58,387 nt of DNA, taken from a virus (Duplodnaviria > Caudoviricetes). Positions within the stretch are counted from its first letter, which is position 1. The number at the start of each line of letters is the position of its first letter. The notes beneath the pieces are model-generated. The model was not told where the DNA came from. It made no database searches and was given only the letters and a program-made list of their open reading frames with translations. Of the stretch, positions 1 through 58,387 are shown one piece after another. The stretch lies in IMG/VR virus record IMGVR_UViG_3300008122_000003, positions 1 to 58,387 of that record; one strand, written 5' to 3'. A program made the translations under genes and the position numbers.

Positions 1-74
1 TGCCATCCCTATCTGTCCCTGCCATCCCTATCTGTCCCTGCCATCCCTATCTGTCCCTGCCATCCCTATCTGTC
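1..74. repeat. 19-bp tandem repeat (TGCCATCCCTATCTGTCCC)n, left contig end, 3 full + 1 partial copy
   Basis: Read directly; same unit as 58260-58387. Confidence 0.97.
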
Positions 75-278
75 GTGCCCTTTGCGGTGCGCTGGCCCGC
101 CGATCCGTTGTGCCTGCTTTACCTGGACAACTGACGTGCATGGATCGCGGGCGCGTATCGGGGTGGCATTGCGTCTGTATGGTGCTGTAACAGCGTTGCG
201 GATCCGCATCAATAGGGGCATAGCTGTGTGATAGTTGCTCTCGTTTGGATGAGTTACGGATTGTTTGTGTTAATGTCT

Positions 279-830
279 GCCTCCCTTGCCTCTCCTGCCT
301 CCGTGTGTCGGGGCGACCGATGAGAAACTACTTATGTATCAAGGGGTTACGGGTCCCTCCCCTGGAAATCCGGATGATGGGAGGGCGAAGACTCGCGGGG
401 TGACACTTGCTACCGGATCCGCCATAGCCCCTCTGCCAGTTTTCGTGCAGATCAGCATTGCGGTGCGCCCGGCCATTGTTGGTTTCTAGGGTCGCCATGG
501 GCATGGAGACTGAGAAAATTGAAGCCTCCACCAAAGCCTCCCTATTAGCCTCCCTATTAAACCAATCTATTATCTATCTAAAGTATTGTTATATAAGGAT
601 ATATTTATAATAGAGAGTGTATTGGAGATATTGGAGGCAGACTATTTGAAGAAAGACTACGGTAGCAGTCTTATTGATAATTATTACTAATTAGGTTGTA
701 GTATAATATTACGGGGGTGTGAACTTTTGTGCCTCCTTGCCTCCATGCACCCCATGAGAAACGCCAAAACCTGTTAAAAAACAGATACTTACGGTGATTT
801 CAAATGGAGGCGTAGAAACTCAGCCTCCAC
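279..830. promoter_or_regulatory. Putative replication origin: GCCTCC/GGAGGC iteron-like hexamers around an AT-rich core (~555-710)
   Basis: GCCTCC at 279, 297, 524, 536, 548, 731, 739, 823; GGAGGC at 633, 806; AT-rich block in a GC-rich genome; upstream of primase. Confidence 0.5.
462..473 (+). other. Candidate cos site (GGTGCGCCCGGC)
   Basis: Resembles the 12-nt cohesive end reported for phage Chi (GGTGCGCAGAGC); lies upstream of the HTH/primase genes as in Chi-like genomes; lambda-type terminase present. Confidence 0.45.
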
Positions 831-1105
831 AAGGCAGTTGACCCGGATTGCAGCTCATGTGCAAAAACACGCTTCCACGTATTCTCATTTGGCGATCTCG
901 GTTGATCGGTTCGGGATAACGGGGCTGTGACGTGCTACAAAATCCTGCAAATCGCAGCAAAACGTCTATCTCAAAAACGAAGCACGTCATCGGCGTGCTT
1001 CAATGTTTTAGGACATAACGTGACACATAACACCCCTTCCAGTTGCCACACCGAAGCGCTTGGTGTACTTTACCAACTCAGACTATCCGCTAAAAAGGCA
1101 AGGTT

Positions 1106-1348
1106 ATGAAAAAAACAGGTGGCCGACTCGTGTCTGCCGTGGAGATTTGCGAAACGATAGGGATCAGCCGGCAGACGTTGCACGCTTGGCGGAATGGGCA
1201 AGTGCCAAACCTGCCGACGTTCCCCGAGCCGATCAAACTCGGCTGCAGGGTCATTCGCTGGTATGAGGTCGATATCGTGGAGTGGGCACGGAAGGCCGGT
1301 TTTGATTGGATGCGCGCAAGAAAACAACCTGAAAAAAAGGGCCTCTGA
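1106..1348 (+). CDS. AlpA/excisionase-like helix-turn-helix DNA-binding protein
   Basis: EICETIGISRQTLHAW...FPEPIKLG...RW pattern typical of the AlpA family. Confidence 0.8.
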   Translation: MKKTGGRLVSAVEICETIGISRQTLHAWRNGQVPNLPTFPEPIKLGCRVIRWYEVDIVEWARKAGFDWMRARKQPEKKGL

Positions 1349-1453
1349 GAAAAACTCGAGGCCCGCTAAAACACACATGTGGCATGCACGGAGTCGATAG
1401 TAGCCCTGATAGGGCTGGTCGGCAACTGCGCATACTCCACGCTGGAGACACAG

Positions 1454-3883
1454 ATGGCGAACAATTTCAAAGAGTATGGGAAAACCCTGATAGAAAACGG
1501 GTTCAACATCCTCCCGATAGTCCCCCACGACGCCAAAGACCATTCCAGTCCCGGTAAAGCACCCGCACTGAAAGGCTGGCAGGAACATACCGCAACGGCC
1601 GACGACATCACCAAGTGGGCACGGTCACGCCAGCACTGCGGAATAGGGATAAACACGACACGCACACCTGCGGTTGATATCGATGTCCTGGACAGCGAGC
1701 TCTCTGACCAGATGGCGGAGTTCGTTATTGATCTGCTTGGCCAAGCGCCGCTGCGGATCGGACGTGCCCCGAAGAAGCTACTGGTCTACCGGGCCGAAAA
1801 ACCCTTTGCAAAGGTGAAATCTCACACTTGGATCAACGACGAAGGCGAGCGATGTGCTGTGGAGATCTTGGGCCACGGTCAGCAATTCGTGGCCTTTGGC
1901 ATCCACCCCGGTACCGGACAGCCCTTCACGTGGCCAACAGGGGATAACCCGCTTAACAACGACGCCAATTTCGACCTCAACGAGATAGACCTGCCAGCGG
2001 CCCGTGCCATTTGCGACGAGTTTGACGCTCAGGCCAAGGCTCGCGGCTGGGAGAAAGACCAGAAGGCCTCGCCGACACGCGGCCATGTGATCGGCAAGAA
2101 GCCGGAAAAGATGGTGGCGGACGCTGATTTTGGCGAGGACGCGGACCTTGTTGATGATTTGAGGGACACTTGGGACGGAACGGTCGAGGAATTGGCCGGA
2201 TTTCTTGACAAACTGCCCGCTGAGACCGAATACGGCAGGTGGGTCGCCGTTCTGGCAGCCCTGAAGGACGGGGAGAGAGAACCCGACGAGTTCAAGGAAC
2301 TGGCCCGCGAGTGGTCGTCCAAGGCCCCCAATTTCGATGAAGATTCGTTCGAGGATAAGTGGGAAAACGGCAATTTCGGCCGCTTGTCCTTGGACAAAGA
2401 CACGCCGGTGTCGAAGATCAACGACATCCGGAAGTGGGTCAAGTGGGCGCAGGATGACCAGAAAGCCCTTGAGAAGGTGATCCCGGGGCTTAACCGCGCC
2501 GAGACCCGAGCAACATGGGATGTGTGGCGCAAACGGCTCGGCAAACTGACTCTTAGCCCGTCCGTGGATGCTCAGGCGAAAGAAGCGGTGAACGCGGCAT
2601 GGGAACGCGTCAAGACAGAAGGGATCAACCTCTCCGAGTCCATCAACAAACTGGGGTTCCCCCACTTGTCGGACCGTGGCGGCCCCCTGAACACCGTCGA
2701 TAACCTCGGCTATCTGCTCTCGGAGTACGGGATCACTTGTCGATACGACGAAATCCGCAAGGAGCAGCGCATATCAGGGATCGGCAAGGATTTCAGCATG
2801 GACAACCGGGCCAACTGTGAGCTCTACGCAGTGGAGTCGCTGTGCAGCCTCAACACGTTGTCCACCGCGTCCACCGATAAGTTCTTGCGCACCATCGCCG
2901 ACCAGAACAGATACAACCCTGTGGAAGAATGGGTGATGAGCAAGCCCTGGGACGGGCGTTCCCGGCTCAAGGATCTGTATCGAACGGTGGAGAGCCCGAT
3001 GGACCTCCGGTTGAAAGAGACGTTGATCAGACGGTGGCTGGTGTCCGCGGTGGCCATGGGCATCGACGGCGGCAGCTCTCGCCGGCAAGCCCGCGGCGTC
3101 CTGGTGTTTGTCGGCGGCCAGTACATGGGTAAGACGCGCTGGGCCCTCCGGCTCGGGCCAGATGACCAGAACCTGGTGATGGAGGGCGTGGCGGTTGACC
3201 CTGACAACAAGGACACGGTGATCAACGCGCTCACCCACTGGATCTGTGAGCTGGGCGAACTGGATGCGACGTTCCGCAAGTCGGATATCGCCCGAATGAA
3301 GGCGTTTGTATCCCAGGGAACCGACAAGGTGCGAATGCCCTATGACCGCCGAGCGTCGGAATACGCCCGCCGCACGGTATTCTTCGCATCGGTGAACGAG
3401 CACAACTTCCTAGTGGACGAGACCGGCAACACGCGCTGGTGGACGATCCCGGTAACGGCGGTCAACCACGACCACGACATCGACATGCAGCAGCTGTGGG
3501 CGGAGGTCTACGCATTGTATCGCCGCGGCGAGCAGTGGTGGCTCACGGCCGAGGAAAACAAGGCGCTCATCGAGCACAACCGGGATCACGAGAATACTGA
3601 CCCGATCGAAGAGGCGATCCTTGACGATTTTGACTGGACCAGAACAGGTAAGAACGACGAAAAGGTGCGCATGACGGCCACCGAGGTGTTGAAGGTGATC
3701 GGCTACAAGAACCCGAGCAAGATGATGGCCCGAACGGTATCGAACATTCTACGGAGACTTGTCGGCGATCCGCGCAAGACCCACGGCGGGCGGCGAGTCT
3801 TCGACATGCCACCGCTATCAGGCAGCGCACCTGCAGGTTTCGACGACACCGGAATGCACGATGATGATGACGATGAGCTATAG
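1454..3883 (+). CDS. DNA primase/helicase (prim-pol N-terminus, PriCT-2, VirE-like helicase)
   Basis: GKAP..GW and DID prim-pol motifs; W..V..ALK PriCT-2; Walker A GGQYMGKT; RMPYDR, TGNTRWW VirE motifs; RBS GGAG before ATG 1454. Confidence 0.9.
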   Translation: MANNFKEYGKTLIENGFNILPIVPHDAKDHSSPGKAPALKGWQEHTATADDITKWARSRQHCGIGINTTRTPAVDIDVLDSELSDQMAEFVIDLLGQAPLRIGRAPKKLLVYRAEKPFAKVKSHTWINDEGERCAVEILGHGQQFVAFGIHPGTGQPFTWPTGDNPLNNDANFDLNEIDLPAARAICDEFDAQAKARGWEKDQKASPTRGHVIGKKPEKMVADADFGEDADLVDDLRDTWDGTVEELAGFLDKLPAETEYGRWVAVLAALKDGEREPDEFKELAREWSSKAPNFDEDSFEDKWENGNFGRLSLDKDTPVSKINDIRKWVKWAQDDQKALEKVIPGLNRAETRATWDVWRKRLGKLTLSPSVDAQAKEAVNAAWERVKTEGINLSESINKLGFPHLSDRGGPLNTVDNLGYLLSEYGITCRYDEIRKEQRISGIGKDFSMDNRANCELYAVESLCSLNTLSTASTDKFLRTIADQNRYNPVEEWVMSKPWDGRSRLKDLYRTVESPMDLRLKETLIRRWLVSAVAMGIDGGSSRRQARGVLVFVGGQYMGKTRWALRLGPDDQNLVMEGVAVDPDNKDTVINALTHWICELGELDATFRKSDIARMKAFVSQGTDKVRMPYDRRASEYARRTVFFASVNEHNFLVDETGNTRWWTIPVTAVNHDHDIDMQQLWAEVYALYRRGEQWWLTAEENKALIEHNRDHENTDPIEEAILDDFDWTRTGKNDEKVRMTATEVLKVIGYKNPSKMMARTVSNILRRLVGDPRKTHGGRRVFDMPPLSGSAPAGFDDTGMHDDDDDEL

Positions 3884-3913
3884 CAAAATACGTCAAATAT
3901 CGTAAAACAGAGG

Positions 3914-3942
3914 TTGACAGGTGCGTGCACCGAGCGTATCTT
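3914..3942 (+). promoter_or_regulatory. Sigma70-type promoter TTGACA-N17-TATCTT
   Basis: Consensus -35, 17-bp spacer, same -10 as other phage promoters. Confidence 0.75.
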
Positions 3943-3994
3943 CAACCTCGTCAAGTCAAGACATGAACCAACCTAACCAAATACGGAGATTGCC

Positions 3995-4405
3995 ATGAGC
4001 ATCCAAGTTACTTTCACCACCGAACAATTCGAAAAGAACGCAGCCACCATCCTGGCCATGTTGAAAGGCGGTTCCGCCGCCACCGAGACCAAGACCGTTG
4101 CCAAGGAAGAAGAGCCTGCAGCGACCACCACTCGCAAGACCACCACTCGCAAGACCACGGCCAAGACAGCCCCCAAAGAAGAGCCGAAGGTGAGCCTGCA
4201 GGAAGCCAAGGACGCGCTGATCGCCGTCAAGGATGACGAGAGCCTCGGTATCGCCGAAGCCCGCCGCATCATGAAGGAAGCCGGTGTGCCGGAAACCAAG
4301 ATGGCAAACCTTGCCCAGGAACACGCCGAGAAAGTGCTTGAACTGGCGAAAATGCTGCTGGAAGGCGCGGGCAATGACGACGAGGAAGATGAAGAAGACC
4401 TGTAA
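3995..4405 (+). CDS. Hypothetical replication-module protein (acidic C-tail)
   Basis: RBS GGAG, conserved position before DUF2800 gene, internal 15-bp repeat encoding TTTRK. Confidence 0.75.
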   Translation: MSIQVTFTTEQFEKNAATILAMLKGGSAATETKTVAKEEEPAATTTRKTTTRKTTAKTAPKEEPKVSLQEAKDALIAVKDDESLGIAEARRIMKEAGVPETKMANLAQEHAEKVLELAKMLLEGAGNDDEEDEEDL

Positions 4406-5769
4406 TGACGGTCGCACCTCGCATCCGTAAGTCTGGCCGAAAGGCCAGACTTATCACAAACAAGACCGCCTTGGCCAAACTGGCTGAGGAAATAAACAAA
4501 TCAGGGCACTCAGTATTTTCACCGTCCGGTTCAGCAATGTGGCTTCACTGCGCCGGAAGCCTTATCGCGAACATGATGGAGGAGGACCGAACCTCACCAG
4601 AAGCCGCAGAAGGCACTGTGGCGCATTTCGTCGCAGAGACATGGCTGAGGTCAGGTCGGAAGCCGAAAGAGCTCATAGGCACCGTACAGGTCGTCGAGGA
4701 GCGAGGTTTAAGGTTCGAAATACCGGTCACCCAAGTCATGATGGACTATGTCCAAGAGTACGTTGACTGGTGCATGTTCGAACCCGGTGAGCATTACACC
4801 GAAACGCGGGTGTTCTTCAGCGAGCTGACACCGCTCCCTAACCAGTCAGGAACGGCAGACCACGCAGCGTGCCAACCCGGCAAACTGGTGATCACCGACC
4901 TGAAGTATGGGAAAGGTATCCAGGTGTTCGCGGAAGGGAACACACAGGCGCAGATTTATGCCCTTGGGTTCTTCCTGAAGTATGACCATCTCTACCACTT
5001 CGAAGTGATCGAGATGCGGATTGCCCAGCCACGGCTCGGACATTTCGACAGCTGGACGATCAGCCGGGCTGAATTACTGGAGTTCGCTGATTACCTCAAG
5101 GAACGGGCCACTGCCGCATGGCAACCCAATGCCCCAAGGAGCCCCTGCGAGAAGGCGTGCCAGTGGTGCAAGGTCAAGTCGGATTGCGTCGCCCTGGCGA
5201 GACTGCAGCACGCTCTCATCGAGGGCAACTTCAAGGACATTGGCCGGGAATACACAGGCGAAGAGCTTGAGGAGTTCGCAGACTGGATCGGACGCGGCAA
5301 ATACAGAGTGAGGCCCGCAGACGTGAGCAGATTTACAACAGAGCAACTGGCCAAGCTGCGGCCATATCGCCGACTGGTGGAGTCATGGTGGCGCACCATG
5401 GATGAGAACTTGGAGCGCAGAGCCCTGGAAGGCGAGAAAGTCCCTAACATGAAACTGGTTGAGGCCCGCACCAACCGCGAATACGTGGACGAGGCTAAAG
5501 CCGCAGACCTGTTAATCATGTACGGATTGGAAGAAACACAGATCTACACCCGCAAGCTCTTGTCGCCAACACAGGCAGAAGATGCGCTGCGGAACGAGCT
5601 CAAAGTACCGAAGAAGGTAGCCCACGAGGCCCTGGAGCGGTATGTGAGAAAACCGGCAGGGAAACCAACATTGGTGCCCATGTCGGACAAGCGCCCCGAG
5701 TTGGAGTCGTATGAAGAGGACCTCTGGGATGATGAGGGGATGTTCGACGATGAAGACGACGAGCTGTAA
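4405..5769 (+). CDS. DUF2800 Cas4-like PD-(D/E)XK exonuclease
   Basis: HSVFSPSG..W..C, GT.AH, GTAD, DLKYGKG, Q..IYALG, C.WC motifs. Confidence 0.88.
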   Translation: MTVAPRIRKSGRKARLITNKTALAKLAEEINKSGHSVFSPSGSAMWLHCAGSLIANMMEEDRTSPEAAEGTVAHFVAETWLRSGRKPKELIGTVQVVEERGLRFEIPVTQVMMDYVQEYVDWCMFEPGEHYTETRVFFSELTPLPNQSGTADHAACQPGKLVITDLKYGKGIQVFAEGNTQAQIYALGFFLKYDHLYHFEVIEMRIAQPRLGHFDSWTISRAELLEFADYLKERATAAWQPNAPRSPCEKACQWCKVKSDCVALARLQHALIEGNFKDIGREYTGEELEEFADWIGRGKYRVRPADVSRFTTEQLAKLRPYRRLVESWWRTMDENLERRALEGEKVPNMKLVEARTNREYVDEAKAADLLIMYGLEETQIYTRKLLSPTQAEDALRNELKVPKKVAHEALERYVRKPAGKPTLVPMSDKRPELESYEEDLWDDEGMFDDEDDEL

Positions 5770-5811
5770 TCAGTAAATCGACTAAACCGATAAGACGGTA
5801 AGGAATGTGAA

Positions 5812-6456
5812 ATGGCAAAAGGTCCCGCGATTATCCGCAAACTTAAAAACGGCTCTGAAGTGATCGGTGCTCTCTACGAGGGCGGCATCATCAAGATCCT
5901 GAACGTCCGCGCAAGCTACCCGCACCTGGACAAGCCTTACGCTGGCGATGACGGTGGTGAGCCGAAGTTCTCCATCCTCGGATTGGCAGATAAGGCTACC
6001 CACGAAGCGGTCAAGGAAGCCTGTGTTGAGGTGATTGATGGCCTCAAGAAGGCCAACAAGAATGCGAAAGTGGCCAAGGACAAGCTGTTCATCAAAAACG
6101 GTGACGACAGCGACAAGGAAGAGTGCGAGGGGATGTGGACACTCTCGGCCCGTGAGACAAAGCGTCCGAAGGTTCGCGATGGCAACGGTGACCTGCTTGA
6201 AGTGGACGAGATCGCCGACGTGATCTACCCGGGTTGCTACGTCGATATCATCATTCGCCCGTGGTTTCAGGATAATAGCTATGGGAAGCGCGTGAATGCG
6301 AACTTGCTGTCTGTCAAGTTCCGCGCGGACGGCGAGCAGTTCGGTGAAGGCCGTATCGACGATGACGACCTGTGGGATGAAGACGACGAGGCGCCGAAAT
6401 CAGGCGGCAAGAAGTCCAAACCCTCCGATGACGATGATGATGATGACGACCTGTAA
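5812..6456 (+). CDS. DUF2815 single-stranded DNA-binding protein
   Basis: NVRASYPHL, IYPGCY, DGEQFG motifs; acidic tail; between nuclease and polymerase. Confidence 0.85.
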   Translation: MAKGPAIIRKLKNGSEVIGALYEGGIIKILNVRASYPHLDKPYAGDDGGEPKFSILGLADKATHEAVKEACVEVIDGLKKANKNAKVAKDKLFIKNGDDSDKEECEGMWTLSARETKRPKVRDGNGDLLEVDEIADVIYPGCYVDIIIRPWFQDNSYGKRVNANLLSVKFRADGEQFGEGRIDDDDLWDEDDEAPKSGGKKSKPSDDDDDDDDL

Positions 6457-6474
6457 TCAACGTTAACCGTCGCC

Positions 6475-6500
6475 AAGCCCACCTAAGACGTGGGCTTTTT
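6475..6500 (+). terminator. Rho-independent terminator
   Basis: AAGCCCAC...GTGGGCTT stem plus T-run. Confidence 0.7.
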
Positions 6501-6516
6501 CGTCAAAGGAGCCAAA

Positions 6517-8613
6517 ATGTCAGACTTCATCAACCTCGACTTCGAATCCCGTTCGGAGATCGACCTCAAAAAATACGGCCTTGACCGCTATTCAGCCGAT
6601 CGGTCCACCGAGATCATCATGTCCGCATGGTCTGTCAACGGCGGCCGTGTCCAATACTGGGACATTACCGACAGCAAACGCCCACCAGCCGAGCTACGAG
6701 AAGCCTTGGCGGATCCGGACGTCATGAAGTGGGCTTTCAACGCAGGTTTCGAGCGCATCATGACGCTGCGCCGCTGGGGTATCGAGACGCCATACGAGAG
6801 CTGGCGCTGCACCATGATCTTGGCATACATGATGGGCTTCTCAGGGGACCTCGCTACGATCGGCAAGGCGATGGGCCTGCCGCAGGACAAGCTGAAACTG
6901 GATGAGGGCAAGAAGCTGATCCAGATGTTCTGCAAGCCAAAGAAACCGACAAAGAACCAGCCTTACCGCTGGTTGGATGCATTGACCAACCCGGAAGAGT
7001 GGGGCAGCTTCGGCGGATACAACCGGCAGGACGTTGTTTCAGAGATGGCCATCAAGGCGAAGCTGGACAGCGACAAATACCCGATCCCAGAGCGCGAGTG
7101 GCACATGTACGCCATCGACCAGCGCATCAATGACCGGGGTGTGCAGATCGACACGCACTTCGCCAAGCAGGCGCTCACCCTGGCGGAACGACGCAAGCCG
7201 GCTATCATCTCCCAGATGAAGCGGATCACCGGCTGTGCGAACCCGGGGTCAACCCCGCAGTTGCTCCCATGGTTGCAGGCCAACGGCTACCCGTTCCAAG
7301 ACCTGCGGGCGGACACCGTGAAGAAGGTGATCCGTGAGGCCGATCATAACGGCATCGAGCCGGTCGCGGTAAACGTGCTGCGCATGCGCCAGAACTCCAA
7401 CAAGAGCAGCTTGGCCAAATACCAGACCATGCTGGATGCCTCCGGTGAAGACGGCCGGTTCCGCTTCTCCCTGCAGTTCCACGGCGCATCACGCACAGGC
7501 CGCTGGGCTGGTCGCCGGATCCAGACACAGAACCTGCCACGCACGCCGAAGGCCTTGGAAGAAGTCACCCCACTCAGCTGGGCCAACGAGATGATCCGCG
7601 CAGGAGACCTGTCAGGCCTCGACCTGCTGAACGGCGAGCCAATGGATACATTGGTCGGATGCATCCGATCGGCGTTTGTACCCGGCCCTGGCAAAAAGTT
7701 TGTGGTGTGCGACCTGTCTTCCATCGAATCTGTAGTTATCGGCTGGGTGACTAACTGCAAGTGGTTCATGGACACCCTGGCCGCAGGCCACGACATATAC
7801 CGAGCGTTCGCCGGCGAGTGGTTACACCTGCCATACGAAGAGACCAAGCCACACCGCGGCAAGGCAAAACCGGCGACCCTCGGCGCTGGATTTCGCCTAG
7901 GCGGTGGTGACCTACTGGAGGACGGCAAGAAGACCGGCCTGTGGGCCTACGGCGAGAACATGGGCGTGTTCATGACCAAGGAGGAGGCGCACTCATCGGT
8001 GCAGGCCTTCCGTGAGTTGTGCCCCGAGATCGTGCAGACATGGTATGCGCTTGAGAACGCAGTAAAACGCTGCTTGAGCACCAAACAGGATGTGAAAGTT
8101 GTCCGACGCTGCGACGACGGCCCAGACTACGAGCTGCCCCTGGTAATCGAGTTCCGCAAACCATTCCTCTGCATCAAGCTGCCGTCAGGGCGCCGACTCT
8201 ACTATTTCGACCCGAAGATGGAGCAGCGCACCATGAAGGGCAAAGACGGAGAGGAGTATACCAAGGCGAACTTCAGCTACATGTCGAAGCCGATGCAAGG
8301 GAGCGGCTGGGTCCGGGTTTACTCCCACGGTGGCAAACTGGTGGAGAACATTGTTCAGGCGGTGGCCCGGGATGTACTGGCGATCGGCATGTCTCGCGTC
8401 GATAAACACGGCCTCACGCACGAGCATCTTCCGTGGGACATTGAGACAGTCATGCACATCCACGATGAACTGGTGAACGAGGTGGACGAAGACGCAGATG
8501 ACGATCAGGCCCTGGCCTTCGTCCACCGTTGCATGACAGCGGATATCAGCTGGGCCCCCGGGTTACCCCTCGGCGCAGCGGGCTTTGTTCATGATTGCTA
8601 CCGGAAGGATTGA
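6517..8613 (+). CDS. Family A DNA polymerase
   Basis: N-terminal exonuclease DFE motif, RTGRWAG, DLSSIE (motif A), R..AK (motif B), HIHDE (motif C). Confidence 0.93.
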   Translation: MSDFINLDFESRSEIDLKKYGLDRYSADRSTEIIMSAWSVNGGRVQYWDITDSKRPPAELREALADPDVMKWAFNAGFERIMTLRRWGIETPYESWRCTMILAYMMGFSGDLATIGKAMGLPQDKLKLDEGKKLIQMFCKPKKPTKNQPYRWLDALTNPEEWGSFGGYNRQDVVSEMAIKAKLDSDKYPIPEREWHMYAIDQRINDRGVQIDTHFAKQALTLAERRKPAIISQMKRITGCANPGSTPQLLPWLQANGYPFQDLRADTVKKVIREADHNGIEPVAVNVLRMRQNSNKSSLAKYQTMLDASGEDGRFRFSLQFHGASRTGRWAGRRIQTQNLPRTPKALEEVTPLSWANEMIRAGDLSGLDLLNGEPMDTLVGCIRSAFVPGPGKKFVVCDLSSIESVVIGWVTNCKWFMDTLAAGHDIYRAFAGEWLHLPYEETKPHRGKAKPATLGAGFRLGGGDLLEDGKKTGLWAYGENMGVFMTKEEAHSSVQAFRELCPEIVQTWYALENAVKRCLSTKQDVKVVRRCDDGPDYELPLVIEFRKPFLCIKLPSGRRLYYFDPKMEQRTMKGKDGEEYTKANFSYMSKPMQGSGWVRVYSHGGKLVENIVQAVARDVLAIGMSRVDKHGLTHEHLPWDIETVMHIHDELVNEVDEDADDDQALAFVHRCMTADISWAPGLPLGAAGFVHDCYRKD

Positions 8614-8615
8614 TC

Positions 8616-8903
8616 ATGCCGAAACCACCGGTTATCCGAGAGTCGAAGGTCGAGAAGGATATCAGGGAGTGGGCAGAGGCCACCGGATGGTGGGTGGCCA
8701 AGTTCACATCCCCAGGAAAACGGGCGGTACCAGACCGCCTGTTTATCCGCGACGGGGTTCACCTGTTCGGGGAGATCAAGCGCCCCGGCGAGTTGCCCAC
8801 AGCGCAGCAAGCCCTCCGGCACAAAGAGATGCGAGCGCACGGCGCTATAGTTCGAGTATGGGACAATGTCAATGACGCGAAATCAGATCTGGACTTCTTT
8901 TGA
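8616..8903 (+). CDS. VRR-NUC domain nuclease
   Basis: ES.VE, KFTSPG...VPDRL, EIKRPG, Q motifs. Confidence 0.88.
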   Translation: MPKPPVIRESKVEKDIREWAEATGWWVAKFTSPGKRAVPDRLFIRDGVHLFGEIKRPGELPTAQQALRHKEMRAHGAIVRVWDNVNDAKSDLDFF

Positions 8904-10362
8904 TAAGTGGCGGGCATCCCGCCGCAAAAACATCGAGCGTGTCGAGAGTGACATGCACGTTTACCAGCACACGGCACTGCAGTTCATCCGGGATAACCCG
9001 TTCTGCGCCCTGTTCGTTGACCTGGGCCTCGGCAAGACGGTCACCGCCATGACGGCGGCGGCCGAGTTCTTGATGAACGGCGAGGTCAACAAGGTGCTGA
9101 TCATCGCCCCGCTGAAAGTGGCCAACAAGACCTGGCCGGACGAGTTCAGTGTGTGGGAGCACACCTGCTGCTTGAACTACCAGGTGCTGACAGGAGATGC
9201 CAAGACGCGGGCGCAGGCCATTAAGTCCAAGGCGTCCATCCACATTATCAACCGTGAGAACGTGGAGTGGCTGGTGGACCAGTGGCGCACCAAATGGCCC
9301 TACGACATGGTGATCATCGATGAGAGCTCGGCGTTCAAGGACCACACCACCAAGCGGTTCAAGGCGCTGAAGAACGTCCGCAAATACATGAAGCGCATGG
9401 TTCAACTGACAGCCACGCCGGCGGCGGAGTCCTATCTGCACCTGTTCGCCCAGATCTACCTGCTCGACCAGGGTGAACGCCTCGGCAAGACAGTAACCAG
9501 CTACCGTGAGAAGTATTTCACACAGAACCGCTGGTCGATGAAGTGGGACCTGCGCCCCGGTGCCAAGGAAGAGATCACGTCCAAGATCCAGGACATCTGC
9601 CTTGTCATAAAGGCGGAAGACTACCTGGACATGAAACAGCCGCAACACATCGAAAGTCCGGTCTATCTCTCAGATGCGGAGATGAGCCGCTACAATGCGA
9701 TGGAAGAGGACTTCCTGACAGAGGTCATGCAGGAGGACGGTGAGTCCCTGATCATCGAGGCGAAGACGGCGGCCACACTGGCCAGCAAGCTGCTGCAGAT
9801 GGCGTCCGGGTTCATCTATCACTCGGAGCGAGAGCTGGTGAACGGCAAACCCAAGCTAAACCGAACGGCCCACCCGCTGCACGACCACAAGATGGACGCC
9901 CTGGAGGCCCTGCTGGAGCAGCTGGATGGGGAGAACGTGATGATCGTCTATCACTTCAAGCCGACGCTAGCACGCCTACTGGCCAAGTTCCCCGATGCGG
10001 TCGCCATGGACAAGTCCGGCAATGCCGTGACACCATGGAACAAAGGCAAAATCAAGAAGTTGTTGGTCCACCCGATGTCAGCCGGCCACGGGTTAAACCT
10101 GCAGAAAGGCGGCCGAGTGATGATCTTCTACGACATCCCATGGAGCCTGGAGACCTACCAGCAGGTGATCGGCCGCTTGCACCGTCAGGGGCAGACTAGG
10201 CAGGTGCTGCTTTACCATCTCGTGGCGAAAGGCACGGCCGACGAGAAAGAGGTGGTCCGACTTAAAGAAAAACGAGACACACAAGAGTGGCTGTTCCAGC
10301 GGCTCAAACGCCTCGCCAACAAACGCCGGAAAGAACGAGAAGCGATGGAGGACATGCTGTGA
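8866..10362 (+). CDS. SNF2-family helicase
   Basis: DLGLGKT, IIDES, TATP, GHGLNLQ, Q.IGRLHRQGQ; start could be 8872. Confidence 0.92.
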   Translation: MSMTRNQIWTSFDKWRASRRKNIERVESDMHVYQHTALQFIRDNPFCALFVDLGLGKTVTAMTAAAEFLMNGEVNKVLIIAPLKVANKTWPDEFSVWEHTCCLNYQVLTGDAKTRAQAIKSKASIHIINRENVEWLVDQWRTKWPYDMVIIDESSAFKDHTTKRFKALKNVRKYMKRMVQLTATPAAESYLHLFAQIYLLDQGERLGKTVTSYREKYFTQNRWSMKWDLRPGAKEEITSKIQDICLVIKAEDYLDMKQPQHIESPVYLSDAEMSRYNAMEEDFLTEVMQEDGESLIIEAKTAATLASKLLQMASGFIYHSERELVNGKPKLNRTAHPLHDHKMDALEALLEQLDGENVMIVYHFKPTLARLLAKFPDAVAMDKSGNAVTPWNKGKIKKLLVHPMSAGHGLNLQKGGRVMIFYDIPWSLETYQQVIGRLHRQGQTRQVLLYHLVAKGTADEKEVVRLKEKRDTQEWLFQRLKRLANKRRKEREAMEDML

Positions 10363-10475
10363 GTGCGAGCAAATGGTGCGAAGAGAAGAGAGATAAGGCC
10401 AAAGACGGAGCAGAGGCTTGGAACTACCAGCAACTGGCTGACTTCTGGAAGCAGCGGGAGCAGAACGATGGCTAA
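10359..10475 (+). CDS. Small hypothetical protein (38 aa, MSASKWCEEK...)
   Basis: GTG overlaps helicase stop with GGAGG upstream; stop overlaps terS start. Confidence 0.6.
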   Translation: MSASKWCEEKRDKAKDGAEAWNYQQLADFWKQREQNDG

Positions 10476-11046
10476 AGCGGCGACCGTCAAGGAGGGCTTA
10501 AACGCCCTCCGCAATAACCAGATTGACAAGAAATCGGAAGAGATGATCTTCCAAGGCTGCACCCAGTCGCAGCTGGTCAAGATCTTCCGAATGGACAGGC
10601 GGGACATCGCCGCCAAACTTGCAGAATCCCCCATTACCCCGTGCGGCGCCCGTGCGGGGTATCCGATTTACGCCATCCACGAGGTGGCGCCGTACCTCGT
10701 CAAGCCGCTCTATGACATCGAGACCTACCTCAAGCGGATGCACCACAACGACCTGCCGAAACACCTGTCCAAGGAGTTCTGGGCGGGCATGCGGGCAAAG
10801 CAGGAGTACCAGCTCAAAGAAGGCGAGCTGTGGCCCACGGAGAAGGTCATCGGGGTGATGGGCGACGTATTCAAGCGCCTGCGCATGTCGATGCTACTGG
10901 TACAGGACGCGGTTGAGCGCGAGCATATGCTGACGGCGCAGCAGCGCGACAAGATCAGCTCGCTCATCGACGGGGCCTTGAACGACATGGCGGATGATCT
11001 GGTCGAGCAGTTCAAAGAGCCGGAGGCGGAGGACGATGAGCTATAA
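10468..11046 (+). CDS. terS: Terminase small subunit (DUF1441-like)
   Basis: Directly upstream of TerL; N-terminal HTH, DLP..L.KEFW motif of Chi-like TerS. Confidence 0.85.
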   Translation: MAKAATVKEGLNALRNNQIDKKSEEMIFQGCTQSQLVKIFRMDRRDIAAKLAESPITPCGARAGYPIYAIHEVAPYLVKPLYDIETYLKRMHHNDLPKHLSKEFWAGMRAKQEYQLKEGELWPTEKVIGVMGDVFKRLRMSMLLVQDAVEREHMLTAQQRDKISSLIDGALNDMADDLVEQFKEPEAEDDEL

Positions 11047-13786
11047 GTCGCTTCGAGAGATAGTCCGCACCCTGGCCGAGAACTTGAGGCCGCCAGAGCG
11101 GATGACGGTGGCCAAGGCAGCCGAGAAGTACCGGTTCATCAACCAGCCAGGGGCCTACGTCGGTCAGTGGGACAACAGCACAGCCCCTTACATGGTCGAG
11201 CCGATGAACACCTTCGCGTCTCGCGACTATTCGAACATGGCATTCGCAGGTCCCGCACAAAGCGGCAAACCGATCTGGGTAGAAACACCAGTGGCCACGC
11301 CGTCAGGCTGGACGACCATGGGTGAAATCGAACCAGGGGATGTGATTTTCAGCGAGAAAGGCGTCCCGACAACGGTCACCTATGTAACCCCAGTTTTCCA
11401 AGATCGGGAGTGCTACCGCATTGAGTTCGATGATGGTTCGGAGATCATCGCGGATGGCGTCCACCGCTGGGAGGTCTACTACACCACGGAAGACGACTTG
11501 GCCCGTGCGGTAGTTACCACCGATGAAATATTCCAGTCGCAAAACCACAAAGACTATCTGATCCGGACAACCAAGCCATTGGCCCTCCCCCCATCACCCT
11601 TAGTGGCCACTGTGGTTGTCGCGCATGCAGTCAGTACCGGGGCACCCCTTCCGATGAGGCTCCTGAGAGGGTCTATCGAACAGCGCCGCGAGGCGTTCGA
11701 AGCATTGGCGGAAGGACGCGATGGGGTCATCGAGGTCAAAGCATCCACGCGAGCGCAGGCCCTATCCTTCCAAGAACTGGCCGTGTCGCTAGGGTATCGC
11801 GCAAAAATGAAAGGGACGATGGTTGAGGTGGACACGAGCCCGTGGCATTGGCGGACCATAGCCCGAGTAGTCCAGGTTCAATCCGTGCCTGTCCGGTGCA
11901 TATCGGTCAGCAACGAGAGTCACCTGTTCCTGGTCGGCGAGCAGATGGTGCCTACCCATAACACCGACGCCATCGTAATCAACGGCCTCGCTTACTCGGT
12001 GAAGGTCGACCCGATGGACACCATGCTGTTCTGTCCGACCAACTCGGCCGCCCGCGACTTCTCGATCCGACGGGTTGACCGTCTGCACCGGCACTCGCCT
12101 GAGATCGGCGCCATGCTGCTGAAGGGGCGAGACGCGGACAACGTGATGGACAAGCACTACGTGACCGGCATGATCTTCACGATCAGCTGGCCGTCCGTCA
12201 CCGAGCTGGCAGGTAGACCGGTCGGCCGCATCATCATGACCGACTTCGACAGGATGCCGATCGACGTGGGCGGCGACGGTAACGCCTTCGACTTGGCGAC
12301 CAAGCGGACAACTACGTTCGGCACCTTCGCCATGTGTGCGGCTGAGAGCTCGCCGTCTCACCCAATCCTTGACTCGAAGTGGATCCCGCGCAGCCCGCAT
12401 GAGGCGCCACCCTGCACCGGGATCATGGCGCTCTACAACCGGGGCGACCGCCGCCGCTGGCAGTGGCCATGCCTGCACTGCTGGACGTGGTTCGAAGGTA
12501 AGTTCGACCTGCTCGTCTGGGAAGACAAGCACGACTCCAACCTGGAGAAGGCATCGACGGCCCACATGGCCTGCCCGCACTGCGGAACGATGATCCATCC
12601 GGACGAGCGCCACGAGATGCAACAGTGGGGCATGTGGGTACCGGAAGGCATGCACGTCAACAACAAGGGGCAGCTCGCAGGCAAGCGACCCCGCACCACC
12701 TTCGCCAGCTACTGGCTGCGCGGCACAGCGGCGGCGTTTGTGACGTGGCCGAAGCTGGTCCTGACCTACCTCGATGCACACGACGAGCACGAGCGCACCG
12801 GATCTGAGGAATCGCTCAAGAAATTCTGGAACAACGACATGGGGGAGCCCTATGTCCCCAAGATGACCGACAGCATCCGTCTGCCAGAGGCGATGAAGTC
12901 AAAGGCGGTCGAGCTACCAGAGCAGATGGTGCCGGAGGGTGTCAGGTTCATTGTGGGCAACGTGGACGTGCAGAAAAACGCATTCGTGGTGCAGGTGCAC
13001 GGCATCATGCCCGGGCGCCCGCACGACCTTGTGCTGATCGACCGGTTCAACATCACTAAGTCAAAGCGCGTGGATGAGGACGGGGATCCGGAACTGGTCA
13101 AACCCAACGCCTACCTGGACGACTGGCAGCTCATCAAAGAGCAGGTCATGGACAAGGAGTATGAGCTGGGCGACGGGTCAGGCCGGATGATGAAGGTGAA
13201 ATTCACGACCTGTGACTCGGGCGGTCAGGTCGGTGTTACCGATCGAGCATATGACTTCTACCGCTGGCTGCGAGAGCGCGGTGAGAACGGCCGATTCATT
13301 CTGGTGAAGGGCGACCGCAACCCGTCCGCCCCCCGGACACGGATCTCCTACCCAGACAGTCAGAAGAAAGACAACAAGTCGGCGGCCCGTGGCGACATTC
13401 CGCTGCTCATGTTCAACCCGAACATGTTGAAGGACGCCCTAAACGGCAGACTGGATGTCATCGAGCCAGGGCGCGGCATGTTCCACTATCCGAAGTGGTT
13501 GCCGGACTCATGGTATGCAGAGATGTGTGCCGAGATCCGAACAGACAAGGGCTGGGAGAACCCCCAGAAACTGCGAAACGAGGCGTGGGACTTGAGTTAC
13601 TATTGCCTTGGGGTATGCATATCCCCGAAACTACTCAACGTTGAGATGATAGATTGGGAAAATCCGCCAGCGTGGGCGGATGTTTGGGACAAGAACGCCC
13701 TGGTGCGCAGTCGAGAAGATCCGACCCGTTTCATGGCGCAGCCCAAGACCATTGATTTCGGTAAATTTGCGGAGGCGCTAGCATAA
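11036..13786 (+). CDS. terL: Terminase large subunit (lambda GpA-like), intein-containing
   Basis: TAPYMVEPM, Walker A GPAQSGK|T split by intein, CPHCG Zn motifs, VDVQ nuclease, RNEAWD. Confidence 0.95.
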   Translation: MSYKSLREIVRTLAENLRPPERMTVAKAAEKYRFINQPGAYVGQWDNSTAPYMVEPMNTFASRDYSNMAFAGPAQSGKPIWVETPVATPSGWTTMGEIEPGDVIFSEKGVPTTVTYVTPVFQDRECYRIEFDDGSEIIADGVHRWEVYYTTEDDLARAVVTTDEIFQSQNHKDYLIRTTKPLALPPSPLVATVVVAHAVSTGAPLPMRLLRGSIEQRREAFEALAEGRDGVIEVKASTRAQALSFQELAVSLGYRAKMKGTMVEVDTSPWHWRTIARVVQVQSVPVRCISVSNESHLFLVGEQMVPTHNTDAIVINGLAYSVKVDPMDTMLFCPTNSAARDFSIRRVDRLHRHSPEIGAMLLKGRDADNVMDKHYVTGMIFTISWPSVTELAGRPVGRIIMTDFDRMPIDVGGDGNAFDLATKRTTTFGTFAMCAAESSPSHPILDSKWIPRSPHEAPPCTGIMALYNRGDRRRWQWPCLHCWTWFEGKFDLLVWEDKHDSNLEKASTAHMACPHCGTMIHPDERHEMQQWGMWVPEGMHVNNKGQLAGKRPRTTFASYWLRGTAAAFVTWPKLVLTYLDAHDEHERTGSEESLKKFWNNDMGEPYVPKMTDSIRLPEAMKSKAVELPEQMVPEGVRFIVGNVDVQKNAFVVQVHGIMPGRPHDLVLIDRFNITKSKRVDEDGDPELVKPNAYLDDWQLIKEQVMDKEYELGDGSGRMMKVKFTTCDSGGQVGVTDRAYDFYRWLRERGENGRFILVKGDRNPSAPRTRISYPDSQKKDNKSAARGDIPLLMFNPNMLKDALNGRLDVIEPGRGMFHYPKWLPDSWYAEMCAEIRTDKGWENPQKLRNEAWDLSYYCLGVCISPKLLNVEMIDWENPPAWADVWDKNALVRSREDPTRFMAQPKTIDFGKFAEALA
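11270..11962 (+). mobile_element. Class 3 mini-intein (231 aa) in the TerL Walker A motif
   Basis: Starts P-IWVETPVATPSGWTTMGEI (block A), H.W (block B), VRCISV (block F), PTHN/T (block G); removal restores GPAQSGKT. Confidence 0.9.
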
Positions 13787-14019
13787 TGAGCTGCACTGAT
13801 ATTCAAGCGAAACTGGCGGAAGCCGAAAAAGCATACCATGAGCTGATGCTGGGCCAGTCGGTTCGCGTCTTCGTGGATCAAAACGGGGAGCGTGTCGAGT
13901 ACACCGCGGCCAACAAGCTGGCGCTCCAGAGCTACATCAATCAGCTGCGAAGCCAAATGACCGACGGATCCTCCTGCGTCGCGCCGGCGTCTCGCGGCCC
14001 GCTGCGGTTCACCTTCTGA
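13786..14019 (+). CDS. Head-tail joining protein (gpW-like)
   Basis: AYHELM.G..V..DQNGERVEYT...L..YI; between TerL and portal. Confidence 0.88.
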   Translation: MSCTDIQAKLAEAEKAYHELMLGQSVRVFVDQNGERVEYTAANKLALQSYINQLRSQMTDGSSCVAPASRGPLRFTF

Positions 14020-15617
14020 TGAAAGACATCAAAGTAACAACACTCGAACACGACGGCAAAGGGGCACAGATGGCGGGGGGCGGCTTGGAAGGGGCCGACC
14101 GCTTGTCACAAACGCTCATGAGCTGGCAGCCCTCCGTCGTCTCACCCGCCGCAATGGTCTCTGCGGACAAGGGCATGGCGGATGCCCGCACCCAGGACGC
14201 CGTCCAGAATAGCGGAATGGCGCAGGGCGCAGTGGCGATCCACCGCGACTCCATCGTCGGCGCACAGTTCAACCTGAACGCCAAGCCGAACTCCCTAGTG
14301 CTCGGCGTAACGGAAGAGTGGGCGGAGATGTGGCAGGAACTGGTTGAGAGCCGGTTCAACCTAGTCTCGGACTCTCCGAACTGCTGGTTCGACGCCGAAC
14401 GCAAGAAGACGCTCACCGGCCTCGTCCGCATGGCGGTAGGCAACTTCCTGCTCGCAGGTGAAGTCCTTGCCACCGCCGAGTGGATCCGCGACAGGCGCCG
14501 TCCGTTCAGCACGGCCGTGCAAATGGTCTCGTCCTACCGTTTGAGCAACCCGAACGGGGAGAGCGATACCGATCGGCGCAAGTCCGGCATCGACGTAGAC
14601 GACTACGGCGCACCGTGGCGCTACTGGTTCCGCACATCGTTCCCTGGGGACTTGACCGAGATCGACAGCTGGAAGTGGAAGCCAGTGTTGGCCCGCAAAG
14701 CGTGGGGCCGTCGCCAGGTTGTCCACATCATGGAGCAATTGCTGCCGAGCCAACCTCGCGGGATCTCCGAGATGGTGGCGAGTCTCAAAGACTTCCACAT
14801 GACCAAGAAGTTCAGCGACGTAACGCTGCAGAACGCAGTGGTCAATGCGAGCTACGCCGCAGTGATCGAGTCCGAGCTGCCGACCGAGATGATCTTCCAA
14901 GCAATGGGCGGTGGGGACCAATCTCCGCTTGCCGGGTACCTGGCCACGTACATGGACGGGCTGTCGGCTTACATGGCGGCGTCCAAGAACATCTCCGTGG
15001 ATGGGGTCAAGGCACCCGTGCTGTTCCCCGGCACCAAGTACAAGGCCCAACCACTCGGCACCCCTGGCGGTGTCGGCACGGACTTCGAAGCCTCGATGCT
15101 GCGCAAGATCGCCGCCTCGCTCGGGCTGTCCTACGAGCAGTTCTCCCGGGATTACACCCAGACTAACTACTCGAGCTCGCGGGCATCCATGGCGGAGACC
15201 TGGAAGTTCATGCAGAGCCGCAAGAAGATAGTGGCCGACGCATTCGCCACAGAGGTCTACACCCTGTGGCTGGAGGAAGAGATCGCCCGCGGCAACATCC
15301 CGATGCCACCCGGCTACACCCCGGATGACTTCTACGACCCGATGATCCGTGAAGCACTGACATGCTGCACCTGGATTGGCGCAAGCCGTGGCCAGATCGA
15401 CGAGAAGAAAGAGACCGAGGCGGCCGAGCTGCGGTTGAACAACCAGCTGTCAACCTTGGAGGACGAGTGCGCCCGCCTTGGTGTAGACTGGCGCCAAGTG
15501 ATCCGCCAGCGGTCCCGTGAGCAGAAGATGATGAAGCAGTACGGACTGGTGCCGGTCGAGAAGAAACCTTCAACCGTTTCGGGCAAACAAGAGCCCGACG
15601 AGGAGCCAACTGAATGA
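14019..15617 (+). CDS. Portal protein (lambda family)
   Basis: RGIS, SLGLSYEQFSRDY..NYSSSRAS, IDEKKE motifs; synteny. Confidence 0.95.
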   Translation: MKDIKVTTLEHDGKGAQMAGGGLEGADRLSQTLMSWQPSVVSPAAMVSADKGMADARTQDAVQNSGMAQGAVAIHRDSIVGAQFNLNAKPNSLVLGVTEEWAEMWQELVESRFNLVSDSPNCWFDAERKKTLTGLVRMAVGNFLLAGEVLATAEWIRDRRRPFSTAVQMVSSYRLSNPNGESDTDRRKSGIDVDDYGAPWRYWFRTSFPGDLTEIDSWKWKPVLARKAWGRRQVVHIMEQLLPSQPRGISEMVASLKDFHMTKKFSDVTLQNAVVNASYAAVIESELPTEMIFQAMGGGDQSPLAGYLATYMDGLSAYMAASKNISVDGVKAPVLFPGTKYKAQPLGTPGGVGTDFEASMLRKIAASLGLSYEQFSRDYTQTNYSSSRASMAETWKFMQSRKKIVADAFATEVYTLWLEEEIARGNIPMPPGYTPDDFYDPMIREALTCCTWIGASRGQIDEKKETEAAELRLNNQLSTLEDECARLGVDWRQVIRQRSREQKMMKQYGLVPVEKKPSTVSGKQEPDEEPTE

Positions 15618-16870
15618 GCGTGACCGTATCCCAACAGGCCCTGCTGCGCATGAACCATGCGGCGGTGATGGTGGCTGTCAACAAATCCAGTCTGCAGATG
15701 GACCTGCAGAACCTGCATGCTGAAACCCCGGAGAGCGGGGCGATCAAGCGGGATGAAGTCATGGAGTCGCTGTGTGCGGCCTATGGGTTCGACAGCCGAG
15801 CGCAGAACAAGCCGTTTGCTTTCCAGAACGGCGTGGCCGTCATCCCTATCCACGGCAGCCTAATTAACCGGTTCGGCCAGTGCTACGGCTATGTCACCGG
15901 TTACAACTTCATCCGCCGCCAACGTGACGCAGCGATGGCGGATCCTGATGTGACAGCGATCGTCTACGACGTGAACTCCGGCGGTGGTGAAGCGGCGGGT
16001 TGTTTCGAACTGGCGGACGAGGCCTTCGCGCTGCGCGGCACCAAGCCTACCATCTCCGTGGTGGACAGCGCCTGCTACTCCGCCGCCTACGCCCTGGCGT
16101 CCACCTCGGATGAAGTGGTCGTCACTCCAACCGGCGGTGCGGGCAGCGTCGGCGTCTACACAATGCACGTCGACATGAGCAAGATGTTGGAGGACTGGGG
16201 CCTGAACATCACCCTGATCCACGCAGGCGACCACAAGGTAGACGGTCACCCGTATGCGGAATTACCGGACGATGTCCGAGCCGACATGCAGAAATCGGTG
16301 GATGCCACCTACAACAAATTCGTCGAATCAGTAGCACGTAACCGAAATATGAGCGTGGAAGCCGTGAAAGCCACGCAGGCAAGATGCTATAGTGCAGACG
16401 ATGCACTGGCATTGGGGTTGATCGATAGTGTAGCATCTCCCCTTGAGGCTATTCGGGCGTTCCTGGGTGGCCCCAGTGAAACGTCCAAAGATGATGAATC
16501 AACAGGAGAGTCCTTGATGGAACTTAACGAAGCCAAACAGGCCGAACGGCAACGCGTAGGGGCCATCATCGGTCACCCGAATGCCAAAGGCCGCGAGGCC
16601 ATGGCCAATCACTTGGCCTTGAACACCGACATGTCGGTGGAAGATGCCGCCGCATTGCTGGCCGTCGCCCCCGTTGCTCAAGCCGAAGCGCCTGAGAAGA
16701 AGGAAGAGGCCGCCGATCAGAAGAACGAGAAGTTCGTTGCGGCCATGGACAAGGACGACAACCCGAACATCGGTCCGGACGGCAAGGCCGAAGATAAGGT
16801 CGAGAAATCCGGCGCAAACGAGCTGATGGAAGCGTTCACCGCTGCCACCGGCTACGACTTCAACAAGTAA
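15614..16870 (+). CDS. Prohead protease (S49, gpC-like) with C-terminal scaffold domain
   Basis: DVNSGGG, SAAYALAS, GSVGV, AGDHKVDG. Confidence 0.92.
   Translation: MSVTVSQQALLRMNHAAVMVAVNKSSLQMDLQNLHAETPESGAIKRDEVMESLCAAYGFDSRAQNKPFAFQNGVAVIPIHGSLINRFGQCYGYVTGYNFIRRQRDAAMADPDVTAIVYDVNSGGGEAAGCFELADEAFALRGTKPTISVVDSACYSAAYALASTSDEVVVTPTGGAGSVGVYTMHVDMSKMLEDWGLNITLIHAGDHKVDGHPYAELPDDVRADMQKSVDATYNKFVESVARNRNMSVEAVKATQARCYSADDALALGLIDSVASPLEAIRAFLGGPSETSKDDESTGESLMELNEAKQAERQRVGAIIGHPNAKGREAMANHLALNTDMSVEDAAALLAVAPVAQAEAPEKKEEAADQKNEKFVAAMDKDDNPNIGPDGKAEDKVEKSGANELMEAFTAATGYDFNK
16517..16870 (+). CDS. Nested in-frame scaffold protein (Nu3-like)
   Basis: Internal RBS AGGAG before in-frame ATG 16517; ER.RV.AI...A.GRE..A..LA motif. 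Confidence 0.65.
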   Translation: MELNEAKQAERQRVGAIIGHPNAKGREAMANHLALNTDMSVEDAAALLAVAPVAQAEAPEKKEEAADQKNEKFVAAMDKDDNPNIGPDGKAEDKVEKSGANELMEAFTAATGYDFNK

Positions 16871-16879
16871 GGAGCCGAC

Positions 16880-17251
16880 ATGAACGGACATACCCCTTTC
16901 GCGGGCAACGTAGACCTCGGCACTTACTCGCCGGTTCACCTGTTCGCTGGCAGTGCCGATATCGTCACTGACAATTTCCCGGTCGGAGCGAACCTGGCGC
17001 AATACCAAGTATTCGCAGTCAATGCAGCAGGCAAAGCCGTTCCGCACGACCCAACCGCCTCGGATGGCACCGAGAAGGCCGTGGGTATCACCCTGTATGC
17101 GGTGGCTCTGGCCAACGCAGGCAACGTCGTGGGCTACATCGGCGGTGACTTCAACCATGAAGTCCTGGTCTGGCACTCATCCCTCGACACCTTGGCGAAA
17201 CGTAAGGCTGCGTTCCTGCGCACCAACATCGCCATCAAGTCACTGCTGTAA
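16880..17251 (+). CDS. Head decoration protein (gpD-like)
   Basis: DGTEKAVGI, YIGGDFNHE.L.W; precedes capsid gene. Confidence 0.88.
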   Translation: MNGHTPFAGNVDLGTYSPVHLFAGSADIVTDNFPVGANLAQYQVFAVNAAGKAVPHDPTASDGTEKAVGITLYAVALANAGNVVGYIGGDFNHEVLVWHSSLDTLAKRKAAFLRTNIAIKSLL

Positions 17252-17263
17252 GGAGCAACGAAC

Positions 17264-18310
17264 ATGGCAGGTCTTTTCCCGACTTATCAACTGCTGGAAG
17301 TGCAGCGCAAATTCAAGCGACTGCCCAGCTTCTGGCTGAAGTTTTTCACCCGTCAGGTGAACTTCGAAGAAGAAATGATCGCGTTCGACAAGGTGTCCGT
17401 TAACTACGCTCGCCTTGCGCCGTTCGTTGCGCCGACCGCGCAGGGCCGTGTCCTGAAACATGAAGGCTACAACCGTAAGGCATTCAAGCCAGCTTACGTT
17501 AAGCCGAAGGATGTCGTTGACCCGAACATGATCCTGCCGGTGCAACCGGGCGAGATCCCGGCCATGGGCAAACTGTCTTTGGCCCAGCGTCGCAACGCGG
17601 TGATCACCTATCTGCTGCAGCAGCAACGTGCCATGCACGAAAACCGCTGGGAGTGGATGGCGGCCCAAGCGGCGATCTACGGCTACGTGGATGTGTCCGG
17701 AGAAGACTACCCGACCCATCGTGTCGACTTCGGTCGTGACGCCGCGCTGACCATCACCGCTAACTGGAAAGACGCTGGTGCCAAGCCACTGGATGACATC
17801 TACGCCGCTCGCCGTATCGCGAACGACAAGTCCATGTCTGGTGCGACCATCACCCAGATCGTGTTCGGCGGAACCGCCTGGGCGGACTTCTACGCGAAAG
17901 AGAAGGACCGCCTCAAAGACCTGATGGACAAGACCCAGGTCAACGGCAACACCGGCGTGACCAAGCTGTGGGATGGGTTCGAAGGCGTTGAGTACATGGG
18001 CCGTGTCTCCGGTTACACGGGCGGCGGTCTCATCGAGCTGTGGGTAGACACCCGCAAGTACACCGATGAAGCGGGCCAGATGCAGTATCTGATGCCGCAG
18101 AACGGTTGCGTGGGTATCTCGGAAGCCATCCAGGGCGTCCGTTGCTTCGGCGCGATCCTGGACAAAGGCGCCGGCTACCAAGCCCTGCCGTTCTTCCCGA
18201 AAAACTGGGAAAACGAAGACCCGAGTGTGGAGTACCTGATGTCCCAAGGTGCACCGCTGATGGTCCCGGCCGACCCCAACGCATCCTTCCTGATCAAGAC
18301 CAGTACCTGA
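17264..18310 (+). CDS. Major capsid protein (gpE-like)
   Basis: LAPFVAP, FKPAYVKPK, VDFGRD, APLMVP. Confidence 0.95.
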   Translation: MAGLFPTYQLLEVQRKFKRLPSFWLKFFTRQVNFEEEMIAFDKVSVNYARLAPFVAPTAQGRVLKHEGYNRKAFKPAYVKPKDVVDPNMILPVQPGEIPAMGKLSLAQRRNAVITYLLQQQRAMHENRWEWMAAQAAIYGYVDVSGEDYPTHRVDFGRDAALTITANWKDAGAKPLDDIYAARRIANDKSMSGATITQIVFGGTAWADFYAKEKDRLKDLMDKTQVNGNTGVTKLWDGFEGVEYMGRVSGYTGGGLIELWVDTRKYTDEAGQMQYLMPQNGCVGISEAIQGVRCFGAILDKGAGYQALPFFPKNWENEDPSVEYLMSQGAPLMVPADPNASFLIKTST

Positions 18311-18376
18311 TCGGCGAGCTAACCAGAGTGGCCCGGGTAACCGGGCCCCCTTTATCGGATAAGAGAGGACCGCCAC

Positions 18377-18652
18377 ATGGCAGATGTAATCCGTAAGGCC
18401 CTGCAGACCATCATCCTGTATCGCGATGGTTCGCAGAAAGTCGTAGAGCCGGGTGAAGTGATCACCCTGACCGACAAAGAATTCCAAGAGCTGCGTCAAA
18501 TTAACCCGGAGTGCATGGGTAAACTGGACGAAGCTGAAATTGCACTGATGGAAAAACAGGAAGCCGCGCAGTCGGCTCCGGATGCCGAAGAGCCTGCACC
18601 GTCTCCGGCCAAGAAAGGTGCCAATAAGGCGCCGGTCGACGAAGACCTGTAA
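18377..18652 (+). CDS. Hypothetical virion assembly protein (gpFI-like position)
   Basis: RBS GAGGA; follows capsid gene. Confidence 0.65.
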   Translation: MADVIRKALQTIILYRDGSQKVVEPGEVITLTDKEFQELRQINPECMGKLDEAEIALMEKQEAAQSAPDAEEPAPSPAKKGANKAPVDEDL

Positions 18653-18653
18653 C

Positions 18654-19007
18654 ATGGCAACATTGGCTGAAATCAAGGCCAGAGCACGAAAGGCCGTTCA
18701 CGCGGCCTTTTCTGTATCTGCAGGTCACAGGTCTTACGGGTCCGACATCCATACCACCATTCAAGTGCGCTGGCACAACAAGCTGGTGCTGCAAGGTAAC
18801 GGCACGTCTGACGGTTACGCCGACGTGATCGAAGGCATCGACCGCATGGTGTTCGACATCGATGAACTGGCGGACAAAGGCATCGCGCTTGAACGGGGGG
18901 ACACGATCACCATGGGCCCTGAGTACCACGGCGCGGTGCTCGTGCTCGAAGAGATGGAACCGATGACAGGCCCGGTCGAGCAGAAGTGGTGGGTGGCTCG
19001 CAAATGA
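18654..19007 (+). CDS. Head-tail adaptor/closure protein (gpFII-like)
   Basis: Synteny and size; VRWHNK motif of Chi-like adaptors. Confidence 0.7.
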   Translation: MATLAEIKARARKAVHAAFSVSAGHRSYGSDIHTTIQVRWHNKLVLQGNGTSDGYADVIEGIDRMVFDIDELADKGIALERGDTITMGPEYHGAVLVLEEMEPMTGPVEQKWWVARK

Positions 19008-19618
19008 TCCGCATCAGCAACAAGGGTCTCAGCGACTTGGAGCGGTTCTTTAAGCGTGTCCCCGAGGCGGCCACTATGGCGGCCCGCATGGCCATCAACG
19101 ACACGGCCACCCGGCAGGGCATGACGCTGATCCGCAAAGAGATGATGGAAGATGTCGCGTTCCCGCGAGGCTATCTTGCCGGTGACCGTTTGAAAGTGGT
19201 AAAGCGGGCCACCAACGCCGATCTCGAGGCCGTCATCCTCGGCCGTAAACGGGCCACCAGCTTAGCGCGATTCGCCACAGGGCCCACCGTGTTAAACGGC
19301 AAGGGCGGCGTGCAGGTCCGAGTCAAGAACGGCCGCACCACCTACATGAAAAACGCATTCCTGGTCAGGCTACGCAAAGGCGCATCTTTGGACGAGGACA
19401 ACTACAACGTCGGCTTGGCCCTTGTCCTCCGACCCGGCGAGCGGGTGAATAAACGGACGGCCCACACATCCTGGCTGGCAGAAGGCCGGGTGGCGCTGCT
19501 CTACGGCCCGTCGGTCGATCAGGTGTTCGGCGGGGTGACCGACCAAGTTGCCGAGCCTATCGGCGATATGGTAACAACGGAATTCTTCAGACAATTTGCG
19601 AGGTTGACAGGTGGCTGA
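19004..19618 (+). CDS. Neck/tail completion protein (gpZ-like)
   Basis: AIN.TA, SLARF, LYGPSVDQVF. Confidence 0.8.
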   Translation: MIRISNKGLSDLERFFKRVPEAATMAARMAINDTATRQGMTLIRKEMMEDVAFPRGYLAGDRLKVVKRATNADLEAVILGRKRATSLARFATGPTVLNGKGGVQVRVKNGRTTYMKNAFLVRLRKGASLDEDNYNVGLALVLRPGERVNKRTAHTSWLAEGRVALLYGPSVDQVFGGVTDQVAEPIGDMVTTEFFRQFARLTGG

Positions 19619-20132
19619 CCACATTAAATTGCAAGTCCTCAAGGCGCTGACGGCGCACTTGGAGGGGATCACCCGCGCCAACGGCTACCAGCACGACCTG
19701 GGCGGCAAGGTGTTCCGAGGCCGTGCGGTATTTGGTGCGAACGAGCAAGTGCCCATGATCAATATATTGGAGACCCCGTCGCCGCTTGACGGGTTCTTCG
19801 CAGATGAACAGAAGACCCTGCGCAAGGACACGTGGGTTCTGCTGCTGCAAGGCTGGGCAGAGGATGACGCTCGCAACCCGACAGACCCTGTTTACCCGCT
19901 TCTGGCGGATGTTCAGCGGCGATTGTCTGATATAGTATCTCTCGACGAAGGTTCGAACCGGCCACGCTGGCCTGGCGTCTACATGCTGAAAGGCTTGATC
20001 TCCGACATGGATATCGGCCAGGACGCGGTAAGGCCAGCCCAAGAGGGTGTGTCGGCCAAGGCTTTCTTTTATATGCCGATCAGGGTCACCCTGCCGGTCA
20101 ACCTTATCGATCCGACTGAAAAGGTGGAATAA
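19611..20132 (+). CDS. Tail terminator protein (gpU-like)
   Basis: GIT.ANGY..DL...VFRGR; precedes major tail protein. Confidence 0.78.
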   Translation: MADHIKLQVLKALTAHLEGITRANGYQHDLGGKVFRGRAVFGANEQVPMINILETPSPLDGFFADEQKTLRKDTWVLLLQGWAEDDARNPTDPVYPLLADVQRRLSDIVSLDEGSNRPRWPGVYMLKGLISDMDIGQDAVRPAQEGVSAKAFFYMPIRVTLPVNLIDPTEKVE

Positions 20133-20134
20133 CG

Positions 20135-21274
20135 ATGGCGAATGAAACCCAGAAATACACGCTCGGCCGCGGCGAGGTGTTCTTCAACAAATTCAAACCC
20201 GGCACCAACATCGGCGAGGGTGAGCGTTATCTGGGCAATACCCCGGAATACTCGCTGACCAACGACGTCGAGACCCTGGACCACTTCAACTCCGATCGCG
20301 GTCTGCGCGAGAAGGATGAATCGGTCTTGCTGGAGATCTCCAGTTCAGGCTCGATGACTTGCGACAACATCTCCGGCGACAACGTGGCGTTGTTCTTCCT
20401 GGGCAACCTGCTGACCAAGTCCTCTACCTCTGTAACCGCGCAGAAAGAGGTTTTCACCAGCTGGAAGCGCGGCTACACCATGCAGCTCGGCACCACTGAC
20501 ACCACGCCTACCGGTGTGCGCAAAGTGTCGAACGTCAAGGTGGGCAAGGCCGCAAGCAATGCCACCATCGACATGTCCAGTGACATCAACAGCATGTCTG
20601 GCGTCACGGTGATCGATGCAGCTGGCAACTACGAAGTGGACACCGAACTGGGCCGCCTATACCTGGAGCCGACCTCCGCCGAGATCAACGGCGACATCAA
20701 GCTGGTGGTCCAGTTCGACGTGGCCGCGCAGTCCCGTCAGATGGTGGTGTCGTCCAACGACGTGGTTCAGGGCAGCCTGCGCTTCGTGGCGCACAACGCC
20801 AAGGGCGAGAACAAGGACTACTTCTTCCCGAAGGTCACCCTGTCACCGGACGGCGACTACAACCTGAAGGGCGACGACTGGCAGTCCATGGGCTTCACCT
20901 TCGAAGCGCTGAAACTGCCAGGCCGCGAGCGTGTCTACATCGACATCCGTGCGGTGGATGAGTCAGGCGGCAACCCGGCTGATCTGCGCTATGTGTCAGT
21001 GGCCCCGGCCAAGCTGACAGGCGCTGCTAACACGCCGATCGCTTTCACCGTGACCGTCCGCGATGGCAACAACAACACCGTTCCTGGCCAGACGGTGACC
21101 ATGACGGCCAGTGGCAGCGGTGTGTTGTCTGAACCGTCCGAGAACACCGGCTTCGACGGCAGCTTCACGGCCACGGTCAACAAGACCACCGCTGGCGCAG
21201 TCGCAGTCACCGCCACCGTGCAGTCTGCTGCCGGACCGGTCTCGGCCACCAGCGCCAACATCACCTTCAGCTGA
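20135..21274 (+). CDS. Major tail protein with C-terminal Ig-like domain
   Basis: YTLGRG, ERYLGNTP, LKGDDWQ; C-terminal TVTVRD.NNN.VPGQTV Big_1-like domain. Confidence 0.9.
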   Translation: MANETQKYTLGRGEVFFNKFKPGTNIGEGERYLGNTPEYSLTNDVETLDHFNSDRGLREKDESVLLEISSSGSMTCDNISGDNVALFFLGNLLTKSSTSVTAQKEVFTSWKRGYTMQLGTTDTTPTGVRKVSNVKVGKAASNATIDMSSDINSMSGVTVIDAAGNYEVDTELGRLYLEPTSAEINGDIKLVVQFDVAAQSRQMVVSSNDVVQGSLRFVAHNAKGENKDYFFPKVTLSPDGDYNLKGDDWQSMGFTFEALKLPGRERVYIDIRAVDESGGNPADLRYVSVAPAKLTGAANTPIAFTVTVRDGNNNTVPGQTVTMTASGSGVLSEPSENTGFDGSFTATVNKTTAGAVAVTATVQSAAGPVSATSANITFS

Positions 21275-21296
21275 TCCAGTTGAACGGTTTAACAAG

Positions 21297-21321
21297 AAGC
21301 GCCTTCGGGCGCTTTTTATTT
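21297..21321 (+). terminator. Terminator, copy 1 of a 25-bp direct repeat
   Basis: AAGCGCC-TTCG-GGCGCTT-TTT; identical to 22563-22587. Confidence 0.85.
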
Positions 21322-21348
21322 GCCCGCGATAAGGGGTTGGGTTAAAGT
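21320..21348 (+). promoter_or_regulatory. Putative moron promoter TTGCCC-N17-TAAAGT
   Basis: Spacing and position upstream of the Arc-like gene. Confidence 0.5.
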
Positions 21349-21376
21349 AGACCGAAACCAACCTGAGAGGTCTACG

Positions 21377-21529
21377 ATGAAGAAAGAGAAGAAACAACAG
21401 CGATCACTGAGTCTGCCGCCAGCATTGAAGTCGGAGGTGGAAGCATTGGCGGAGAAAGAAGGGCGCAGCTTCAACCAGATGGTGGAGCGTCTGCTGAAGA
21501 AAGCCCTGTCACAAGGGGGCGAGGTGTGA
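21377..21529 (+). CDS. Arc-like ribbon-helix-helix regulator
   Basis: SLSLP..LK..VE..AEKEGRSFNQMV..LL. Confidence 0.82.
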   Translation: MKKEKKQQRSLSLPPALKSEVEALAEKEGRSFNQMVERLLKKALSQGGEV

Positions 21530-22563
21530 ACGAGTACAAATTGTACCTTGGAAACTGCCTCGACCACTTGGAGTTCATGCCTGATAACTCTGTAGACAGC
21601 ATCGTGACGGACCCGCCTTATGGCCTGTCTTTCATGGGCAAGAAGTGGGACTACGATGTGCCATCCGTGGAAATCTGGGCCGAATGCCTGCGCGCCCTGA
21701 AACCCGGGGGACACCTGCTGTCATTTGCGGGCACCCGCACCCAGCATCGGATGGCAATCAACATCGAAGACGCTGGGTTCGAGATCCGCGATATGATCGC
21801 TTGGGTCTACGGATCGGGGTTCCCGAAGTCACATAACCTGAAGGATGACTGGGAAGGCTGGGGCACTGCCCTGAAACCGGCACTTGAACCAATCACCGTC
21901 GCCCGCAAGCCATTCAAAGGGACGATTGCAGCCAACGTACAAGCGCATGGCACAGGCGGTCTGAATATCGACGGATGCCGGGTCGGCGACGAGGTGGTTT
22001 CCACGCATTCCAGAGGAGCAAACGGGGCTTTCCCAAAAAGACCAGGGGAAACCTCGGCAGAAGAAAGCGGGCGCAAGCAAGATCAGCGCGAAGGCTTGGA
22101 CCACTCTGAACGCAACGGCCGCTGGCCCGCCAACCTGATCCACGACGGCAGCGACGAGGTGGTAGCGCTGTTCCCCGAGTCAAGCGTAACGGGGAAGCGA
22201 AGTGCAAAAAGCCAAAGCGCCAAGGTCAACGGGACGAATTGGCTTACGGGCAACCACGAATCAACCGAGTACACAGATCAAGGCAGTGCGGCCCGCTTCT
22301 TCTACTGTGCGAAGGCGAGCAAAAAGGATAGGGGAGAAGGTAACAACCATCCTACCGTGAAGCCAACCGAACTGATGGCCTACCTGTGCCGGCTGGTCAC
22401 GCCGCCAGGCGGCATAGTGCTTGACCCGTTCATGGGGAGCGGCAGCACCGGAAAGGCCGCCTTGAGGGAAGGGTTCGGTTTCATAGGAATGGAGATGGAC
22501 CCGGACTACTTTGAAATCGCCAAGACTCGAATAAAACACGAAGCAAACAAGAACACACGGTAA
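21526..22563 (+). CDS. DNA methyltransferase (N4-C/N6-A, beta class)
   Basis: TDPPY, HPTVKP, LDPFMGSGSTG. Confidence 0.93.
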   Translation: MNEYKLYLGNCLDHLEFMPDNSVDSIVTDPPYGLSFMGKKWDYDVPSVEIWAECLRALKPGGHLLSFAGTRTQHRMAINIEDAGFEIRDMIAWVYGSGFPKSHNLKDDWEGWGTALKPALEPITVARKPFKGTIAANVQAHGTGGLNIDGCRVGDEVVSTHSRGANGAFPKRPGETSAEESGRKQDQREGLDHSERNGRWPANLIHDGSDEVVALFPESSVTGKRSAKSQSAKVNGTNWLTGNHESTEYTDQGSAARFFYCAKASKKDRGEGNNHPTVKPTELMAYLCRLVTPPGGIVLDPFMGSGSTGKAALREGFGFIGMEMDPDYFEIAKTRIKHEANKNTR

Positions 22564-22587
22564 AGCGCCTTCGGGCGCTTTTTATTT
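22563..22587 (+). terminator. Terminator, copy 2 of the 25-bp direct repeat
   Basis: Identical to 21297-21321. Confidence 0.85.
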
Positions 22588-22644
22588 TTGCGGCCCACCG
22601 TGTCCATCGTGTTAAATTAGGCGGACAACCTAAAGGAGCCCAAC

Positions 22645-23079
22645 ATGGCACTCGCAGACTTCACCCCAGACAAAGTAACCGTCCCTCTCGGCAAGAACGC
22701 ATCGGTCGATGTGCGCGGCCTCGGCATCCAAGACTTAAGCCAGCTGATGCACGTGCATCTTGACGACCTCGCAGGTCTGATCGACATCTACGAAAAGAGC
22801 GGCGGCAACTTCACCGAAGCGGGCCTGCTGCAGTTCGTGCTGCGCCTTGTGACGGACGCCCCCGGCCTCGTGGCCCACGCTATCGCCCTTGCGGCCGATG
22901 AGCCCGAGCTGGTGGACAAGGCGGCATCCCTGCCGATCCCGGTGCAGCTGAAACTGGTTCAAACCATTGGCACCCTGACATTCGAGGACTTCGGCGGGGC
23001 AAAAAAGACGATGGCGATGTTCGAAAACCTGCTGGCGAGCGCCGCCCTGATGAGCCGACCGGCAGCCGCGAACGTGTGA
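22645..23079 (+). CDS. Tail assembly chaperone (gpG-like)
   Basis: Position before tape measure; slippery A AAA AAG at 23001-23007. Confidence 0.85.
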   Translation: MALADFTPDKVTVPLGKNASVDVRGLGIQDLSQLMHVHLDDLAGLIDIYEKSGGNFTEAGLLQFVLRLVTDAPGLVAHAIALAADEPELVDKAASLPIPVQLKLVQTIGTLTFEDFGGAKKTMAMFENLLASAALMSRPAAANV

Positions 23080-23318
23080 TCGCCCAGTACCACAGCTTGC
23101 GCAGCGAGGTCAGCCTGCTCTTGTCAACCGGACATCTTGCAGCACGGCAGTACCCCGTAGGCATGGTGTGGGGTGAGGCGGCCATTGTTCGCAAACGGGT
23201 TAACCATCAACTGGCGACCGAGGCGATCCTGATGCAGGCGGTTGTCGGCAGTGCGCTGAACCCGAAAGAGGGAGGCAAGGCCTTCCAGAAAATGATTAAG
23301 GAGATGACAAGTGGCTGA
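23001..23318 (+). CDS. Tail assembly chaperone -1 frameshift extension (gpT-like)
   Basis: -1 frame is open from the slippery site through ORF 23076-23318. Confidence 0.78.
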   Translation, partial: KKDDGDVRKPAGERRPDEPTGSRERVIAQYHSLRSEVSLLLSTGHLAARQYPVGMVWGEAAIVRKRVNHQLATEAILMQAVVGSALNPKEGGKAFQKMIKEMTSG

Positions 23319-26300
23319 CCAGTCCAAAGACGTTGAGCTACGGATCAGGGCGCGGGATTACTCGCAGAAGACCCTGGGCCAGCTGACCAAGATCGTCGGC
23401 ACTCTGACCGATGTGATGAATGAACAGCAGGCCGCAGCCGAGCGAGGGGAGGGGTCGAACAAAGACCTCGCCGCAACCTACCAACGTCTTGAAGACGCCG
23501 GCAAACAGCTGCTCCGCCTGGACGCCCTGACCAAGCTATTCGAGCGCCAAAGCAAGGCGGTTGAAGATGCGGCCAAGGCCACCGAGGATGCCAAGAATAA
23601 ACAGGCAGCCTTGGCCGAGGAGCTGTCGAAGGTCGAGAACGTCACCAAGAAACAGCAGAAGTCCCTGGAGACCGCCACCAAGCAGTCAGAGCGGGCATCC
23701 AAGGCAGAGGAGACACGTCGCACCACACTCGCCCGCACTGCGGATGAGATGAAGCGCTACGGCATCGATACGGCCACCGCCGCGCAGGCCCAGGGTCAGT
23801 TCAGCAGCATGGTCGGGCAGGTAAACGCCGCGCTCGAACGCCAGAGCAAGGCGATGGACACCCTGCCCGCTTCATCTCGCACCGCCAAGATGCAACAGGA
23901 GACCAATGCCCAGCTGGCGGCCCAGCAGGAAGCAACCGCCAAGATGGTGGTCGACTCCCGCAAGAAAGCTGCCGCTGAAAAAGAGGCGGCGGATAAGGTA
24001 GTGCAGGCGCTGCAGCGTCAGGCCGATCAAGCGGTAGCCACCGCCCGTGGATACCAGAGCCTCGGCCGCGTAGTCGTGAAGACCACGGATGACCAAAGCC
24101 GGTACGCACAAGCCCTTCAGCAGATCATCTCCCCTGCAGCAGCCGCACGGTCAACCCTGTCCGGCGTCGAGAAGCAAGTCGCTGACTTGAGCGCCGAGGT
24201 CACCAAGGGCGGAAAGAATCTCAAGGATGGCGCGGCCAAACTCAAAGAGCTGGGCGCCGCACAGACGGCCCTGATGTCCATGGGCAAAGGCATCGACGCC
24301 TACCGGCAGCAGATCGCTGTAGTACGCGAATCACGTGCTACATACGTCGCCGCACGGGAAGAGGTGAAGAACCTAGCCGCCCAGATGAAAGCGGCCGGCA
24401 CCGACGCCGGTGAACTGGGGGCCAAGCTCAACGCTGCGCAGCAGAACATGAAGACTGCTGCGATCGGCATGCGCAATGCGACACAGGCCGCCCGCGACAG
24501 CCGCGACGCGCTCAAACAGGCAGGCATCAACACCAGTCAGCTCTCAGCCGCGCAGGAGCGCCTGACGGCAACAGCCAATCGCACCGTGTCATCCGCCCAG
24601 CAGGTGTCCGCCGCACTGCGACAACAGCAGCAAGCAGGCCAGGGCGCCACCTCAATGTTCAAGAGCCTGAGCGATAGCGGCCGGGAGTCCCTGTCCGTTT
24701 ACCAACGTCTGCGAGGAGAAGTGTTGGCCCTGGCCACTGCCTATGTCGGGGTGCAAGGCACAATCAACCAAGCGGCAGGGGCGATCGACGCATACAAGCT
24801 GCGCCAACAGGCCCTGCTCAAGATCAGCGCAGTGGTCGGCGACAGCGCCGAGGCGCAGAACGAGCAGTGGGAGTACATGGTCGGCCTCGCCAACAAGCTG
24901 GGGATCGAGCTGGATGTGGTGGCCACCAGCTATACGAAATTCGCGGTAGCGGCCAATGCGGTCGGCATCGGCATGCAGGAGACCCGCTACATCTACGAGT
25001 CGATCGCCAAGGCGGGCCGCGTGTTCGCCCTCAGTTCCGATGACATGAACGGCGTGTTCAAAGCCCTTGAGCAGATGCTGTCGAAGGGTCAGGTCTACGC
25101 AGAAGAACTGCGAGGCCAGCTCGGCGAACGTCTGCCGGGTGCAGTGGCGCTGTTCGCCAAGGGCATGGGCATGTCAGTCCAAGAGCTGACCAAGGCGCTC
25201 GAACTCGGCACCGTGCGGGCAGAAGACGTCATCAACTTCGCCCGTGAGAACGCCAAAGAGGTCGATGCCCTTGTAGAGAAAGCCTCCGGATCCGTGCAAG
25301 CGGCGGAAGCGCGGCTTAAATCTGCCATGATCCTGTTCAAGCTGGCCATCGCGGACTCGGGGTTCATCGAGCACTACGCGGCCATGCTGGAGCGCCTGAC
25401 CCAATTCCTGAACAGCGCGGAGGGCCAATTAGCCGCAGCCAAGCTGGGAGAGGCATTCAGTCATGCGGCCGACGCGGTGGTCTACTTGGCGGAGAACCTT
25501 GAGACCGTCAAAGAGGTAATCATTGCAATTGGTCTGCTGAAGTTCGGGCAGATGCTGGTGGGAATGGCCGTCAATGTCACCGCAGCCGTTGGCAAAGTGA
25601 AGCTGCTGTCCATGGCAGCAATCGAACTTGAGGCATCCCTCTTGGCCGCAGGCACGGCGACCGGCGTTCTCCGTGCAGGCCTCCTGCGCTTGATCCCGAT
25701 CCTCGGCCTGGTGCTCGCATCGTGGGAAATTGGCGAGTGGGCCTACGAGACCTCTGAGACCGTGCGCACCGTGCTAGATACAGTCGGCCTGTATCTGAAA
25801 GGGGCCATCGAGCTGCTCGGCACGATCATCGCGACTATCCCGGAGGGCCTGAAAGACGCCGCTCGCGGGGCCAAGCATGTCTTCAAGAGCATGTTCGAAG
25901 ACCAGGGTGAGTTCGTCAGCAACACGGCGAAACTGTGGGACGACCTGGCGAAGTCTTGGGCCGACGCACAGGAGAAGATGGACAAGAAACACGCCGACTC
26001 CACGAAATACCGGATGGACTTGGTCAACACCGAGTTCACGGGTTGGATGAACAAGATCGACGAGCTCAACCGCAAGCAACTGTCACCGTCCGGTGATCAG
26101 GGCGGTTTCGCAGGTATGTTCGGCGAGAAGCCCGAGGCTCCGTCTCTCAAGCGTCCGGGCTTCCAATACACGGAAGACCCAGGCGGCGGCAGCACAGCGG
26201 CCTCACGCGAAGTGGCGAAGCTGACCAAAGAATACGAAAAGCTAGACAAAGCGGCAGACAAAGCCGCCAAATCGGCCCGCGAGGCCTTGGTGCGCAAAGA

Positions 26301-27672
26301 CTTGCCAGGTCGCTTGAAGCTGGTCGACGAAGAGTTCGCGCCGAAGTATGCCGCGGCCCGCAAGGTGGAGGGCGAGGCGGGCAAACAGCTGGTAGCCCAG
26401 CTCGACGCCATTGTCGCCAAGCGCAAAGAGATCGAGCGCCTTGAGTTCCAGAACTCCACGAAGGGTGCCGCCAACGACACCAAGCGGGCCAACTCACTGC
26501 AGGCGCTGCGCAACCAATACGAGCAGATGGAGGCGTCGTTCGGGCAACGCGAGGCCAAGATCGACACAACCAAGAGCTTTGCCCAGCGAATGGCGGCCGA
26601 TCTGGCCAAGGTGTCCGTCCAGTACGATCAGCTCATCGCCAAGTCCAAGAAACTGGGCGACCAGAAACTGGCCTCGCAGTTCGAAGACCTGAAGAAGCAG
26701 AACCTCGAACTGGCCACGCTGAAGGCTCGCACGGATGAGCTGAAGCGCCTGGAAGACGACGTCAACTCCCAACTGGAAATCAAGCGGTCCCGTTTGCAGG
26801 AGATCAACGCCCTGCGTGAAGCGGGGGTCATTTCGGAGAACGAGCAGGTGGCAAGAACCGTGGCGCTCTACAACGAGCAAAACGGCGCAATCGCGACTTC
26901 GATCACGAACTTGGAGGCTTTCGCCCGCACCATGCAGTCCAGCATGACCGCCGAGCAGTTCGCCAAGATCAACGCCGAGATCGCTACCATGCGTGCCGGT
27001 CTTCAGGATATAGCCGGCACCTACGACCAGTGGGATACAATGATCGTGCAGGGTGTACTGGACGGCATGTCCACCAGCTTGAACAGCATCGCACATGACC
27101 TAGTGGAGGTGTTCCATGGTGCGATGTCCATCGGTGATGCCTTCAAAAACCTCGGCCAGGTGGTGCGGAAGTTCTTCGCCGACTTCCTGCTCCAGATCGC
27201 CCAGGCCATTCTCCAGCAGGCCCTGCTCAACGCCATCGCCGGCGCGGGATGGGGCGGTCTGTCCAACACAGCAGCCTCGATGGGCGGGGCTGCGTCCGGT
27301 GCCGGAGCTGCGGTTCTCCACTCCGGGGGTGCAGTAGGCGGCAGAGCAAACCGCACACGCGATGTGTCTACCAACTGGTTCGCCAATGCCCCCCGTTTCC
27401 ATGACGGCGGACTGCCAGGGCTCAAGAGCGATGAGGTCCCGGCCATCCTGCAGAAGGGGGAGCAGGTGCTGTCAAAAGATGACCCGAACAACATCTTGAA
27501 CGGAGCCGGCCAACAAGCGGCCGCACCTGCACAACCGATGGGTATCAAGATCGTGAACACCTTCGATGCGGCGGACGTAGTATCGCAAGGCTTGAGCACC
27601 GGCGCCGGGGAGCAGGCGGTCATCAACGTGGTGAAGTCGAACCGATCCGCCATCAAGAACTTACTGAAATAA
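23311..27672 (+). CDS. Tail tape measure protein
   Basis: 1453 aa, Ala/Gln-rich helical; QMLSKGQV.AEELRGQLGERLPG tape-measure motif. Confidence 0.95.
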   Translation: MADQSKDVELRIRARDYSQKTLGQLTKIVGTLTDVMNEQQAAAERGEGSNKDLAATYQRLEDAGKQLLRLDALTKLFERQSKAVEDAAKATEDAKNKQAALAEELSKVENVTKKQQKSLETATKQSERASKAEETRRTTLARTADEMKRYGIDTATAAQAQGQFSSMVGQVNAALERQSKAMDTLPASSRTAKMQQETNAQLAAQQEATAKMVVDSRKKAAAEKEAADKVVQALQRQADQAVATARGYQSLGRVVVKTTDDQSRYAQALQQIISPAAAARSTLSGVEKQVADLSAEVTKGGKNLKDGAAKLKELGAAQTALMSMGKGIDAYRQQIAVVRESRATYVAAREEVKNLAAQMKAAGTDAGELGAKLNAAQQNMKTAAIGMRNATQAARDSRDALKQAGINTSQLSAAQERLTATANRTVSSAQQVSAALRQQQQAGQGATSMFKSLSDSGRESLSVYQRLRGEVLALATAYVGVQGTINQAAGAIDAYKLRQQALLKISAVVGDSAEAQNEQWEYMVGLANKLGIELDVVATSYTKFAVAANAVGIGMQETRYIYESIAKAGRVFALSSDDMNGVFKALEQMLSKGQVYAEELRGQLGERLPGAVALFAKGMGMSVQELTKALELGTVRAEDVINFARENAKEVDALVEKASGSVQAAEARLKSAMILFKLAIADSGFIEHYAAMLERLTQFLNSAEGQLAAAKLGEAFSHAADAVVYLAENLETVKEVIIAIGLLKFGQMLVGMAVNVTAAVGKVKLLSMAAIELEASLLAAGTATGVLRAGLLRLIPILGLVLASWEIGEWAYETSETVRTVLDTVGLYLKGAIELLGTIIATIPEGLKDAARGAKHVFKSMFEDQGEFVSNTAKLWDDLAKSWADAQEKMDKKHADSTKYRMDLVNTEFTGWMNKIDELNRKQLSPSGDQGGFAGMFGEKPEAPSLKRPGFQYTEDPGGGSTAASREVAKLTKEYEKLDKAADKAAKSAREALVRKDLPGRLKLVDEEFAPKYAAARKVEGEAGKQLVAQLDAIVAKRKEIERLEFQNSTKGAANDTKRANSLQALRNQYEQMEASFGQREAKIDTTKSFAQRMAADLAKVSVQYDQLIAKSKKLGDQKLASQFEDLKKQNLELATLKARTDELKRLEDDVNSQLEIKRSRLQEINALREAGVISENEQVARTVALYNEQNGAIATSITNLEAFARTMQSSMTAEQFAKINAEIATMRAGLQDIAGTYDQWDTMIVQGVLDGMSTSLNSIAHDLVEVFHGAMSIGDAFKNLGQVVRKFFADFLLQIAQAILQQALLNAIAGAGWGGLSNTAASMGGAASGAGAAVLHSGGAVGGRANRTRDVSTNWFANAPRFHDGGLPGLKSDEVPAILQKGEQVLSKDDPNNILNGAGQQAAAPAQPMGIKIVNTFDAADVVSQGLSTGAGEQAVINVVKSNRSAIKNLLK

Positions 27673-27682
27673 GGAGCAACTG

Positions 27683-28858
27683 GTGGCCGAGCACATCGAG
27701 GTTTTCAATCATCCCCACAACTGGTCATCGCCGGTCGCCGAGAACTACGAGTTCAAGACGGACATCGTGACCAGTCAGTCCGGCCGGGAGCAGCGCAGGT
27801 CTCTGCGCCGCAACCCCCGCCTCGCTATCGAGACCCGGATCAACCCCGTGGGGGCGTCGCTCATCAAGCTGCGCCGCCAGCTGACATTCTGGGGGCAGTA
27901 CCCGTTCTGGCAACCGGACTGGGTGCGTCGCGCCCCTGCCGCGTCCACCGTGTCCGTTGGTGTGTCCTCAATTCCGATATCAGCCCCGCTCCGTGGCGCC
28001 CGCGTCGGCATGAAGGTGATCATCGACATGCCGTCCGGATCCGCCCCGACGTACACCCTGACAGAGGTGACGGACGCCGCCCTGCGTCTCAGCGGCCCCA
28101 TCCTTGAGCTGATGCCAGCGGGGACAATGGTGCACCTCGCCTACCAGGGGTACATCCCGTCCGGTCAACAGAGCCAGCTGGTAACCGACCGTGTGGCCAC
28201 GATGATCTCCCGCTTCGAGGCCGATCCCACCGAACCCCTGCCGATCGACTCCGGTGTCGCAGGGCAGACCTTCGCCGGGATCGAAGTGGTGACGCTGCGG
28301 CCGAACTGGCAGAACACCGTCGACCTGTCACACGATTACGAGGTCTACGACGTGGACAACGGCCGCGGGGTTAAGCAGAGGTACCATCCGGTCAGCTACA
28401 ACAGGCCCACTACGAAGTGGATGATGCGCAACATGGATGCGCCCCGCAGCGAGGCCGCGCTCCAGTTCTTCCTCCGCATGAAGGGGCGGCTGCGAGTCTG
28501 CTACCTGCCGAGCCTTATCGACGACCTGCCGCCTAAAACTGCGCTCACCAAGAACTCCGATAAGTTCAAAGTGGCCGGGTTGGAGGCGATGCAGTATTGG
28601 GATGGCGCCGTGCAGCGGGTGATCCGCATCGAAGGGGTAGACGGGACAATCTGGTACCGCCGCGTGGTCAGCATGGCGCAGGCAACCGCTGACACAGAAG
28701 TGCGGGTCGACACACCGTGGCCGAGCGCCTTGGCTGTGAAGCAGATCAGCTGGATGTCACGTTGCCGGTTGGCCTCGGACCTTCTGGTGCTATCATGGCT
28801 GTCAGACACTATTTCTGAGTGTGACCTGACGTTCACGCTACTGGAGGACCCGCAGTGA
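27683..28858 (+). CDS. Distal tail protein
   Basis: HNW...V.E.YEFKTD...S.SGREQR..LR..PR; follows tape measure. Confidence 0.75.
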   Translation: MAEHIEVFNHPHNWSSPVAENYEFKTDIVTSQSGREQRRSLRRNPRLAIETRINPVGASLIKLRRQLTFWGQYPFWQPDWVRRAPAASTVSVGVSSIPISAPLRGARVGMKVIIDMPSGSAPTYTLTEVTDAALRLSGPILELMPAGTMVHLAYQGYIPSGQQSQLVTDRVATMISRFEADPTEPLPIDSGVAGQTFAGIEVVTLRPNWQNTVDLSHDYEVYDVDNGRGVKQRYHPVSYNRPTTKWMMRNMDAPRSEAALQFFLRMKGRLRVCYLPSLIDDLPPKTALTKNSDKFKVAGLEAMQYWDGAVQRVIRIEGVDGTIWYRRVVSMAQATADTEVRVDTPWPSALAVKQISWMSRCRLASDLLVLSWLSDTISECDLTFTLLEDPQ

Positions 28859-29706
28859 GTTTCAACTCCCAAGAATATGGCGAATACACAGGGGCGCCGA
28901 TAACCCTGCTCAAGTTCGAAAGCGAGGCGATCAGCACCCCGATCCTCTACACGGATGTTGCCTTTCCGGTCAATTTCAACGGGGAGACCTATCTGCCAGA
29001 GGCGATAAAGGTCGGGTCGTTCACCGCCAGTGAGACCTTGGATAAGGCCAGTCTCGACCTGACCGCGCCAACCGACTCTCAGGTTCCCATGTTATTCCGC
29101 TACTACCCGCTGGGCGGCACCGTCTCGCTCACCATGTTCTACGGCCATGACGGCGACCCGGCGGGCGAGTTCCTGGCGATCTGGTCTGGTAGAGTGCGGC
29201 AGGTGGCGCACCAGGATGACGCCGGTACCGCCACCATCTCCTGCGAACCGGTCAGTACCTCGCTGCAGCGGCCGGGACTGCGCCGCAATTATCAGCGGCT
29301 GTGCCCGCATGTGCTCTATGGCGATAAGTGCAAGGCGAACAAGACCGCGCACACTATCGTAGCCACAGTGGTGTCGGTTCAGGGCGACCGGATCACTGTT
29401 CAAGGACAGCTGCTAAGGGCTTCCCAGTACAAAGGTGGCATGGTGGAATGGACGCGCAGACAGGCAGGCCAGATACCGCTGCGGGACTTGCGAATGGTCA
29501 CGGACATGTTTGTCCGTGCTACCACCACGGAGATCAAGGCGATGGGTGCGGTTCTTGGATTGGTTGCAGGTGACCAAGTTAAATTGTCACACGGCTGCAC
29601 TCATGGTCTTGATGTTTGCACAGACCTGTTTGACAACGCACCCAACTACGGCGGAATGCCGTGGATCCCGACAGACAACCCGATGTCTGGCGGCAGCATT
29701 TACTAA
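28855..29706 (+). CDS. Tail tip/hub protein (DUF2163-like)
   Basis: RR.YQ..CPHVLY...C and GC.H....C...FDN..NYGGMPWIP. Confidence 0.85.
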   Translation: MSFNSQEYGEYTGAPITLLKFESEAISTPILYTDVAFPVNFNGETYLPEAIKVGSFTASETLDKASLDLTAPTDSQVPMLFRYYPLGGTVSLTMFYGHDGDPAGEFLAIWSGRVRQVAHQDDAGTATISCEPVSTSLQRPGLRRNYQRLCPHVLYGDKCKANKTAHTIVATVVSVQGDRITVQGQLLRASQYKGGMVEWTRRQAGQIPLRDLRMVTDMFVRATTTEIKAMGAVLGLVAGDQVKLSHGCTHGLDVCTDLFDNAPNYGGMPWIPTDNPMSGGSIY

Positions 29707-29720
29707 CAAGGAGCATTGTT

Positions 29721-29939
29721 ATGTGGGCATCCCTCGTTTTTTCAGTAGTTTTGGCGGTGGTCAGCTACGCTCTGCAACCTCGGCCAAAAACACCAACACC
29801 AGCCGCCGCGACGGAGATGGACAACCCTACCGCTTCGGCAGGGACGCCGTTGCCCGTGGTTTTCGGCACGATCACGGTGAAGTCACCTAATTTCCTCGGT
29901 TATTGGGCCAAGGAGATCCATGAATATGAAACCGACTGA
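29721..29939 (+). CDS. Tail assembly protein
   Basis: PTA..G.PLPVVFGT..VKSPN motif; RBS AAGGAG. Confidence 0.78.
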   Translation: MWASLVFSVVLAVVSYALQPRPKTPTPAAATEMDNPTASAGTPLPVVFGTITVKSPNFLGYWAKEIHEYETD

Positions 29940-30150
29940 CGAACACGACGACTTGATCGTCACCATAAGCGACACTTGCGCCGCCGGATTATGTGCAACT
30001 GGCAGCTGGAAGTGGTTCAAAGGCCACGGGTTGGACTTCAAATCGTTCATCGACCACGGGCTGCCGGTCAGAGAACTACGCAAACTCGACGACGCTATGG
30101 CACAATTGGCCATCGACGCGAGGATCAGGCGCGCACAACTTGAGGGGTAA
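29920..30150 (+). CDS. Tail assembly chaperone-like small protein
   Basis: C..G...WF..HGLDF..F...G motif; start may be 29926. Confidence 0.72.
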   Translation: MNMKPTDEHDDLIVTISDTCAAGLCATGSWKWFKGHGLDFKSFIDHGLPVRELRKLDDAMAQLAIDARIRRAQLEG

Positions 30151-30153
30151 ACA

Positions 30154-33100
30154 ATGGGCAGCAGGGGCGGCGGCAGCAGCGGCACACGAGTTTCAGATTA
30201 CTATTTGGCAACACACGTGGGGGTCTGCCATGGGCCCGTAGATGCCGTCCTTGAAGTCTTTGTTGGGGAAAAATTGGCCTGGCGGGGGGAATCTACCCCT
30301 GCAGACGGCAACCCTGTTGACGGGCACGATGTGTGGGTGGATAACCCCGGGCTATTCGGCGGGAACAAGAAAGAAGGCGGCGTGAAAGGCATGATGGCGG
30401 TCATGCACGGGTCCTCGTCTCAGCTTGTGCCTAACAAAATCGCACAATTCCTTGGTCTCGCCCGCAATAAGGCCCCGGGGTACCGAGGCATCCTGACCAT
30501 TCTTTTTCACAGTGCCAACGGCCGCAATGGTTTCATGTGGTCTTCGAACAACCCTTACCTGAAAGCCTTATGGGTAAAGGTCCGCGCTAAGCCCGGCACA
30601 TGGTATCCGGAAAAAGCAATGATCGGCGGCGACGCCAACCCGATGCACATTATCCGTGAGTGCCTTGTCAACACCGACTGGGGAATGGGCGCTGCATCAA
30701 AAATGCTGAACGACGCCCAGATGCGACAGATCGCGGATGTCCTTTACAGCGAGCGTTTCGGGTTGTCATTGATGTGGGCGCAGCAATCCACTATCGAAGA
30801 GTTTATCTCGGAGATCCTGCGCCACATCAACGGCACCATGTGCGTGGACCCTCGCACCGGAAAGTTTCACTTCAAGCTGATCCGCGAGGATTACACCCAA
30901 GAAACCCTGCCGTCGTTTAACCGGGACCAAGGGACGGTTCGCACCTCTCAGCGCAAAGCATGGGATGAGACGGTCAACGAGATCAACGTTAGCTGGACAA
31001 ACCCGGCGTCGGAAGAGAAAGAAGTCATCACCGTCCACGACCCGGCCAACATTACCATTCAAGGTGCCGTCGTGCCTGACAGCCGGGACATGTACGGCAT
31101 CCGGAACGTTGCCCTGGCCACTAAAGTAGCCATGCGGGAGACCCAGGTAGCATCAAAGCCGCTGCTCCAGGTGGAGATCGATTTTGACCGCAGTGCCTTC
31201 GGCCTCCTGCCCGGGGATGCCATTAAGCTTGTGGGTTGGAAAGAACTGAATTTCGAGGAAATCGTCATGCGGGTGGTGACGATTGACTACGGCACACCCG
31301 ACAGCATGGTGATCAAGGCATCCTTGGTAGAGGATGTGTTCGGTCAGCCGGCTGTCTACACAGCAGAAGACCCGAACCGCTGGCAGAGCGCCGCGGAAGA
31401 CCCCGTGCCAATCGTGACATGGGAAGTAATGACTGCACCGTACTTCATGGTGGCCCGCCTGCTAGGAGAGACCCGAGCCCAAGGTATGACCTACCCGGCC
31501 GTCTACCCTGTAGTATTGGCCGCGCCGGAAGGGCAAGACACGAACACCTACGTCCAGCAGGCGCAGCGAGGTAACATCGCTGGCACGGGGCCTGTGTGGC
31601 AGAACAGCTATGATCGGGTTCCGGTGGGGCATGCGGCGCTGGTTGACGCCTTGCCGATCGGTGCGACAGGGTCCGCCACGCTTACCGGGTTGAAGGGTCG
31701 CGTCTATGCGGATGTGAACAACTATCTCTACATCGGAGGGCAGAACGGGGAGATCTGCCTCATCACCGAGATATTCTCGGGATCACTAACCCTGCGCAGA
31801 GGTTGCTTGGATACCAGTCCTCGCGCTTGGCCGGCGGGAACGCCTGTTTGGCTGCTGGATGACAATCGCCATGGCTTCGACGAGGAGTTATCGGCTTACG
31901 GTGCGACGCAGAACTACAGACTGCTGCCGACTACGTCGAAAGGCCAGCTGCCAGTGGAACAAGCCCCGGTGATCTCCGGTGTCATGTCAGACCGACCGTT
32001 CCGCCCATATCCTCCGGCTAACGTCCGTATTAATGGCGATCTATTCCCTTCTGCCCTGCAATTGCCGCTGTCGTTCACATGGTCTGAGCGCAACCGGATA
32101 TTGGAGACCTCGATTGTCCTACCATGGGACGGGTCGAGTGTCCCTGCTGAGCCCGGGACTACCTACACCCTTGAGATTGACGCCTTCAGCGGGGGCCAGT
32201 GGCGGACGAATGCCATTGCAGTGCGGAAGGCGACGGTCGCCTCGTTCGATGTAGAGGCGGAGATTCTGCCTAACAATACCACTGCGATCCGGTTCAGACT
32301 GTGGGCCGAAAAAGGAGGGCTGCGATCCTGGTCCACCGTTGAGCACACATTCCCTGTAGGTGATACGGGCTCCGGGTTGCCGCCGGACGCTGGGGTGGAA
32401 TTCAGCCCGCCGCCAAAGCCGGTTTCTGTGAAGGTCACGGCCTATCGCAACGCCATTAAACTGGAGCCGCAGTTCGCCGCCGTTGACCGCTTCAGCTGTG
32501 AATACTGGCGGTCACGAGTGCCGCTGGTAGAGGGGGAGATCGAAGCGAAAGCGTTCAAGATCGGCCAGGGGCTGTTCGTGGAAGACTCAGGGCTTTTGAT
32601 TGACACCGTCTACTTCTATTTCCTGCGAGCGGTTAATGCTTACGGCAAGTCAGAGTGGTATTCCATGGAAGCCCGCACCAAGATCGACCCGCAGGAAATA
32701 TTGGACGAAATGGACGGGTTGATCGACAGCTCCAAGTTGACCCCTGAGTTGCAGGAAGACCTGGCCCTTCTGCCATCGGTGGCGGAGGTACTGGAGGGAT
32801 TCGACCCGGCCAACATCACATCCATTCAGGCACAAGCCGACCTAGCAGGACAGGCTGCGCTGGAAGGGGCGATCAAGGACCACGAGGGGGATATCTCCCG
32901 TCGCACCGCCGACGCGGGAATATATCGGGCGCAGAAGGTTATCGCAGATGATCAGCAGGCACTGGCCCAAGACCTCCTTCGCCTTGACGCTAAATACGAC
33001 GGTGAGGTCGGGACGCTTCACGCTGCGGTGCAGGAGGAACGCACCGCCCGTGCGACGGCGGATGAGGCCTTGGCGACATCCGTGTCAACAGTGCAGGCCG

Positions 33101-33627
33101 ACCTGAACGGCACGAAAGCGACGGTCCAGCAGCAGTCATCCGCCATCGTGGATTTGGAGAACGGCGCCCAGGCCATGTGGACAATCAAGGCGCAAGCGGG
33201 GGACATCTCAGCGGGCATTGGCCTGATCGCAGACGAGGCTACGGGCAAGAGCCAGGTCCTAGTCAATGCCTCGCAGTTCTTCGTGTTTGACGATGCGGTG
33301 GGCAAGACCGCGGTGTTCGCCATTGACCAGGGTCAGGTGGTGATCGTTGATGCGGTCATCGAGAAGGCCACGATCGACATTCTGAATGCTACCGAGATCA
33401 CCGCGACCAATATAAAGGCCAATGCGACAATCTCCTCTCCGAAGATAAACGGGGGGATTATTAGCGGAGGCACACTCAACATTGCTAACCGATTCACTGT
33501 TGACGGAGCAGGAAACGTGAAGATACGGCATGACACCGGGGGCGATGGGATGACGATCGAAAACAACCGGATCCAAGTGAAAGACACCGCAGGCGTGGTT
33601 CGCGTTAAGATAGGATGGCTTGGATGA
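30154..33627 (+). CDS. Central tail tip/host specificity protein (J-like C-terminus)
   Basis: CHGPVD, NPMHIIRECL, Fn3-like segment, coiled coil, DUF1983-like AGIGL...SQVLVNASQF. Confidence 0.85.
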   Translation: MGSRGGGSSGTRVSDYYLATHVGVCHGPVDAVLEVFVGEKLAWRGESTPADGNPVDGHDVWVDNPGLFGGNKKEGGVKGMMAVMHGSSSQLVPNKIAQFLGLARNKAPGYRGILTILFHSANGRNGFMWSSNNPYLKALWVKVRAKPGTWYPEKAMIGGDANPMHIIRECLVNTDWGMGAASKMLNDAQMRQIADVLYSERFGLSLMWAQQSTIEEFISEILRHINGTMCVDPRTGKFHFKLIREDYTQETLPSFNRDQGTVRTSQRKAWDETVNEINVSWTNPASEEKEVITVHDPANITIQGAVVPDSRDMYGIRNVALATKVAMRETQVASKPLLQVEIDFDRSAFGLLPGDAIKLVGWKELNFEEIVMRVVTIDYGTPDSMVIKASLVEDVFGQPAVYTAEDPNRWQSAAEDPVPIVTWEVMTAPYFMVARLLGETRAQGMTYPAVYPVVLAAPEGQDTNTYVQQAQRGNIAGTGPVWQNSYDRVPVGHAALVDALPIGATGSATLTGLKGRVYADVNNYLYIGGQNGEICLITEIFSGSLTLRRGCLDTSPRAWPAGTPVWLLDDNRHGFDEELSAYGATQNYRLLPTTSKGQLPVEQAPVISGVMSDRPFRPYPPANVRINGDLFPSALQLPLSFTWSERNRILETSIVLPWDGSSVPAEPGTTYTLEIDAFSGGQWRTNAIAVRKATVASFDVEAEILPNNTTAIRFRLWAEKGGLRSWSTVEHTFPVGDTGSGLPPDAGVEFSPPPKPVSVKVTAYRNAIKLEPQFAAVDRFSCEYWRSRVPLVEGEIEAKAFKIGQGLFVEDSGLLIDTVYFYFLRAVNAYGKSEWYSMEARTKIDPQEILDEMDGLIDSSKLTPELQEDLALLPSVAEVLEGFDPANITSIQAQADLAGQAALEGAIKDHEGDISRRTADAGIYRAQKVIADDQQALAQDLLRLDAKYDGEVGTLHAAVQEERTARATADEALATSVSTVQADLNGTKATVQQQSSAIVDLENGAQAMWTIKAQAGDISAGIGLIADEATGKSQVLVNASQFFVFDDAVGKTAVFAIDQGQVVIVDAVIEKATIDILNATEITATNIKANATISSPKINGGIISGGTLNIANRFTVDGAGNVKIRHDTGGDGMTIENNRIQVKDTAGVVRVKIGWLG

Positions 33628-33890
33628 GCTACGGGGTTCAGACATATGACGCAGCGGGTCGCCAGACAGTTGGGTTTGATAACCCATGTATTCTGATCGA
33701 TCAGTTTAACGGGGGGCGCGGGGCTAAATGCCCGCCCATCGTTTACCAAACATCGTTCAATTACGGCAACGGATCCAAATCGTATAACATTCGCCCAGGT
33801 AGCAGATGCATAGCTGTTGTCGGCATACCTTTCCCCGTGGTCGATAACACCCAAGGGGACGTGATATATCTAGTTTATGAGGTGACGTAG
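33624..33890 (+). CDS. Small tail tip-associated protein
   Basis: MSYGVQTYDAAG start typical of genes following J-like proteins. Confidence 0.65.
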   Translation: MSYGVQTYDAAGRQTVGFDNPCILIDQFNGGRGAKCPPIVYQTSFNYGNGSKSYNIRPGSRCIAVVGIPFPVVDNTQGDVIYLVYEVT

Positions 33891-34597
33891 TGTACGGTGC
33901 GGAGCTCTGCGATTCATCCGGGCGTATTTTCGCCAGGACGGACGGGGAAACATATCACTATTGGGGGTGTCTCGATATATCACCCGGGACTTCTTTGCAA
34001 ACGACGTCCCTGTTCAACGTACCGACATCAATCCCTGTGGCCTGTTTCATCAACATAACGATCGCCCCGCATAACAATTTTGTTGATCGAGGGGGGCTTG
34101 TTGAGTTGGTTTCTGCCGGTGGCCGATGGGGGGTTCGGCACAGGAGCAACATCCCTGTAGCCCCAGCTACGGTTAGAGCCTTTACTCGCTTTCGTTTATT
34201 CGTTTTTCTGCCGGCGCGTTATATCCCGCAAGATCAATACGGGGTGCAGTGTTTCAGTGCCTCCGGGGTTAAGACGTTCGAAAGTGCGAGGCCCGCTTTG
34301 CAGTTGTGCGGCTTGGCAACAAACCCAGGGGAAACCCCTTTTTTCTTTAACAGGAGCACATCTCTGCCCGCCAGTTGCATGAACAACGAACAAACAAGTT
34401 TTAGTCTCAATTATGGGACGAATTACAACATGCGATATTATGCCTCACAGGTTGATGCCGCGGGCGGGCGGGGGTTCACATCTCTTTGGGATTTCAGTTA
34501 CGGCGGGACGCCGCTTCCGGTTACAAATGTCAAGAATGTGTCTTTGATCGACGGGAACTATTACAGTCAATTCCCCAATCGGCCTTCGTTTTCCTAA
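33890..34597 (+). CDS. Tail tip-associated protein
   Basis: MYG.E...SG, YGVQCF...G..TF.S repeats; lower GC. Confidence 0.65.
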   Translation: MYGAELCDSSGRIFARTDGETYHYWGCLDISPGTSLQTTSLFNVPTSIPVACFINITIAPHNNFVDRGGLVELVSAGGRWGVRHRSNIPVAPATVRAFTRFRLFVFLPARYIPQDQYGVQCFSASGVKTFESARPALQLCGLATNPGETPFFFNRSTSLPASCMNNEQTSFSLNYGTNYNMRYYASQVDAAGGRGFTSLWDFSYGGTPLPVTNVKNVSLIDGNYYSQFPNRPSFS

Positions 34598-34649
34598 ATG
34601 ACGGCAGGCTGAGATTTGCGAGCTTCATGAAAAAATAAAGGACAAATCA

Positions 34650-36320
34650 ATGGCAGGAACATGGGAAAGACGCGGGACGGTGACCGTCACGCAGGACAGC
34701 AACATCGTGACCGGTGTCAGCACGTACTGGACAGACGCACAGAACGGCCCGCAGGTCGGTAATACTTTTTACGGGCCGGATGGGCAGGCGCACGAGGTCG
34801 CAGTGATCCGGTCTGCCACCGAGCTGTGGCTGGCGGACGACTACAAGGGCGCAACCGCAGCTGGCGTCCCCTACCAGATCGACACCACTCGCGTCGACAG
34901 TGTGCCTGGGCTGGCATCCCGCGTAGCCGCAGTGCTCGGGTTCGCCCAGGGTCAATACGACAACCTGGACAAGTGGACTCAGGGCGGGGTGGATGAGGAT
35001 GTGACATTGACATCGCCGAACGGGGAGTCTGTCAAGGTGCCCAGCTTACCCAAGATGGGCAAGGACTACACGACCGTGGCGGAGGCGTTACCTGCAGCAG
35101 AGCGTGCCGAAGCCGCGGCCAACCGGGCAGACGTGACCGCGGTTGATGTCAATGCGAAACACGCCGATGTCGTCGCGATGACCGCACAAGTGTCGTCCAT
35201 GCGCACCGAGGTTGAAACGGACGCCCGGCAGGCATCCGCAGCGTCTGACACGGCAGCACAGAAGGCGGCGGCGGCCGCTGAACATGAAGCCGCTGCGCTC
35301 GACGCGGCAGAGCGAGCGGAGAATGCCGCCCTGGCCAACACAGGGACCGTCTTGGATGGCGGTATCTGTGACCTATCGGGCGGGGTGTACCCTCCGCCCA
35401 TCACGGTAGGCGGGGACCCTTATTCCTCTGTCTGGTATGTCGGAGGGGCCGGGACAGTGTCCGGTGAGCGATACGACGTGGGCGATGTGTTGCGGTACTC
35501 CACGGCCAACGGCGGTTTCTATTTCCGCCAGGATGCGAAAGACGACGTTTACAGCGTCAACGGCGAGAAGGGGGAGGTGGTAATAACGCCGGAGAAGATA
35601 AGGGCTTTGCCAATATCGGGCGGCGTTGCGTCGGGTCACATATTTGTGGATATGGGCACGGACGAAGAAGACCCTCAGATTGGCCTGCGCAGAGGGCCTA
35701 GAACCATTCTTATGGCCGACAGTGGGTCTAAAGTGGGGCTATTCACGAACGGGATCGAGGGTGTAAACGGCGCGTGGCTGATCAGTAGACTGATTGCAAC
35801 CGGCGTTATTGATGTCGGAGACCGTAGAACCCCGCTCGCACTTAACGGCATCGACGAGGCCCCTCTCTATAATGGGGGTCGTATATACTGTGAGGGGTTC
35901 AAGCCAACCATTTCGGATGTTGATGGGCTTGCTTCGCAGCTTGCGGAGGCCCTGAGCAGAATTGCTGAATTGGAGACGTGGCCGCAGTCCGGGTCTAATG
36001 CGAATGGTAGCTGGATAAAGCACCGCGACGGCACGATGACGTGTCGTAGGACTTTTGAGGCGAATACTCAGCAGAACGGCACCACAACGCAAGGTATTTA
36101 TTATGGTGCTCCGCTTGCTCCACTGCCATTTCCTATACCTTTTGTTGGTATCCCTGTCGCTACTGTTACTTTTATGCCTAAGACCAGCGGTACTTTCTGG
36201 GCCGTTTATAGTAGCTCTCCGAGTACTACGCATTGGCCCGGCGCGTATCCATTCAGGGAGCAGCCTATTCCAGTGGCCCCGATTACAATCTGTTTGGAGG
36301 CTTCTGGTAGGTGGAAGTGA
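34650..36320 (+). CDS. Tail fiber / receptor-binding protein
   Basis: GTVTVT..SN.VTG..T.W N-terminus, Ala-rich coil, SVNG.KG.V, C-terminal SGSNANGSWIK..DGTM.C domain. Confidence 0.85.
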   Translation: MAGTWERRGTVTVTQDSNIVTGVSTYWTDAQNGPQVGNTFYGPDGQAHEVAVIRSATELWLADDYKGATAAGVPYQIDTTRVDSVPGLASRVAAVLGFAQGQYDNLDKWTQGGVDEDVTLTSPNGESVKVPSLPKMGKDYTTVAEALPAAERAEAAANRADVTAVDVNAKHADVVAMTAQVSSMRTEVETDARQASAASDTAAQKAAAAAEHEAAALDAAERAENAALANTGTVLDGGICDLSGGVYPPPITVGGDPYSSVWYVGGAGTVSGERYDVGDVLRYSTANGGFYFRQDAKDDVYSVNGEKGEVVITPEKIRALPISGGVASGHIFVDMGTDEEDPQIGLRRGPRTILMADSGSKVGLFTNGIEGVNGAWLISRLIATGVIDVGDRRTPLALNGIDEAPLYNGGRIYCEGFKPTISDVDGLASQLAEALSRIAELETWPQSGSNANGSWIKHRDGTMTCRRTFEANTQQNGTTTQGIYYGAPLAPLPFPIPFVGIPVATVTFMPKTSGTFWAVYSSSPSTTHWPGAYPFREQPIPVAPITICLEASGRWK

Positions 36321-36458
36321 TTTGCGGCGGCACTCTCTGGTATAAGAGGGGCCATTTCTTGGAAGAGCGCGGGGGTTACGATGGACTGAGAATTGCATAT
36401 GGCGTGTTTTTCGTTCGTAAACTTGAGGCGTGACCGCCCCGTAACTTGGAGATGTTTG

Positions 36459-37166
36459 ATGACTGTGAAAACAAAACAACCGCGGGGGATCCGCAACAAC
36501 AACCCCGGCAATATCGAATGGGGCAGCCAGTGGCAAGGGTTGCGTCATGAGGGCGAACGAACCGACAACAGGTTCGCTCAGTTCAAGGACCCGGTGTTCG
36601 GTGTCAGGGCACTAGCCTGCGTGCTGATCACCTACCAGGATAAGCGCAAGGCCAAGGATGGTAGCAAGATCGACTCCATCGCGGAGATCATTGGCCGCTG
36701 GGCCCCGCCGTTCGAGAACGACAGCGACGCCTATGCGAACAGCGTGGCGGCCCTGGTGGATGGCATCGGCCCGGATGACGAGGTGATCGATGTGCACAAC
36801 TTCGACCATCTGCGCCCTATCGTCGAGGGGATCATCCGCCACGAGAACGGCCGTGGACCACTTAAGACAGAGAACAGCTGGTACACCTCTGCTCAGATCG
36901 AAGAGGGTTTGCGCCGTGCAGGGGTTGTGAAGAAGGCGACGGCCGAGACCAAGATGGCTGCCGCACTGCCGGCGGCCGCTGTTGGCGGGGTTGGCCTAGA
37001 CCAAGTGGCGCAGGTGTTGCCCTCTGTCATGGCCGCCGTGGACAACGCGAAGGTCGACTTGACCAGTGGCAATATGCTGCAGCTGGCCTTGGGTGCCTTC
37101 GCTATCGGTGCTGCGGTGTTCCTAGCGTGGCAGCAGTACCGGAAGATGCAGGCAGGTGCTGCATGA
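36459..37166 (+). CDS. Endolysin (Chi-type) with C-terminal hydrophobic helices
   Basis: PRGIRNNNPGNI, RWAPP.END, IIRHENG; first gene of the lysis cassette. Confidence 0.8.
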   Translation: MTVKTKQPRGIRNNNPGNIEWGSQWQGLRHEGERTDNRFAQFKDPVFGVRALACVLITYQDKRKAKDGSKIDSIAEIIGRWAPPFENDSDAYANSVAALVDGIGPDDEVIDVHNFDHLRPIVEGIIRHENGRGPLKTENSWYTSAQIEEGLRRAGVVKKATAETKMAAALPAAAVGGVGLDQVAQVLPSVMAAVDNAKVDLTSGNMLQLALGAFAIGAAVFLAWQQYRKMQAGAA

Positions 37167-37405
37167 TCGAACGGTTGAAAGCGTGGGCCCTCTGGGCCCT
37201 TTTCGGTATTGGGGCCGTCCTGTTCGCACTGGTTAAGGGCCGACGGGACGGCCGGCAGCAGGCCGAACAGGATCAACAGGCAGACGTGGCGCAGGACGCA
37301 GCGAAGGCGTCGAAGGAGATACGAGATGTGCGGACGGAAGTGGACAGCAAGGCTGCTGGGGCTGCTGATCGGCAGCTCCGTGATGAGTGGATGCGCGACG
37401 AATGA
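37163..37405 (+). CDS. Inner-membrane spanin (Rz-like)
   Basis: N-terminal TM helix plus coiled coil; follows endolysin. Confidence 0.75.
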   Translation: MIERLKAWALWALFGIGAVLFALVKGRRDGRQQAEQDQQADVAQDAAKASKEIRDVRTEVDSKAAGAADRQLRDEWMRDE

Positions 37406-37550
37406 GCTGGTGGTTGAGCCGTCGTTCTGTGCGGTCAGCGGGCCCATCATGATCGGACGAGAGGACATGCTCACCGACCAGACGGCCCGCCTCATCCTGA
37501 ACCACAATCTGACCGGCAAAACGCTATGTGGTTGGCGGGGAAAGAAATAG
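37326..37550 (+). CDS. Outer-membrane spanin lipoprotein (Rz1-like)
   Basis: Signal peptide with lipobox MSGC; overlaps Rz in another frame. Confidence 0.75.
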   Translation: MCGRKWTARLLGLLIGSSVMSGCATNELVVEPSFCAVSGPIMIGREDMLTDQTARLILNHNLTGKTLCGWRGKK

Positions 37551-37635
37551 TCAATATTTAGCCGGACAGATTTGGAGCGAATGGGTCTGTCCGGTTACTA
37601 TTGAGCCAATCCATAACGGTTGCCTGGGGGCAGAG

Positions 37636-37866
37636 ATGAGCGAAGATGTGAAAAAGGCGATATGCCTGTGTGTGTTCACCGGGATGTTGGCCGGAGCGTG
37701 GTGCTTCGACTCATATCTGGAATACAAAGAGGTATTCACGCAGGAGCAGACCAAGCGCCTGATATCACTGGACAACAAGAGGCTCGAACTGGAGCGTTTG
37801 AAGCAAGACAACCAAACTGCGACGGCAGCTTACTGGTCGAAGGACACTCCCGGCAGTAAGGAGTGA
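37636..37866 (+). CDS. Hypothetical membrane protein
   Basis: N-terminal TM helix then coiled coil. Confidence 0.55.
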   Translation: MSEDVKKAICLCVFTGMLAGAWCFDSYLEYKEVFTQEQTKRLISLDNKRLELERLKQDNQTATAAYWSKDTPGSKE

Positions 37867-37872
37867 TGGCCC

Positions 37873-38199
37873 ATGCGCAATGAGTTCGAACAGTTCGTGG
37901 TTAAGCACGGCGCCTATTGGGTAGTCGCGCTGGTGGCTGTTGCCATCGGCAAGCTCTATAGCCGCGAGAAACAAACAATAAAAAGCATACTCCGGTCGGC
38001 CCTCGCGGCATTGGCGATCTCTTTTATGGTCGTCGAGCGGTTCGCCGGAAGTGTGGAACAGAGCACGGTATTCATGTATGTGTTTGTCGCATCGATGTCA
38101 GCCGACGTTATCGTCGAGATGATCATGGGACTGGGCATACGGATCAAGGAAGACCCTTCCTTGCTGACGAAGTTCCTACCGTGGGGTAATAAAAAATGA
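37873..38199 (+). CDS. Putative holin
   Basis: Three hydrophobic segments, basic C-terminus, lysis region. Confidence 0.6.
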   Translation: MRNEFEQFVVKHGAYWVVALVAVAIGKLYSREKQTIKSILRSALAALAISFMVVERFAGSVEQSTVFMYVFVASMSADVIVEMIMGLGIRIKEDPSLLTKFLPWGNKK

Positions 38200-38474
38200 C
38201 AGTCTTCTCGTTCTTGTCTGTCCTCAATATCGGGATGACCATCGTGCTGGTGGCCGTGGCGAGCTATCGGCTCGGTCTATCAGCGGATACCTGGCGTCGG
38301 CAGATTGTGGCCACGCCCATATTCCTTGGCATTGCCTTACTGGTGATGCACATTATCGGGTTGATGGACGACCGCCCCGGGCTGCACGACATCGAGACGC
38401 TGTCTTGGCGGCTGCTCGACTTCCTATCCCTGATCACCATGGTTCGCCTGCTCAAGGCGATACCGTCCAAATGA
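38196..38474 (+). CDS. Membrane protein (holin/antiholin-like)
   Basis: Three hydrophobic segments; coupled to the previous gene. Confidence 0.55.
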   Translation: MTVFSFLSVLNIGMTIVLVAVASYRLGLSADTWRRQIVATPIFLGIALLVMHIIGLMDDRPGLHDIETLSWRLLDFLSLITMVRLLKAIPSK

Positions 38475-38476
38475 AG

Positions 38477-38503
38477 AAAGCCGACCACCTGGTCGGCTTT
38501 TTT
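38477..38503. terminator. Bidirectional terminator between convergent late and early arms
   Basis: AAAGCCGACC-ACCT-GGTCGGCTTT-TTT. Confidence 0.85.
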
Positions 38504-38509
38504 GTTGGG

Positions 38510-39253
38510 CTATCGTCTGTGCCATGTGGTCCGGGCCAGTGCCTGCAACATGAACTCTTGGGTGATCGGTTCGAGCTGTTCTGGAGCGGGTTGGTACGTT
38601 TTATCCCATCTACCACCTACCCAGATGCGAGCACTTGTGAACCCGTCATCCAGCCACATCAACGACCCCGAGGCGCCGTGGTAGTGTGTGGCAGCTGTGA
38701 TGGTGGCGGTTTCCCATGTCTCAATGTCCGTCCGGGAGGAGGTCTTTGCGATTGCCGCGCATCCGCTGAAAGGCTGAACCCAGATTGTCCTGTCAACTAG
38801 CGGTTCACAAATGCTGATGATCGAGTAGTCGTCATCCACAAGCACGATCCGGTGCTCGTCTTTCATTTCACTCTTTATCTGCACTATCGCGTCGTACTTG
38901 AACTCTGCCGCACGGCGGTGCTCGTATGCCGGCCGCATGTGAATGGTGCGAGCGAACGGCTTGATCAGGAAGCTGTCGTCTTTCCACTTCATCACCTTGG
39001 CAATTGACCGGGCGGTCTGCATCCGGCACACCTCGCTGCGGCCTGTCAGGAAGAGAACCTGCGAACCTTCACTGGCTCTCAGCATTTCGTTCAGCATCTG
39101 CCACATGTGGTGGATAGGCTCGTCGTTCTCGCACGCCAAGTTGAACGCGTCCCACTGTTCGGATGTCTGGCCATCGCCGGTCGGCAGCAGATGTTGACGG
39201 TGTGAGTTGTCGAACAGGACGCCGTCCAGGTCGAAGATGTAGAGGTTAGGCAT
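38510..39253 (-). CDS. HAD-family phosphatase (PseT phosphatase-like)
   Basis: IFDLDGVL, LTGR, MRP, K, VDD motifs. Confidence 0.85.
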   Translation of the reverse strand: MPNLYIFDLDGVLFDNSHRQHLLPTGDGQTSEQWDAFNLACENDEPIHHMWQMLNEMLRASEGSQVLFLTGRSEVCRMQTARSIAKVMKWKDDSFLIKPFARTIHMRPAYEHRRAAEFKYDAIVQIKSEMKDEHRIVLVDDDYSIISICEPLVDRTIWVQPFSGCAAIAKTSSRTDIETWETATITAATHYHGASGSLMWLDDGFTSARIWVGGRWDKTYQPAPEQLEPITQEFMLQALARTTWHRR

Positions 39254-39272
39254 TGGTGGTTGTCCTTGTTGG

Positions 39273-40307
39273 TTAGAGTTGGTCGTTGACGAGAACGGCT
39301 ATCGCTTGAGCCACCGTGAAGTGCCAGCGTCCGTCGTCTGCGGGGTGCGGCGCGATATTGTCACGGATAACGATCGCACCTTCTGGGCAATCCCCTCCGA
39401 GGCGGACATACTCGATCACGGTGTCGCATCGCTCCGCTTCGCTCTCCAATCGTTCAACCGCGCCGGCATCAACCCCTTCGACCAGGTAGATGATTGCATT
39501 GTTGAATGAACCAGGGCGATCGCTGAACGAGAAGTCGTAGCCCTCGGACGTTTTGGTCGGAGCGACCGGTTCAGCTTCTTGCGAGGCGGCCATGGCCAGT
39601 ACCATTTTGGTGGTGCTCTGTTTGTCGGAGATGTGCCCGCGCAGGATCACATTTGCCTCACGAACGCCGTAGATGGCGATGCCTTTTTCTGCCATAAGAC
39701 GGACGGTTTTGTAACTGGGGTTTTTGTTATCTACCAGGATGCCGTTCGGCGCGACATGGTCTGCCCGCTCAACCGCTCTTGTCGCGATCCCAGCTGTCTG
39801 CGCGAGTTCCTGGAAGGTTCTCAAAATCCCGTCGGCTTGCAGTTTATCCGGGTAGTAGCACAGCGTCTTCCCTGTGAAGGCGGATGGCCGTATGCCCATT
39901 AATTCCTTGGCTTCAGCTACGGCGGCAGCTATGCCTTCTTCAGAGAGGTTGGCCCCTCTGATATCCGGGAAAGCCACACGGGTTGTTGGTTTAACCACAG
40001 ATTCAACGCGAGCCTCACAGAGAGGATAAGCCTCGCCGTCCATGGGCGCGGTCACCTCGGTGATGCAGGTCATCTTGTTGACGAGCATCGCTTTGGCTCT
40101 CTGGGCGGACTTGATGATGTCATCCAGGTCGGTGAGTATGTCCTTGTGTCCGCGCTGGCCCGGGCACAGCGCCTTCTTGATCAGGTGGTCGAGCGCGGGG
40201 TTCTTGGTCGGGTAGGCGTCCAGGATGTCGTAGACATCGACCTGCAGGCTGCCGGCGTTCCCTTCTTTGTCGACACCATAGATGGTGCGGAGGTATTTGT
40301 TGGTCAT
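39273..40307 (-). CDS. Hypothetical protein with N-terminal DUF3310-like domain
   Basis: VDVYDIL..Y...NPAL.H.IKK.LCPG.RG.KD; RBS AGGA before ATG 40307. Confidence 0.65.
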   Translation of the reverse strand: MTNKYLRTIYGVDKEGNAGSLQVDVYDILDAYPTKNPALDHLIKKALCPGQRGHKDILTDLDDIIKSAQRAKAMLVNKMTCITEVTAPMDGEAYPLCEARVESVVKPTTRVAFPDIRGANLSEEGIAAAVAEAKELMGIRPSAFTGKTLCYYPDKLQADGILRTFQELAQTAGIATRAVERADHVAPNGILVDNKNPSYKTVRLMAEKGIAIYGVREANVILRGHISDKQSTTKMVLAMAASQEAEPVAPTKTSEGYDFSFSDRPGSFNNAIIYLVEGVDAGAVERLESEAERCDTVIEYVRLGGDCPEGAIVIRDNIAPHPADDGRWHFTVAQAIAVLVNDQL

Positions 40308-40308
40308 A

Positions 40309-40572
40309 TCAGTTTTCCTGTTGTTGTGGTTTGTAGAGGGTGATGGTTCCACTGAACGGGTTGGTTGAGACCTGCACCCCGTGTTTCCGGAGGCCATCAG
40401 CGTAAAGGCGGATCTCGGAGGTGCTGATGGGTGCACGTAATCCGTGACGTCCTTCGGCTCCATTGGTGCGGTCTTCTGCGGCGGAACGCAAATCCTCCGA
40501 GGTTATGTTGAAGGCCTGCCCTGGGCCGGTGTGGCCGATTATCTCAAGCAGATCACGGTGTCGCATTGTCAC
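40309..40572 (-). CDS. Hypothetical protein
   Basis: Tightly packed ORF in the leftward operon. Confidence 0.6.
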   Translation of the reverse strand: MTMRHRDLLEIIGHTGPGQAFNITSEDLRSAAEDRTNGAEGRHGLRAPISTSEIRLYADGLRKHGVQVSTNPFSGTITLYKPQQQEN

Positions 40573-40575
40573 CCC

Positions 40576-41070
40576 TTACAGCAGCCCGACGTAAGCGCAG
40601 TCGGCGTTGATCAAGTCGGCGCCTACCTGACTGACTGACATTTTGCCAGTCTCGACACCACGTTTGCCATTCATCACGTTGTCCTGCAGACGGTAGACCG
40701 CCTGACCGGTTGTGGTGATGGTGGCGGGGTTGTAGGTGGCAGAGAACACCCCGCGCTCCTTGCCGTTCTGTAGACGGCCGCAGGCGACCACCAGCTCGCC
40801 GTCCGGGGTGCGGGCGGCTTTCATCTCCAGTAGCTCGACGCTATTCGGATCACCGAACGGGCCCGCTGCCGATGCGATGACCATCCCGCCGACCCAGCCC
40901 TTCTCGATGGGGGCCATGGTGTGCCAGCTGGTGGACGGGTGCCCTGTGAACATCGGGCCATCTGGGGTAACCTGGGCGCTGCAGCGTTGAGAGACGCCGG
41001 ATGCGACGGCTACAGCGGCGAACAGGCCAGCTGTGATCAACAGCTTGGATTTGGTGTTATTCATCTGCAT
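40576..41070 (-). CDS. Hypothetical exported protein
   Basis: N-terminal signal peptide; RBS GAGGA. Confidence 0.65.
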   Translation of the reverse strand: MQMNNTKSKLLITAGLFAAVAVASGVSQRCSAQVTPDGPMFTGHPSTSWHTMAPIEKGWVGGMVIASAAGPFGDPNSVELLEMKAARTPDGELVVACGRLQNGKERGVFSATYNPATITTTGQAVYRLQDNVMNGKRGVETGKMSVSQVGADLINADCAYVGLL

Positions 41071-41413
41071 TGTCCTCGTTGGTTTTCAAGTGGGCCGCCA
41101 CTCGCTGCTCCATTTTTTCGTAGTCCGCATCCACTAGGGATGTGCGCTGGATGTTTTGCATTTGTCCCGTGGTTGAGCTCCATCTGCCTTTAGTCGCAGG
41201 GGCTCTTTTACCGGTAAGCACATCGATGAAGAACTGCTCGGCCGAATCAAGGATGTCGGCGCCCGCATTTATACCGTATGGCGCGGATACCGCGTGGTGA
41301 AAGGCGACCTGTCGTGCAGCAATGCGCTCCAATTCTTGTTGTGTCGGCGTCCCGTGCAGACTCTGCCACTCTGGTTGAGACGGGGTGCGCCCTGTTACGG
41401 TTTTCTTGTTCAT
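41057..41413 (-). CDS. Hypothetical protein
   Basis: ATG overlaps previous stop; RBS AAGGGA. Confidence 0.6.
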   Translation of the reverse strand: MNKKTVTGRTPSQPEWQSLHGTPTQQELERIAARQVAFHHAVSAPYGINAGADILDSAEQFFIDVLTGKRAPATKGRWSSTTGQMQNIQRTSLVDADYEKMEQRVAAHLKTNEDNADE

Positions 41414-41781
41414 CGTTTGTATCCCTTCTGTTCTTCGGCCTGACAGATAGCACAGGCTCGATTGGCGGTGTACCGCACATGGTTGAGTGGGTGGTGCCTG
41501 CACTGCGCACCGACATAATAGGTTGTGCCCATCGCTTGTGCGACCTGTCGGCCCATCGGCACCAGTTCATCGGGCAGACAATACTGCCAGGTGGGGTCGA
41601 TGTTCGCCTTGCCGGTCGGCCCGCCGACATACCGCTCCTTCTGGTAGCGTAGCCGTTTGACCTGTGCGGCCTTGATGGCGGCCTCCTCGTTGGCCGAGTC
41701 GACCCGTGTGGTGTACTGGGCGCCGAGCACGATGCCGATACGCCAGTCTCCCCGTTTCACCATGGACACATCGTAATGCAT
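41410..41781 (-). CDS. Hypothetical protein with C-terminal Cys/His Zn motif
   Basis: RBS AAGGAGG; TYY.G..C..H....RYT.NR.C..C. Confidence 0.7.
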   Translation of the reverse strand: MHYDVSMVKRGDWRIGIVLGAQYTTRVDSANEEAAIKAAQVKRLRYQKERYVGGPTGKANIDPTWQYCLPDELVPMGRQVAQAMGTTYYVGAQCRHHPLNHVRYTANRACAICQAEEQKGYKR

Positions 41782-41812
41782 GTCGACCTCCTTGGTCCGT
41801 GTCGATGGGTTA

Positions 41813-41843
41813 AAGATAATACCGCACGAATCGTTAGTCAAAC
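41813..41843 (-). promoter_or_regulatory. Early promoter TTGACT-N17-TATCTT with shared operator-like core
   Basis: GTTTGACTAACGATTCGT on the minus strand; one of five copies. Confidence 0.8.
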
Positions 41844-41852
41844 ACTTTATAC

Positions 41853-41875
41853 AAATAACCCGCCTTTCGGCGGGT
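41853..41875 (-). terminator. Terminator
   Basis: ACCCGCC-GAAA-GGCGGGT-TATTT on the minus strand. Confidence 0.65.
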
Positions 41876-41897
41876 CAGGGTTATCGGGTGGGGTGGG

Positions 41898-42101
41898 TTA
41901 GCATTGTGACTGGGTGAAGCGGCTCATGGCCAAATTGACCGCGAGTATCGTTATGTGTCCGTCACTCTTGTTCATATCCTCTACCAGTTTGTCCGCCATG
42001 GCGTGAACCGCTGCTTGGACGTCGACTGGTAGTTCAGATATGGCGCCGCGTAGAAGCAGCTCCATCGTTTTCATTTCGTTCTTGGTCTTCAGGTCTGTCA
42101 C
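41898..42101 (-). CDS. Hypothetical protein
   Basis: GTG coupled to the methyltransferase stop. Confidence 0.6.
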   Translation of the reverse strand: MTDLKTKNEMKTMELLLRGAISELPVDVQAAVHAMADKLVEDMNKSDGHITILAVNLAMSRFTQSQC

Positions 42102-43003
42102 AGCTCGTCCTCCTCATATTCGGCTTTCCTTGCCGCGTAGACGTGCTCCGGCACATGCTCACAGCAAGGGTCACCTGACATCATTTCTTCCAGCTCAGCC
42201 CATGTATCGACGACCCCGCAGCTGCAGCTCTCGTCGTGTACCCAGTAGAACGGGCCTTTCTCAGGGGGCTCACCTGCCTTGTCGAAACTCTCGATCCACG
42301 CTGCACGGTCGGCCGCTGCACTTGCCGCCAACGGCTCACCTATAGCCTGCAACCACGCTCGGCCAAGGTACTTGCCGTCCAGCTTCTTCAGGTCGGGGAA
42401 GATGTCCTTGTCGAACACCAGGATGGCTGCGCCGAACCCGGCCGAGGTAGGTGGGGTCACACCTTCATCCGGGCGGTACCAGACAGGGGGCTCGAAGGCG
42501 ATCCGGCCTTTGATGAAGATGATGGCGTCTGCCTGCACGCCCTCTTCCTCGTCGAACGCCTTGGCGGGCCACCAGTTCTCACTGGTAGCTGACTTGACCA
42601 GCCACGCAGACGCAGCACCGCGGTCACGCTCCTCGGCCGCTTTGGCCATGATCCGGCGCATACCGGTGAGCGGGTCACCGTTCTCATCCTGGGCGATCGA
42701 GTAGGGCGGGTTGGCGTAGGCCATCGGCTTGCCGCCCTCATCCATCTCAATGTCCATGAGCGTGGCCGACCAGTCCTGTTTCAGGGCGTTGCTCTCGGCC
42801 GTGAAGTAGTGGGGGGCCTTAGCGTTCTGGCCGTCAGTGAACAGGTCGAGCTTGATGCGCCCGCCGACCAGGGTGTTGATGGCCCAGTACAGCCAGTCTG
42901 GCGAACGCCATTGATCGCCTATTTCTTTGGCCTGCGGGTGGCGCGGCTTGCGTTTGACGGCCGCGAGGGCCGCCGTGTAGGACTGCTTGGGGGTTTTAGC
43001 CAC
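42098..43003 (-). CDS. Phage N6-adenine DNA methyltransferase (T1 Dam-like family)
   Basis: DQWRSP, LDLF, NAL.QDW, NPPYS, GRIAF. Confidence 0.88.
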   Translation of the reverse strand: MAKTPKQSYTAALAAVKRKPRHPQAKEIGDQWRSPDWLYWAINTLVGGRIKLDLFTDGQNAKAPHYFTAESNALKQDWSATLMDIEMDEGGKPMAYANPPYSIAQDENGDPLTGMRRIMAKAAEERDRGAASAWLVKSATSENWWPAKAFDEEEGVQADAIIFIKGRIAFEPPVWYRPDEGVTPPTSAGFGAAILVFDKDIFPDLKKLDGKYLGRAWLQAIGEPLAASAAADRAAWIESFDKAGEPPEKGPFYWVHDESCSCGVVDTWAELEEMMSGDPCCEHVPEHVYAARKAEYEEDEL

Positions 43004-43679
43004 GGTCGTTGTTCTCCTGGTTGTTCAGGGTGGCAAGGCCGACATCGAATACCTGCTTGATCAGGTGCAGGGTCCCCGCCGTGTACCCGCCTTGGTGGAG
43101 CGAATCGTCGAGCGCGTAATGCGGGGTGCCGTTGAACGGCTTGGTGCCCTTCACGTCGATCCCGAGCATCTGGCCAAGCAGGACGACGGTGCGCACGTCG
43201 GCGCTGGCCCAGAACGGCCACGGTGCTGGCTGGTGGACGGCTGCGTAACATGCCTCCAGGATCGACACGTCGAACTCCTTGCCGTTGCCCCACACGCTGA
43301 TATGTCGTCCGTGGGTGGCGATGACATTGTGATACCAAGCGCGGAGCTCTGATAATGCTACGGCTATGCTAACCTGATCGACTTCGAGCGCCGCTTTGGC
43401 CTCGTCACCCTGCTTATCCCACCAACGGACGGTGTCGGCGTCGAAGGTGAGGCCCTTGTCGAAGCACGACTTCTTGCAGACATTCACGTAGAACTTATTG
43501 CCCGCGTCGTGTTCAACCGGTTTGCCTGTCATGTTGTCCCACAGACTGGCGCCGATAGAGCGGATGGCGCAGCCGGGTTTCTTACCCCACGTTTCGAGGT
43601 CGATCTGGATGCCGACGCTATTGGCAGGTGCGCAGGACACTTCCTGCAGGCGGGCGAGTAAGTTGGTTGCGTTGGTCAT
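42996..43679 (-). CDS. 3'-5' exonuclease (DEDDh, DUF5051-like)
   Basis: IDLETW, SIGA, TVRWW..Q, VWGNG..FD, D.RT, H.ALDD. Confidence 0.88.
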   Translation of the reverse strand: MTNATNLLARLQEVSCAPANSVGIQIDLETWGKKPGCAIRSIGASLWDNMTGKPVEHDAGNKFYVNVCKKSCFDKGLTFDADTVRWWDKQGDEAKAALEVDQVSIAVALSELRAWYHNVIATHGRHISVWGNGKEFDVSILEACYAAVHQPAPWPFWASADVRTVVLLGQMLGIDVKGTKPFNGTPHYALDDSLHQGGYTAGTLHLIKQVFDVGLATLNNQENNDRG

Positions 43680-43706
43680 AGTGGTTTTCCTTGTTGGTTG
43701 CGGGTG

Positions 43707-43922
43707 TCAGATCATCTGGCTCGCCGGGATTACTGGGATGCCGAGCTCTTTGGCGCGGCGGCTCTTGGGGGCATTGGTGTTGGTGGTGATCACCGCGTCC
43801 GTCTCCTTGTTGACAGTAACGCCGATCAGGGCCCCTGCCTGCCACGCTTTGGTGCGGATAGAGAGGGGGACGCATTCGCCGCTGAACACGACGCGCTTGC
43901 CTTGCAGCTCTTCGAATTTCAT
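43707..43922 (-). CDS. Stand-alone BRCT-domain protein
   Basis: LQGKRVVFSG...GA.....V.K.TD.VI.......K..RAKELGIPVI. Confidence 0.75.
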   Translation of the reverse strand: MKFEELQGKRVVFSGECVPLSIRTKAWQAGALIGVTVNKETDAVITTNTNAPKSRRAKELGIPVIPASQMI

Positions 43923-44251
43923 AGGGTGTTCTCCTTCATGTCATCGAGTTTTTCCAGCATCTTGTCGACGTAGAACCTGGATTCATCACTGTTCTGGACA
44001 TCACCGTGTAGGCAAACCACGACGTTGACGATCGCCTCCAGGGTATCGTTTTGCTTTGCGAGCCGGCGCTCCAGCTCATCGATCCGTTTCTGTTCAGGTG
44101 TCATCGTTGTGTTCTCCGTTTCGGTGGTCTTGTAGCGTGGGGACAACAGATAGGCCACGGCGCCGGTGATCAGGGCCATCTCGATTGGTGCTCCGATTAT
44201 CATGCAAGCCCCCATGAACCATGTGGCCGTGACCCACTGCAGCGGGATCAT
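43919..44251 (-). CDS. Hypothetical membrane protein
   Basis: Hydrophobic N-terminus plus coiled coil; coupled. Confidence 0.6.
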   Translation of the reverse strand: MIPLQWVTATWFMGACMIIGAPIEMALITGAVAYLLSPRYKTTETENTTMTPEQKRIDELERRLAKQNDTLEAIVNVVVCLHGDVQNSDESRFYVDKMLEKLDDMKENTL

Positions 44252-44667
44252 CGTTTACCTGCCTTATGTTTAAAGGGGGAGATCACAGTGGTCGCCCCGG
44301 GGAAGTAGTCGGTTAGAACGGCAGCGCACAACTGGGTGGCCCGCTCAATGTCTGCCGGGTTGAAGCTGGGACAGGCGGTGCGCACTTTGCAATAGCTGTC
44401 CATCTGGGGCGCCCTGGCCACCGTCAGGTCATGCTCATGGATCCCTGTCACCACGGTCATCGCTCGGGCAGCTGAGTCATGCCCGTAGGCAAACACCAAG
44501 GATGGGTTGGTGTACGGGGTCTGTGGGCCGACGAGGAAGGCGTACAGGTGGCCGAACGCGGGTGTCGGCAGTGAGCAGTCCTCCGGGATCTCGTCACTGA
44601 TCCCCCACTGTCGGCCGCAATGGCTGCAGTAGACGGTGTCGCCTCGTGTCTGGGTCTTGTGGTTCAC
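44248..44667 (-). CDS. Hypothetical protein
   Basis: GTG coupled to upstream stop; CxxC near N-terminus. Confidence 0.6.
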   Translation of the reverse strand: MNHKTQTRGDTVYCSHCGRQWGISDEIPEDCSLPTPAFGHLYAFLVGPQTPYTNPSLVFAYGHDSAARAMTVVTGIHEHDLTVARAPQMDSYCKVRTACPSFNPADIERATQLCAAVLTDYFPGATTVISPFKHKAGKR

Positions 44668-45254
44668 AGTTCATCGTCCTCTTTCAAAATACGCCCCCAC
44701 TGGTCGGCCATCGCGTCGGCCCAGCCTTGGTATGTCTTGGCTCGCAGCATGGCGCGGTCGTCACTGGGGCCAAGTTTGTTCTGCCCGCTGTCTGTCTGGT
44801 TGTCCCAGCGCGGTAGGTAACGGTGTGATCCGCACTTCAGGCATTTGTGGTGTCCATAGGCGAACACAGACTTGCAGTCCTGACAGACCAAGCGTGGCTC
44901 GACGAACCCGGTCGGCTTCAACAAGGGCAAGTTCTTCAACCAGAGACCTGTCCGCTTACTGGCATTGTCGCCGAACTCATATGGCTGAATGGTGTCCAAG
45001 GCTTCCTCTGTTAGCTGCGCTCGGCCGGGGACGCGGTGGTTCCAGTGAAGCCCGGAGCTGCACAGGTAGGTGCAATCCGGGTGGGCGATCATCAAGTCCC
45101 AGCCGTCGTCCAATATGTCCCGGACATCACCGGTGTAGTGTGGCCCGGGAACGGCGGAGTCCACTAAGTCGCAGGACATGGCATCGTGCCCCGCTTTGAT
45201 AAAGGCGTCGCGGATAACCCCGAAACGCTCACATGCGATTAATACTCGGCTCAC
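44664..45254 (-). CDS. DNA cytosine methyltransferase-like protein, apparently with an internal deletion
   Basis: RVLIACE..G.IRDAF...GHDAMSCDL, WDLMIAHP.CTYL, IQPY.FG...SK.T.LWLKNLP; no ENP motif seen. Confidence 0.72.
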   Translation of the reverse strand: MSRVLIACERFGVIRDAFIKAGHDAMSCDLVDSAVPGPHYTGDVRDILDDGWDLMIAHPDCTYLCSSGLHWNHRVPGRAQLTEEALDTIQPYEFGDNASKRTGLWLKNLPLLKPTGFVEPRLVCQDCKSVFAYGHHKCLKCGSHRYLPRWDNQTDSGQNKLGPSDDRAMLRAKTYQGWADAMADQWGRILKEDDEL

Positions 45255-45838
45255 AGTTCGTCGTCCTCTTTCAGTCGTGCAATGTCTTCCGGTGTCACCG
45301 CCTGCAGGCCCCACCCGTTCATGCTCCAGCGGGCATCGTGGTCGAGGATGATGGTGTCCCAGCCTTGCCGGTGATAGAACTCGGCCTGGGCCATCATGGC
45401 GGCCTGTGAGCGGCAGCCCTCCGCCTCTCCCCAGTTACCGAACCACGGGTTGGCCGAGACCAAGACGGGCGCGATGTAGCGGGGGGTTGGGTAGACGGAC
45501 AAGTCGTCCATTCTGGCAGCGTGGAGCACACGGCGGGTGAAGTGGACTTCGTGGTCCCATGTTCTGGTGCTGCGGGGCGCTCCGACAGGCAGGATGGCAA
45601 GGATGCAGGCAGGCCCGCCGCCGATCAGCATGTCAACCTCGACCGCATCCCGTGACAGGCTGTCGTCCATCTCGGCCGCCTGTTTGGCGACGCGATGCAG
45701 CACGGGGTCAGACTTCGGTGTCACCGTGATAATGGTTCGGCGGCGGTCGGCCGGAACGATATACAGGAACTGCTTGCTGGGGTCTTTCAGCTTGTCCGGG
45801 CGGTATGGGCGCATCGGTTGAATGGCGGTGTCGGTCAT
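45251..45838 (-). CDS. Hypothetical protein
   Basis: Coupled ORF ending KEDDEL. Confidence 0.65.
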   Translation of the reverse strand: MTDTAIQPMRPYRPDKLKDPSKQFLYIVPADRRRTIITVTPKSDPVLHRVAKQAAEMDDSLSRDAVEVDMLIGGGPACILAILPVGAPRSTRTWDHEVHFTRRVLHAARMDDLSVYPTPRYIAPVLVSANPWFGNWGEAEGCRSQAAMMAQAEFYHRQGWDTIILDHDARWSMNGWGLQAVTPEDIARLKEDDEL

Positions 45839-46089
45839 TGTTGGGCCTCAGCAGATTTGACGGCTGTGTCGTAGGTCTCATCGCTGACATAGCTCAGATC
45901 CGAAAATCCGCTCAGGCTATATCCGATGCGCTGCGCAAATTGCTCCCTGTCTTCCTGCGGGAAATCCCGCCTGGCCAAGTGGTTCAGATCGATCCCGCCG
46001 TTGGCCAAGAGATAGGAGACGATGGTGTTTTCTTTAAACCGGATCACTCCGTGCTTGTCTGTCACCAAGGGTTGGATTGGATGGCGCAT
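45835..46089 (-). CDS. Conserved phage hypothetical protein
   Basis: HPIQP...D.HGVIRFKEN.IV..LL...G.DLN.LA...F...DREQFAQ.IGYSLSG. Confidence 0.75.
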   Translation of the reverse strand: MRHPIQPLVTDKHGVIRFKENTIVSYLLANGGIDLNHLARRDFPQEDREQFAQRIGYSLSGFSDLSYVSDETYDTAVKSAEAQQ

Positions 46090-46123
46090 GGTGTGTTTCT
46101 CTTTGTTGTGTGGGATGACGGTA

Positions 46124-46154
46124 AAGATAAACGCTTATGAATCGTTAGTCAAAC
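46124..46154 (-). promoter_or_regulatory. Early promoter TTGACT-N17-TATCTT with shared core
   Basis: GTTTGACTAACGATTC on the minus strand. Confidence 0.8.
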
Positions 46155-46170
46155 GATTTATTGCAGACGT

Positions 46171-46197
46171 AAAAAAGCCGGGGTGTTACCCCCGGCT
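46171..46197 (-). terminator. Rho-independent terminator
   Basis: AGCCGGGG stem plus T6 on the minus strand. Confidence 0.8.
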
Positions 46198-46255
46198 GTC
46201 AAAACCAACCTACTCTCCCACAACAGCTGAAGGGTAAGTCATGTGTGGCGCTGCG

Positions 46256-46471
46256 TCAACTCACCCGCTTTACGCGTGTGCCCGCCGTCATGTAAACCTC
46301 GTCCACCTCAACCGCCACGATCTGCAGCTTGGCGTCCACGGCATAGGCCGCTTGGTAGAGGAACATGACCTCCTTGGGCTTCTTGCCGTCCAGGAAGAAC
46401 GAGTCACCGATGGCCATCTTGGCGACCTTGTCGGCCCACTGGCGTCGACGGGACACCTGTTTAGAGCTCAT
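46256..46471 (-). CDS. Small putative DNA-binding protein
   Basis: M.IGDSFF....G.RV.RV pattern; overlaps the rdgC stop. Confidence 0.6.
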   Translation of the reverse strand: MSSKQVSRRRQWADKVAKMAIGDSFFLDGKKPKEVMFLYQAAYAVDAKLQIVAVEVDEVYMTAGTRVKRVS

Positions 46472-47726
46472 CGTCGTCTTCCCACTCGTCGTCTCCGTCG
46501 AGCTCCTGTTTGATCTGGTCTTCCAGCGCGGCTAGTTGCTCGTCCTCACCGACGAACCCATAACCGGCGTACTCGGGCAGCAGGGCGCCCGCCGTGATCA
46601 TCTCGTCGAGCAGGGTCTTCAGCTCTTTGGTGATGATGAACAGGCTGGCCATAGGTCGCAGGCTCAACTCGTTGTCCTGAGGGCCCTCTGCGCCGGACAT
46701 GCGATCCATCACGCCGTCCAGGTCAGCGGCGGTCAGGCCTGCCAGCTCGAACTTCTTGAAGATCCCGCTCTTGTGCACCTTCAGGTTGATCCGGTTGGTG
46801 GCGTTCTCTTCCAGAGCGCCTTTCGGGTAGAAGGTGATGCTCATCTCTTCCACCGCGATGGCCCGGTCAACCAGCAATTGGGCCGTGCTGCCTTCCAGCG
46901 TCAGGGTCTCATCCTTGATAGTGATCACCGCGTCGTCGTCCCTGTCACGCAGCTTGGCGTTCTCGCCCGGGTAGAAGCGCAGCTCGGCCAGCTGGTCGTC
47001 GTTCATCTCGTCGAGCGGCAACTTCTCGTCGTAGATCAAGCCGCGCATCCAGGGGTTCAAGGAGTCGGTGAAGATGGGGGTGACCGGCCAGGTGCCGAAC
47101 AACTTGCGCAGCAGGGCGCCGATGTCGTCGCTCATCTTGTAGCTGGTGGTGAACATGACACACAGCCCGTGGGCCAGCAGCACCGGCACACGCTTGCGGC
47201 GGATCGGCGCGGTCTTCAGCATGCGAGCGGTGATCTCGTCCTTGAGCATGGCGATGTCCTTCTTCACCGCAAGGCGGCCTTCCTTCTCTTCAAAGGAGGC
47301 GACCCGCTCGATCAGGGCGTCGTTGATACTGGCCGACGGCAGCACCCGCTCGCGGATCTCCACGCACAGCAGCACGGCACCAACACCTGCGATGCCGACA
47401 GCCATGGCTGGGTTGTCGCCGTAGATCTCCTCGTCCACCGGGATCGGCTGGGTGAAGCCGAAGGAGCGCCATAGGCCCTCGCCGGGGTCGGCGGCTGGCT
47501 TGGTGGCCAGTACCTTGTTCAGGATGATGGCCACGGCTACCGCGACCTCGCCGTTGCGCAGCGGTATGCCGAGTGCGTTCAGGGCCGTGCTGACGGCGTC
47601 AGGGTTGAAGGTGTTCACCTGGGCGGGGGTGAGGTCTTCCGCCAAGGCGGAGGCCACGTCTTGTGCGGTGTTACGGGTGATGCCTGCCATGCTGTAGATG
47701 GTGGCCTTGTCGAACAGTTTACTCAT
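46461..47726 (-). CDS. rdgC: Recombination-associated protein RdgC
   Basis: SFGF..P, ERVLP...IN..L.ERV..FE..EGR...KKD...LKDEI...ML. Confidence 0.8.
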   Translation of the reverse strand: MSKLFDKATIYSMAGITRNTAQDVASALAEDLTPAQVNTFNPDAVSTALNALGIPLRNGEVAVAVAIILNKVLATKPAADPGEGLWRSFGFTQPIPVDEEIYGDNPAMAVGIAGVGAVLLCVEIRERVLPSASINDALIERVASFEEKEGRLAVKKDIAMLKDEITARMLKTAPIRRKRVPVLLAHGLCVMFTTSYKMSDDIGALLRKLFGTWPVTPIFTDSLNPWMRGLIYDEKLPLDEMNDDQLAELRFYPGENAKLRDRDDDAVITIKDETLTLEGSTAQLLVDRAIAVEEMSITFYPKGALEENATNRINLKVHKSGIFKKFELAGLTAADLDGVMDRMSGAEGPQDNELSLRPMASLFIITKELKTLLDEMITAGALLPEYAGYGFVGEDEQLAALEDQIKQELDGDDEWEDDDEL

Positions 47727-48603
47727 GGTCGTTTTCCTTGGTTGTGGATGCAGGTGCAAAACAGTCATATGGGGAGATCGACAGGATTATTTTATCGTCG
47801 GTCTCCATTTCAACTGGTTGGTAATCAATCTTTTCGCCGCCCACTTTAGCTGACAGTTCTGTAATTTCGAACGTCCAGTTACCTTTACCGTCGATGGCTA
47901 AATTGGCAACAGCCCGTGCATCGATCTTACTGGCGGGGCACTGCCAATAACTGGATATGATTATGGATTTTTCGAGATTGGTCTCGCGCACATACTCGCT
48001 GAACGGCCAGTGACCATTAATTATGTCTTGTATGGCCACCCAGCTTACCGGGTGGTGTTTATCACTTGTAATAGGGCCGAGTTTGTACACGGATGGCGAG
48101 AAAACTTGGTGTCCAGGTTTCTCTCCTTCGCTCCATTGTGAGACTTTCACCGGGTTGGGTTCTATCTGAAACGTACCCGGCTTGAAGTCCGAGCCCGCTA
48201 CGATGAAATTGTCAGCCATTACGACCATCTGGTCGGTGTCAACCGTGCCGTCTGCCGCGATGTAGCCGGGGCCATCTTTCGAGAACGCCGGGTGGTACTC
48301 GATGGTGTTGGTGATCCGTGCAAGGTGGGCGCGCGCTTCGATCAGTCGCTCGGTGGCCGCCTGGATACTGGCCATGGTCTTGGCGTAGCCCTTGTCGAAC
48401 CGCTGCACCAGCTCAAGCGCGGTGTCGTCGTTCTCTTGGTCTGTATAGGTGTCGTCCAGGTGGGCCAGCTCGTTCATGAAGGCGTGTTCCAGCTGTTCGG
48501 ACTGCACGCCCAGGGAGTCGAGCAGTGTGTCGATCGTGCCGTTGATGGACGTGCGGATCGCCGTCGCGATGGCGACGCTGTGTTGTGTGGGTTTAGATGT
48601 CAT
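47719..48603 (-). CDS. Hypothetical protein
   Basis: RBS GAGAGG; long ORF, lower-GC C-terminal half. Confidence 0.65.
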   Translation of the reverse strand: MTSKPTQHSVAIATAIRTSINGTIDTLLDSLGVQSEQLEHAFMNELAHLDDTYTDQENDDTALELVQRFDKGYAKTMASIQAATERLIEARAHLARITNTIEYHPAFSKDGPGYIAADGTVDTDQMVVMADNFIVAGSDFKPGTFQIEPNPVKVSQWSEGEKPGHQVFSPSVYKLGPITSDKHHPVSWVAIQDIINGHWPFSEYVRETNLEKSIIISSYWQCPASKIDARAVANLAIDGKGNWTFEITELSAKVGGEKIDYQPVEMETDDKIILSISPYDCFAPASTTKENDHE

Positions 48604-48865
48604 CGTTGTTGTCCTCTCTTTCTTGTTCGGTTTTGGAGTTGAGCCCTTCATGATCGGATCCCGCGTCTTTACGCCATGCTACGTCGTCCCCGTTTAAATA
48701 GGATGAGTATCCGTATTCCGGTCCGAGCGCACTCGGTAACAACGCACACATCCACGGGGCGCCCATGTCGCCGGTTCCGCCGATGGCGATCCCCGTCTCG
48801 CGGGTCAACTTCTCAAGGCCTACCAGGAACTGCTTCATGGCAGCCTGTTGTTCTTCGTGGGTCAT
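48593..48865 (-). CDS. Hypothetical protein
   Basis: RBS AAGGA; FL..LEKLTRETGI.IGG. Confidence 0.65.
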   Translation of the reverse strand: MTHEEQQAAMKQFLVGLEKLTRETGIAIGGTGDMGAPWMCALLPSALGPEYGYSSYLNGDDVAWRKDAGSDHEGLNSKTEQEREDNNDDI

Positions 48866-48875
48866 AGGTCAGTCC

Positions 48876-49109
48876 TTATATTTTCTTGGCTTTGAAAATG
48901 CAGCACTTTTTGAACTTCTTGCCTGAACCGCAAGGGCACGGGGTGTTGCGGCCGACCCTGACGCGGCGGCAAACCACTTCAGCGCCTTCCGGGACATCTT
49001 CGTCCATCGCGGCGATCATCTTGCCGATATCCGTCTTGTCGCCGCGGTAAAACAGCTGAAGAAACTCGTCGCTCATCCCTTCTCTGTCTGGGAATCTTAA
49101 CTCTTGCAT
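48876..49109 (-). CDS. SEC-C motif protein
   Basis: VGRNTPCPCGSGKKFKKCC. Confidence 0.88.
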   Translation of the reverse strand: MQELRFPDREGMSDEFLQLFYRGDKTDIGKMIAAMDEDVPEGAEVVCRRVRVGRNTPCPCGSGKKFKKCCIFKAKKI

Positions 49110-49112
49110 AGG

Positions 49113-49259
49113 TCAGTCCTTGTCTTCTGGTATGAGCAGGGACAACAGCCCTGCGATTGCAATGCCTGCCATGATCTGCACGAACAGCTCGGTCGTCAGC
49201 CATCCAGTTGGTGCCGTCAGGTTGCACGGGTCGAGGCCGAGCAGGACTGGCATGCACAT
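49113..49259 (-). CDS. Small membrane protein (48 aa, MCMPVLLGLDP...IPEDKD)
   Basis: Not in ORF track; TGATG coupling, one TM helix, fills the gap exactly. Confidence 0.55.
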   Translation of the reverse strand: MCMPVLLGLDPCNLTAPTGWLTTELFVQIMAGIAIAGLLSLLIPEDKD

Positions 49260-49471
49260 CACTTTTTCTTGCTACGAGCTCGGACGTTGCGGCGTTTCTT
49301 GGCTGCCCGTTTTAATGCAGCGGCGGTCACCGTCTTAGGGCTTGGATGCCAGAACTTCGGAATAGTTCTCAACTCGCGAACACCGAACGGGTCAAATGCC
49401 CGTTGGTTGGACAACGAGTATGTGCCCATCATGGTGCCGAGACCGACCAGTAGTATTGAGCTCTTTCTCAT
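49259..49471 (-). CDS. Small basic hypothetical protein
   Basis: RBS AGGAG; AA.KRAAKKRRN tail. Confidence 0.65.
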   Translation of the reverse strand: MRKSSILLVGLGTMMGTYSLSNQRAFDPFGVRELRTIPKFWHPSPKTVTAAALKRAAKKRRNVRARSKKK

Positions 49472-49472
49472 C

Positions 49473-49805
49473 TCACTCTCCTGTAACGATGGTTACTTGG
49501 ATTTCGTCGTGGTATTGCGCAAACCGGACACGCGGTTGGCCTGTGATGTCGTTGAGCTGGTCCTGCCGGATCGCCAGTGACCGCAGACCGGTCTGTAACA
49601 TCGCCAGGCCGAACACCTGGCGCAACCATGCGTCCATCTGGGAGGTGTGCCGGTCTTGCTGGGCCTCCAGCAGGGCCTGCAGCTGGTCTTCCATGTCAAC
49701 GATGCCGAACTGGGTCTTCAGCTGGGCGATCAGCTGGTGGGCCTCGCTGGCGTTCCGTGGTGCGTTGATGCGGCGACGCGGGCCGCCTCGTGCTTGGTCT
49801 GTCAT
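49473..49805 (-). CDS. Hypothetical protein
   Basis: RBS GGAGG; ATG overlaps upstream stop. Confidence 0.6.
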   Translation of the reverse strand: MTDQARGGPRRRINAPRNASEAHQLIAQLKTQFGIVDMEDQLQALLEAQQDRHTSQMDAWLRQVFGLAMLQTGLRSLAIRQDQLNDITGQPRVRFAQYHDEIQVTIVTGE

Positions 49806-50053
49806 TTTTCGAGGCCCTCCGACATGAATGAGACGGGCTGACCATTCAGCCTGTCGATGCCCATGGCCGTCAAGTCGGAGATACCGGATGCCGAGACGAT
49901 CGATGAGCCATCCCAGTGGCTGAATCGGTAAGTGGCTCGTATGCCGCCGCAGCGAGAGCATCTGATCTTGTCACCGGGCTTCAATACATTTTTGGCCCGA
50001 TCTGTCGCTTTTCGGTATTGCTCGATTTTCTCAGCGCGTTCTTCTTCTGTCAT
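49802..50053 (-). CDS. Hypothetical protein
   Basis: Coupled ORF. Confidence 0.65.
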   Translation of the reverse strand: MTEEERAEKIEQYRKATDRAKNVLKPGDKIRCSRCGGIRATYRFSHWDGSSIVSASGISDLTAMGIDRLNGQPVSFMSEGLEK

Positions 50054-50424
50054 TTTTCGAACCTCATTATTGCGTGGCCCACCAGTTGGCTGTCGGGCAT
50101 GACAGATACCAAGCGGCCTGATATTTTACGCTGGCCGTTTTTACGGCGATGGTTATCTAGCACTTCGTTTTTCAAGCGGAGTCTCATGTCCAGGTCTGTT
50201 CGGTATTGATATTCTGGGATGCCGCGTTCGCATCGCAAAACATAACACTCTCGGTTAAAGGCCTTGAACTCATCCGGGCTTAGTTTTAGCTCTGGGATGA
50301 AAAACGGCTTGTGGGTATCCTCCAGGGTAGCCAGCTCTTCCTTGAGACCGTCCAGCTCGCCTTGGGTCTTGCGGATGGCGTCGCGCAGCATGTCACGGCG
50401 CATGGTGTACTCTTGATCAGTCAT
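50050..50424 (-). CDS. Hypothetical protein
   Basis: RBS GGAG; ATG 50424 overlaps upstream stop. Confidence 0.6.
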   Translation of the reverse strand: MTDQEYTMRRDMLRDAIRKTQGELDGLKEELATLEDTHKPFFIPELKLSPDEFKAFNRECYVLRCERGIPEYQYRTDLDMRLRLKNEVLDNHRRKNGQRKISGRLVSVMPDSQLVGHAIMRFEK

Positions 50425-50768
50425 TGCTCGCTCCGGTTGCAGGTGATCAGGGAGTAGACCACCACGCGGCCGTCGCCGGTGATCATCTCGCCTGTGGATT
50501 GGTTGTAGCGCAGGCCTGTCTTCTCGGCCGCACGCTTGATGGCGCCGCCCGCTGTGCATTTGAGGTTGTAGCGCACTTTGGACAGCTCGTCCTTCAGGTC
50601 GCACAGGCGGACGGTGCCTTCCAGTTGGCGGGTAATGTAGTGCAGCTCGCCGGGGCTAAGGCCCAGGATGGCCGTCATGTGCTTGCCCGGGCGTCCGCCC
50701 ATCGACGGGGTGACATCCACGTCACTCTCGATGGGGGCCGTCAGGTCATGCAGGTCTTGGTTGGGCAT
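50421..50768 (-). CDS. Hypothetical protein (first gene of leftward early operon)
   Basis: RBS AGGAG downstream of promoter. Confidence 0.7.
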   Translation of the reverse strand: MPNQDLHDLTAPIESDVDVTPSMGGRPGKHMTAILGLSPGELHYITRQLEGTVRLCDLKDELSKVRYNLKCTAGGAIKRAAEKTGLRYNQSTGEMITGDGRVVVYSLITCNRSEQ

Positions 50769-50795
50769 ATTCGTTCTCCTGTTTCGTTGGGAGTA

Positions 50796-50826
50796 AAGGT
50801 ATTGCTTTCCGAACTGTTAGTCAAAC
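50796..50826 (-). promoter_or_regulatory. Early promoter TTGACT-N17-TACCTT with shared core
   Basis: GTTTGACTAACAGTTC on the minus strand. Confidence 0.75.
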
Positions 50827-50850
50827 TGTTTTATTTATTTATTTGAGGGG

Positions 50851-50880
50851 TTGACACGACGGCGGCATGGCGGCAATACT
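50851..50880 (+). promoter_or_regulatory. Rightward promoter TTGACA-N18-AATACT with AT-rich UP-like element
   Basis: Perfect -35; back-to-back with leftward promoter; no RBS-led ORF follows. Confidence 0.6.
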
Positions 50881-50886
50881 TGCCTC

Positions 50887-51280
50887 ATCCAAACAGGATA
50901 TCCCCGACAAGGATAGAAAGGAGAGTGATCCTATCTCAAGCTGGTGGCATTCCAGTAAGCTCGAAGCCATGTCGAACGACAGCGCGACGAGCACACAACT
51001 GAGGTTGCATTGGGCGTGGTGGCGTTACCACTCTAAACAACGCGGCTTTCAAGGCTTCCATGAAGTTGGAGTCCTCGGGCCACTCCGGTGCAACCTCAGT
51101 TGTGGTGAAAGAGCTTTACCGACAGACCCTGTCAGCGGGATGACACAGGGCGCTTGCATCAAGGTGAAAAGGGTAGACGTGGACGTGCCGTGATCCGCAA
51201 CGGTTGGAAACCACGCACAAGGGCCGCCAAACGGCAGAAGATGCCATCGCAACAAGAAAGCCCTCTTACGAGGGCTTTTT
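50887..51280 (+). ncRNA. Putative ~390-nt structured non-coding RNA of unknown family
   Basis: Own promoter and terminator; perfect 16-bp long-range helix 50994-51009/51089-51104; many nested hairpins. Confidence 0.7.
51257..51280. terminator. Bidirectional terminator
   Basis: AAAGCCCTC-TTAC-GAGGGCTTT-TT. Confidence 0.85.
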
Positions 51281-51294
51281 CCTATCCGCAGTTC

Positions 51295-51600
51295 TCACTT
51301 CTTACTCAACGCGCAGTAGGCGATGATCTTCACCGCCAGGCGCTCGGCCAATACCATCTGCTGGGGGTTGAACTGCCCCGACTGCATGATCCCGACCAGG
51401 CCCATCAAGTTGCCCATGGCCTTCAGGTCGGCCATGGCGGACTGCATGATCTGCTGGGGGTTATGCCCTTCCTTGATGATGGACACCGCCCTGTCTCGCA
51501 AACCATCCGCCACGTCGATCGCCGGTCCGTACTGGGTATCAGTCGGCAGGGCTTGCGGCGGCTGCAGGTCGCTTGCTTGCAACTGCATGCTCTGCTCCAT
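51295..51600 (-). CDS. Hypothetical Gln/Met-rich helical protein
   Basis: RBS GAGG; two NPQQ repeats. Confidence 0.65.
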   Translation of the reverse strand: MEQSMQLQASDLQPPQALPTDTQYGPAIDVADGLRDRAVSIIKEGHNPQQIMQSAMADLKAMGNLMGLVGIMQSGQFNPQQMVLAERLAVKIIAYCALSKK

Positions 51601-52078
51601 CCTCGTCCTCCTGCGTCACGGTGGTGTCTGTCTCGACAGGGTACGGGCGCACCGGCTCCCGCTCGACGCTCGCTCCCGGCTGACCGGCAGGTGCCTGGCC
51701 GATACCGAGGTAGCCCTGCACGAACGCCTCGCCGAAGTTGCCGCCCTCCCGCACGTAGACGTGCATGTTCATCACGTCGCGGGGGCCCATCAGCATCGGG
51801 TCGAAGTCCATGTTGTGGAACCCGATATAGACGATGTCCATCGGCTTTTCGAGGGTGCCCGGGTGCGGCATCATGGTGCCGGCCACGTAGTAGGCCCAGA
51901 GATCCTTGGACACCTGGACTTTACTGCGCACTGACGGGGCGACACGACCGTGGTCAAACACCACTGACCCATCCTCGGCGTTCTTGCGCAGTGCGTATAT
52001 GGCACCGTTGACCATGAAGCGGTCGGGGGGCGATCGCTTGAGCTGCGTGACACCCATTCCTTGCATCAGGTTGTTCAT
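51539..52078 (-). CDS. Hypothetical protein
   Basis: ATG overlaps the stop of the 27-aa ORF. Confidence 0.7.
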   Translation of the reverse strand: MNNLMQGMGVTQLKRSPPDRFMVNGAIYALRKNAEDGSVVFDHGRVAPSVRSKVQVSKDLWAYYVAGTMMPHPGTLEKPMDIVYIGFHNMDFDPMLMGPRDVMNMHVYVREGGNFGEAFVQGYLGIGQAPAGQPGASVEREPVRPYPVETDTTVTQEDEDGAEHAVASKRPAAAASPAD

Positions 52079-52158
52079 CCGTTAATCCATCCCATTGGTC
52101 TGAAGAGGAAATACTCCGCGAACCAGTTCGCGAGCACGTTGATTATGAAGTTAATCAT
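52075..52158 (-). CDS. 27-aa hydrophobic peptide MINFIINVLANWFAEYFLFRPMGWING
   Basis: Not in ORF track; RBS GAGGA; overlaps both neighbours. Confidence 0.6.
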   Translation of the reverse strand: MINFIINVLANWFAEYFLFRPMGWING

Positions 52159-52435
52159 GATCGTTGTCCTCTTTTGGGCAGGTCATTTTGTGCGCGGCGC
52201 ACAAACAAGCGGCGGCCAGGTCCACCAGCTCCTTGATGATCTGCGGGTGGGTGCCGCTGGCCCGCATCTCTTTGAGCTCGGCGTGCTCCATCTCGATGAT
52301 GTCGAACAGGCCATGCCTCTGTCCCATGTACGGGGCCCACGTGAGAGGGGGCTTCTCGGCTCGCTCCTCGATCTCGTGCAGGGTGCGGGCGTAGCTGTCA
52401 TGCTTTTTACCGTGGATAACCAGAATGCGTTTCAT
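52151..52435 (-). CDS. Hypothetical all-alpha protein, weak MazG-like pattern
   Basis: RBS AGGAG; IIEME..EL.E ... KELVDLAA. Confidence 0.65.
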   Translation of the reverse strand: MKRILVIHGKKHDSYARTLHEIEERAEKPPLTWAPYMGQRHGLFDIIEMEHAELKEMRASGTHPQIIKELVDLAAACLCAAHKMTCPKEDNDHD

Positions 52436-52448
52436 GCTCTTCTCCTGT

Positions 52449-52477
52449 AAAAACGGGTGCCCGTTTCCGGACACCCG
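52449..52477 (-). terminator. Intra-operon terminator after the CCCET gene
   Basis: CGGGTGTCCG-GAAA-CGGGCACCCG-TTTTT. Confidence 0.8.
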
Positions 52478-52531
52478 CTGATCGTTATTGTTTGGCCTTC
52501 GCCTTAACCGGAGCTGGTGCCGGGGCAGGCG

Positions 52532-53191
52532 TTACACCTTTAAAGGCAGGTGGGCCAGCACGGTCTGGATGATCTGCTGGGTCTGGGCGGCTTGGCTGCC
52601 CGCCAGGTAGATCTGGCTTTCCAGTTGGGCGTTCTTGGACTTGCTGTCGCACAGCTGGGTCTGCAGGTCAGTGATCAGGTTCTGCTGGATCAGCTGACGG
52701 GTTGCCGCGCCTTCAGCGGCGATCGACTTCTGAGTCTCGCAGCAGCACTGGGACATCTGGGTCTGAAGGCTGTTGATGCTGGCTTGCATGGCGAAGCGGT
52801 TGTCGTTAGCACTGGACACGATTGCCGTGTTCAGACCGGCGAAGCCTTGGGTCAAGGCGTTGGTCTGGGTGGCCTGGGACTGCAGGGTTTGGAAACCCAG
52901 GTCAGTGATCCCGGCGTTCAGGCCGGTGTAGACGTTGGACAACCCGCTACACAACGCCATGTTGGTGCCGTTCTGGCCTTGGACTACCTGCAGGCCGACG
53001 TTGTTCACCGCTTCCAGGATCGGGGCGGTGGAGAGGGCTTCGGCGGCAACCACACCTGCGCCTGCACCGCGGCCACCCGGACCCCAGCCATTGCCGAACC
53101 AGGAACCAACGAATGCACCCAGGGCCGCAGCACCGCCAGAGCCCCAGCCAGAATCACCGGTGGAGACCGGCAGCATGGTCATATCAGTCAT
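52532..53191 (-). CDS. Gly-rich N-terminus / long coiled-coil 'CCCET' protein
   Basis: RBS GGAG; GAAALGAFVGSWFGNGWG, heptad Q/N/A/T-rich body, QCCCETQ. Confidence 0.85.
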   Translation of the reverse strand: MTDMTMLPVSTGDSGWGSGGAAALGAFVGSWFGNGWGPGGRGAGAGVVAAEALSTAPILEAVNNVGLQVVQGQNGTNMALCSGLSNVYTGLNAGITDLGFQTLQSQATQTNALTQGFAGLNTAIVSSANDNRFAMQASINSLQTQMSQCCCETQKSIAAEGAATRQLIQQNLITDLQTQLCDSKSKNAQLESQIYLAGSQAAQTQQIIQTVLAHLPLKV

Positions 53192-53257
53192 ACAATCTCT
53201 CCATGAGAAAAAGGGCGTGACACTATTGCCACGCCATGATCGTATGACTGTCGATCA

Positions 53258-53491
53258 CTATGCGGTGATCGCCTTGTCCGCTTTTGGTCCCGTTTCGACC
53301 AGATCTGGATTACTCCAGATTATGTCCTCCTTTATCGTGAGTACCCCTCGCATTGAACAGTTGCTGCACTTCAGTGTCTGCAACCGCTCTACGTGATGAT
53401 CATCTCGACTCGGCGTGATGGATTTCGCCACGTGCACAGCATGCCCGCAAGCCGGGCAAGTGCGTTTCGGCTGTCGTGCTTTGGTCTCCAT
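53258..53491 (-). CDS. Zn-ribbon protein
   Basis: CPAC...CSNC; RBS AGGAAG. Confidence 0.6.
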   Translation of the reverse strand: METKARQPKRTCPACGHAVHVAKSITPSRDDHHVERLQTLKCSNCSMRGVLTIKEDIIWSNPDLVETGPKADKAITA

Positions 53492-53576
53492 TCTGTCTTC
53501 CTTGCAGGCCTCGTATGGCCCGCTGTCAGTCTACCTGCAAAACAGATCAGCCTGTTGTGTCGTCGAAGTAAAAAGT

Positions 53577-53607
53577 GTTTGACTAACGAATCGTTATACC
53601 TTATCTT
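53577..53607 (+). promoter_or_regulatory. Early promoter TTGACT-N17-TATCTT with shared core
   Basis: GTTTGACTAACGAATCGTTA. Confidence 0.8.
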
Positions 53608-53664
53608 GAACTCATCGGGTGAACGTCAGCCCGACAACATCGCCAAGTAAGGAGTTACCGTTTC

Positions 53665-54072
53665 ATGGATCGCTATCAACAACGCATTCGCTACAAACGA
53701 GGTGCACCGGTTTACCCGGATGGCAAGAACCGCAACGCTGCACGGATCGCCAAGCTGGCCAAGCGCTTGGTGCGTGACCTGGAAGACCTGGGCGCTTACA
53801 TCTACCACACCGGTATTTACGGCAGCACCTATGTCAAGTTCACTCATCCACGCCTCGGATCACTGAGGATCGCAGATCACCCTGGCCGGGAGAATTACAG
53901 CTACCGATGGAACCTAGACCTGTCGATCGATGAGGCCTACCAAGACCAACATATCGGCAAGACCCGTTACCACTTCCCGCTGCACGGCCGCGACGACTTC
54001 GTGGCCCAGATCCGGGAGTACGCCAAGCAAGTCCAGGAGGGATTCAATGATGACGCACTGTGGAACGACTGA
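53665..54072 (+). CDS. Hypothetical protein
   Basis: RBS AAGGAG; S.YVKF....GSLRIADH.G..NY.YRWNL. Confidence 0.75.
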   Translation: MDRYQQRIRYKRGAPVYPDGKNRNAARIAKLAKRLVRDLEDLGAYIYHTGIYGSTYVKFTHPRLGSLRIADHPGRENYSYRWNLDLSIDEAYQDQHIGKTRYHFPLHGRDDFVAQIREYAKQVQEGFNDDALWND

Positions 54073-54427
54073 TAGCTGCATGTGCCTGAGTGAGGCCTAC
54101 CACGATGCCTTGTTCAACCACTGGGCCATCGCTCACGGGCTCGGATTCGACTTCTGCAAGGCGGTGCAGGACAGCGGATGGGATTACTGGACGGCGGAAG
54201 GGGACGCCTTCACGTTCGACCTGGCGCTGACCTACATGGATGGTCGGCCAATGCCTTTCGTCGCATGCTGTGATTCACTGGCGCGGCGAGACCGGCTGGC
54301 CGAGCGGGTGGTGCGCTACTACGGCGCTTACCTGCTGGCGGTACCGCCTGAGAGCGCTAAAGGGAAGGCTGTCGTGTGTGGCTGCGGGGTGACCACTGTT
54401 TTCGAGGAGGACGAATGGGAACTGTAA
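54047..54427 (+). CDS. Hypothetical Cys-containing protein
   Basis: RBS AGGAGG; ends EEDEWEL. Confidence 0.6.
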   Translation: MMTHCGTTDSCMCLSEAYHDALFNHWAIAHGLGFDFCKAVQDSGWDYWTAEGDAFTFDLALTYMDGRPMPFVACCDSLARRDRLAERVVRYYGAYLLAVPPESAKGKAVVCGCGVTTVFEEDEWEL

Positions 54428-55032
54428 ACGCAAAGCGGGACGCCAAGATCGTGGCCCTGCATGACAAAGGATTGTCGACTCGGCAGATCATGGCGGAGAT
54501 CGGTATGAGTCAGTCCACGGTGCGGGTAGCGCTTTATCAGGCACACCGGATCCCCGACCACAGTATCGCCCGCCTGGGTGACCAGTTCGACACGGTGGTG
54601 CAGGGATGGAACGATGGGTTGACGGTGCCGCAGCTGGCTAAGCTGGTGGGCAAGACCCCCGACTCTATGAAGTGGATCGTGATCATCATGCGGGCCTACG
54701 GGCACATCAACGAACGTCCGCAGGTGCCGGTGAACAAGGGCAAACACATGCCGCTGCGCAAGAAGCATCAAGAGGTATACGACCGACTGGTGGTCTTGCC
54801 GGGATGGGAGAAGATGAAGCGGGGAGACTTGGCGGCGGCCCTGAAGATGCCGGTCAACGTGTTCATCATTTACTGGCGAGTGTTTCGCAACCGTGGGCTG
54901 GTGGGCCCGAAAGCCAACGGCCACATTAAAGGGTCTGCGGCGGATGTCAGGGCGGTGTCCCGCCAGTTGTCAGCTCGGGCGGATAATGGTCAGAACTTAT
55001 GGGCGCTTGCCCTGGGGCGGAGGACTACATGA
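54415..55032 (+). CDS. Multi-HTH putative DNA-binding protein
   Basis: RDAKIVALHDKGLSTRQIM.EIGMSQSTV HTH, second GLTVPQLAKLVGK HTH. Confidence 0.7.
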   Translation: MGTVNAKRDAKIVALHDKGLSTRQIMAEIGMSQSTVRVALYQAHRIPDHSIARLGDQFDTVVQGWNDGLTVPQLAKLVGKTPDSMKWIVIIMRAYGHINERPQVPVNKGKHMPLRKKHQEVYDRLVVLPGWEKMKRGDLAAALKMPVNVFIIYWRVFRNRGLVGPKANGHIKGSAADVRAVSRQLSARADNGQNLWALALGRRTT

Positions 55033-55109
55033 GGGGTTGTCTGATTTTGATGGTAGCGTGTGCGGCGATCGCCGTGCTGTTTATGACAATGGCCGAGATG
55101 TCGGTCTGA
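55029..55109 (+). CDS. 26-aa hydrophobic peptide
   Basis: RBS GGAGG, ATGA coupling; MRGCLILMVACAAIAVLFMTMAEMSV. Confidence 0.45.
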   Translation: MRGCLILMVACAAIAVLFMTMAEMSV

Positions 55110-55121
55110 AGGAGATGGCCA

Positions 55122-55298
55122 ATGACACCTTTCAAGGTAAGCGTGCATCGGTATTACGGGGAAGACGGCTACAAGAAGCCGAGCGTGGTGGCGACGTTCT
55201 TATTGGAAGCGATTGATTGCGAGATCGCTGAAGAATTGGCGCAGTCCATGGTTTATCAAATGCCGGAAGTTTTTGTGATAGTCGAGGAGACTTTATGA
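55122..55298 (+). CDS. Hypothetical protein (58 aa, MTPFKVSVHRYY...)
   Basis: Not in ORF track; RBS AAGGAG; stop overlaps next ATG. Confidence 0.6.
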   Translation: MTPFKVSVHRYYGEDGYKKPSVVATFLLEAIDCEIAEELAQSMVYQMPEVFVIVEETL

Positions 55299-55729
55299 AC
55301 GTTGAACAGATGAGCGTGGCCGACCTGCTGCGCGAGGGTAAGCAGGCAATGGCGCTCGCCATGGGTAGTGTTGGGCCTGAGACACGGGATCGCTGGGCGG
55401 CTGTGACGGCGGAGATCGACTTGCGGTTGTCGGTGGGTGACCTCGATGAGGATGACTTGGAGGGGCGGGTGCAGGCTGCCGTTAAAGCCGCGGTCGAGGC
55501 TGCACAGATGGCTGTGGCCGACAAGAACGCCGCTTTGAAAGAGTTGGCCAAGGTGATCGCAGAGCGGGACTACGCCAAGCGGCAGATCAGCAACAACTCG
55601 ACAAACCTGCAGTTCGTGCAGGAGGAGTTCAACAAGAACCACCCTGCCCTGGTTGGTGAGTGGGGGTCTGACTTGTCTCGCGGCGCCATGGTGTTGTGGG
55701 CATGGGCAAAGGAGAACGGCCATGTCTGA
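55295..55729 (+). CDS. Hypothetical coiled-coil protein
   Basis: RBS GAGGAG. Confidence 0.7.
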   Translation: MNVEQMSVADLLREGKQAMALAMGSVGPETRDRWAAVTAEIDLRLSVGDLDEDDLEGRVQAAVKAAVEAAQMAVADKNAALKELAKVIAERDYAKRQISNNSTNLQFVQEEFNKNHPALVGEWGSDLSRGAMVLWAWAKENGHV

Positions 55730-56060
55730 GTTCGAATCGGGGTTTATTGTTGGGTGGGTCGCCGGTGTTGTTGCCTCTGGCGCGGTAGCGGGGGCCCTTG
55801 ACTGGTGGCGGGCGCGGAACAGGGTGGTAACCATTCACACGGGGTATCAACCCTGTGCAACGAAGGCGCAGGATGACGCTTTCGGGGCAGATGTGGTTGT
55901 TCCGAAAAAGGGGCCGGCCGGTAAAGTGGAGTGCTGTGTATGCGACGGTACCGGTGTGCGGCCATATTTCCCCGGTGGGTTGTACCGAGGGCCTAACAAG
56001 ATCCCGTGCGGGTTGTGCAAAGGGACAGGCTGGATGACACCGCCGCCCAAGAAACCGTGA
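55722..56060 (+). CDS. Membrane-anchored protein with DnaJ-type Zn finger
   Basis: N-terminal TM; two CxxCxGxG motifs; RBS AAGGAG. Confidence 0.7.
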   Translation: MSEFESGFIVGWVAGVVASGAVAGALDWWRARNRVVTIHTGYQPCATKAQDDAFGADVVVPKKGPAGKVECCVCDGTGVRPYFPGGLYRGPNKIPCGLCKGTGWMTPPPKKP

Positions 56061-56146
56061 TGGCGTTTGATCAAGAGCTGGCCCGGACGCTCATCGAGCT
56101 GATGTACCTCCGGGCCTATACAGCAGTTCATTGTGATAGTTGAGAG

Positions 56147-56365
56147 GTGATTGATATGGCTGAGTGGGTTTTAATCTTTTTTATATCTTATGGGTTCGGT
56201 CAGTCTGCTAGTCCGAAAGAAGGCATTGTTTATCAGAACAAAGAAGACTGCATGGAACAATTGCGTGTTATAAAGCAGATCGCCAAAGAAAATGATGGAA
56301 GGTTATATTCGGCATATTGCAAACCTAAACTAGAAAATATTGAACAGTTGGCCCAGGGTAAATAG
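56147..56365 (+). CDS. Hypothetical exported protein (low GC)
   Basis: WVLIFF signal-like start, two Cys; start may be 56156. Confidence 0.6.
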   Translation: MIDMAEWVLIFFISYGFGQSASPKEGIVYQNKEDCMEQLRVIKQIAKENDGRLYSAYCKPKLENIEQLAQGK

Positions 56366-56433
56366 CAAAAAGCCTGTGCCAATTTTCCAGTTCAAGGTGG
56401 GTGACCCGCTCTAACCCGTCCACCAGCAAGACA

Positions 56434-56462
56434 AAGGCCCGCCACTGTGCGGGCTTTCTTTT
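56434..56462 (+). terminator. Terminator, near-identical to 58217-58245
   Basis: GCCCGC-loop-GCGGGC-TTTCTTTT. Confidence 0.8.
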
Positions 56463-56485
56463 TGCCGGGTGATCACCAGGGCGGT

Positions 56486-56611
56486 CTTCAACCGGCGAGA
56501 CCTGCGAAGTAAGAACGACGACCGTTGGCCTGACCTTCAACCGGCGAGGTCTCCGAAGTAAGGCCGGTGCCCTGGGCGCACGGCTTCAGCCTGTTGGGTT
56601 GCCGAAGTAAG
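56486..56611. repeat. Three 28-bp CTTCA-N14-CGAAGTAAG repeats with 49-bp period
   Basis: Copies start at 56486, 56535, 56584. Confidence 0.75.
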
Positions 56612-56822
56612 CGGCGGACATTTGATGGCCGATCACCTGAAAAATTTATAGAGGATGGGGTTTTGAAGTAGGGGCGGGAGGGCTGAAATGCGTTGTAGCA
56701 CGGGGTTGATGGGCTACAGGTGGTTGTTACACGGGACGGACGTGCTAGATGAGGTGATCTGGATTTGCCTTATAAAGAAGGGATCCGGCTGGCTGATTAT
56801 TTTCGAAAAAGTTTTTAAAAGA

Positions 56823-56853
56823 GTTTGACTAACGAATCGTTAGTGATTAATCT
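56823..56853 (+). promoter_or_regulatory. Early promoter TTGACT-N17-TAATCT with perfect palindrome ACTAACGA-A-TCGTTAGT
   Basis: Read directly; AT-rich upstream element. Confidence 0.85.
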
Positions 56854-56908
56854 TGTCTACATCGAAACGGCGGAATGGTTCGCCAGTTAATCAGAAGGAA
56901 ACGAAATC

Positions 56909-57352
56909 ATGAAAAGCCAAATCAACAAGCTCTCCCTGTCTTGGTCCACCTCTAAAGGTCGTGACACTTTCGGCTACAACATCTGCCGCCTTGATGATCG
57001 CAACGATGGGCGCCGTTTCCGTACTATCGGTGGTGGGTATGACATGGTTGGCACAGTGTTCGGTGACTGGCTGGAAGCTAATTACCAGAATGAATTGCAG
57101 GCAATCAAAGCCCGCGCCCATTACTTGTCCGATGAAAACGGGACAGTAGCAAACCCTCGCACAGATAGCCTTTACGGCATGCGCTGGACAAAGGATAACC
57201 GCGTAACTCTGGACGGTGCTTGCGGTATCGACTCCATGATGAATATCGCCAAGGAGATCGGTCTGGAAGTTGAGCGCGATTATATTGCCAAGGGTCGCCG
57301 CCGTGGCGAAACAATCGGCTGGTTTGTCCAGATGAAAAAGGCCCAATCATGA
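56909..57352 (+). CDS. Conserved early hypothetical protein
   Basis: RBS AAGGA; GGGYDM.GT, LDGACG..SM..IA..IG. Confidence 0.8.
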   Translation: MKSQINKLSLSWSTSKGRDTFGYNICRLDDRNDGRRFRTIGGGYDMVGTVFGDWLEANYQNELQAIKARAHYLSDENGTVANPRTDSLYGMRWTKDNRVTLDGACGIDSMMNIAKEIGLEVERDYIAKGRRRGETIGWFVQMKKAQS

Positions 57353-57468
57353 CTGCCCGCAATCTGGCACAAACGGCCCGCGCATTGTGGGCACAAGGGA
57401 AATATATTGCGGCGTCCCATGTTTGGCGGCGAGCAATGCAAACACATATTAACGAGAGGAAAGGATAA
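57349..57468 (+). CDS. Small hypothetical protein (39 aa)
   Basis: ATGA coupling; fills gap. Confidence 0.5.
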   Translation: MTARNLAQTARALWAQGKYIAASHVWRRAMQTHINERKG

Positions 57469-57474
57469 TTTATC

Positions 57475-57747
57475 ATGGAAAACAAACTGATCATTAAGCA
57501 AGTAAAGGATCTCATTCGCGCCCCTTATTCTTCAGTAGGTGGCTACCCGAAATTTTTGGTAATGAATGATTCAGAGTGTTTGTGCCATAAGTGCACCAAA
57601 GAAAACTTCAGTTTGATTGTTCGCTCAACTGGTTTTAATTATTTCGACGGATGGCAAGCGTATGGTGTCGATATTAATTGGGAATCAGAAATCAATTGCG
57701 CTCATTGTGGTGAGCTCATCGAATCCGCGTACGAGGTGGCAGAATGA
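57475..57747 (+). CDS. Hypothetical Zn-binding early protein
   Basis: GGYP...D.ECLC.KC...INWE...CAHCG..IESAY. Confidence 0.75.
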   Translation: MENKLIIKQVKDLIRAPYSSVGGYPKFLVMNDSECLCHKCTKENFSLIVRSTGFNYFDGWQAYGVDINWESEINCAHCGELIESAYEVAE

Positions 57748-57911
57748 AAGCGCAAGAAAACATCGAATACCTGATCGCCTTTTACCTTGACTGGGTTAAT
57801 AACTGGCTGACACCGAAAGCGATGGCCGATCATTACGGCGTTTCCATTTCCGAGTGCACGGCGATGATCGACGCGGGCCGCGCCCTGTTTGATACGAGGG
57901 CCGCCAAATGA
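57744..57911 (+). CDS. Small hypothetical protein (55 aa, YLDWVNNWLT...)
   Basis: Not in ORF track; RBS GAGGT; coupled on both sides. Confidence 0.65.
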   Translation: MKAQENIEYLIAFYLDWVNNWLTPKAMADHYGVSISECTAMIDAGRALFDTRAAK

Positions 57912-58090
57912 CAGAAGAGCGCAAAGCCGCCATCCTTGCTTGTCTCGCCGCCTTGCCAATGTTCGCTTGGCTGGTGTTCCCCGAGCTTAGCTTTATGGGG
58001 CTGATAAAGCTGGGGGTTGTAGTGGTGATCGGGGCGGGGGTGGCGATGGCCATCCATTGCAAAGAAGATAAACAGAATGGGGAGGGGTGA
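57908..58090 (+). CDS. Small membrane protein
   Basis: Two hydrophobic helices; coupled. Confidence 0.6.
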   Translation: MTEERKAAILACLAALPMFAWLVFPELSFMGLIKLGVVVVIGAGVAMAIHCKEDKQNGEG

Positions 58091-58092
58091 AC

Positions 58093-58194
58093 ATGGCCGA
58101 TACTAAAAAGTTCAGACCTATGAAAGGCGTTGACTTAGTGGGCGAGCCTGTATTCCCGCTGATCGCCATGCCTAAAATAGATGGGATCCGATAG
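58093..58194 (+). pseudogene. Truncated ATP-dependent DNA ligase N-terminus (33 aa)
   Basis: RBS GGAGG; MADTKKFRPM...FPLIAMPKIDGIR* ends at ligase motif I (KxDGxR). Confidence 0.65.
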
Positions 58195-58216
58195 ACATTA
58201 CCGACTACTAAACCAT

Positions 58217-58245
58217 AAGGCCCGCCATTGTGCGGGCTTTCTTTT
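58217..58245 (+). terminator. Terminator
   Basis: 28/29 identical to 56434-56462. Confidence 0.8.
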
Positions 58246-58259
58246 GCCTGCCGTTACGC

Positions 58260-58387
58260 CCATCCCTATCTGTCCCTGCCATCCCTATCTGTCCCTATCT
58301 GTCCCTGCCATCCCTATCTGTCCCTGCCATCCCTATCTGTCCCTGCCATCCCTATCTGTCCCTGCCATCCCTATCTGTCCCTGCCAT
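58260..58387. repeat. 19-bp tandem repeat, right contig end (5 full + 2 partial units and one extra 10-bp TATCTGTCCC)
   Basis: Read directly. Confidence 0.97.

Follow-up and report, generated by a model that had tools for sequence, protein, structure and literature searches.

A probable gene for a structured, modular non-coding RNA in an Aeromonas phage genome

The window analysed here is a stretch of 58,387 nt of phage DNA. At 50851-51280 it holds a near-consensus sigma-70 promoter, ~395 nt without a credible open reading frame and a terminator made of a hairpin and a U-run, all running opposite to both neighbours, which are structural genes of the - strand. From its sequence, this is probably a gene in its own right, within a complete Aeromonas phage genome, whose product would be a stable and structured RNA of ~395 nt that encodes no protein. 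Its main parts are:

50851-50880, + strand: sigma-70-type promoter, with -35 box TTGACA (50851-50856), 18-nt spacer and -10 box AATACT (50875-50880)
50887-50899 and 50900-50914, + strand: two 5' hairpins of the minimum free energy (MFE) fold, AUCC-AAACA-GGAU and AUCC-CCGACAA-GGAU
50909-51000, + strand: module B, matched by model R1 at 102.5 bits, the sole copy in the window
50994-51105, + strand: module H, an interior of 67 nt closed by a helix of 18-21 bp (50994-51014 with 51084-51104)
51105-51253, + strand: 3' multibranch domain of the MFE fold
51257-51280, no strand assigned: intrinsic terminator AAAGCCCUC-UUAC-GAGGGCUUU followed by a U-run, read by eye

An earlier note on this DNA had described a TTGACA promoter, a strong terminator and an almost wholly self-complementary stretch between them, and this outline has held. 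The promoter, with 10 of 12 consensus matches, is the best-scoring of five promoter-like sites in 50000-52200, where shuffled sequence yields 0.8 +/- 0.9; from its position, transcription is predicted to start near 50887. A promoter-like site on the - strand (50939-50910, 9 of 12 matches) lies inside the RNA gene. The terminator hairpin is preceded by AACAAGAAA (51251-51259). Hairpin and U-run are plain to the eye, though an automated terminator scan was silent at 51257-51280 and called two sites, both elsewhere; of the seven weak Rfam look-alikes, six match terminator-type hairpins of sRNA families here, and phage phiWae15, which carries the same promoter as well, agrees with this region at 100% over 30 nt. 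The terminator is A-rich on its opposite side, so the - strand gene that converges on it (51295-51600) probably ends there too.

The RNA folds with an MFE of -161.3 kcal/mol; 100 dinucleotide shuffles gave -129.0 +/- 5.5 (z -5.89), and none of them was as stable. The perfect 16-bp helix lies exactly where it had been placed, CACAACTGAGGTTGCA at 50994-51009 pairing with TGCAACCTCAGTTGTG at 51089-51104; its G-U extension, put at ~20 bp, comes to 21 bp (50994-51014 with 51084-51104), and the other pairings named at the time, both the inner hairpins and the 3' multibranch helices, are all present in the MFE structure. The loop motif CCCGACAAGG of the 5' hairpins recurs in Aeromonas and Proteus-type copies, where the stems differ (GUUUCC/GGAAAC).

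Protein coding was considered and rejected. The open reading frames in the stretch (108 aa on the + strand, 68 aa on the -) have no PHROG match, whereas four of seven flanking - strand frames do, and the frames are not conserved, homologues differing by frame-shifting indels and indels of 1-2 nt breaking the frames between close relatives. It had also been said that no frame here is led by a ribosome-binding site; that stands as regards a properly spaced start codon, of which there is none, but not as regards the leading sequence, for a strong Shine-Dalgarno-like sequence lies at 50917-50931. Contigs from four RNA-library runs include variant forms of the 3' domain, at 90-96% over 51088-51281, as well as of the 5' part; they carry no strand, end or level information, and the parts they leave uncovered mean nothing. 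They also cover 50779-50886, that is, the promoter and sequence upstream of the predicted start, so their source may be DNA or - strand RNA. A role as antisense regulator of the phage's own genome was discarded after a short-word BLAST against the window gave matches at chance level, the best outside the gene being 14 nt long (E 0.07).

The part of the RNA with the widest distribution is module B, a motif of three hairpins that includes the Shine-Dalgarno-like sequence:

50917-50931, + strand: Shine-Dalgarno mimic AAAGGAGAGUGAUCC, at the P2 loop and beside it, able to pair with the 3' tail of 16S rRNA except for one bulged A
50920-50925 with 50930-50936, + strand: hairpin P2
50941-50944 with 50952-50955, + strand: hairpin P3, CUGG/CCAG
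50959-50963 with 50988-50992, + strand: hairpin P4, GCUCG/CGAGC, with an inner UGUC/GACA (50970-50973 with 50978-50981)

Conservation and covariation of the helices in relatives, which had been proposed as a check, are both present. In an alignment of 28 distinct copies, base pairs form in 93.5% of 526 cells, compared with 36-48% when the partners are slid, and 13 of the 19 pairs show double (compensatory) changes; the covariation score of 0.58, against 0.25, was reached by none of 500 shuffles, on an alignment (A3) that was fitted to the model's own structure and so favours pairing. The G-U pairs lie on the + strand, the same strand as embedded tRNA genes. Searches with R1, a model built from module B, found 30 matches among 97 sources and 10 among 50, and the model matched all eight further loci, from Proteus, Klebsiella, Acinetobacter, Salmonella, Citrobacter and Escherichia phages or prophage; a BLAST with the Jedunavirus locus returned 97 phage records. 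Carriers are phages of Aeromonas, Klebsiella, Escherichia, Salmonella, Proteus, Citrobacter and Acinetobacter, and in ~100 deposited phage genomes the module is either unannotated or overwritten by tiny 'hypothetical protein' calls. As a check for host mimicry, two scans of 185,579 species genomes with exact patterns found no near-identical copy.

The first hairpin of module B always carries 11-15 nt complementary to the 16S rRNA 3' tail. In the window this duplex is worth -21.4 kcal/mol, the strongest site on either strand, as computed with the tail of E. coli rrsH (read from L136), which is that of E. coli and not of Aeromonas; opening the site costs 6.2, leaving a net binding of -14.0 kcal/mol with the same tail, favourable after unfolding. 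The mimic is kept in 27 of 27 full-length copies (-16.3 to -26.7 kcal/mol) and is invariant though the sequences of P3 and P4 vary between subfamilies. It lies 30-45 nt from the predicted start of the RNA in the window and hundreds of nucleotides from the 5' end in longer arrays. As an internal pseudoknot partner for GGUGAUCC, no complement was found in any of 14 members, with isolated 6-mers in two of them. A chance 16S-complementary site of -20.3 kcal/mol occurs inside a gene of the same window. The loop of P1 resembles the CsrA SELEX core, but a role as CsrA sponge was rejected, the GGA being in a stem and only one site fitting.

Module H, which follows, appears to be a tRNA-derived cassette set in a sequence-conserved leader/trailer helix of 18-21 bp, its interior in the window being degenerate and not recognisable as tRNA. 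The features of that interior and of the 3' domain are:

51017-51031, + strand: D-arm-like hairpin GUGG/CCAC with GG in the loop
51055-51065, + strand: hairpin CUUC/GAAG
51067-51086, + strand: GGAGU/ACUCC at the T-arm position
51104-51120, + strand: helix GGUGAA/UUUACC of the 3' domain (MFE)
51127-51150, + strand: helix CCCUGU/ACAGGG of the 3' domain (MFE)
within 51105-51253, + strand: helix GCAUC/GAUGC enclosing CGUGG/CCACG, GCCGU/ACGGU and GCCG/CGGC (MFE)

The window's copy has no anticodon arm and, by regular expression, no T-loop consensus; ARAGORN, default and relaxed, finds no tRNA in the window, nor does it find a tmRNA there or in seven related loci, and Rfam gives no match to either in the window. 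To that extent the first description, of something unlike tRNA or tmRNA, was right, but the 16-bp helix on which it centred belongs to a tRNA-like cassette as its conserved extension. In relatives, relaxed ARAGORN recognises a tRNA-Lys, a tRNA-Met, a tRNA-Gly and one odd tRNA in four of 21 H hairpins, all on the RNA strand, and a canonical T-arm abuts the 3' arm in nine of 24. The helix continues for ~12 conserved pairs past the acceptor-like part, and AACC follows in place of NCCA. While this stem is nearly invariant, the interiors differ in every phage, from near-canonical tRNA to degenerate: ST4 and L141 share one scaffold with different anticodon arms (UUU and CAU), the window's interior reappears at ~90% identity in the array of another phage (L145), and a metagenome contig has a different interior, of 84 nt, between the same stem arms.

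For the 3' domain, a candidate closing helix read by eye, GUUGUGGUG (51099-51107) with CAUCGCAAC (51245-51253), would possibly compete with the base of H. Outside the window this domain is known from metagenome contigs only: it has no match in IMG/VR, and the INPHARED matches are to the terminator. In the metagenome variants, 51132 U>C and 51145 A>G together preserve a pair, and 51204 U>C converts G51187-U to G-C.

Relatives of the RNA carry these modules as mosaic arrays. The relatives had been expected among Chi-like phages; they belong instead to several unrelated lineages of Aeromonas phages, with the 5' motif found in phages of Enterobacterales and Acinetobacter as well. Structured arrays in relatives measure 0.6-1.2 kb (ST4-like arrays exceed 1 kb) and adjoin or contain tRNAs; tRNA genes terminate those of ST4, L011, 4_L372X, Avpx2 and 62AhydR11PP, while the window itself has no tRNA gene. 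At the other extreme, phiWae15 and 4_D05 have module B without any H, the window having B, H and the 3' domain. The unit of Klebsiella phage VLCpiM12a has its own promoter and terminator and lies opposite flanking structural genes, as in the window, these two being the loci that the promoter scan covered; the same opposite-strand gap is seen in Klebsiella RCIP0093, Acinetobacter LAPP1, Salmonella CF-SP1 and Escherichia ZCEC13. The element runs in the same direction as its neighbours in Kunmingvirus-like and P22-like phages and an E. coli prophage, and flanking genes are unrelated across phages that share the conserved RNA sequence and structure.

The proposal of a functional phage RNA of an undescribed class gains support from this conservation and covariation of the helices and from comparison with Rfam 15, where a known family would have removed the novelty. 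Over the whole window nothing reaches the gathering score, and at E<=10 there are seven weak matches below it, six of them the terminator look-alikes; the homologous loci match only tRNAs and, below threshold, STnc100. A literature search of limited coverage found no description of the module B motif; related loci might be listed in the supplementary tables of the Pas/STnc100 and UG27 preprints.

The sequences themselves show how the RNA is built, that it is conserved and covaries, that modules are exchanged in mosaic fashion and that no coding frame is present. We consider it very probable that the RNA is the product of a non-coding gene and a member of a modular phage RNA family outside Rfam, with the 3' domain as a further cassette. 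The fuller explanation, in which this independent gene also acts in trans on translation, seems to us reasonably probable. The RNA would be made early by host RNA polymerase and would work in trans on the machinery of translation, with module B docking on the 30S subunit by Shine-Dalgarno/anti-Shine-Dalgarno pairing and the tRNA-shaped cassette riding along as payload or decoy. Docking through the mimic as the specific mechanism is a tentative suggestion, and we would not count on it. More speculative is the thought of an RNA-only ribosome effector in phages of many Gram-negative hosts, a 16S-tail clamp of 11-15 bp with swappable tRNA-shaped cassettes, which might form a pseudo-initiation complex or a 30S decoy that redirects or protects translation during infection; we regard this as doubtful.

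Phage tRNAs act as counter-defence, and the variability of the H interiors within a nearly invariant stem invites another reading, one that we judge unlikely. The RNA would be a precursor of tRNA-shaped decoys, cut at the leader/trailer helix by an enzyme of RNase III or RNase P type, with cassettes that soak up host enzymes targeting or handling tRNA (anticodon nucleases of defence systems, modification or processing enzymes) and with B only as a stabiliser. The shared scaffold of ST4 and L141 with its exchanged anticodon arms fits this well, as do the arrays abutting true tRNA genes. However, neither a nuclease nor any sign of processing, be it a site or a processed end, came to light, and an interior without anticodon arm and T-loop, like that of the window, makes a poor mimic; the reading also leaves the invariant 16S complement of B unexplained, as well as the retention of B without any H in phiWae15 and 4_D05.

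The placement of the unit opposite to both neighbours, repeated in the Jedunavirus, Swiduovirus and LAPP1 loci, and the - strand promoter-like site within it would suit an action in cis: a strong promoter directed against the flanking - strand operon, by interference or as antisense to the 5' UTR of the gene at 50421-50768, or a bidirectional terminator serving as insulator, the RNA itself being secondary. Compensatory conservation across phages with unrelated flanking genes speaks against this, as do the co-oriented element in the Kunmingvirus-like and P22-like phages and the E. coli prophage and the lack of any complementary stretch elsewhere in the genome longer than the 14 nt given above, and we hold it to be quite improbable.

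The 16S complementarity itself may follow incidentally from hairpin P2, or may mark a genuine ribosome-binding site. A UUG stands 9-10 nt past GGAGG and opens a mini-ORF in 16 of the 28 aligned copies. In the Enterobacterales types this frame reads MLTGKP, and an identical MLTGKP-stop is found in copies from Proteus, Klebsiella, Salmonella, Citrobacter, an Acinetobacter phage and an E. coli prophage, so that the unit might be a leader or encode a small peptide, its structure regulating that frame or a downstream gene. Yet the other 12 copies, the window's type, have UCUCAAG after the mimic and no ATG, GTG or TTG in start-codon range; among the marks of a ribosome-binding site they show the complementarity to the 16S tail but neither a properly spaced start nor a conserved frame. 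Frames differ by indels of 1-2 nt, PHROG is silent on the frames of the stretch, and the mini-ORF shows no synonymous variation, which is as compatible with constraint on the RNA as with coding. There seems little chance that this reading is correct.

It is most improbable that the RNA is a YrlA-type, Y-RNA-like tether or that it serves a reverse transcriptase as template in the manner of retrons or UG27, in spite of a YrlA-like combination of long terminal helix and tRNA-like module and of UG27-like arrays: none of five carrier phage genomes encodes TROVE/Ro60 (PF05731) or a reverse transcriptase (RVT_1, PF00078), control genomes being positive for both, and the Rfam Y RNA and YrlA models have no match in the window. 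An integron attC or MITE-like DNA element has the least to recommend it, since helix ends of the form ACAAC...GUUGU misfit the attC R-box consensus and G-U pairs together with co-orientation with tRNA genes favour RNA.

The family bears on the long-standing puzzle of the GOLLD/ROOL-type phage RNAs found near tRNA islands as a small, modular and sequence-explicit case, in which the 16S rRNA tail is a partner that can be tested for one module and another is visibly derived from tRNA. Natural variants exist with one, two or many modules (phiWae15, the window and ST4-like phages, respectively). A model of the motif would improve the annotation of phage genomes, including those of Klebsiella Jedunavirus, phages under study for phage therapy.

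Compared with tRNA, with YrlA and with the tRNA-like domain of tmRNA, H in relatives has an acceptor-like helix on a canonical T-arm, D-arm-like hairpins and sometimes an anticodon arm. It departs from tRNA in an acceptor helix extended by ~12 bp, without free ends and with no CCA in place, the window's copy having neither T-loop nor anticodon arm. YrlA joins its long terminal helix and tRNA-like module through the anticodon stem, whereas the tRNA-like part of H is joined through the acceptor end. Stabilisers of the STAB-SD type, as in Bacillus cryIIIA mRNA, are Shine-Dalgarno elements without a gene, and the mimic likewise is a strong complement of the 16S tail near an RNA 5' end and far from any used start codon; it differs in that a non-coding RNA holds it, within a conserved motif of several hairpins, and in that the phages concerned have Gram-negative hosts.

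UG27 arrays are phage-encoded structured RNA units of diverse sequence that gain and lose units, and they need an adjoining reverse transcriptase and two accessory proteins (10.64898/2026.09.22.753630). Gain and loss of units in modular non-coding arrays is shared with the family described here, but the RNA gene lacks the UG27 loop motif AUCN7UANAG, whose two matches elsewhere in the window compare with 2.6 expected by chance. STnc100 (RF02076) and PasD are described as prophage-borne sRNAs of the phage late region (10.64898/2026.05.13.724894; PMC12370729). The 3' domain begins GUGGUGAA, similar to UGGUGAAU of the STnc100 consensus, and STnc100 matches that miss the gathering score of 47 bits open the ST4-type arrays (39.1 and 37.5 bits), while another, of 24.1 bits, immediately precedes module B in Salmonella phage CF-SP1; the window, however, has no STnc100 match at E<=10, all matches in relatives fall below gathering, and modules B and H are outside the STnc100 model. 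GOLLD and ROOL are large, ornate phage- or prophage-encoded RNAs of unknown function, often near tRNA islands and sometimes with embedded tRNAs; for GOLLD, pull-down of ribosomes has been reported (PMC12286853). The arrays in relatives of the window's RNA are likewise phage-borne and adjoin or contain tRNAs, which the window does not, but neither they nor the window match the family models, and the RNA described here is smaller (~0.4 kb) and composed of exchangeable cassettes rather than of one conserved fold.

The RNA gene is an independent, structured non-coding unit built of exchangeable modules, two of which point at the translation apparatus, one through a complement of the 16S tail and the other through its tRNA shape. 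The window has direct terminal repeats at its ends and is a complete viral genome, with Aeromonas phage phiWae15 as its sole close isolate relative. The plus-strand unit (50851-51280) sits between two minus-strand genes.

Features of the RNA gene and its neighbours
50421-50768, minus strand: flanking gene, PHROG matches of unknown function
50851-50880, plus strand: promoter TTGACA-18-AATACT, 10/12 matches, best site of the region in the promoter scan
51257-51280: hairpin with U-run, terminator accepted by eye
51295-51600, minus strand: flanking gene, PHROG matches of unknown function

The promoter proposed in the earlier note is borne out by the scan. Its terminator, the hairpin at 51257-51280, is absent from the output of the terminator scan; it was accepted on inspection, both for its alignment to sRNA terminators in weak Rfam matches and for its unchanged presence in phiWae15. 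Directly 5' of the hairpin, in both the window and phiWae15, are three A-R-N triplets (AACAAGAAA, 51251-51259), an arrangement characteristic of the 3' ends of Hfq-binding sRNAs. A minus-strand promoter-like site (TTGAGA-18-TATCCT, 50939-50910, 9/12 matches) lies within the RNA gene and points toward the minus-strand gene starting at 50768, for which a promoter is needed somewhere within or beyond the RNA gene.

The predicted minimum free energy of the stretch is -161.3 kcal/mol (z of -5.9 against 100 shuffles), and every helix that the earlier note listed was found in its place, and in the predicted fold too. Its reading as a non-coding RNA also holds, with about 395 nt lacking a credible ORF, no PHROG match for the 108-aa or 68-aa ORF within the stretch, indels of 1-2 nt separating relatives, and 254 nt missing entirely in phiWae15. 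In keeping with that note's suggestion of a possibly undescribed class, the RNA fits no known family: Rfam 15 gave no match reaching gathering score anywhere in the window, and at E<=10 only terminator look-alikes.

The 5' part, for which BLAST gave matches of about 90% identity in gaps left unannotated in the otherwise unrelated Aeromonas phages ST4, 2_D05, 4_D05 and 4_4512, contains a three-hairpin motif, module B (50909-51000, helices P2 to P4). Pattern scans gave further copies from IMG/VR and metagenome contigs, and a 10-copy alignment gave the three-hairpin consensus, in which 7 of the 19 pairs show compensatory changes. The covariance model made from that alignment, R1, hit 30 sites across 97 sources and 10 across 50. 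A low-scoring group, at 23-27 bits, pointed the way to Proteus and Salmonella P22-like phages, and these in turn to Klebsiella/Escherichia Jedunavirus, Salmonella Swiduovirus, Citrobacter, Acinetobacter and Pectobacterium phages; the module is also found in a few E. coli prophages. With filters off, R1 matched all eight further loci fetched (E 3e-5 to 0.19). When 28 distinct copies were aligned to R1, standard pairs filled 93.5% of 526 cells, as against 36-48% with partners slid by 1-3 columns, although fitting the alignment to the structure favours pairing. The covariation called for earlier is present: both sides change in 13/19 pairs, and the score of 0.58 (vs 0.25) was reached by none of 500 shuffles. 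The subfamily differences in the P4 stems (GCUCG/CGAGC with UGUC/GACA; GACC/GGUU with ACGUA/UACGU; GACUG/CAGUU with AUGUU/AACAU) are of a kind that such fitting could not produce. G-U pairs mark the plus strand.

The first hairpin, P2, bears GGAGGUGAUCC or a near variant, a Shine-Dalgarno mimic whose duplex with the 16S tail (that of E. coli rrsH, not Aeromonas) comes to -21.4 kcal/mol in the window; no other site in the 58-kb genome, on one strand or the other, pairs as strongly. With the same E. coli tail, all 27 full-length copies give -16.3 to -26.7 kcal/mol (two of the 29 rows were left out, one truncated where its contig ends, the other a second hit at E=0.39). The mimic is retained where its intra-hairpin partner varies (Aeromonas vs Klebsiella types), and none of 14 members has an internal complement to it, only isolated 6-mers in two. 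Since unfolding is predicted to cost 6-9.5 kcal/mol, net binding would still be favourable. A site inside a coding region, AAGAGGUGGUCC at 10239-10260, reaches -20.3 kcal/mol, near the module-B value, and shows how strong chance sites can be. Two further facts count against over-reading: the mimic is partly self-complementary, and in 16 of the 28 copies a UUG 9-10 nt after GGAGG opens a mini-ORF, MLTGKP in every Enterobacterales-type copy.

All Enterobacterales-type and Acinetobacter-phage copies (L151 2513-2603, L152 2490-2582, L153-L158) share an identical UCUUGCUGACGGGUAAGCCGUAAGU, which could encode MLTGKP-stop from the UUG. Tiny 'hypothetical protein' CDSs annotated over the non-coding locus in Escherichia phage ZCEC13 (L158 393-464, 609-707) and Citrobacter phage K1M (L156 478-618, 604-798) are probably mis-calls. 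The long hairpin that adjoins module B on its 5' side in Jedunavirus (L152 2404-2496) is 93-97% identical to stretches of 150-kb Klebsiella and Escherichia phages; one match (phiWec190) is annotated tRNA-Thr, and ARAGORN finds no tRNA on L152.

The '16-bp helix' of the earlier note is the base of a class of hairpins, module H (50994-51105; helix 50994-51014 with 51084-51104). Among 24 distinct examples the stem, CACAACUGAGGUUGCAUUG with CAGUGCAACCCCAGUUGUG, is near-invariant, running to 18-22 bp in 17 (in the other seven the greedy pair count halts at two adjacent mismatches), with compensatory variants in L031, L059 and the Avpx2 type; the interior, 32-131 nt, differs in nearly every phage. 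A canonical T-arm (5-bp stem, UUCRANN loop) abuts the 3' arm in 9/24, a tRNA-like arrangement. Relaxed ARAGORN made calls on the RNA strand in 4/21 hairpins, namely tRNA-Lys(UUU) in ST4, tRNA-Met(CAU) on the same scaffold in L141, tRNA-Gly in 4_L372X and an odd tRNA in L144; a fifth is on the opposite strand. The T-arms, these calls and the near-invariant stem therefore make module H a tRNA or tRNA-like cassette, its acceptor helix extended by a conserved leader/trailer duplex. ST4 (L002 1596-1699) and L141 (998-1101, minus strand) are identical in helix, D-arm and T-arm, with UUU vs CAU anticodon arms, and look as if the anticodon stem-loop alone had been swapped. The window's interior retains a D-arm-like hairpin and one at the T-arm position, without T-loop consensus or anticodon arm. 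It is about 90% identical in a Kunmingvirus-like array, where the loop is rewritten and the stem intact; in a metagenome contig this stem encloses 84 nt of different sequence. The earlier remark that the RNA does not look like tRNA thus survives for the window itself, where ARAGORN finds neither tRNA nor tmRNA, but not for module H as its relatives reveal it.

For the 3' domain (51105-51253), IMG/VR and INPHARED yielded no homologue; its matches, at 90-96% identity, are in contigs from four RNA-library runs that belong to at least three studies. Such contigs on the RNA-gene region also include promoter DNA. Their variants 51132 U>C and 51145 A>G co-occur, which preserves a predicted pair, and with 51204 U>C a G-U pair becomes G-C. 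Relative to phiWae15, module H and the 3' domain are inserted exactly between CACAAC and AAGAAAG, the insert itself terminating in CGCAAC. All-against-all comparison of 14 regions showed shared modules in varying order and number, a mosaic, in arrays of 0.17 to >1 kb that lie upstream of terminase genes, often with true tRNA genes at their ends. Sub-threshold matches to STnc100, an already described prophage sRNA with a relationship to PasD (10.64898/2026.05.13.724894, PMC12370729), head some arrays, and in Salmonella phage CF-SP1 one immediately precedes module B. An ST4-like 91-kb phage (L013 4600-5639 / L011 1-1143) has a non-coding array of >1.2 kb. Headed by an STnc100-like element, it carries three or more long hairpins whose bases are of the ACAAC/GUUGU type, together with module B and, enclosed in a hairpin, module C; tRNA genes follow.

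We tentatively propose a docking mechanism: host polymerase would make the RNA from the consensus promoter, and the RNA would act in trans, module B docking on free 30S subunits and the tRNA-like cassette serving as payload or decoy. That the RNA is instead the precursor of a tRNA decoy seems less probable. Improbable is a unit acting in cis, by interference or as an insulator, and slightly more so a mini-ORF leader, which the UUG of 16/28 copies would suit, but the window type has UCUCAAG at that position and no start codon. A Ro60 tether or reverse-transcription template is rated lowest, as none of five carrier genomes has a TROVE or RVT_1 domain.

A parallel exists in GOLLD and ROOL, which are described as phage-borne and near tRNA islands, with ribosome pull-down reported for GOLLD (PMC12286853).

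Follow-up and report, generated by a model that had tools for sequence, protein, structure and literature searches.

A new structured phage RNA family with a conserved and putatively non-initiating Shine-Dalgarno mimic

The window analysed in this study spans 58,387 bp and is the complete record of a phage whose ends are direct terminal repeats. At the locus described here, BLAST against phage records identified Aeromonas phage phiWae15 as its nearest relative. Large genes are encoded on the plus strand between 1.4 and 37 kb and small genes on the minus strand between approximately 38.5 and 57 kb. The locus itself is a 526-bp gap (50769-51294) flanked by two minus-strand ORFs, 50421-50768 and 51295-51600, which are assigned to PHROGs 6647 and 7239, respectively, both labelled 'unknown function'. 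The following elements were identified or predicted in and around this gap:

50851-50880, plus strand: sigma-70-like promoter, TTGACA-18 nt-AATACT, 10 of 12 consensus positions, with a predicted start at about A50887
50887-51281, plus strand: candidate non-coding RNA as a whole (about 395-400 nt), proposed from the inter-ORF gap, the predicted promoter, the terminator and the fold
50918-50931, plus strand: motif AAGGAGAGTGATCC, complementary to the 16S rRNA tail, in which A50924 is extra compared to the family consensus AGGAGGTGATCC
50997-51101, plus strand: module B, a predicted helix formed by AACTGAGGTTGCA (50997-51009) and TGCAACCTCAGTT (51089-51101) with a variable insert, degenerate and tRNA-like
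51102-51256, plus strand: module C, further predicted structured RNA, in which the loop of a hairpin contains a second GTGATCC (51190-51196)
51257-51280, plus strand: terminator hairpin AAAGCCCTC-TTAC-GAGGGCTTT followed by a T-run, present in the MFE and centroid folds

From these features, the transcript is predicted to start near A50887 and to end behind the terminator hairpin. Four promoter-like sites were found in a 2-kb scan, compared to 0.6 expected, and the letters of the promoter are identical in phiWae15. The hairpin at 51257-51280 was not on the list produced by a simple terminator scan; it coincides with sub-threshold Rfam matches, in which several sRNA models align through their terminator ends. 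As the minus-strand ORF 51295-51600 ends adjoining this hairpin, the terminator is probably bidirectional. The 401-nt stretch has a minimum free energy of -160.8 kcal/mol, whereas shuffled sequences reach -127.3 +/- 5.4 kcal/mol (z = -6.16), and none of 100 shuffles was as stable. A search of the whole window against Rfam 15 at the gathering threshold gave no match, a search of 50700-51400 at E<=10 returned only sub-threshold, terminator-like matches and no tRNA, and ARAGORN predicted no tRNA or tmRNA gene in the window. The G-U pairs present in helices P1 and P3, which are described below, would be A-C mismatches on the opposite strand, indicating that the plus strand is the RNA. Contigs assembled from the RNA libraries X15, X16 and X17 and from the probable DNA run X7 derive from relatives and match parts of 50800-51281, including 51088-51281, with 85-99% identity; as such libraries can contain DNA, these contigs are silent on start, end, strand and expression, and the stretch that they leave uncovered (51016-51087) carries no meaning.

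The sequence-only reading had proposed that a stretch in this RNA could form 13 pairs with the 3' tail of the 16S rRNA around one bulged A, and that no suitably spaced start codon follows it. Both statements hold. The window letters at 50911-50936 are GGATAG AAAGGAGAGTGATC CTATCT, and RNAduplex pairs AAGGAG-A-GUGAUCC with GGAUCACCUCCUU through 6+7 = 13 pairs with A50924 bulged, at -21.4 kcal/mol. We used the 16S tail quoted in that reading, which is present in a Mixta genome and may differ from that of the host. When all 116,738 18-nt windows on both strands were ranked for pairing with this tail, every true ribosome binding site included, the motif came first, followed by a runner-up at -19.3 kcal/mol (mean -5.3, sd 2.7). 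In the following 42 nt, the only ATG, GTG or TTG codons are GTG 50925, which lies inside the motif, and GTG 50944, which is located 20 nt past GGAG and runs into a stop after four codons. A true ribosome binding site is followed by a start codon after 5-9 nt (no more than about 13 nt) and precedes a conserved ORF, and neither was found for the motif. The distance of the motif from the predicted start of the RNA is about 33 nt. A scan for copies of the motif, as distinct from its pairing partners, returned 16 in the window on both strands, 14 of which are on the plus strand.

Homologues of the RNA are present in other phages. Using BLAST against phage records, the region 50902-51012 (approximate limits) was matched at 80-94% identity in phiWae15, ST4 (90 kb), 2_D05, 4_D05 and 4_4512, in unannotated gaps of otherwise differing Aeromonas phages. 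Additional IMG/VR and metagenome contigs were retrieved by pattern scans and with a covariance model, R1. In total, an 83-nt 5' core was found in 17 distinct phage or metagenome loci, with R1 scores of 78-106 bits in 16 of them and 39.7 bits in Aeromonas phage Avpx2. The overall identity of the core is high at 88%, so that its conservation partly reflects recent common descent. Six loci (L011-L013, L016, L018 and L019) and 21 of the 25 new loci from a later scan with a motif query were dismissed as chance matches, in both cases judged by eye alone without R1. The Rfam search of 21 related loci identified only tRNAs, besides one int-alpA match elsewhere in L027. The pattern GAACNNNAGNNCGACGAGCACACA had no match in bacterial genome contigs and a shortened pattern none in 401 genomes (order of G001); no Aeromonas genome was singled out among these, and the null result does not extend to Aeromonas prophages. 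R1 likewise gave no match in the best 18 of 22 prophage loci retrieved with ORF L009:5055-6341. We conclude that the RNA is a new structured family absent from Rfam.

The core folds into a series of short helices, which are given here with their positions in the window and with the fraction of cells in which they are paired:

50899-50915, plus strand: 5' hairpin with a covarying stem, TATCC (50899-50903), loop CCGACAA, GGATA (50911-50915)
50940-50956, plus strand: P1 hairpin, GCTGG, 7-nt loop TGGCATT, CCAGT; 94.3% of cells paired
50959-50992, plus strand: P2, GCTC (50959-62) with GAGC (50989-92), enclosing P2b and P3; 100% paired
Inside P2, plus strand: P2b, GC (50966-67) with GC (50984-85); 95.1% paired together with P3
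50970-50981, plus strand: P3, TGTC, loop GAAC, GACA; 95.1% paired together with P2b
50993-50999, plus strand: single-stranded ACACAAC, the end of the near-invariant block CGACGAGCACACA, invariant in 9/9 sequences

In a MAFFT alignment of nine sequences, the three helices were 96% paired, compared to at most 47% when the partner columns were slid, and six pairs were changed on both sides, a number that none of 500 shuffles equalled. Eight pairs with double changes in total are seen in a 19-row alignment, which is model-fitted and hence biased toward the R1 model. Changes on both sides affect three of the five pairs of P1 and four of the six pairs of P2b and P3 taken together, and P2 shows one swap of A-U for G-C, in Avpx2. 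The loop letters CCGACA of the 5' hairpin are invariant in 11/11 aligned loci and its stem is compensated, appearing as TATCC/GGATA, (G)TTTCC/GGAAA(C) and CTTCC/GGAAG. Variants of the ACACAAC region are found in two of the 17 loci. A loop-loop pseudoknot between UGGC in the P1 loop and GCCA before P3 was rejected by eye, as one side is altered in 4_4512 and phiWae15 and the other side does not compensate for it. The conservation also cannot be attributed to a promoter-like sequence on the minus strand, TTGAGA-18-TATCCT (50939-50910), as the neighbouring genes are on the plus strand in other members and the letters of its -10 element vary (GTTTCC).

The covarying 5' hairpin changes the picture of how the motif is displayed. 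According to the sequence-only reading, the motif is located in the loop of a GGATAG/CTATCT stem. The letters and the stem are indeed present in the window; the stem is not conserved, as CTATCT corresponds to CAGTCT in phiWae15, the closest relative, and GGATAG to GGAAAC in ST4, and in the family, GGATA (50911-50915), the 5' arm of that stem, is the 3' arm of the 5' hairpin. A weaker stem, AGAC...GUCU, around the motif is paired in 73.6% of cells. The motif is probably exposed or only weakly closed in the predicted folds, by something other than the GGATAG/CTATCT stem.

The motif itself is conserved, and takes the following forms in the family:

AGGAGGTGATCC: 10 of the 16 loci that have the region; perfect 12-nt complement of the 16S tail
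AGGGGGTGATCC: 2_D05; an A to G change that keeps a G-U pair
AGGGGGCGATCC: 4_D05
GGAGAGTGATCC: the window and ST4
GGGGGTGATTCC: 4_4512
GGGGGTGATACC: Avpx2

The proportion of 10 out of 16 is inflated, as the queries behind six core members, all of them perfect, and the short versions described below included the motif. Of the 11 loci retrieved by queries without the motif, five have the perfect 12-mer, four have one extra nucleotide within the motif and one is mismatched by a change of U to C, indicating that pairing does not have to be perfect. A50924 is absent from the contigs of close relatives of the window phage, which also have the C of the perfect form at 50918, and the bulged A in the window is thus derived. 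The commonest substitution is A to G in AGGRGG, by which pairing is kept as G-U and GGA is lost; the motif reads GGGGG, with GGG for GGA, in 4/16 loci (2_D05, 4_D05, 4_4512 and Avpx2). In phiWae15 and Avpx2, P1 has been rewritten with compensation, as has P3 in phiWae15, and the motif is kept as AGGAGGTGATCC and GGGGGTGATACC, respectively. That the motif is retained despite the rewritten helices argues for selection on the letters themselves. Burial of the motif was not consistent among the members. Its mean unpaired probability ranges from 0.18 to 0.56, compared to 0.33-0.44 for the whole RNA, and is lowest, at about 0.2, in phiWae15, 2_D05, 4_D05 and 4_4512. The duplex with the 16S tail has a predicted energy of -19.1 to -24.4 kcal/mol (-23.9 to -24.4 kcal/mol in the loci with 12 perfect pairs) against an opening cost of 5.0-15.0 kcal/mol, so that pairing is net favourable in 16/16 loci. 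The highest costs, 14-15 kcal/mol, are those of 2_D05 and 4_D05, in which the motif is predicted to pair with an upstream CCCUG/GUCAC. An indel in CC(N1-3)TCTC shifts the frame between homologues, and hence no reading frame is kept. With no start at a working distance either, the description of the RNA as non-coding is borne out.

Downstream of the core, the family is more variable. The helix of module B, AACTGAGGTTGCA...TGCAACCYCAGTT in the family and tRNA-like, is also present in ST4, 2_D05, L009, L010, L014 and L015. In L028, module B scores 36 bits with the Rfam tRNA model (threshold 29), and TTGCATTG/CAGTGCAA forms an extended acceptor stem. Module B of the window is a decayed tRNA-like element at most. 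Pieces of module B also occur elsewhere, in Cronobacter phage ES2 between antitermination and lysis genes and in Klebsiella phages between a DUF1133 gene and lysis gene S. A hammerhead-like reading of a module 'CTAGATGAG...GAATAG' found in relatives was discarded, as by eye the core positions differ and Rfam gave no match. tRNA genes are located in the same tract in six of the 17 loci (ST4, L014, L015, Avpx2, L029 and L078). In L029 and L078, the 3' end of a tRNA-Pro is no more than about 20 nt away from where the core match starts, and the 5' hairpin and the motif come directly after the tRNA. Longer RNA modules precede the core in ST4, L009, L010 and L014. The gene order in 2_D05 is NinG, small ORFs, the RNA, a terminator and the terminase small subunit, and the annotation of 4_4512 likewise places the RNA after the nin region and before the terminase genes. 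None of the six scanned ORFs upstream of the RNA in 2_D05 was assigned to a Q-like protein by PHROGs. Judged by gene order, the family sits at the boundary between early and late genes in the temperate relatives, a position that a late leader would occupy. In both the window and phiWae15, the RNA unit stands alone and is convergent with both neighbours. In phiWae15, the core is directly followed by the same terminator hairpin as in the window, resulting in an RNA of about 150 nt (-44.3 kcal/mol, z = -3.3). Possible short versions, L025/L033 and L079, consist only of the motif and TCTCAAGC between a promoter-like site and a terminator; their kinship with the family comes down to 22-25 letters in common and to R1 scores that are weak, at about 20 bits.

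The 3' tail of the 16S rRNA is free to pair with Shine-Dalgarno-like sequences on 30S subunits. We propose that the motif acts as a Shine-Dalgarno mimic that parks a 30S subunit on the RNA, mainly to stabilize its 5' end, a reading to which we would give an even chance. The conserved stretch after the 5' hairpin (AGGAGGUGAUCC in the consensus, GGAGAGUGAUCC in the window) is predicted to be about half unpaired. The mimic could pair with the free 16S tail and thereby dock the 30S subunit onto the RNA. Without a start codon, and with the stable P1 hairpin about 15 nt past GGAGG, the subunit would be unable to initiate and would stay parked. Together with the 5' hairpin, it would shield the untranslated RNA or tRNA precursor from decay that depends on the 5' end. 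In L029 and L078, processing of the tRNA-Pro would leave a new 5' end at the hairpin and the motif. Titration of free 30S subunits is possible as a second effect. We favour a protective role as the motif is located near predicted 5' ends or tRNA 3' ends, and as one 30S subunit per RNA would suffice.

A bolder alternative to such a shield, which is the idea of the sequence-only reading, is that an abundant RNA uses its 12-13 nt of pairing to hold 30S subunits in a non-initiating state, thereby reshaping translation during infection. The complementarity and its conservation apply to both readings, and the data do not separate sequestration of the 30S subunit from its use as a protective cap. P1, located about 15 nt downstream and unable to enter the mRNA channel, would help to hold the subunit, and the promoter looks strong with its 10/12 consensus positions. 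The minimal versions somewhat favour a ribosome trap: phiWae15 is reduced to the core and a terminator, and the short versions contain little beyond the motif and thus have nothing else to stabilize, although it is only by those 22-25 letters that they are tied to the family. However, a trap would need a copy number comparable with that of free 30S subunits, it would also inhibit the phage's own genes, which use ordinary Shine-Dalgarno sequences (for example AGGAGA before ATG 50768), and it leaves the conserved P1-P3 core and ACACA unexplained. From what the sequences tell, we regard it as rather unlikely, and we see a smaller chance that the motif serves as a seed or protein site for another partner, either a host or phage RNA other than 16S with a CCUCC-type stretch or an RNA-binding protein. 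The layout resembles that of a trans-acting sRNA, with a 5' hairpin, about 20 conserved nt (the motif and TCTCAAG) that lack a supported helix, and a terminator. TCTCAAG, next to the motif, shows the same degree of conservation without being complementary to the 16S tail. In addition, lambdoid late-leader RNAs can be regulatory sRNAs, as described for StxS (PMC7547250, abstract). Yet the conserved complementarity covers 12 nt, well more than a CCUCC core, and in most members it is an exact match to the 16S tail. A sponge for CsrA/RsmA-type proteins was rejected, as there is a single motif whose GGA is not conserved, with GGG in its place in those 4/16 loci, and the RNA contains no excess of GGA (7 versus 8.6 +/- 2.4 expected).

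The motif might also never meet a ribosome and have an internal structural or co-transcriptional role, for example in processing or as an antitermination signal. Anti-Shine-Dalgarno-like stretches with which the motif can pair are present upstream in 2_D05 and 4_D05 (CCCUG...GUCAC) and in L079 (CACCUC), and in 2_D05 and 4_4512, where the element lies between the nin region and the terminase genes with a terminator before the late genes, its place is one at which antitermination signals act. What makes this reading improbable is that no partner segment is found family-wide, the upstream sequences of the window/ST4 type and of the 2_D05 type being completely different, and that the convergent and terminated units of the window and phiWae15 have nothing downstream to antiterminate. 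Least credible of all, and very improbable in our view, is a genuine ribosome binding site for a tiny or unconventional ORF. In all eight core sequences translated by eye, a GTG follows GGAGG at a distance of 17-18 nt and opens a frame, which has four codons in seven cases and is longer in 4_4512, and the window has an AUC 7 nt past the motif core. The spacing of this GTG is out of the working range, it is located in the stem or loop of P1 and it is missing from phiWae15 and Avpx2, whereas the AUC is missing from most members (GUC, AGU or UUC instead). The tiny ORF was rejected, as there is no start at a working distance and its frame is not kept but broken by an indel between homologues.

A precedent for a protective 30S subunit is the STAB-SD of Bacillus thuringiensis cry3A, a non-initiating Shine-Dalgarno-like 5' sequence that binds the 3' end of the 16S rRNA and is proposed to stabilize the RNA through a bound 30S subunit that blocks decay from the 5' side (PMC4113751); this Gram-positive system acts against RNase J1. 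That a docked subunit might protect against RNase E is our own extrapolation from this RNase J1 precedent. Like the STAB-SD, the phage motif is a 16S-complementary, untranslated Shine-Dalgarno-like sequence, at which initiation is not expected by sequence criteria. The polypurine 5' stabilizer of B. subtilis phage SP82 is of the same kind. Unlike these short polypurine tracts in mRNA leaders, the phage motif provides 12-13 nt of complementarity, belongs to a non-coding RNA of phages of a Gram-negative host group and is part of a larger covarying fold with the 5' hairpin and P1-P3. Ordinary and extended Shine-Dalgarno sites have the same letters and the same pairing partner, but the phage motif has no start codon and no conserved ORF, and its pairing beats that of all true gene starts in the window. 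CsrB/RsmZ sponges share the non-coding nature and the display of Shine-Dalgarno-like purines, whereas the phage RNA has a single motif rather than a repeat. Stable non-tRNA RNAs of unknown function are co-transcribed with tRNAs in the tRNA cluster of phage T4, and no anti-Shine-Dalgarno complementarity is known in them. Their likeness to the RNA described here lies in being non-tRNA RNAs alongside phage tRNAs. The PR'-tR' leaders, such as StxS and the lambda 6S RNA, are similarly short, with a constitutive-looking phage promoter and a terminator, and share the position at the early/late boundary with several relatives; in contrast, no sequence or Rfam relation to them was found, and the unit of the window is convergent and does not lead an operon. 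StxS is a lambdoid late-promoter leader RNA that acts as a regulatory sRNA, and its abstract reports no anti-Shine-Dalgarno action (PMC7547250).

In the open full-text literature, our searches found no phage sRNA or RNA regulator that acts on the anti-Shine-Dalgarno sequence, the 16S tail or the 30S subunit, and no mention of phiWae15 in the literature searched. In a term search of a 2025 review of phage-derived sRNAs, '16S', '30S', 'Aeromonas' and 'tRNA' did not occur. Taken together, the complementarity and the missing start codon are real, and the RNA is best described, as far as its sequence and predicted fold tell, as a new phage RNA family with a conserved non-initiating Shine-Dalgarno mimic. 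Of the outcomes that would have refuted the sequence-only reading, two were examined, a lack of conservation of the motif and its burial in an alternative fold, and its interpretation withstood both; we consider it plausible. Regardless of function, a structured RNA family outside Rfam is defined here by a covariance model and 17 loci. It connects tRNA and pseudo-tRNA operons of phages located where early and late genes meet. The phiWae15 version, with about 150 nt, would be a compact object for further study, as might the possible sRNAs of about 80-100 nt. If the motif docks 30S subunits, the family would be a natural and conserved case of a non-coding RNA that uses the Shine-Dalgarno interaction beyond translation start. 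It would then represent either a Gram-negative stabilizer with the ribosome as a shield or a phage-made trap for host ribosomes, and either outcome would bear on how untranslated bacterial RNAs survive and on how phages control the translation of their hosts.

The conserved 83-nt core of the non-coding RNA is followed by a tRNA-like module (module B), whose long helix, formed by the arms AACTGAGGTTGCA...TGCAACCTCAGTT, is its extended acceptor stem. The elements discussed here are as follows:

50865-50880 of the window: promoter-proximal letters GCATGGCGGCAATACT, shortly 5' of the predicted RNA start
50997-51101 of the window: module B with its long helix, 3' of the core
51188-51191 with 51200-51203 of the window: small hairpin, CCGT pairing with ACGG
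2435-2560 of the related locus L025, minus strand: possible small RNA, equivalent to 1440-1560 of L033
6540-6730 of the related locus L079: possible small RNA

The equivalent of module B in the related locus L028 (656-778, minus strand) scores above the Rfam tRNA threshold, at 36 bits and with a long insert, and the copy in the window looks decayed. Part of module B is shared by Cronobacter phage ES2 and Klebsiella phages, where it is flanked by an antiterminator or DUF1133 gene on one side and by lysis genes on the other. In the 3' module of the window RNA, the loop of the small hairpin holds a second GTGATCC (51190-51196). The position of the terminator hairpin at 51257-51280 suits the RNA on the plus strand as well as the gene on the minus strand whose end is at 51295, and the best sub-threshold Rfam match at this site, STnc350 (E = 0.0014), comes from the minus-strand reading.

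The L025/L033 and L079 elements look like small stand-alone RNAs, all of them with a promoter-like site, a short hairpin and AGGAGGTGATCC(N)TCTCAAGC, followed by a terminator. The stem of the short hairpin of L025 includes CCGACAAG, and in L079 a CACCUC upstream of the motif complementary to the 16S rRNA 3' tail could act as its masking partner. A 40-codon membrane-like ORF lies 3' of the L079 terminator. Allowing up to two mismatches, AGGAGGTGATCC occurs 16 times in the whole window, compared with 4.7 +/- 2.2 times in shuffled sequences. All but two of these copies are on the plus strand, mainly within the large genes. They are unlikely to be signals, and a bias in codons or peptides (GGTGATCC) is the probable source. 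The motif of the RNA itself (50918-50931) is missing from the 16 copies because an insertion sets it apart.

An int-alpA RNA (Rfam RF02996; 36.5 bits, threshold 35.8) is located on the viral contig L027 (8827-8893, minus strand), approximately 4.5 kb from the core copy. Downstream in L002, L005, L014 and L015, the tracts that hold the core contain further recurring non-coding modules, such as ...GGTCTAGATGAGTGGGCCGATGCCGAATAGATTCATCC... as well as TCAGCTCCACGAAACGGAGC hairpins, and these recurring modules have no match in Rfam.

The promoter-proximal letters GCATGGCGGCAATACT resemble GCATGGGGATACT, GCATGGGCCTACT and GCATGGGGGATCT from the promoter regions of L003, L004, L005, L020 and L021, which precede non-coding tracts in phages 2_D05, 4_D05, 4_4512, Avpx2 and 4_L372X. 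The hairpin next to the promoter is the same in 4_L372X, where tRNA-Ser genes follow it directly, without the core. These letters are possibly a late-promoter or leader element common to these phages.

What the first reader, a model, noticed from the sequence alone, without database searches (positions are those of the whole stretch)
51295..53235. Five-gene leftward operon built around a fusion-peptide-like, coiled-coil 'CCCET' protein
Seen: a 219-aa protein with a Gly/Trp-rich hydrophobic N-terminal segment (GAAALGAFVGSWFGNGWG, loosely like the influenza HA2 fusion peptide), then ~150 aa of Q/N/T/A heptads with QCCCETQ. A terminator follows, then four overlapping genes: a 94-aa helical protein, a 27-aa hydrophobic peptide, a 179-aa protein and a 101-aa NPQQ-repeat protein. 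The internal terminator implies the first product is made in excess, as expected of a structural polymer. The operon is far from virion genes and converges on the ncRNA. From memory (unverified), CCC-motif coiled-coil genes with small Q/M-rich partners recur in unrelated phages without a known function. Inference: an uncharacterised membrane-active or fibre-forming system.
Basis: partly seen in the sequence, partly recalled or inferred. Interest (0 to 1): 0.85.

Follow-up and report, generated by a model that had tools for sequence, protein, structure and literature searches.

The report
Mobile phage cassette of unknown function
A real gene cassette, built around a glycine-rich, triple-cysteine helical protein, recurs as a unit in many unrelated phages, matches no characterised system, and its function is still unknown.

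Summary
The five ORFs, the motifs and the internal terminator are all present as described. The window is a whole siphophage-like genome, 85% identical in DNA to Aeromonas phage phiWae15.

- **Conservation.** The set A (219 aa), B (94 aa), C (179 aa), D (101 aa) recurs in the same order in at least six phage lineages. It sits in a different genome context each time.
- **The 27-aa peptide.** It is conserved in the three closest sub-lineages.
- **Terminator after A.** A terminator-like hairpin follows A in 31 of 68 distinct loci, against 42 of 401 random windows.
- **Protein A.** It has a Gly/aromatic, moderately hydrophobic N-terminal segment. A charge-poor helical rod follows, with about 3.65-residue periodicity (hendecad-like, not heptads). 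CCC, ATR and LCDxK are invariant or nearly so.
- **Protein B.** It looks like a MazG-type all-alpha pyrophosphatase fold.
- **Proteins C and D.** C folds confidently but has no structural neighbour. D is a small helical protein.
- **Database matches.** Nothing matches Pfam, NCBIfam, PADLOC or any named PHROG.

The HA2 resemblance is compositional only (E 0.6-2.7).

Best reading (confidence about 0.35): a mobile accessory module. Its abundant product A associates with the host membrane and self-assembles or cross-links, helped by low-level partners. A virion-fibre role and a nucleotide-linked role remain open.

The parts
53214..53235 (-). Terminator-like hairpin (9-bp stem, then a T-run) 22 nt upstream of A's ATG. 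It could be a terminator of the upstream 77-aa gene or the 5' stem of the A transcript.
   Evidence: Listed by the consensus scan. The hairpin and ~10 nt before it are conserved in phiWae15, while sequence further upstream differs.
52532..53191 (-). Gene A, 219 aa. It has a conserved N-terminus, a Gly/aromatic segment (GSWFGNG), a charge-poor Q/N/T/A helical rod, and CCCET, ATR and LCDxK.
   Evidence: ORF. PHROG phrog_9288, unknown function, E 1.9e-42. Invariant columns in 36 sequences. 4.4% charged residues in 56-145. Predicted helices 18-29, 56-97 and 105-213 at low confidence.
52449..52478 (-). Intrinsic-terminator-like hairpin plus TTTTT between A and B, followed directly by B's ribosome-binding site.
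   Evidence: Read. -21.9 kcal/mol. The same feature occurs in 31 of 68 distinct loci against 42 of 401 random windows. A terminator is annotated at the same place in phage Sasha.
52151..52435 (-). Gene B, 94 aa: a helical protein with PxTW and ExxE ... ELxD motifs, resembling the MazG-like all-alpha NTP pyrophosphatase fold.
   Evidence: phrog_9157, unknown function, E 9e-22. Atlas structural neighbours MazG/PRA-PH, TM 0.55-0.68. PDB 2p06, E 0.011. The homologue in phage SeppeHuegi is annotated 'putative pyrophosphatase'.
52075..52158 (-). 27-aa hydrophobic peptide, overlapping B's end by 8 nt and C's start by ATGA.
   Evidence: ORF. Against phiWae15 there are 3 synonymous and 1 conservative changes. 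Similar 24-26-aa peptides sharing an N-[VI]-L-A-N core sit at the same place in L005/L007 and L008/L009.
51539..52078 (-). Gene C, 179 aa: a confidently folded alpha/beta core (residues ~20-125) with a disordered acidic/Pro-rich tail. No known fold neighbour.
   Evidence: phrog_8329, unknown function. AF2 mean pLDDT 75.5, with the 10-residue blocks over residues 21-110 averaging 91-96. Foldseek PDB best E 0.095. VIA-align wide best Z 3.8. BFVD hits only to uncharacterised phage proteins.
51295..51600 (-). Gene D, 101 aa (start uncertain): a small helical protein. It has two NPQQ motifs in this lineage only.
   Evidence: phrog_7239, unknown function, E 1.3e-21. Alignments.
51251..51280 (.). Hairpin with T-runs on both strands that ends the cassette. 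It probably also ends a convergent plus-strand transcript.
   Evidence: Read. It forms the 3' stem in the fold. Hairpins after D are also found in eiAU and Yersinia phage X1, and one is annotated in Sasha.

Best explanation
The region is a self-contained, horizontally mobile accessory cassette of lytic phages.

Shown: gene order A, (small peptide), B, C, D. The cassette is flanked and internally divided by terminator-like hairpins. It occurs in different genome contexts in unrelated phages.

Inferred mechanism:
- A is the main, most abundant product.
- Its conserved Gly/aromatic N-terminal segment sits in or on the cytoplasmic membrane of the infected cell, as a glycine-zipper or fusion-peptide-like interfacial anchor rather than a classical transmembrane helix.
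- Its long, almost uncharged hendecad-type helical rod self-associates.
- The invariant Cys cluster (CCC plus the Cys of LCDxK, with extra C-terminal Cys in many relatives) cross-links subunits or binds a metal.
- The hydrophobic peptide, the MazG-like protein B, the novel-fold protein C and the helical protein D are made at lower levels downstream of the attenuating terminator. They act as assembly or enzymatic partners.
- The module is dispensable for virion building. It most likely alters the host envelope during lytic growth, for example by excluding superinfecting phage or by stabilising or remodelling the membrane.
For: **Co-conservation.**
- Among the window plus 78 viral-contig loci with an A relative, the patterns were ABCD 31 (window included), ABC 5, AC 7, AB 9, ABD 1 and A alone 26. 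Wherever partners were detected they lay downstream of A on the same strand, in the order B, C, D. Loci were not de-duplicated.
- The nine 'AB' loci carry divergent C and D. hhalign gives C versus c14 probability 76%, E 2.3e-5, and D versus c13 probability 30%, E 5.6e-4.

**Different lineages and contexts.** The cassette is present in phiWae15, eiAU, Hanrivervirus KarlJaspers, the myophage Yersinia X1, Sashavirus and Seuratvirus.

**Phage restriction.**
- A is found in 93 and C in 135 of 50,697 phage records.
- Only 20 loci turned up in 185,579 species genomes, and all are MAG contigs.

**Attenuator.** A hairpin follows A in 31 of 68 loci against 42 of 401 controls, Fisher p 7e-11. The loci are related, so they are not independent.

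**Membrane hints.**
- The 27-aa hydrophobic peptide is conserved.
- The equivalent N-terminal segment is more hydrophobic in low-GC relatives.
- There are weak glycine-zipper hits: Pfam Rick_17kDa_Anti E 0.004 for L054 and SlyB E 0.12.

**Not in the structural module.** The window's virion genes lie at 11-36 kb on the other strand.

**Not needed for lysis.** The phage has its own endolysin and Rz-like spanin.

**Possibly dispensable.** A is split into two ORFs in the viable isolate SeppeHuegi, while B is intact and C and D are annotated there at the usual lengths.
Against: - No localisation, expression or virion data exist.
- The N-terminal segment falls below the usual transmembrane threshold (recalled as about 1.6): the best 19-residue Kyte-Doolittle mean is 1.29 in the window and the median is 1.14 over 120 relatives.
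- Some family members lack that segment altogether but keep the CCC core (P0253, P0261).
- A rod this poor in charge is more typical of extracellular or virion proteins than of cytoplasmic coiled coils (my own knowledge).
- In four lineages the cassette directly follows tail-fibre or tail genes.
- No sigma-70-like promoter was found upstream of A in the window, KarlJaspers or X1. Only a weak 9-of-12 match was found in eiAU.
- In the window a hairpin also precedes A.
- In the low-GC phage group only A is demonstrably homologous. Its neighbours are a different conserved set.
Confidence: 0.35

Rival explanations
1. A is a virion-associated fibre, decoration or ejection protein. It would be a cross-linked helical rod whose Gly/aromatic tip contacts the host membrane at infection. 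B, C, D and the peptide would be assembly factors that are not packaged.
For: - The rod composition is Q/N/T/S/A-rich with 4.4% charged residues.
- Conserved Cys would form disulfides outside the cell.
- The cassette lies directly after tail or tail-fibre genes in eiAU, KarlJaspers, SeppeHuegi and L056, and after a head-morphogenesis gene in L059 and L068 (that gene's identity is my reading of its sequence, not a tool result).
- High expression of one product fits a structural protein.
Against: - No match to any tail, fibre or head PHROG or to a solved fibre.
- In the window, X1 and Sasha the cassette is not in the tail module.
- The cassette is carried by few of the phage records searched (A in 93, C in 135 of 50,697).
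- A is apparently broken in a viable isolate.
Confidence: 0.2
2. The cassette acts in the cytoplasm on nucleotides or nucleic acids. B would be the catalytic core, a MazG-like pyrophosphatase that removes a nucleotide or alarmone, possibly as counter-defence. A would be a scaffold or condensate-forming partner.
For: - B resembles the MazG/PRA-PH fold, and BASEL annotators independently named it 'putative pyrophosphatase'.
- B relatives carry Arg-rich or His-rich N-terminal extensions.
- In the window the cassette heads a leftward block of DNA-metabolism genes.
- Neighbours in X1, KarlJaspers and eiAU include ssb, recombination and methylase genes.
Against: - B reaches no Pfam MazG or PRA-PH threshold.
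- Only the ExxE half of the metal motif is invariant.
- Nothing matches PADLOC. That library holds defence proteins, not counter-defence proteins.
- The reading does not explain the hydrophobic peptide or A's charge-poor composition.
Confidence: 0.2
3. A is a lysis-related membrane-fusion or disruption factor, like a spanin or a class I fusion subunit, acting at the end of infection.
For: - The layout is a Gly-rich hydrophobic N-terminus followed by a long helical rod with conserved Cys. Rz-type spanins use intermolecular disulfides (my own knowledge).
- HA2 chains recur among the top weak PDB hits, and those hits start at HA2 chain residues 3-9, the N-terminal end where (recalled) the fusion peptide lies.
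Against: - The HA2 hits are not significant (E 0.6-2.7).
- There is no C-terminal anchor, and I saw no lipobox partner when reading the ORFs.
- The phage already encodes an endolysin and an Rz-like spanin elsewhere.
- The cassette is not next to lysis genes in any annotated relative.
Confidence: 0.08
4. The genes are unrelated hitch-hikers that merely travel together, with no common function.
For: No physical or functional link between the products has been shown.
Against: The same order and tight or overlapping junctions are kept at 20-40% protein identity across several phage families.
Confidence: 0.03

Closest known systems
MazG-like all-alpha NTP pyrophosphohydrolases (MazG, PRA-PH/HisE, AF_0060 = PDB 2p06), compared with protein B only
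   Same: Small helical protein of about 90-120 aa. It has an ExxE motif and then E-L-x-D/H about 16 residues later. Atlas structural neighbours are MazG/PRA-PH clusters with TM 0.55-0.68. The profile hit to 2p06 has E 0.011.
   Different: It reaches no Pfam or NCBIfam model. The second acidic motif is not invariant. It has a conserved PxTW motif and His- or Arg-rich N-terminal tails. It is always embedded in the A-B-C-D cassette. Part of the 2p06 score comes from its His tag aligning to B's His-rich region.
Class I viral fusion subunits (influenza HA2 type)
   Same: A Gly-rich, moderately hydrophobic N-terminal segment with aromatic residues, followed by a long helical rod with conserved Cys. 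HA2 chains appear among the weak PDB hits, and those hits start at HA2 chain residues 3-9, the N-terminal end.
   Different: E-values of 0.6-2.7 show no homology. There is no C-terminal membrane anchor and no receptor-binding partner. Periodicity is about 3.65 rather than 3.5. It is encoded by a tailed phage.
Spanins (Rz-type i-spanin, T1 gp11 u-spanin)
   Same: A phage-encoded helical protein with an N-terminal hydrophobic segment and conserved Cys that could form intermolecular disulfides.
   Different: No PHROG spanin hit for A. I saw no lipoprotein partner. It is not in the lysis cassette, and the window has its own Rz-like spanin at 37209-37550. The rod is nearly uncharged.
Phage morons and accessory membrane proteins (for example lambda bor/lom, HK97 gp15, P22 SieA; recalled, not tested)
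   Same: An accessory unit bounded by terminators, inserted at module boundaries, variable in position, and carried by few of the phage records searched.
   Different: It has four to five co-conserved genes instead of one. No promoter of its own was identified. It is found almost only in phage genomes and phage-like MAG contigs, not in cultured bacterial genomes, so prophage-expressed exclusion is unlikely.
Glycine-zipper membrane proteins (SlyB/Pcp, Pfam Rick_17kDa_Anti)
   Same: A Gly-x-x-x-Gly-rich hydrophobic stretch, with weak hits (Pfam E 0.004 for relative L054; SlyB E 0.12).
   Different: The hits are below the curated cut-off (17.4 versus 24.2 bits). There is no lipobox, a single segment instead of two, and a long helical rod attached.

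Membership tests
MazG-like all-alpha NTP pyrophosphohydrolase superfamily (protein B) | Match to a curated family model (Pfam MazG PF03819, PRA-PH PF01503 or relatives) above threshold | tested here: not met
   The Pfam scan of B at E up to 1 returned only LHH at E 0.71. NCBIfam returned nothing.
MazG-like all-alpha NTP pyrophosphohydrolase superfamily (protein B) | Compact four-helix fold like MazG/PRA-PH | tested here: inconclusive
   The Atlas's own model (pLDDT 0.79) has MazG and PRA-PH clusters among its structural neighbours, TM 0.55-0.68. All are marked 'under the bar'. The profile hit to PDB 2p06 has E 0.011. I made no model of B myself.
MazG-like all-alpha NTP pyrophosphohydrolase superfamily (protein B) | Metal-binding ExxE ... 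ExxD acidic motif (recalled definition) | tested here: inconclusive
   ExxE is invariant in 22 sequences (E50, E53). The second motif is E-L-x-D in most, E-L-x-H or absent in others, and is not among the invariant columns.
MazG-like all-alpha NTP pyrophosphohydrolase superfamily (protein B) | Nucleotide pyrophosphatase activity | not testable with these tools
   Needs an enzyme assay.
Class I viral fusion protein (HA2-like), protein A | Significant sequence or profile similarity | tested here: not met
   Five distinct HA2 sequences were hit at E 0.62-2.7 with the 36-sequence profile, and E 1.1 with the 5-sequence profile.
Class I viral fusion protein (HA2-like), protein A | Heptad-repeat trimeric coiled coil and a C-terminal membrane anchor | tested here: not met
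   Periodicity peaks at 3.65 in 56-97 and at 3.65-3.7 in 105-145. Reading the C-terminal sequence, I see no hydrophobic stretch there (no hydropathy scan of that part was run). The oligomeric state was not determined.
Rz-type spanin, protein A | Classical N-terminal transmembrane domain | tested here: not met
   The best 19-residue Kyte-Doolittle mean is 1.29 (window) and the median is 1.14 (120 relatives), below the usual ~1.6 (the threshold is recalled).
Rz-type spanin, protein A | Location in the lysis cassette with an o-spanin lipoprotein partner | tested here: not met
   The endolysin and Rz-like spanin lie at 36.4-37.6 kb. I saw no lipobox in B, C, D or the peptide (reading).
Virion fibre or tail needle, protein A | Similarity to known tail, fibre or head families or to solved fibre structures | tested here: inconclusive
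   There was no hit in PHROGs or in PDB sequences. The monomer model was too poor (pLDDT 45) for a fold search.
Virion fibre or tail needle, protein A | Presence in purified virions | not testable with these tools
   No virion proteome of a cassette-bearing phage could be read. The PY100 paper is not held. The eiAU paper has no mass spectrometry.
Moron-type autonomous accessory unit | Terminators bounding the unit | tested here: met
   The window has hairpins at 53214-53235 and about 51251-80. Hairpins follow D in eiAU and X1. Terminators are annotated in Sasha.
Moron-type autonomous accessory unit | Own promoter | tested here: inconclusive
   No sigma-70-like site was found upstream of A in the window, KarlJaspers or X1. 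One 9-of-12 site was found in eiAU. The scan covers sigma-70 consensus only.
Moron-type autonomous accessory unit | Variable genomic context among unrelated phages | tested here: met
   The cassette lies after tail genes (eiAU, KarlJaspers, SeppeHuegi), in a region of small genes between terminase and portal (Sasha), beside small divergent genes (X1), and at the head of the leftward early-like block (window).

The most novel reading that the evidence does not exclude
A defines a new class of phage-encoded membrane-insertion or membrane-remodelling proteins shared by phages of Gram-negative and Gram-positive hosts. It would combine a fusion-peptide-like Gly/aromatic tip with a hendecad helical rod locked by a triple-Cys cluster. 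It would be made in excess over dedicated partners (a tiny membrane peptide, a MazG-fold protein and a protein with a new fold), and together they would reshape or fuse host membranes during lytic infection.
Probability: 0.1. Interest if true: 0.85.

Novelty: categorically new. Interest (0 to 1): 0.6.

Why it matters
The cassette is a clearly delimited multi-gene unit that moves between phage families. Its carriers include widely used E. coli, Salmonella, Shigella and Yersinia phages, several of them in the BASEL collection.

No part of it, except perhaps B's fold, resembles anything characterised. The family is sizeable: 669 clusters at 50% identity.

Because it sits in phages that grow on E. 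coli K-12, its function can be tested directly by deletion, fractionation and virion proteomics. A new membrane-acting or self-assembling phage system would interest researchers working on phage-host biology and on protein materials.

If it turns out to be an ordinary accessory fibre, the value is a better annotation of four PHROG families of unknown function.

Tried and rejected
**Family scans.**
- Pfam, PHROGs, PADLOC and NCBIfam gave no named family for A, B, C or D, or for the partner genes of distant relatives.

**Fold searches with the C model.**
- Foldseek PDB best E 0.095.
- VIA-align wide best Z 3.8, no Z of 5 or more among 48,161 chains.
- BFVD returned only uncharacterised phage relatives.

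**Structure of A.**
- The A monomer model was too poor (pLDDT 44.8), so I ran no fold search on it.

**Complex prediction.**
- Complex prediction with A+B+C(1-135)+D(25-101), A as partner, returned 'no answer' (score 0.00, controls not run). This is neither for nor against binding.

**Search for fused forms and B relatives.**
- The search for longer fused forms of A found none (weak evidence by the tool's own note).
- The B profile search found only 9 short unnamed relatives.

**Profile comparisons with the low-GC partners.**
- D versus c4/c11: E 0.13 over 17 columns.
- B versus c5/c6/c10: nothing.
- Single-sequence comparisons were weak.
- I therefore do not claim that the low-GC partners are homologues.

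**RNA and sequencing runs.**
- Rfam and tRNA scans of the window found nothing.
- The look-up of sequencing runs listed no RNA holder.

**Literature.**
- Six searches and passages of five papers found no description of the cassette: PMC3025963, PMC8583763, PMC3391216, PMC8590004 and PMC6714547.
- The searches were not exhaustive.
- The Sfin-1 virion proteome was not usable, because I did not test whether Sfin-1 carries the cassette.
- Supplements are closed. BASEL or 9NA-like phage supplements with virion proteomes could bear on the virion question.

**Ideas considered and dropped.**
- Colicin-like translocation domain.
- RiPP precursor.
- R-body or gas-vesicle proteins.
- PspA/ESCRT-III.
- None had any tool support.
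Full report
**What is there.**

The window is a complete siphophage-like genome.
- On the plus strand lie replication genes at 1.4-10.4 kb. Terminase, portal, protease, major head and tail genes lie at 11-36 kb. An endolysin and an Rz-like spanin lie at 36.4-37.6 kb.
- On the minus strand, 38.5-53.5 kb, lies a block with polynucleotide kinase, methyltransferases and exonucleases.
- The region of the finding is 85.1% identical in DNA to Aeromonas phage phiWae15, the only megablast hit among 50,697 phage records.

All five ORFs of the finding are present:
- A: 52532-53191, 219 aa.
- B: 52151-52435, 94 aa.
- A 27-aa peptide: 52075-52158.
- C: 51539-52078, 179 aa.
- D: 51295-51600, 101 aa.

Their junctions overlap by 8 nt, 4 nt (ATGA) and 62 nt. 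Against phiWae15, synonymous changes outnumber or equal non-synonymous ones in every gene: A 46/24, B 26/19, peptide 3/1, C 44/11, D 19/18. So they are coding.

**Transcription signals.**

Three hairpin-plus-T-run elements are present.
- One lies 22 nt before A, at 53214-53235. It is conserved in phiWae15, although the T-run there is shorter.
- One lies between A and B, at about 52449-52478. My script gives -21.9 kcal/mol, but the tool's consensus scan did not list it.
- One lies after D, at about 51251-51280, with T-runs on both strands.

The element after A is not a local accident. With one fixed criterion (stem-loop of -8 kcal/mol or better, then four or more T), it is found after A in 31 of 68 distinct loci. 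The control was 42 of 401 random same-strand windows of the same loci (odds ratio 7.2, Fisher p 7e-11). The loci are related, so the p-value overstates independence.

The annotators of Salmonella phage Sasha independently marked terminators after the A and D homologues.

I found no convincing sigma-70 promoter in front of A in the window, KarlJaspers or X1. There is one 9-of-12 match in eiAU.

**Conservation as a unit.**

All four larger proteins belong to PHROG families of unknown function: 9288, 9157, 8329 and 7239. Homologues of all four lie in the same order in these phages:
- Edwardsiella phage eiAU (gp08-11).
- The T1-like Hanrivervirus KarlJaspers (bas06_0034-31).
- Yersinia phage X1, a myophage relative of PY100 (X1_27-24).
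- Sashavirus Sasha (gp07-10).
- Seuratvirus SeppeHuegi.

Identities to the window proteins are 19-53%.

Among the window plus 78 IMG/VR loci that encode an A relative, local profile searches found ABCD in 31, ABC in 5, AC in 7, AB in 9, ABD in 1 and A alone in 26. Loci were not de-duplicated.

The 'AB' loci are GC-rich phages whose next two genes are divergent C and D. hhalign gives probability 76%, E 2.3e-5, and probability 30%, E 5.6e-4.

By tblastn, A occurs in 93 and C in 135 of 50,697 phage records.

The A profile finds 669 clusters at E up to 1e-3, and 146 at 1e-10, among 1.84 billion representatives.

In 185,579 species genomes there are only 20 loci, all on MAG contigs of gut Clostridia, Bacilli, Alphaproteobacteria and Bacteroidota. 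So the family is essentially restricted to phages.

The neighbours differ from lineage to lineage:
- Tail fibres in eiAU, KarlJaspers and SeppeHuegi.
- A region of small genes between terminase and portal in Sasha.
- Small divergent genes in X1.
- The head of the leftward block in the window.

The cassette therefore moves horizontally as a unit.

**The 27-aa peptide.**

It is conserved in phiWae15, where it is 29 aa and unannotated. Similar 24-26-aa hydrophobic peptides with a shared N-[VI]-L-A-N core lie between B and C in two further sub-lineages, L005/L007 and L008/L009. In the enterobacterial lineages B and C abut and no such ORF exists.

**Protein A.**

The following are invariant or nearly so in 36 diverse sequences:
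- The extreme N-terminus (M-x-D-M-x-L-L-P).
- GSWFGNG, QGQ and QGFxGxN.
- CCC, ATR and LCDxK.

The Gly/aromatic segment is only moderately hydrophobic. The best 19-residue Kyte-Doolittle mean within the first 90 residues is 1.29 in the window, and the median is 1.14 over 120 relatives. In low-GC relatives the equivalent stretch is a short, clearly hydrophobic run flanked by Trp and Gly.

Residues 56-145 hold 4.4% charged residues and 34% Q+N+T.

The hydrophobic periodicity peaks at 3.65. Remote members carry plain 11-residue repeats, and one has three CCC motifs. The rod is therefore hendecad-type rather than heptad-type.

Some remote members lack the Gly-rich N-terminus but keep the core CCC-E/D ... 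G-x-x-T-R-x-L.

AlphaFold2 on 36 sequences gives three helices (18-29, 56-97, 105-213) at pLDDT 45. This is uninformative beyond 'helical'.

Profile searches against PDB sequences give only weak hits:
- A tobamovirus coat protein: whole-sequence E 0.004, domain E 6.
- SlyB: E 0.12.
- Five haemagglutinin HA2 chains: E 0.62-2.7. These alignments start at HA2 chain residues 3-9, the N-terminal end where (recalled) the fusion peptide lies.

It is not evidence of kinship.

**Proteins B, C and D.**

B:
- It has an invariant PxTW and ExxE, and in most members E-L-x-D.
- Its Atlas neighbours by features and by structure include MazG and PRA-PH clusters.
- The best PDB profile hit is AF_0060 (2p06), E 0.011. 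Part of that score comes from the His tag aligning to B's His-rich region.
- BASEL annotators called the SeppeHuegi homologue a 'putative pyrophosphatase' (homology probability 99.9%).
- B does not reach any Pfam threshold.
- Many B relatives have His-rich or Arg-rich N-terminal extensions.

C:
- It folds confidently, with the 10-residue blocks over residues 21-110 averaging pLDDT 91-96.
- It has no neighbour in the PDB by Foldseek or VIA-align.
- In BFVD it matches only uncharacterised phage proteins, including one from Salmonella phage 9NA.

D:
- It is a small helical protein. Its two NPQQ motifs are peculiar to this lineage.

**Distant relatives.**

In low-GC phage contigs A sits in another conserved set, in this order:
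- A ~145-aa protein (phrog_21718).
- A ~70-aa Q/N/P-rich helical protein.
- A.
- A ~130-165-aa protein.
- An Arg/Gly/Tyr-rich helical protein.
- A small protein of phrog_3754 (unknown function; it looks papain-like to me by eye), or one with an HExxH motif and a sub-threshold SprT-like Pfam hit.

Apart from a short NPxQ-type motif, I could not show that these are homologues of B-D.

**What it most likely does.**

Shown:
- It is a mobile, phage-restricted, multi-gene unit.
- One product is separated from the rest by a recurrent terminator-like element.
- That product has a Gly/aromatic segment, a charge-poor hendecad rod and invariant cysteines.
- A small hydrophobic peptide accompanies it.
- One partner has a MazG-like fold.
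- The window has a separate lysis cassette.

Inferred:
- A is made in excess.
- A associates with the membrane through its N-terminal segment and self-assembles or cross-links.
- The other products are low-level partners.
- The module changes the infected cell's envelope.

I put this at about 0.35. The rivals are a virion fibre or ejection protein with its assembly factors (0.2), a cytoplasmic nucleotide-linked function centred on B (0.2), and a lysis or fusion role (0.08).

In the viable isolate SeppeHuegi the A gene is split into two ORFs, while B is intact and C and D are annotated there at the usual lengths. If this is not a sequencing error, A is dispensable for growth in the laboratory. 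That fits an accessory role.

**Comparison with what is known, and novelty.**

No component is a demonstrable member of a characterised family. B is the nearest, being MazG-fold-like.

The families themselves are catalogued as PHROGs of unknown function. What is new is the recognition of the unit, its anatomy and its spread. The function is still open, and it is directly testable in E. coli K-12 phages.

Noticed in passing
window 50851-51290, plus strand: A promoter-like site (TTGACA, 18 nt, AATACT; 10 of 12) at 50851-50880 is followed by a ~400-nt stretch. This stretch folds far better than shuffles (-163.7 kcal/mol, z -4.9, 0 of 100 shuffles as good) and ends at the two-way hairpin shared with the cassette. 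There is no Rfam match. The region lies outside the megablast match to phiWae15, which starts at about window 51250.
   Followed up: partly
window 53258-53491, minus strand: A 77-aa four-Cys zinc-ribbon protein is the first gene of the leftward block, just upstream of the cassette. It has weak, sub-threshold hits to Lar restriction-alleviation models (Pfam E 0.011, TIGR03655 E 0.012).
   Followed up: no
L103 (Escherichia phage SeppeHuegi) 2209-3045: The A homologue is split into an N-terminal ORF ending at 2586 and a C-terminal ORF at 2725-3045, while B is intact and C and D are annotated at the usual lengths. This is either a broken accessory gene in a viable phage or a sequencing error.
   Followed up: partly
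window 10994-13786, plus strand: The large-terminase ORF is unusually long (930 aa). It matches the terminase family in three separate stretches, and its N-terminal ~165 residues hit other families. This could be a fusion or an inserted element.
   Followed up: no
L056-L082 (low-GC viral contigs): The A relatives (phrog_16490) sit in a different conserved gene set. It includes an Arg/Gly/Tyr-rich protein and a small protein that is either of phrog_3754 (unknown function, papain-like by eye) or carries an HExxH motif. A terminator-like hairpin again follows A in several of these loci.
   Followed up: partly
proteins P0233, P0253, P0261 (remote A relatives): One member carries three CCC motifs. 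Two lack the Gly-rich N-terminus and instead carry runs of plain 11-residue repeats before the CCC core.
   Followed up: no
B homologues in L026, L035, L041, L043, L052 and others: B homologues in these viral-contig loci have long His-rich N-terminal tails. GC-rich phages have Arg-rich tails with a shared R-R-x-S-x-G-R-Y-like motif instead.
   Followed up: no
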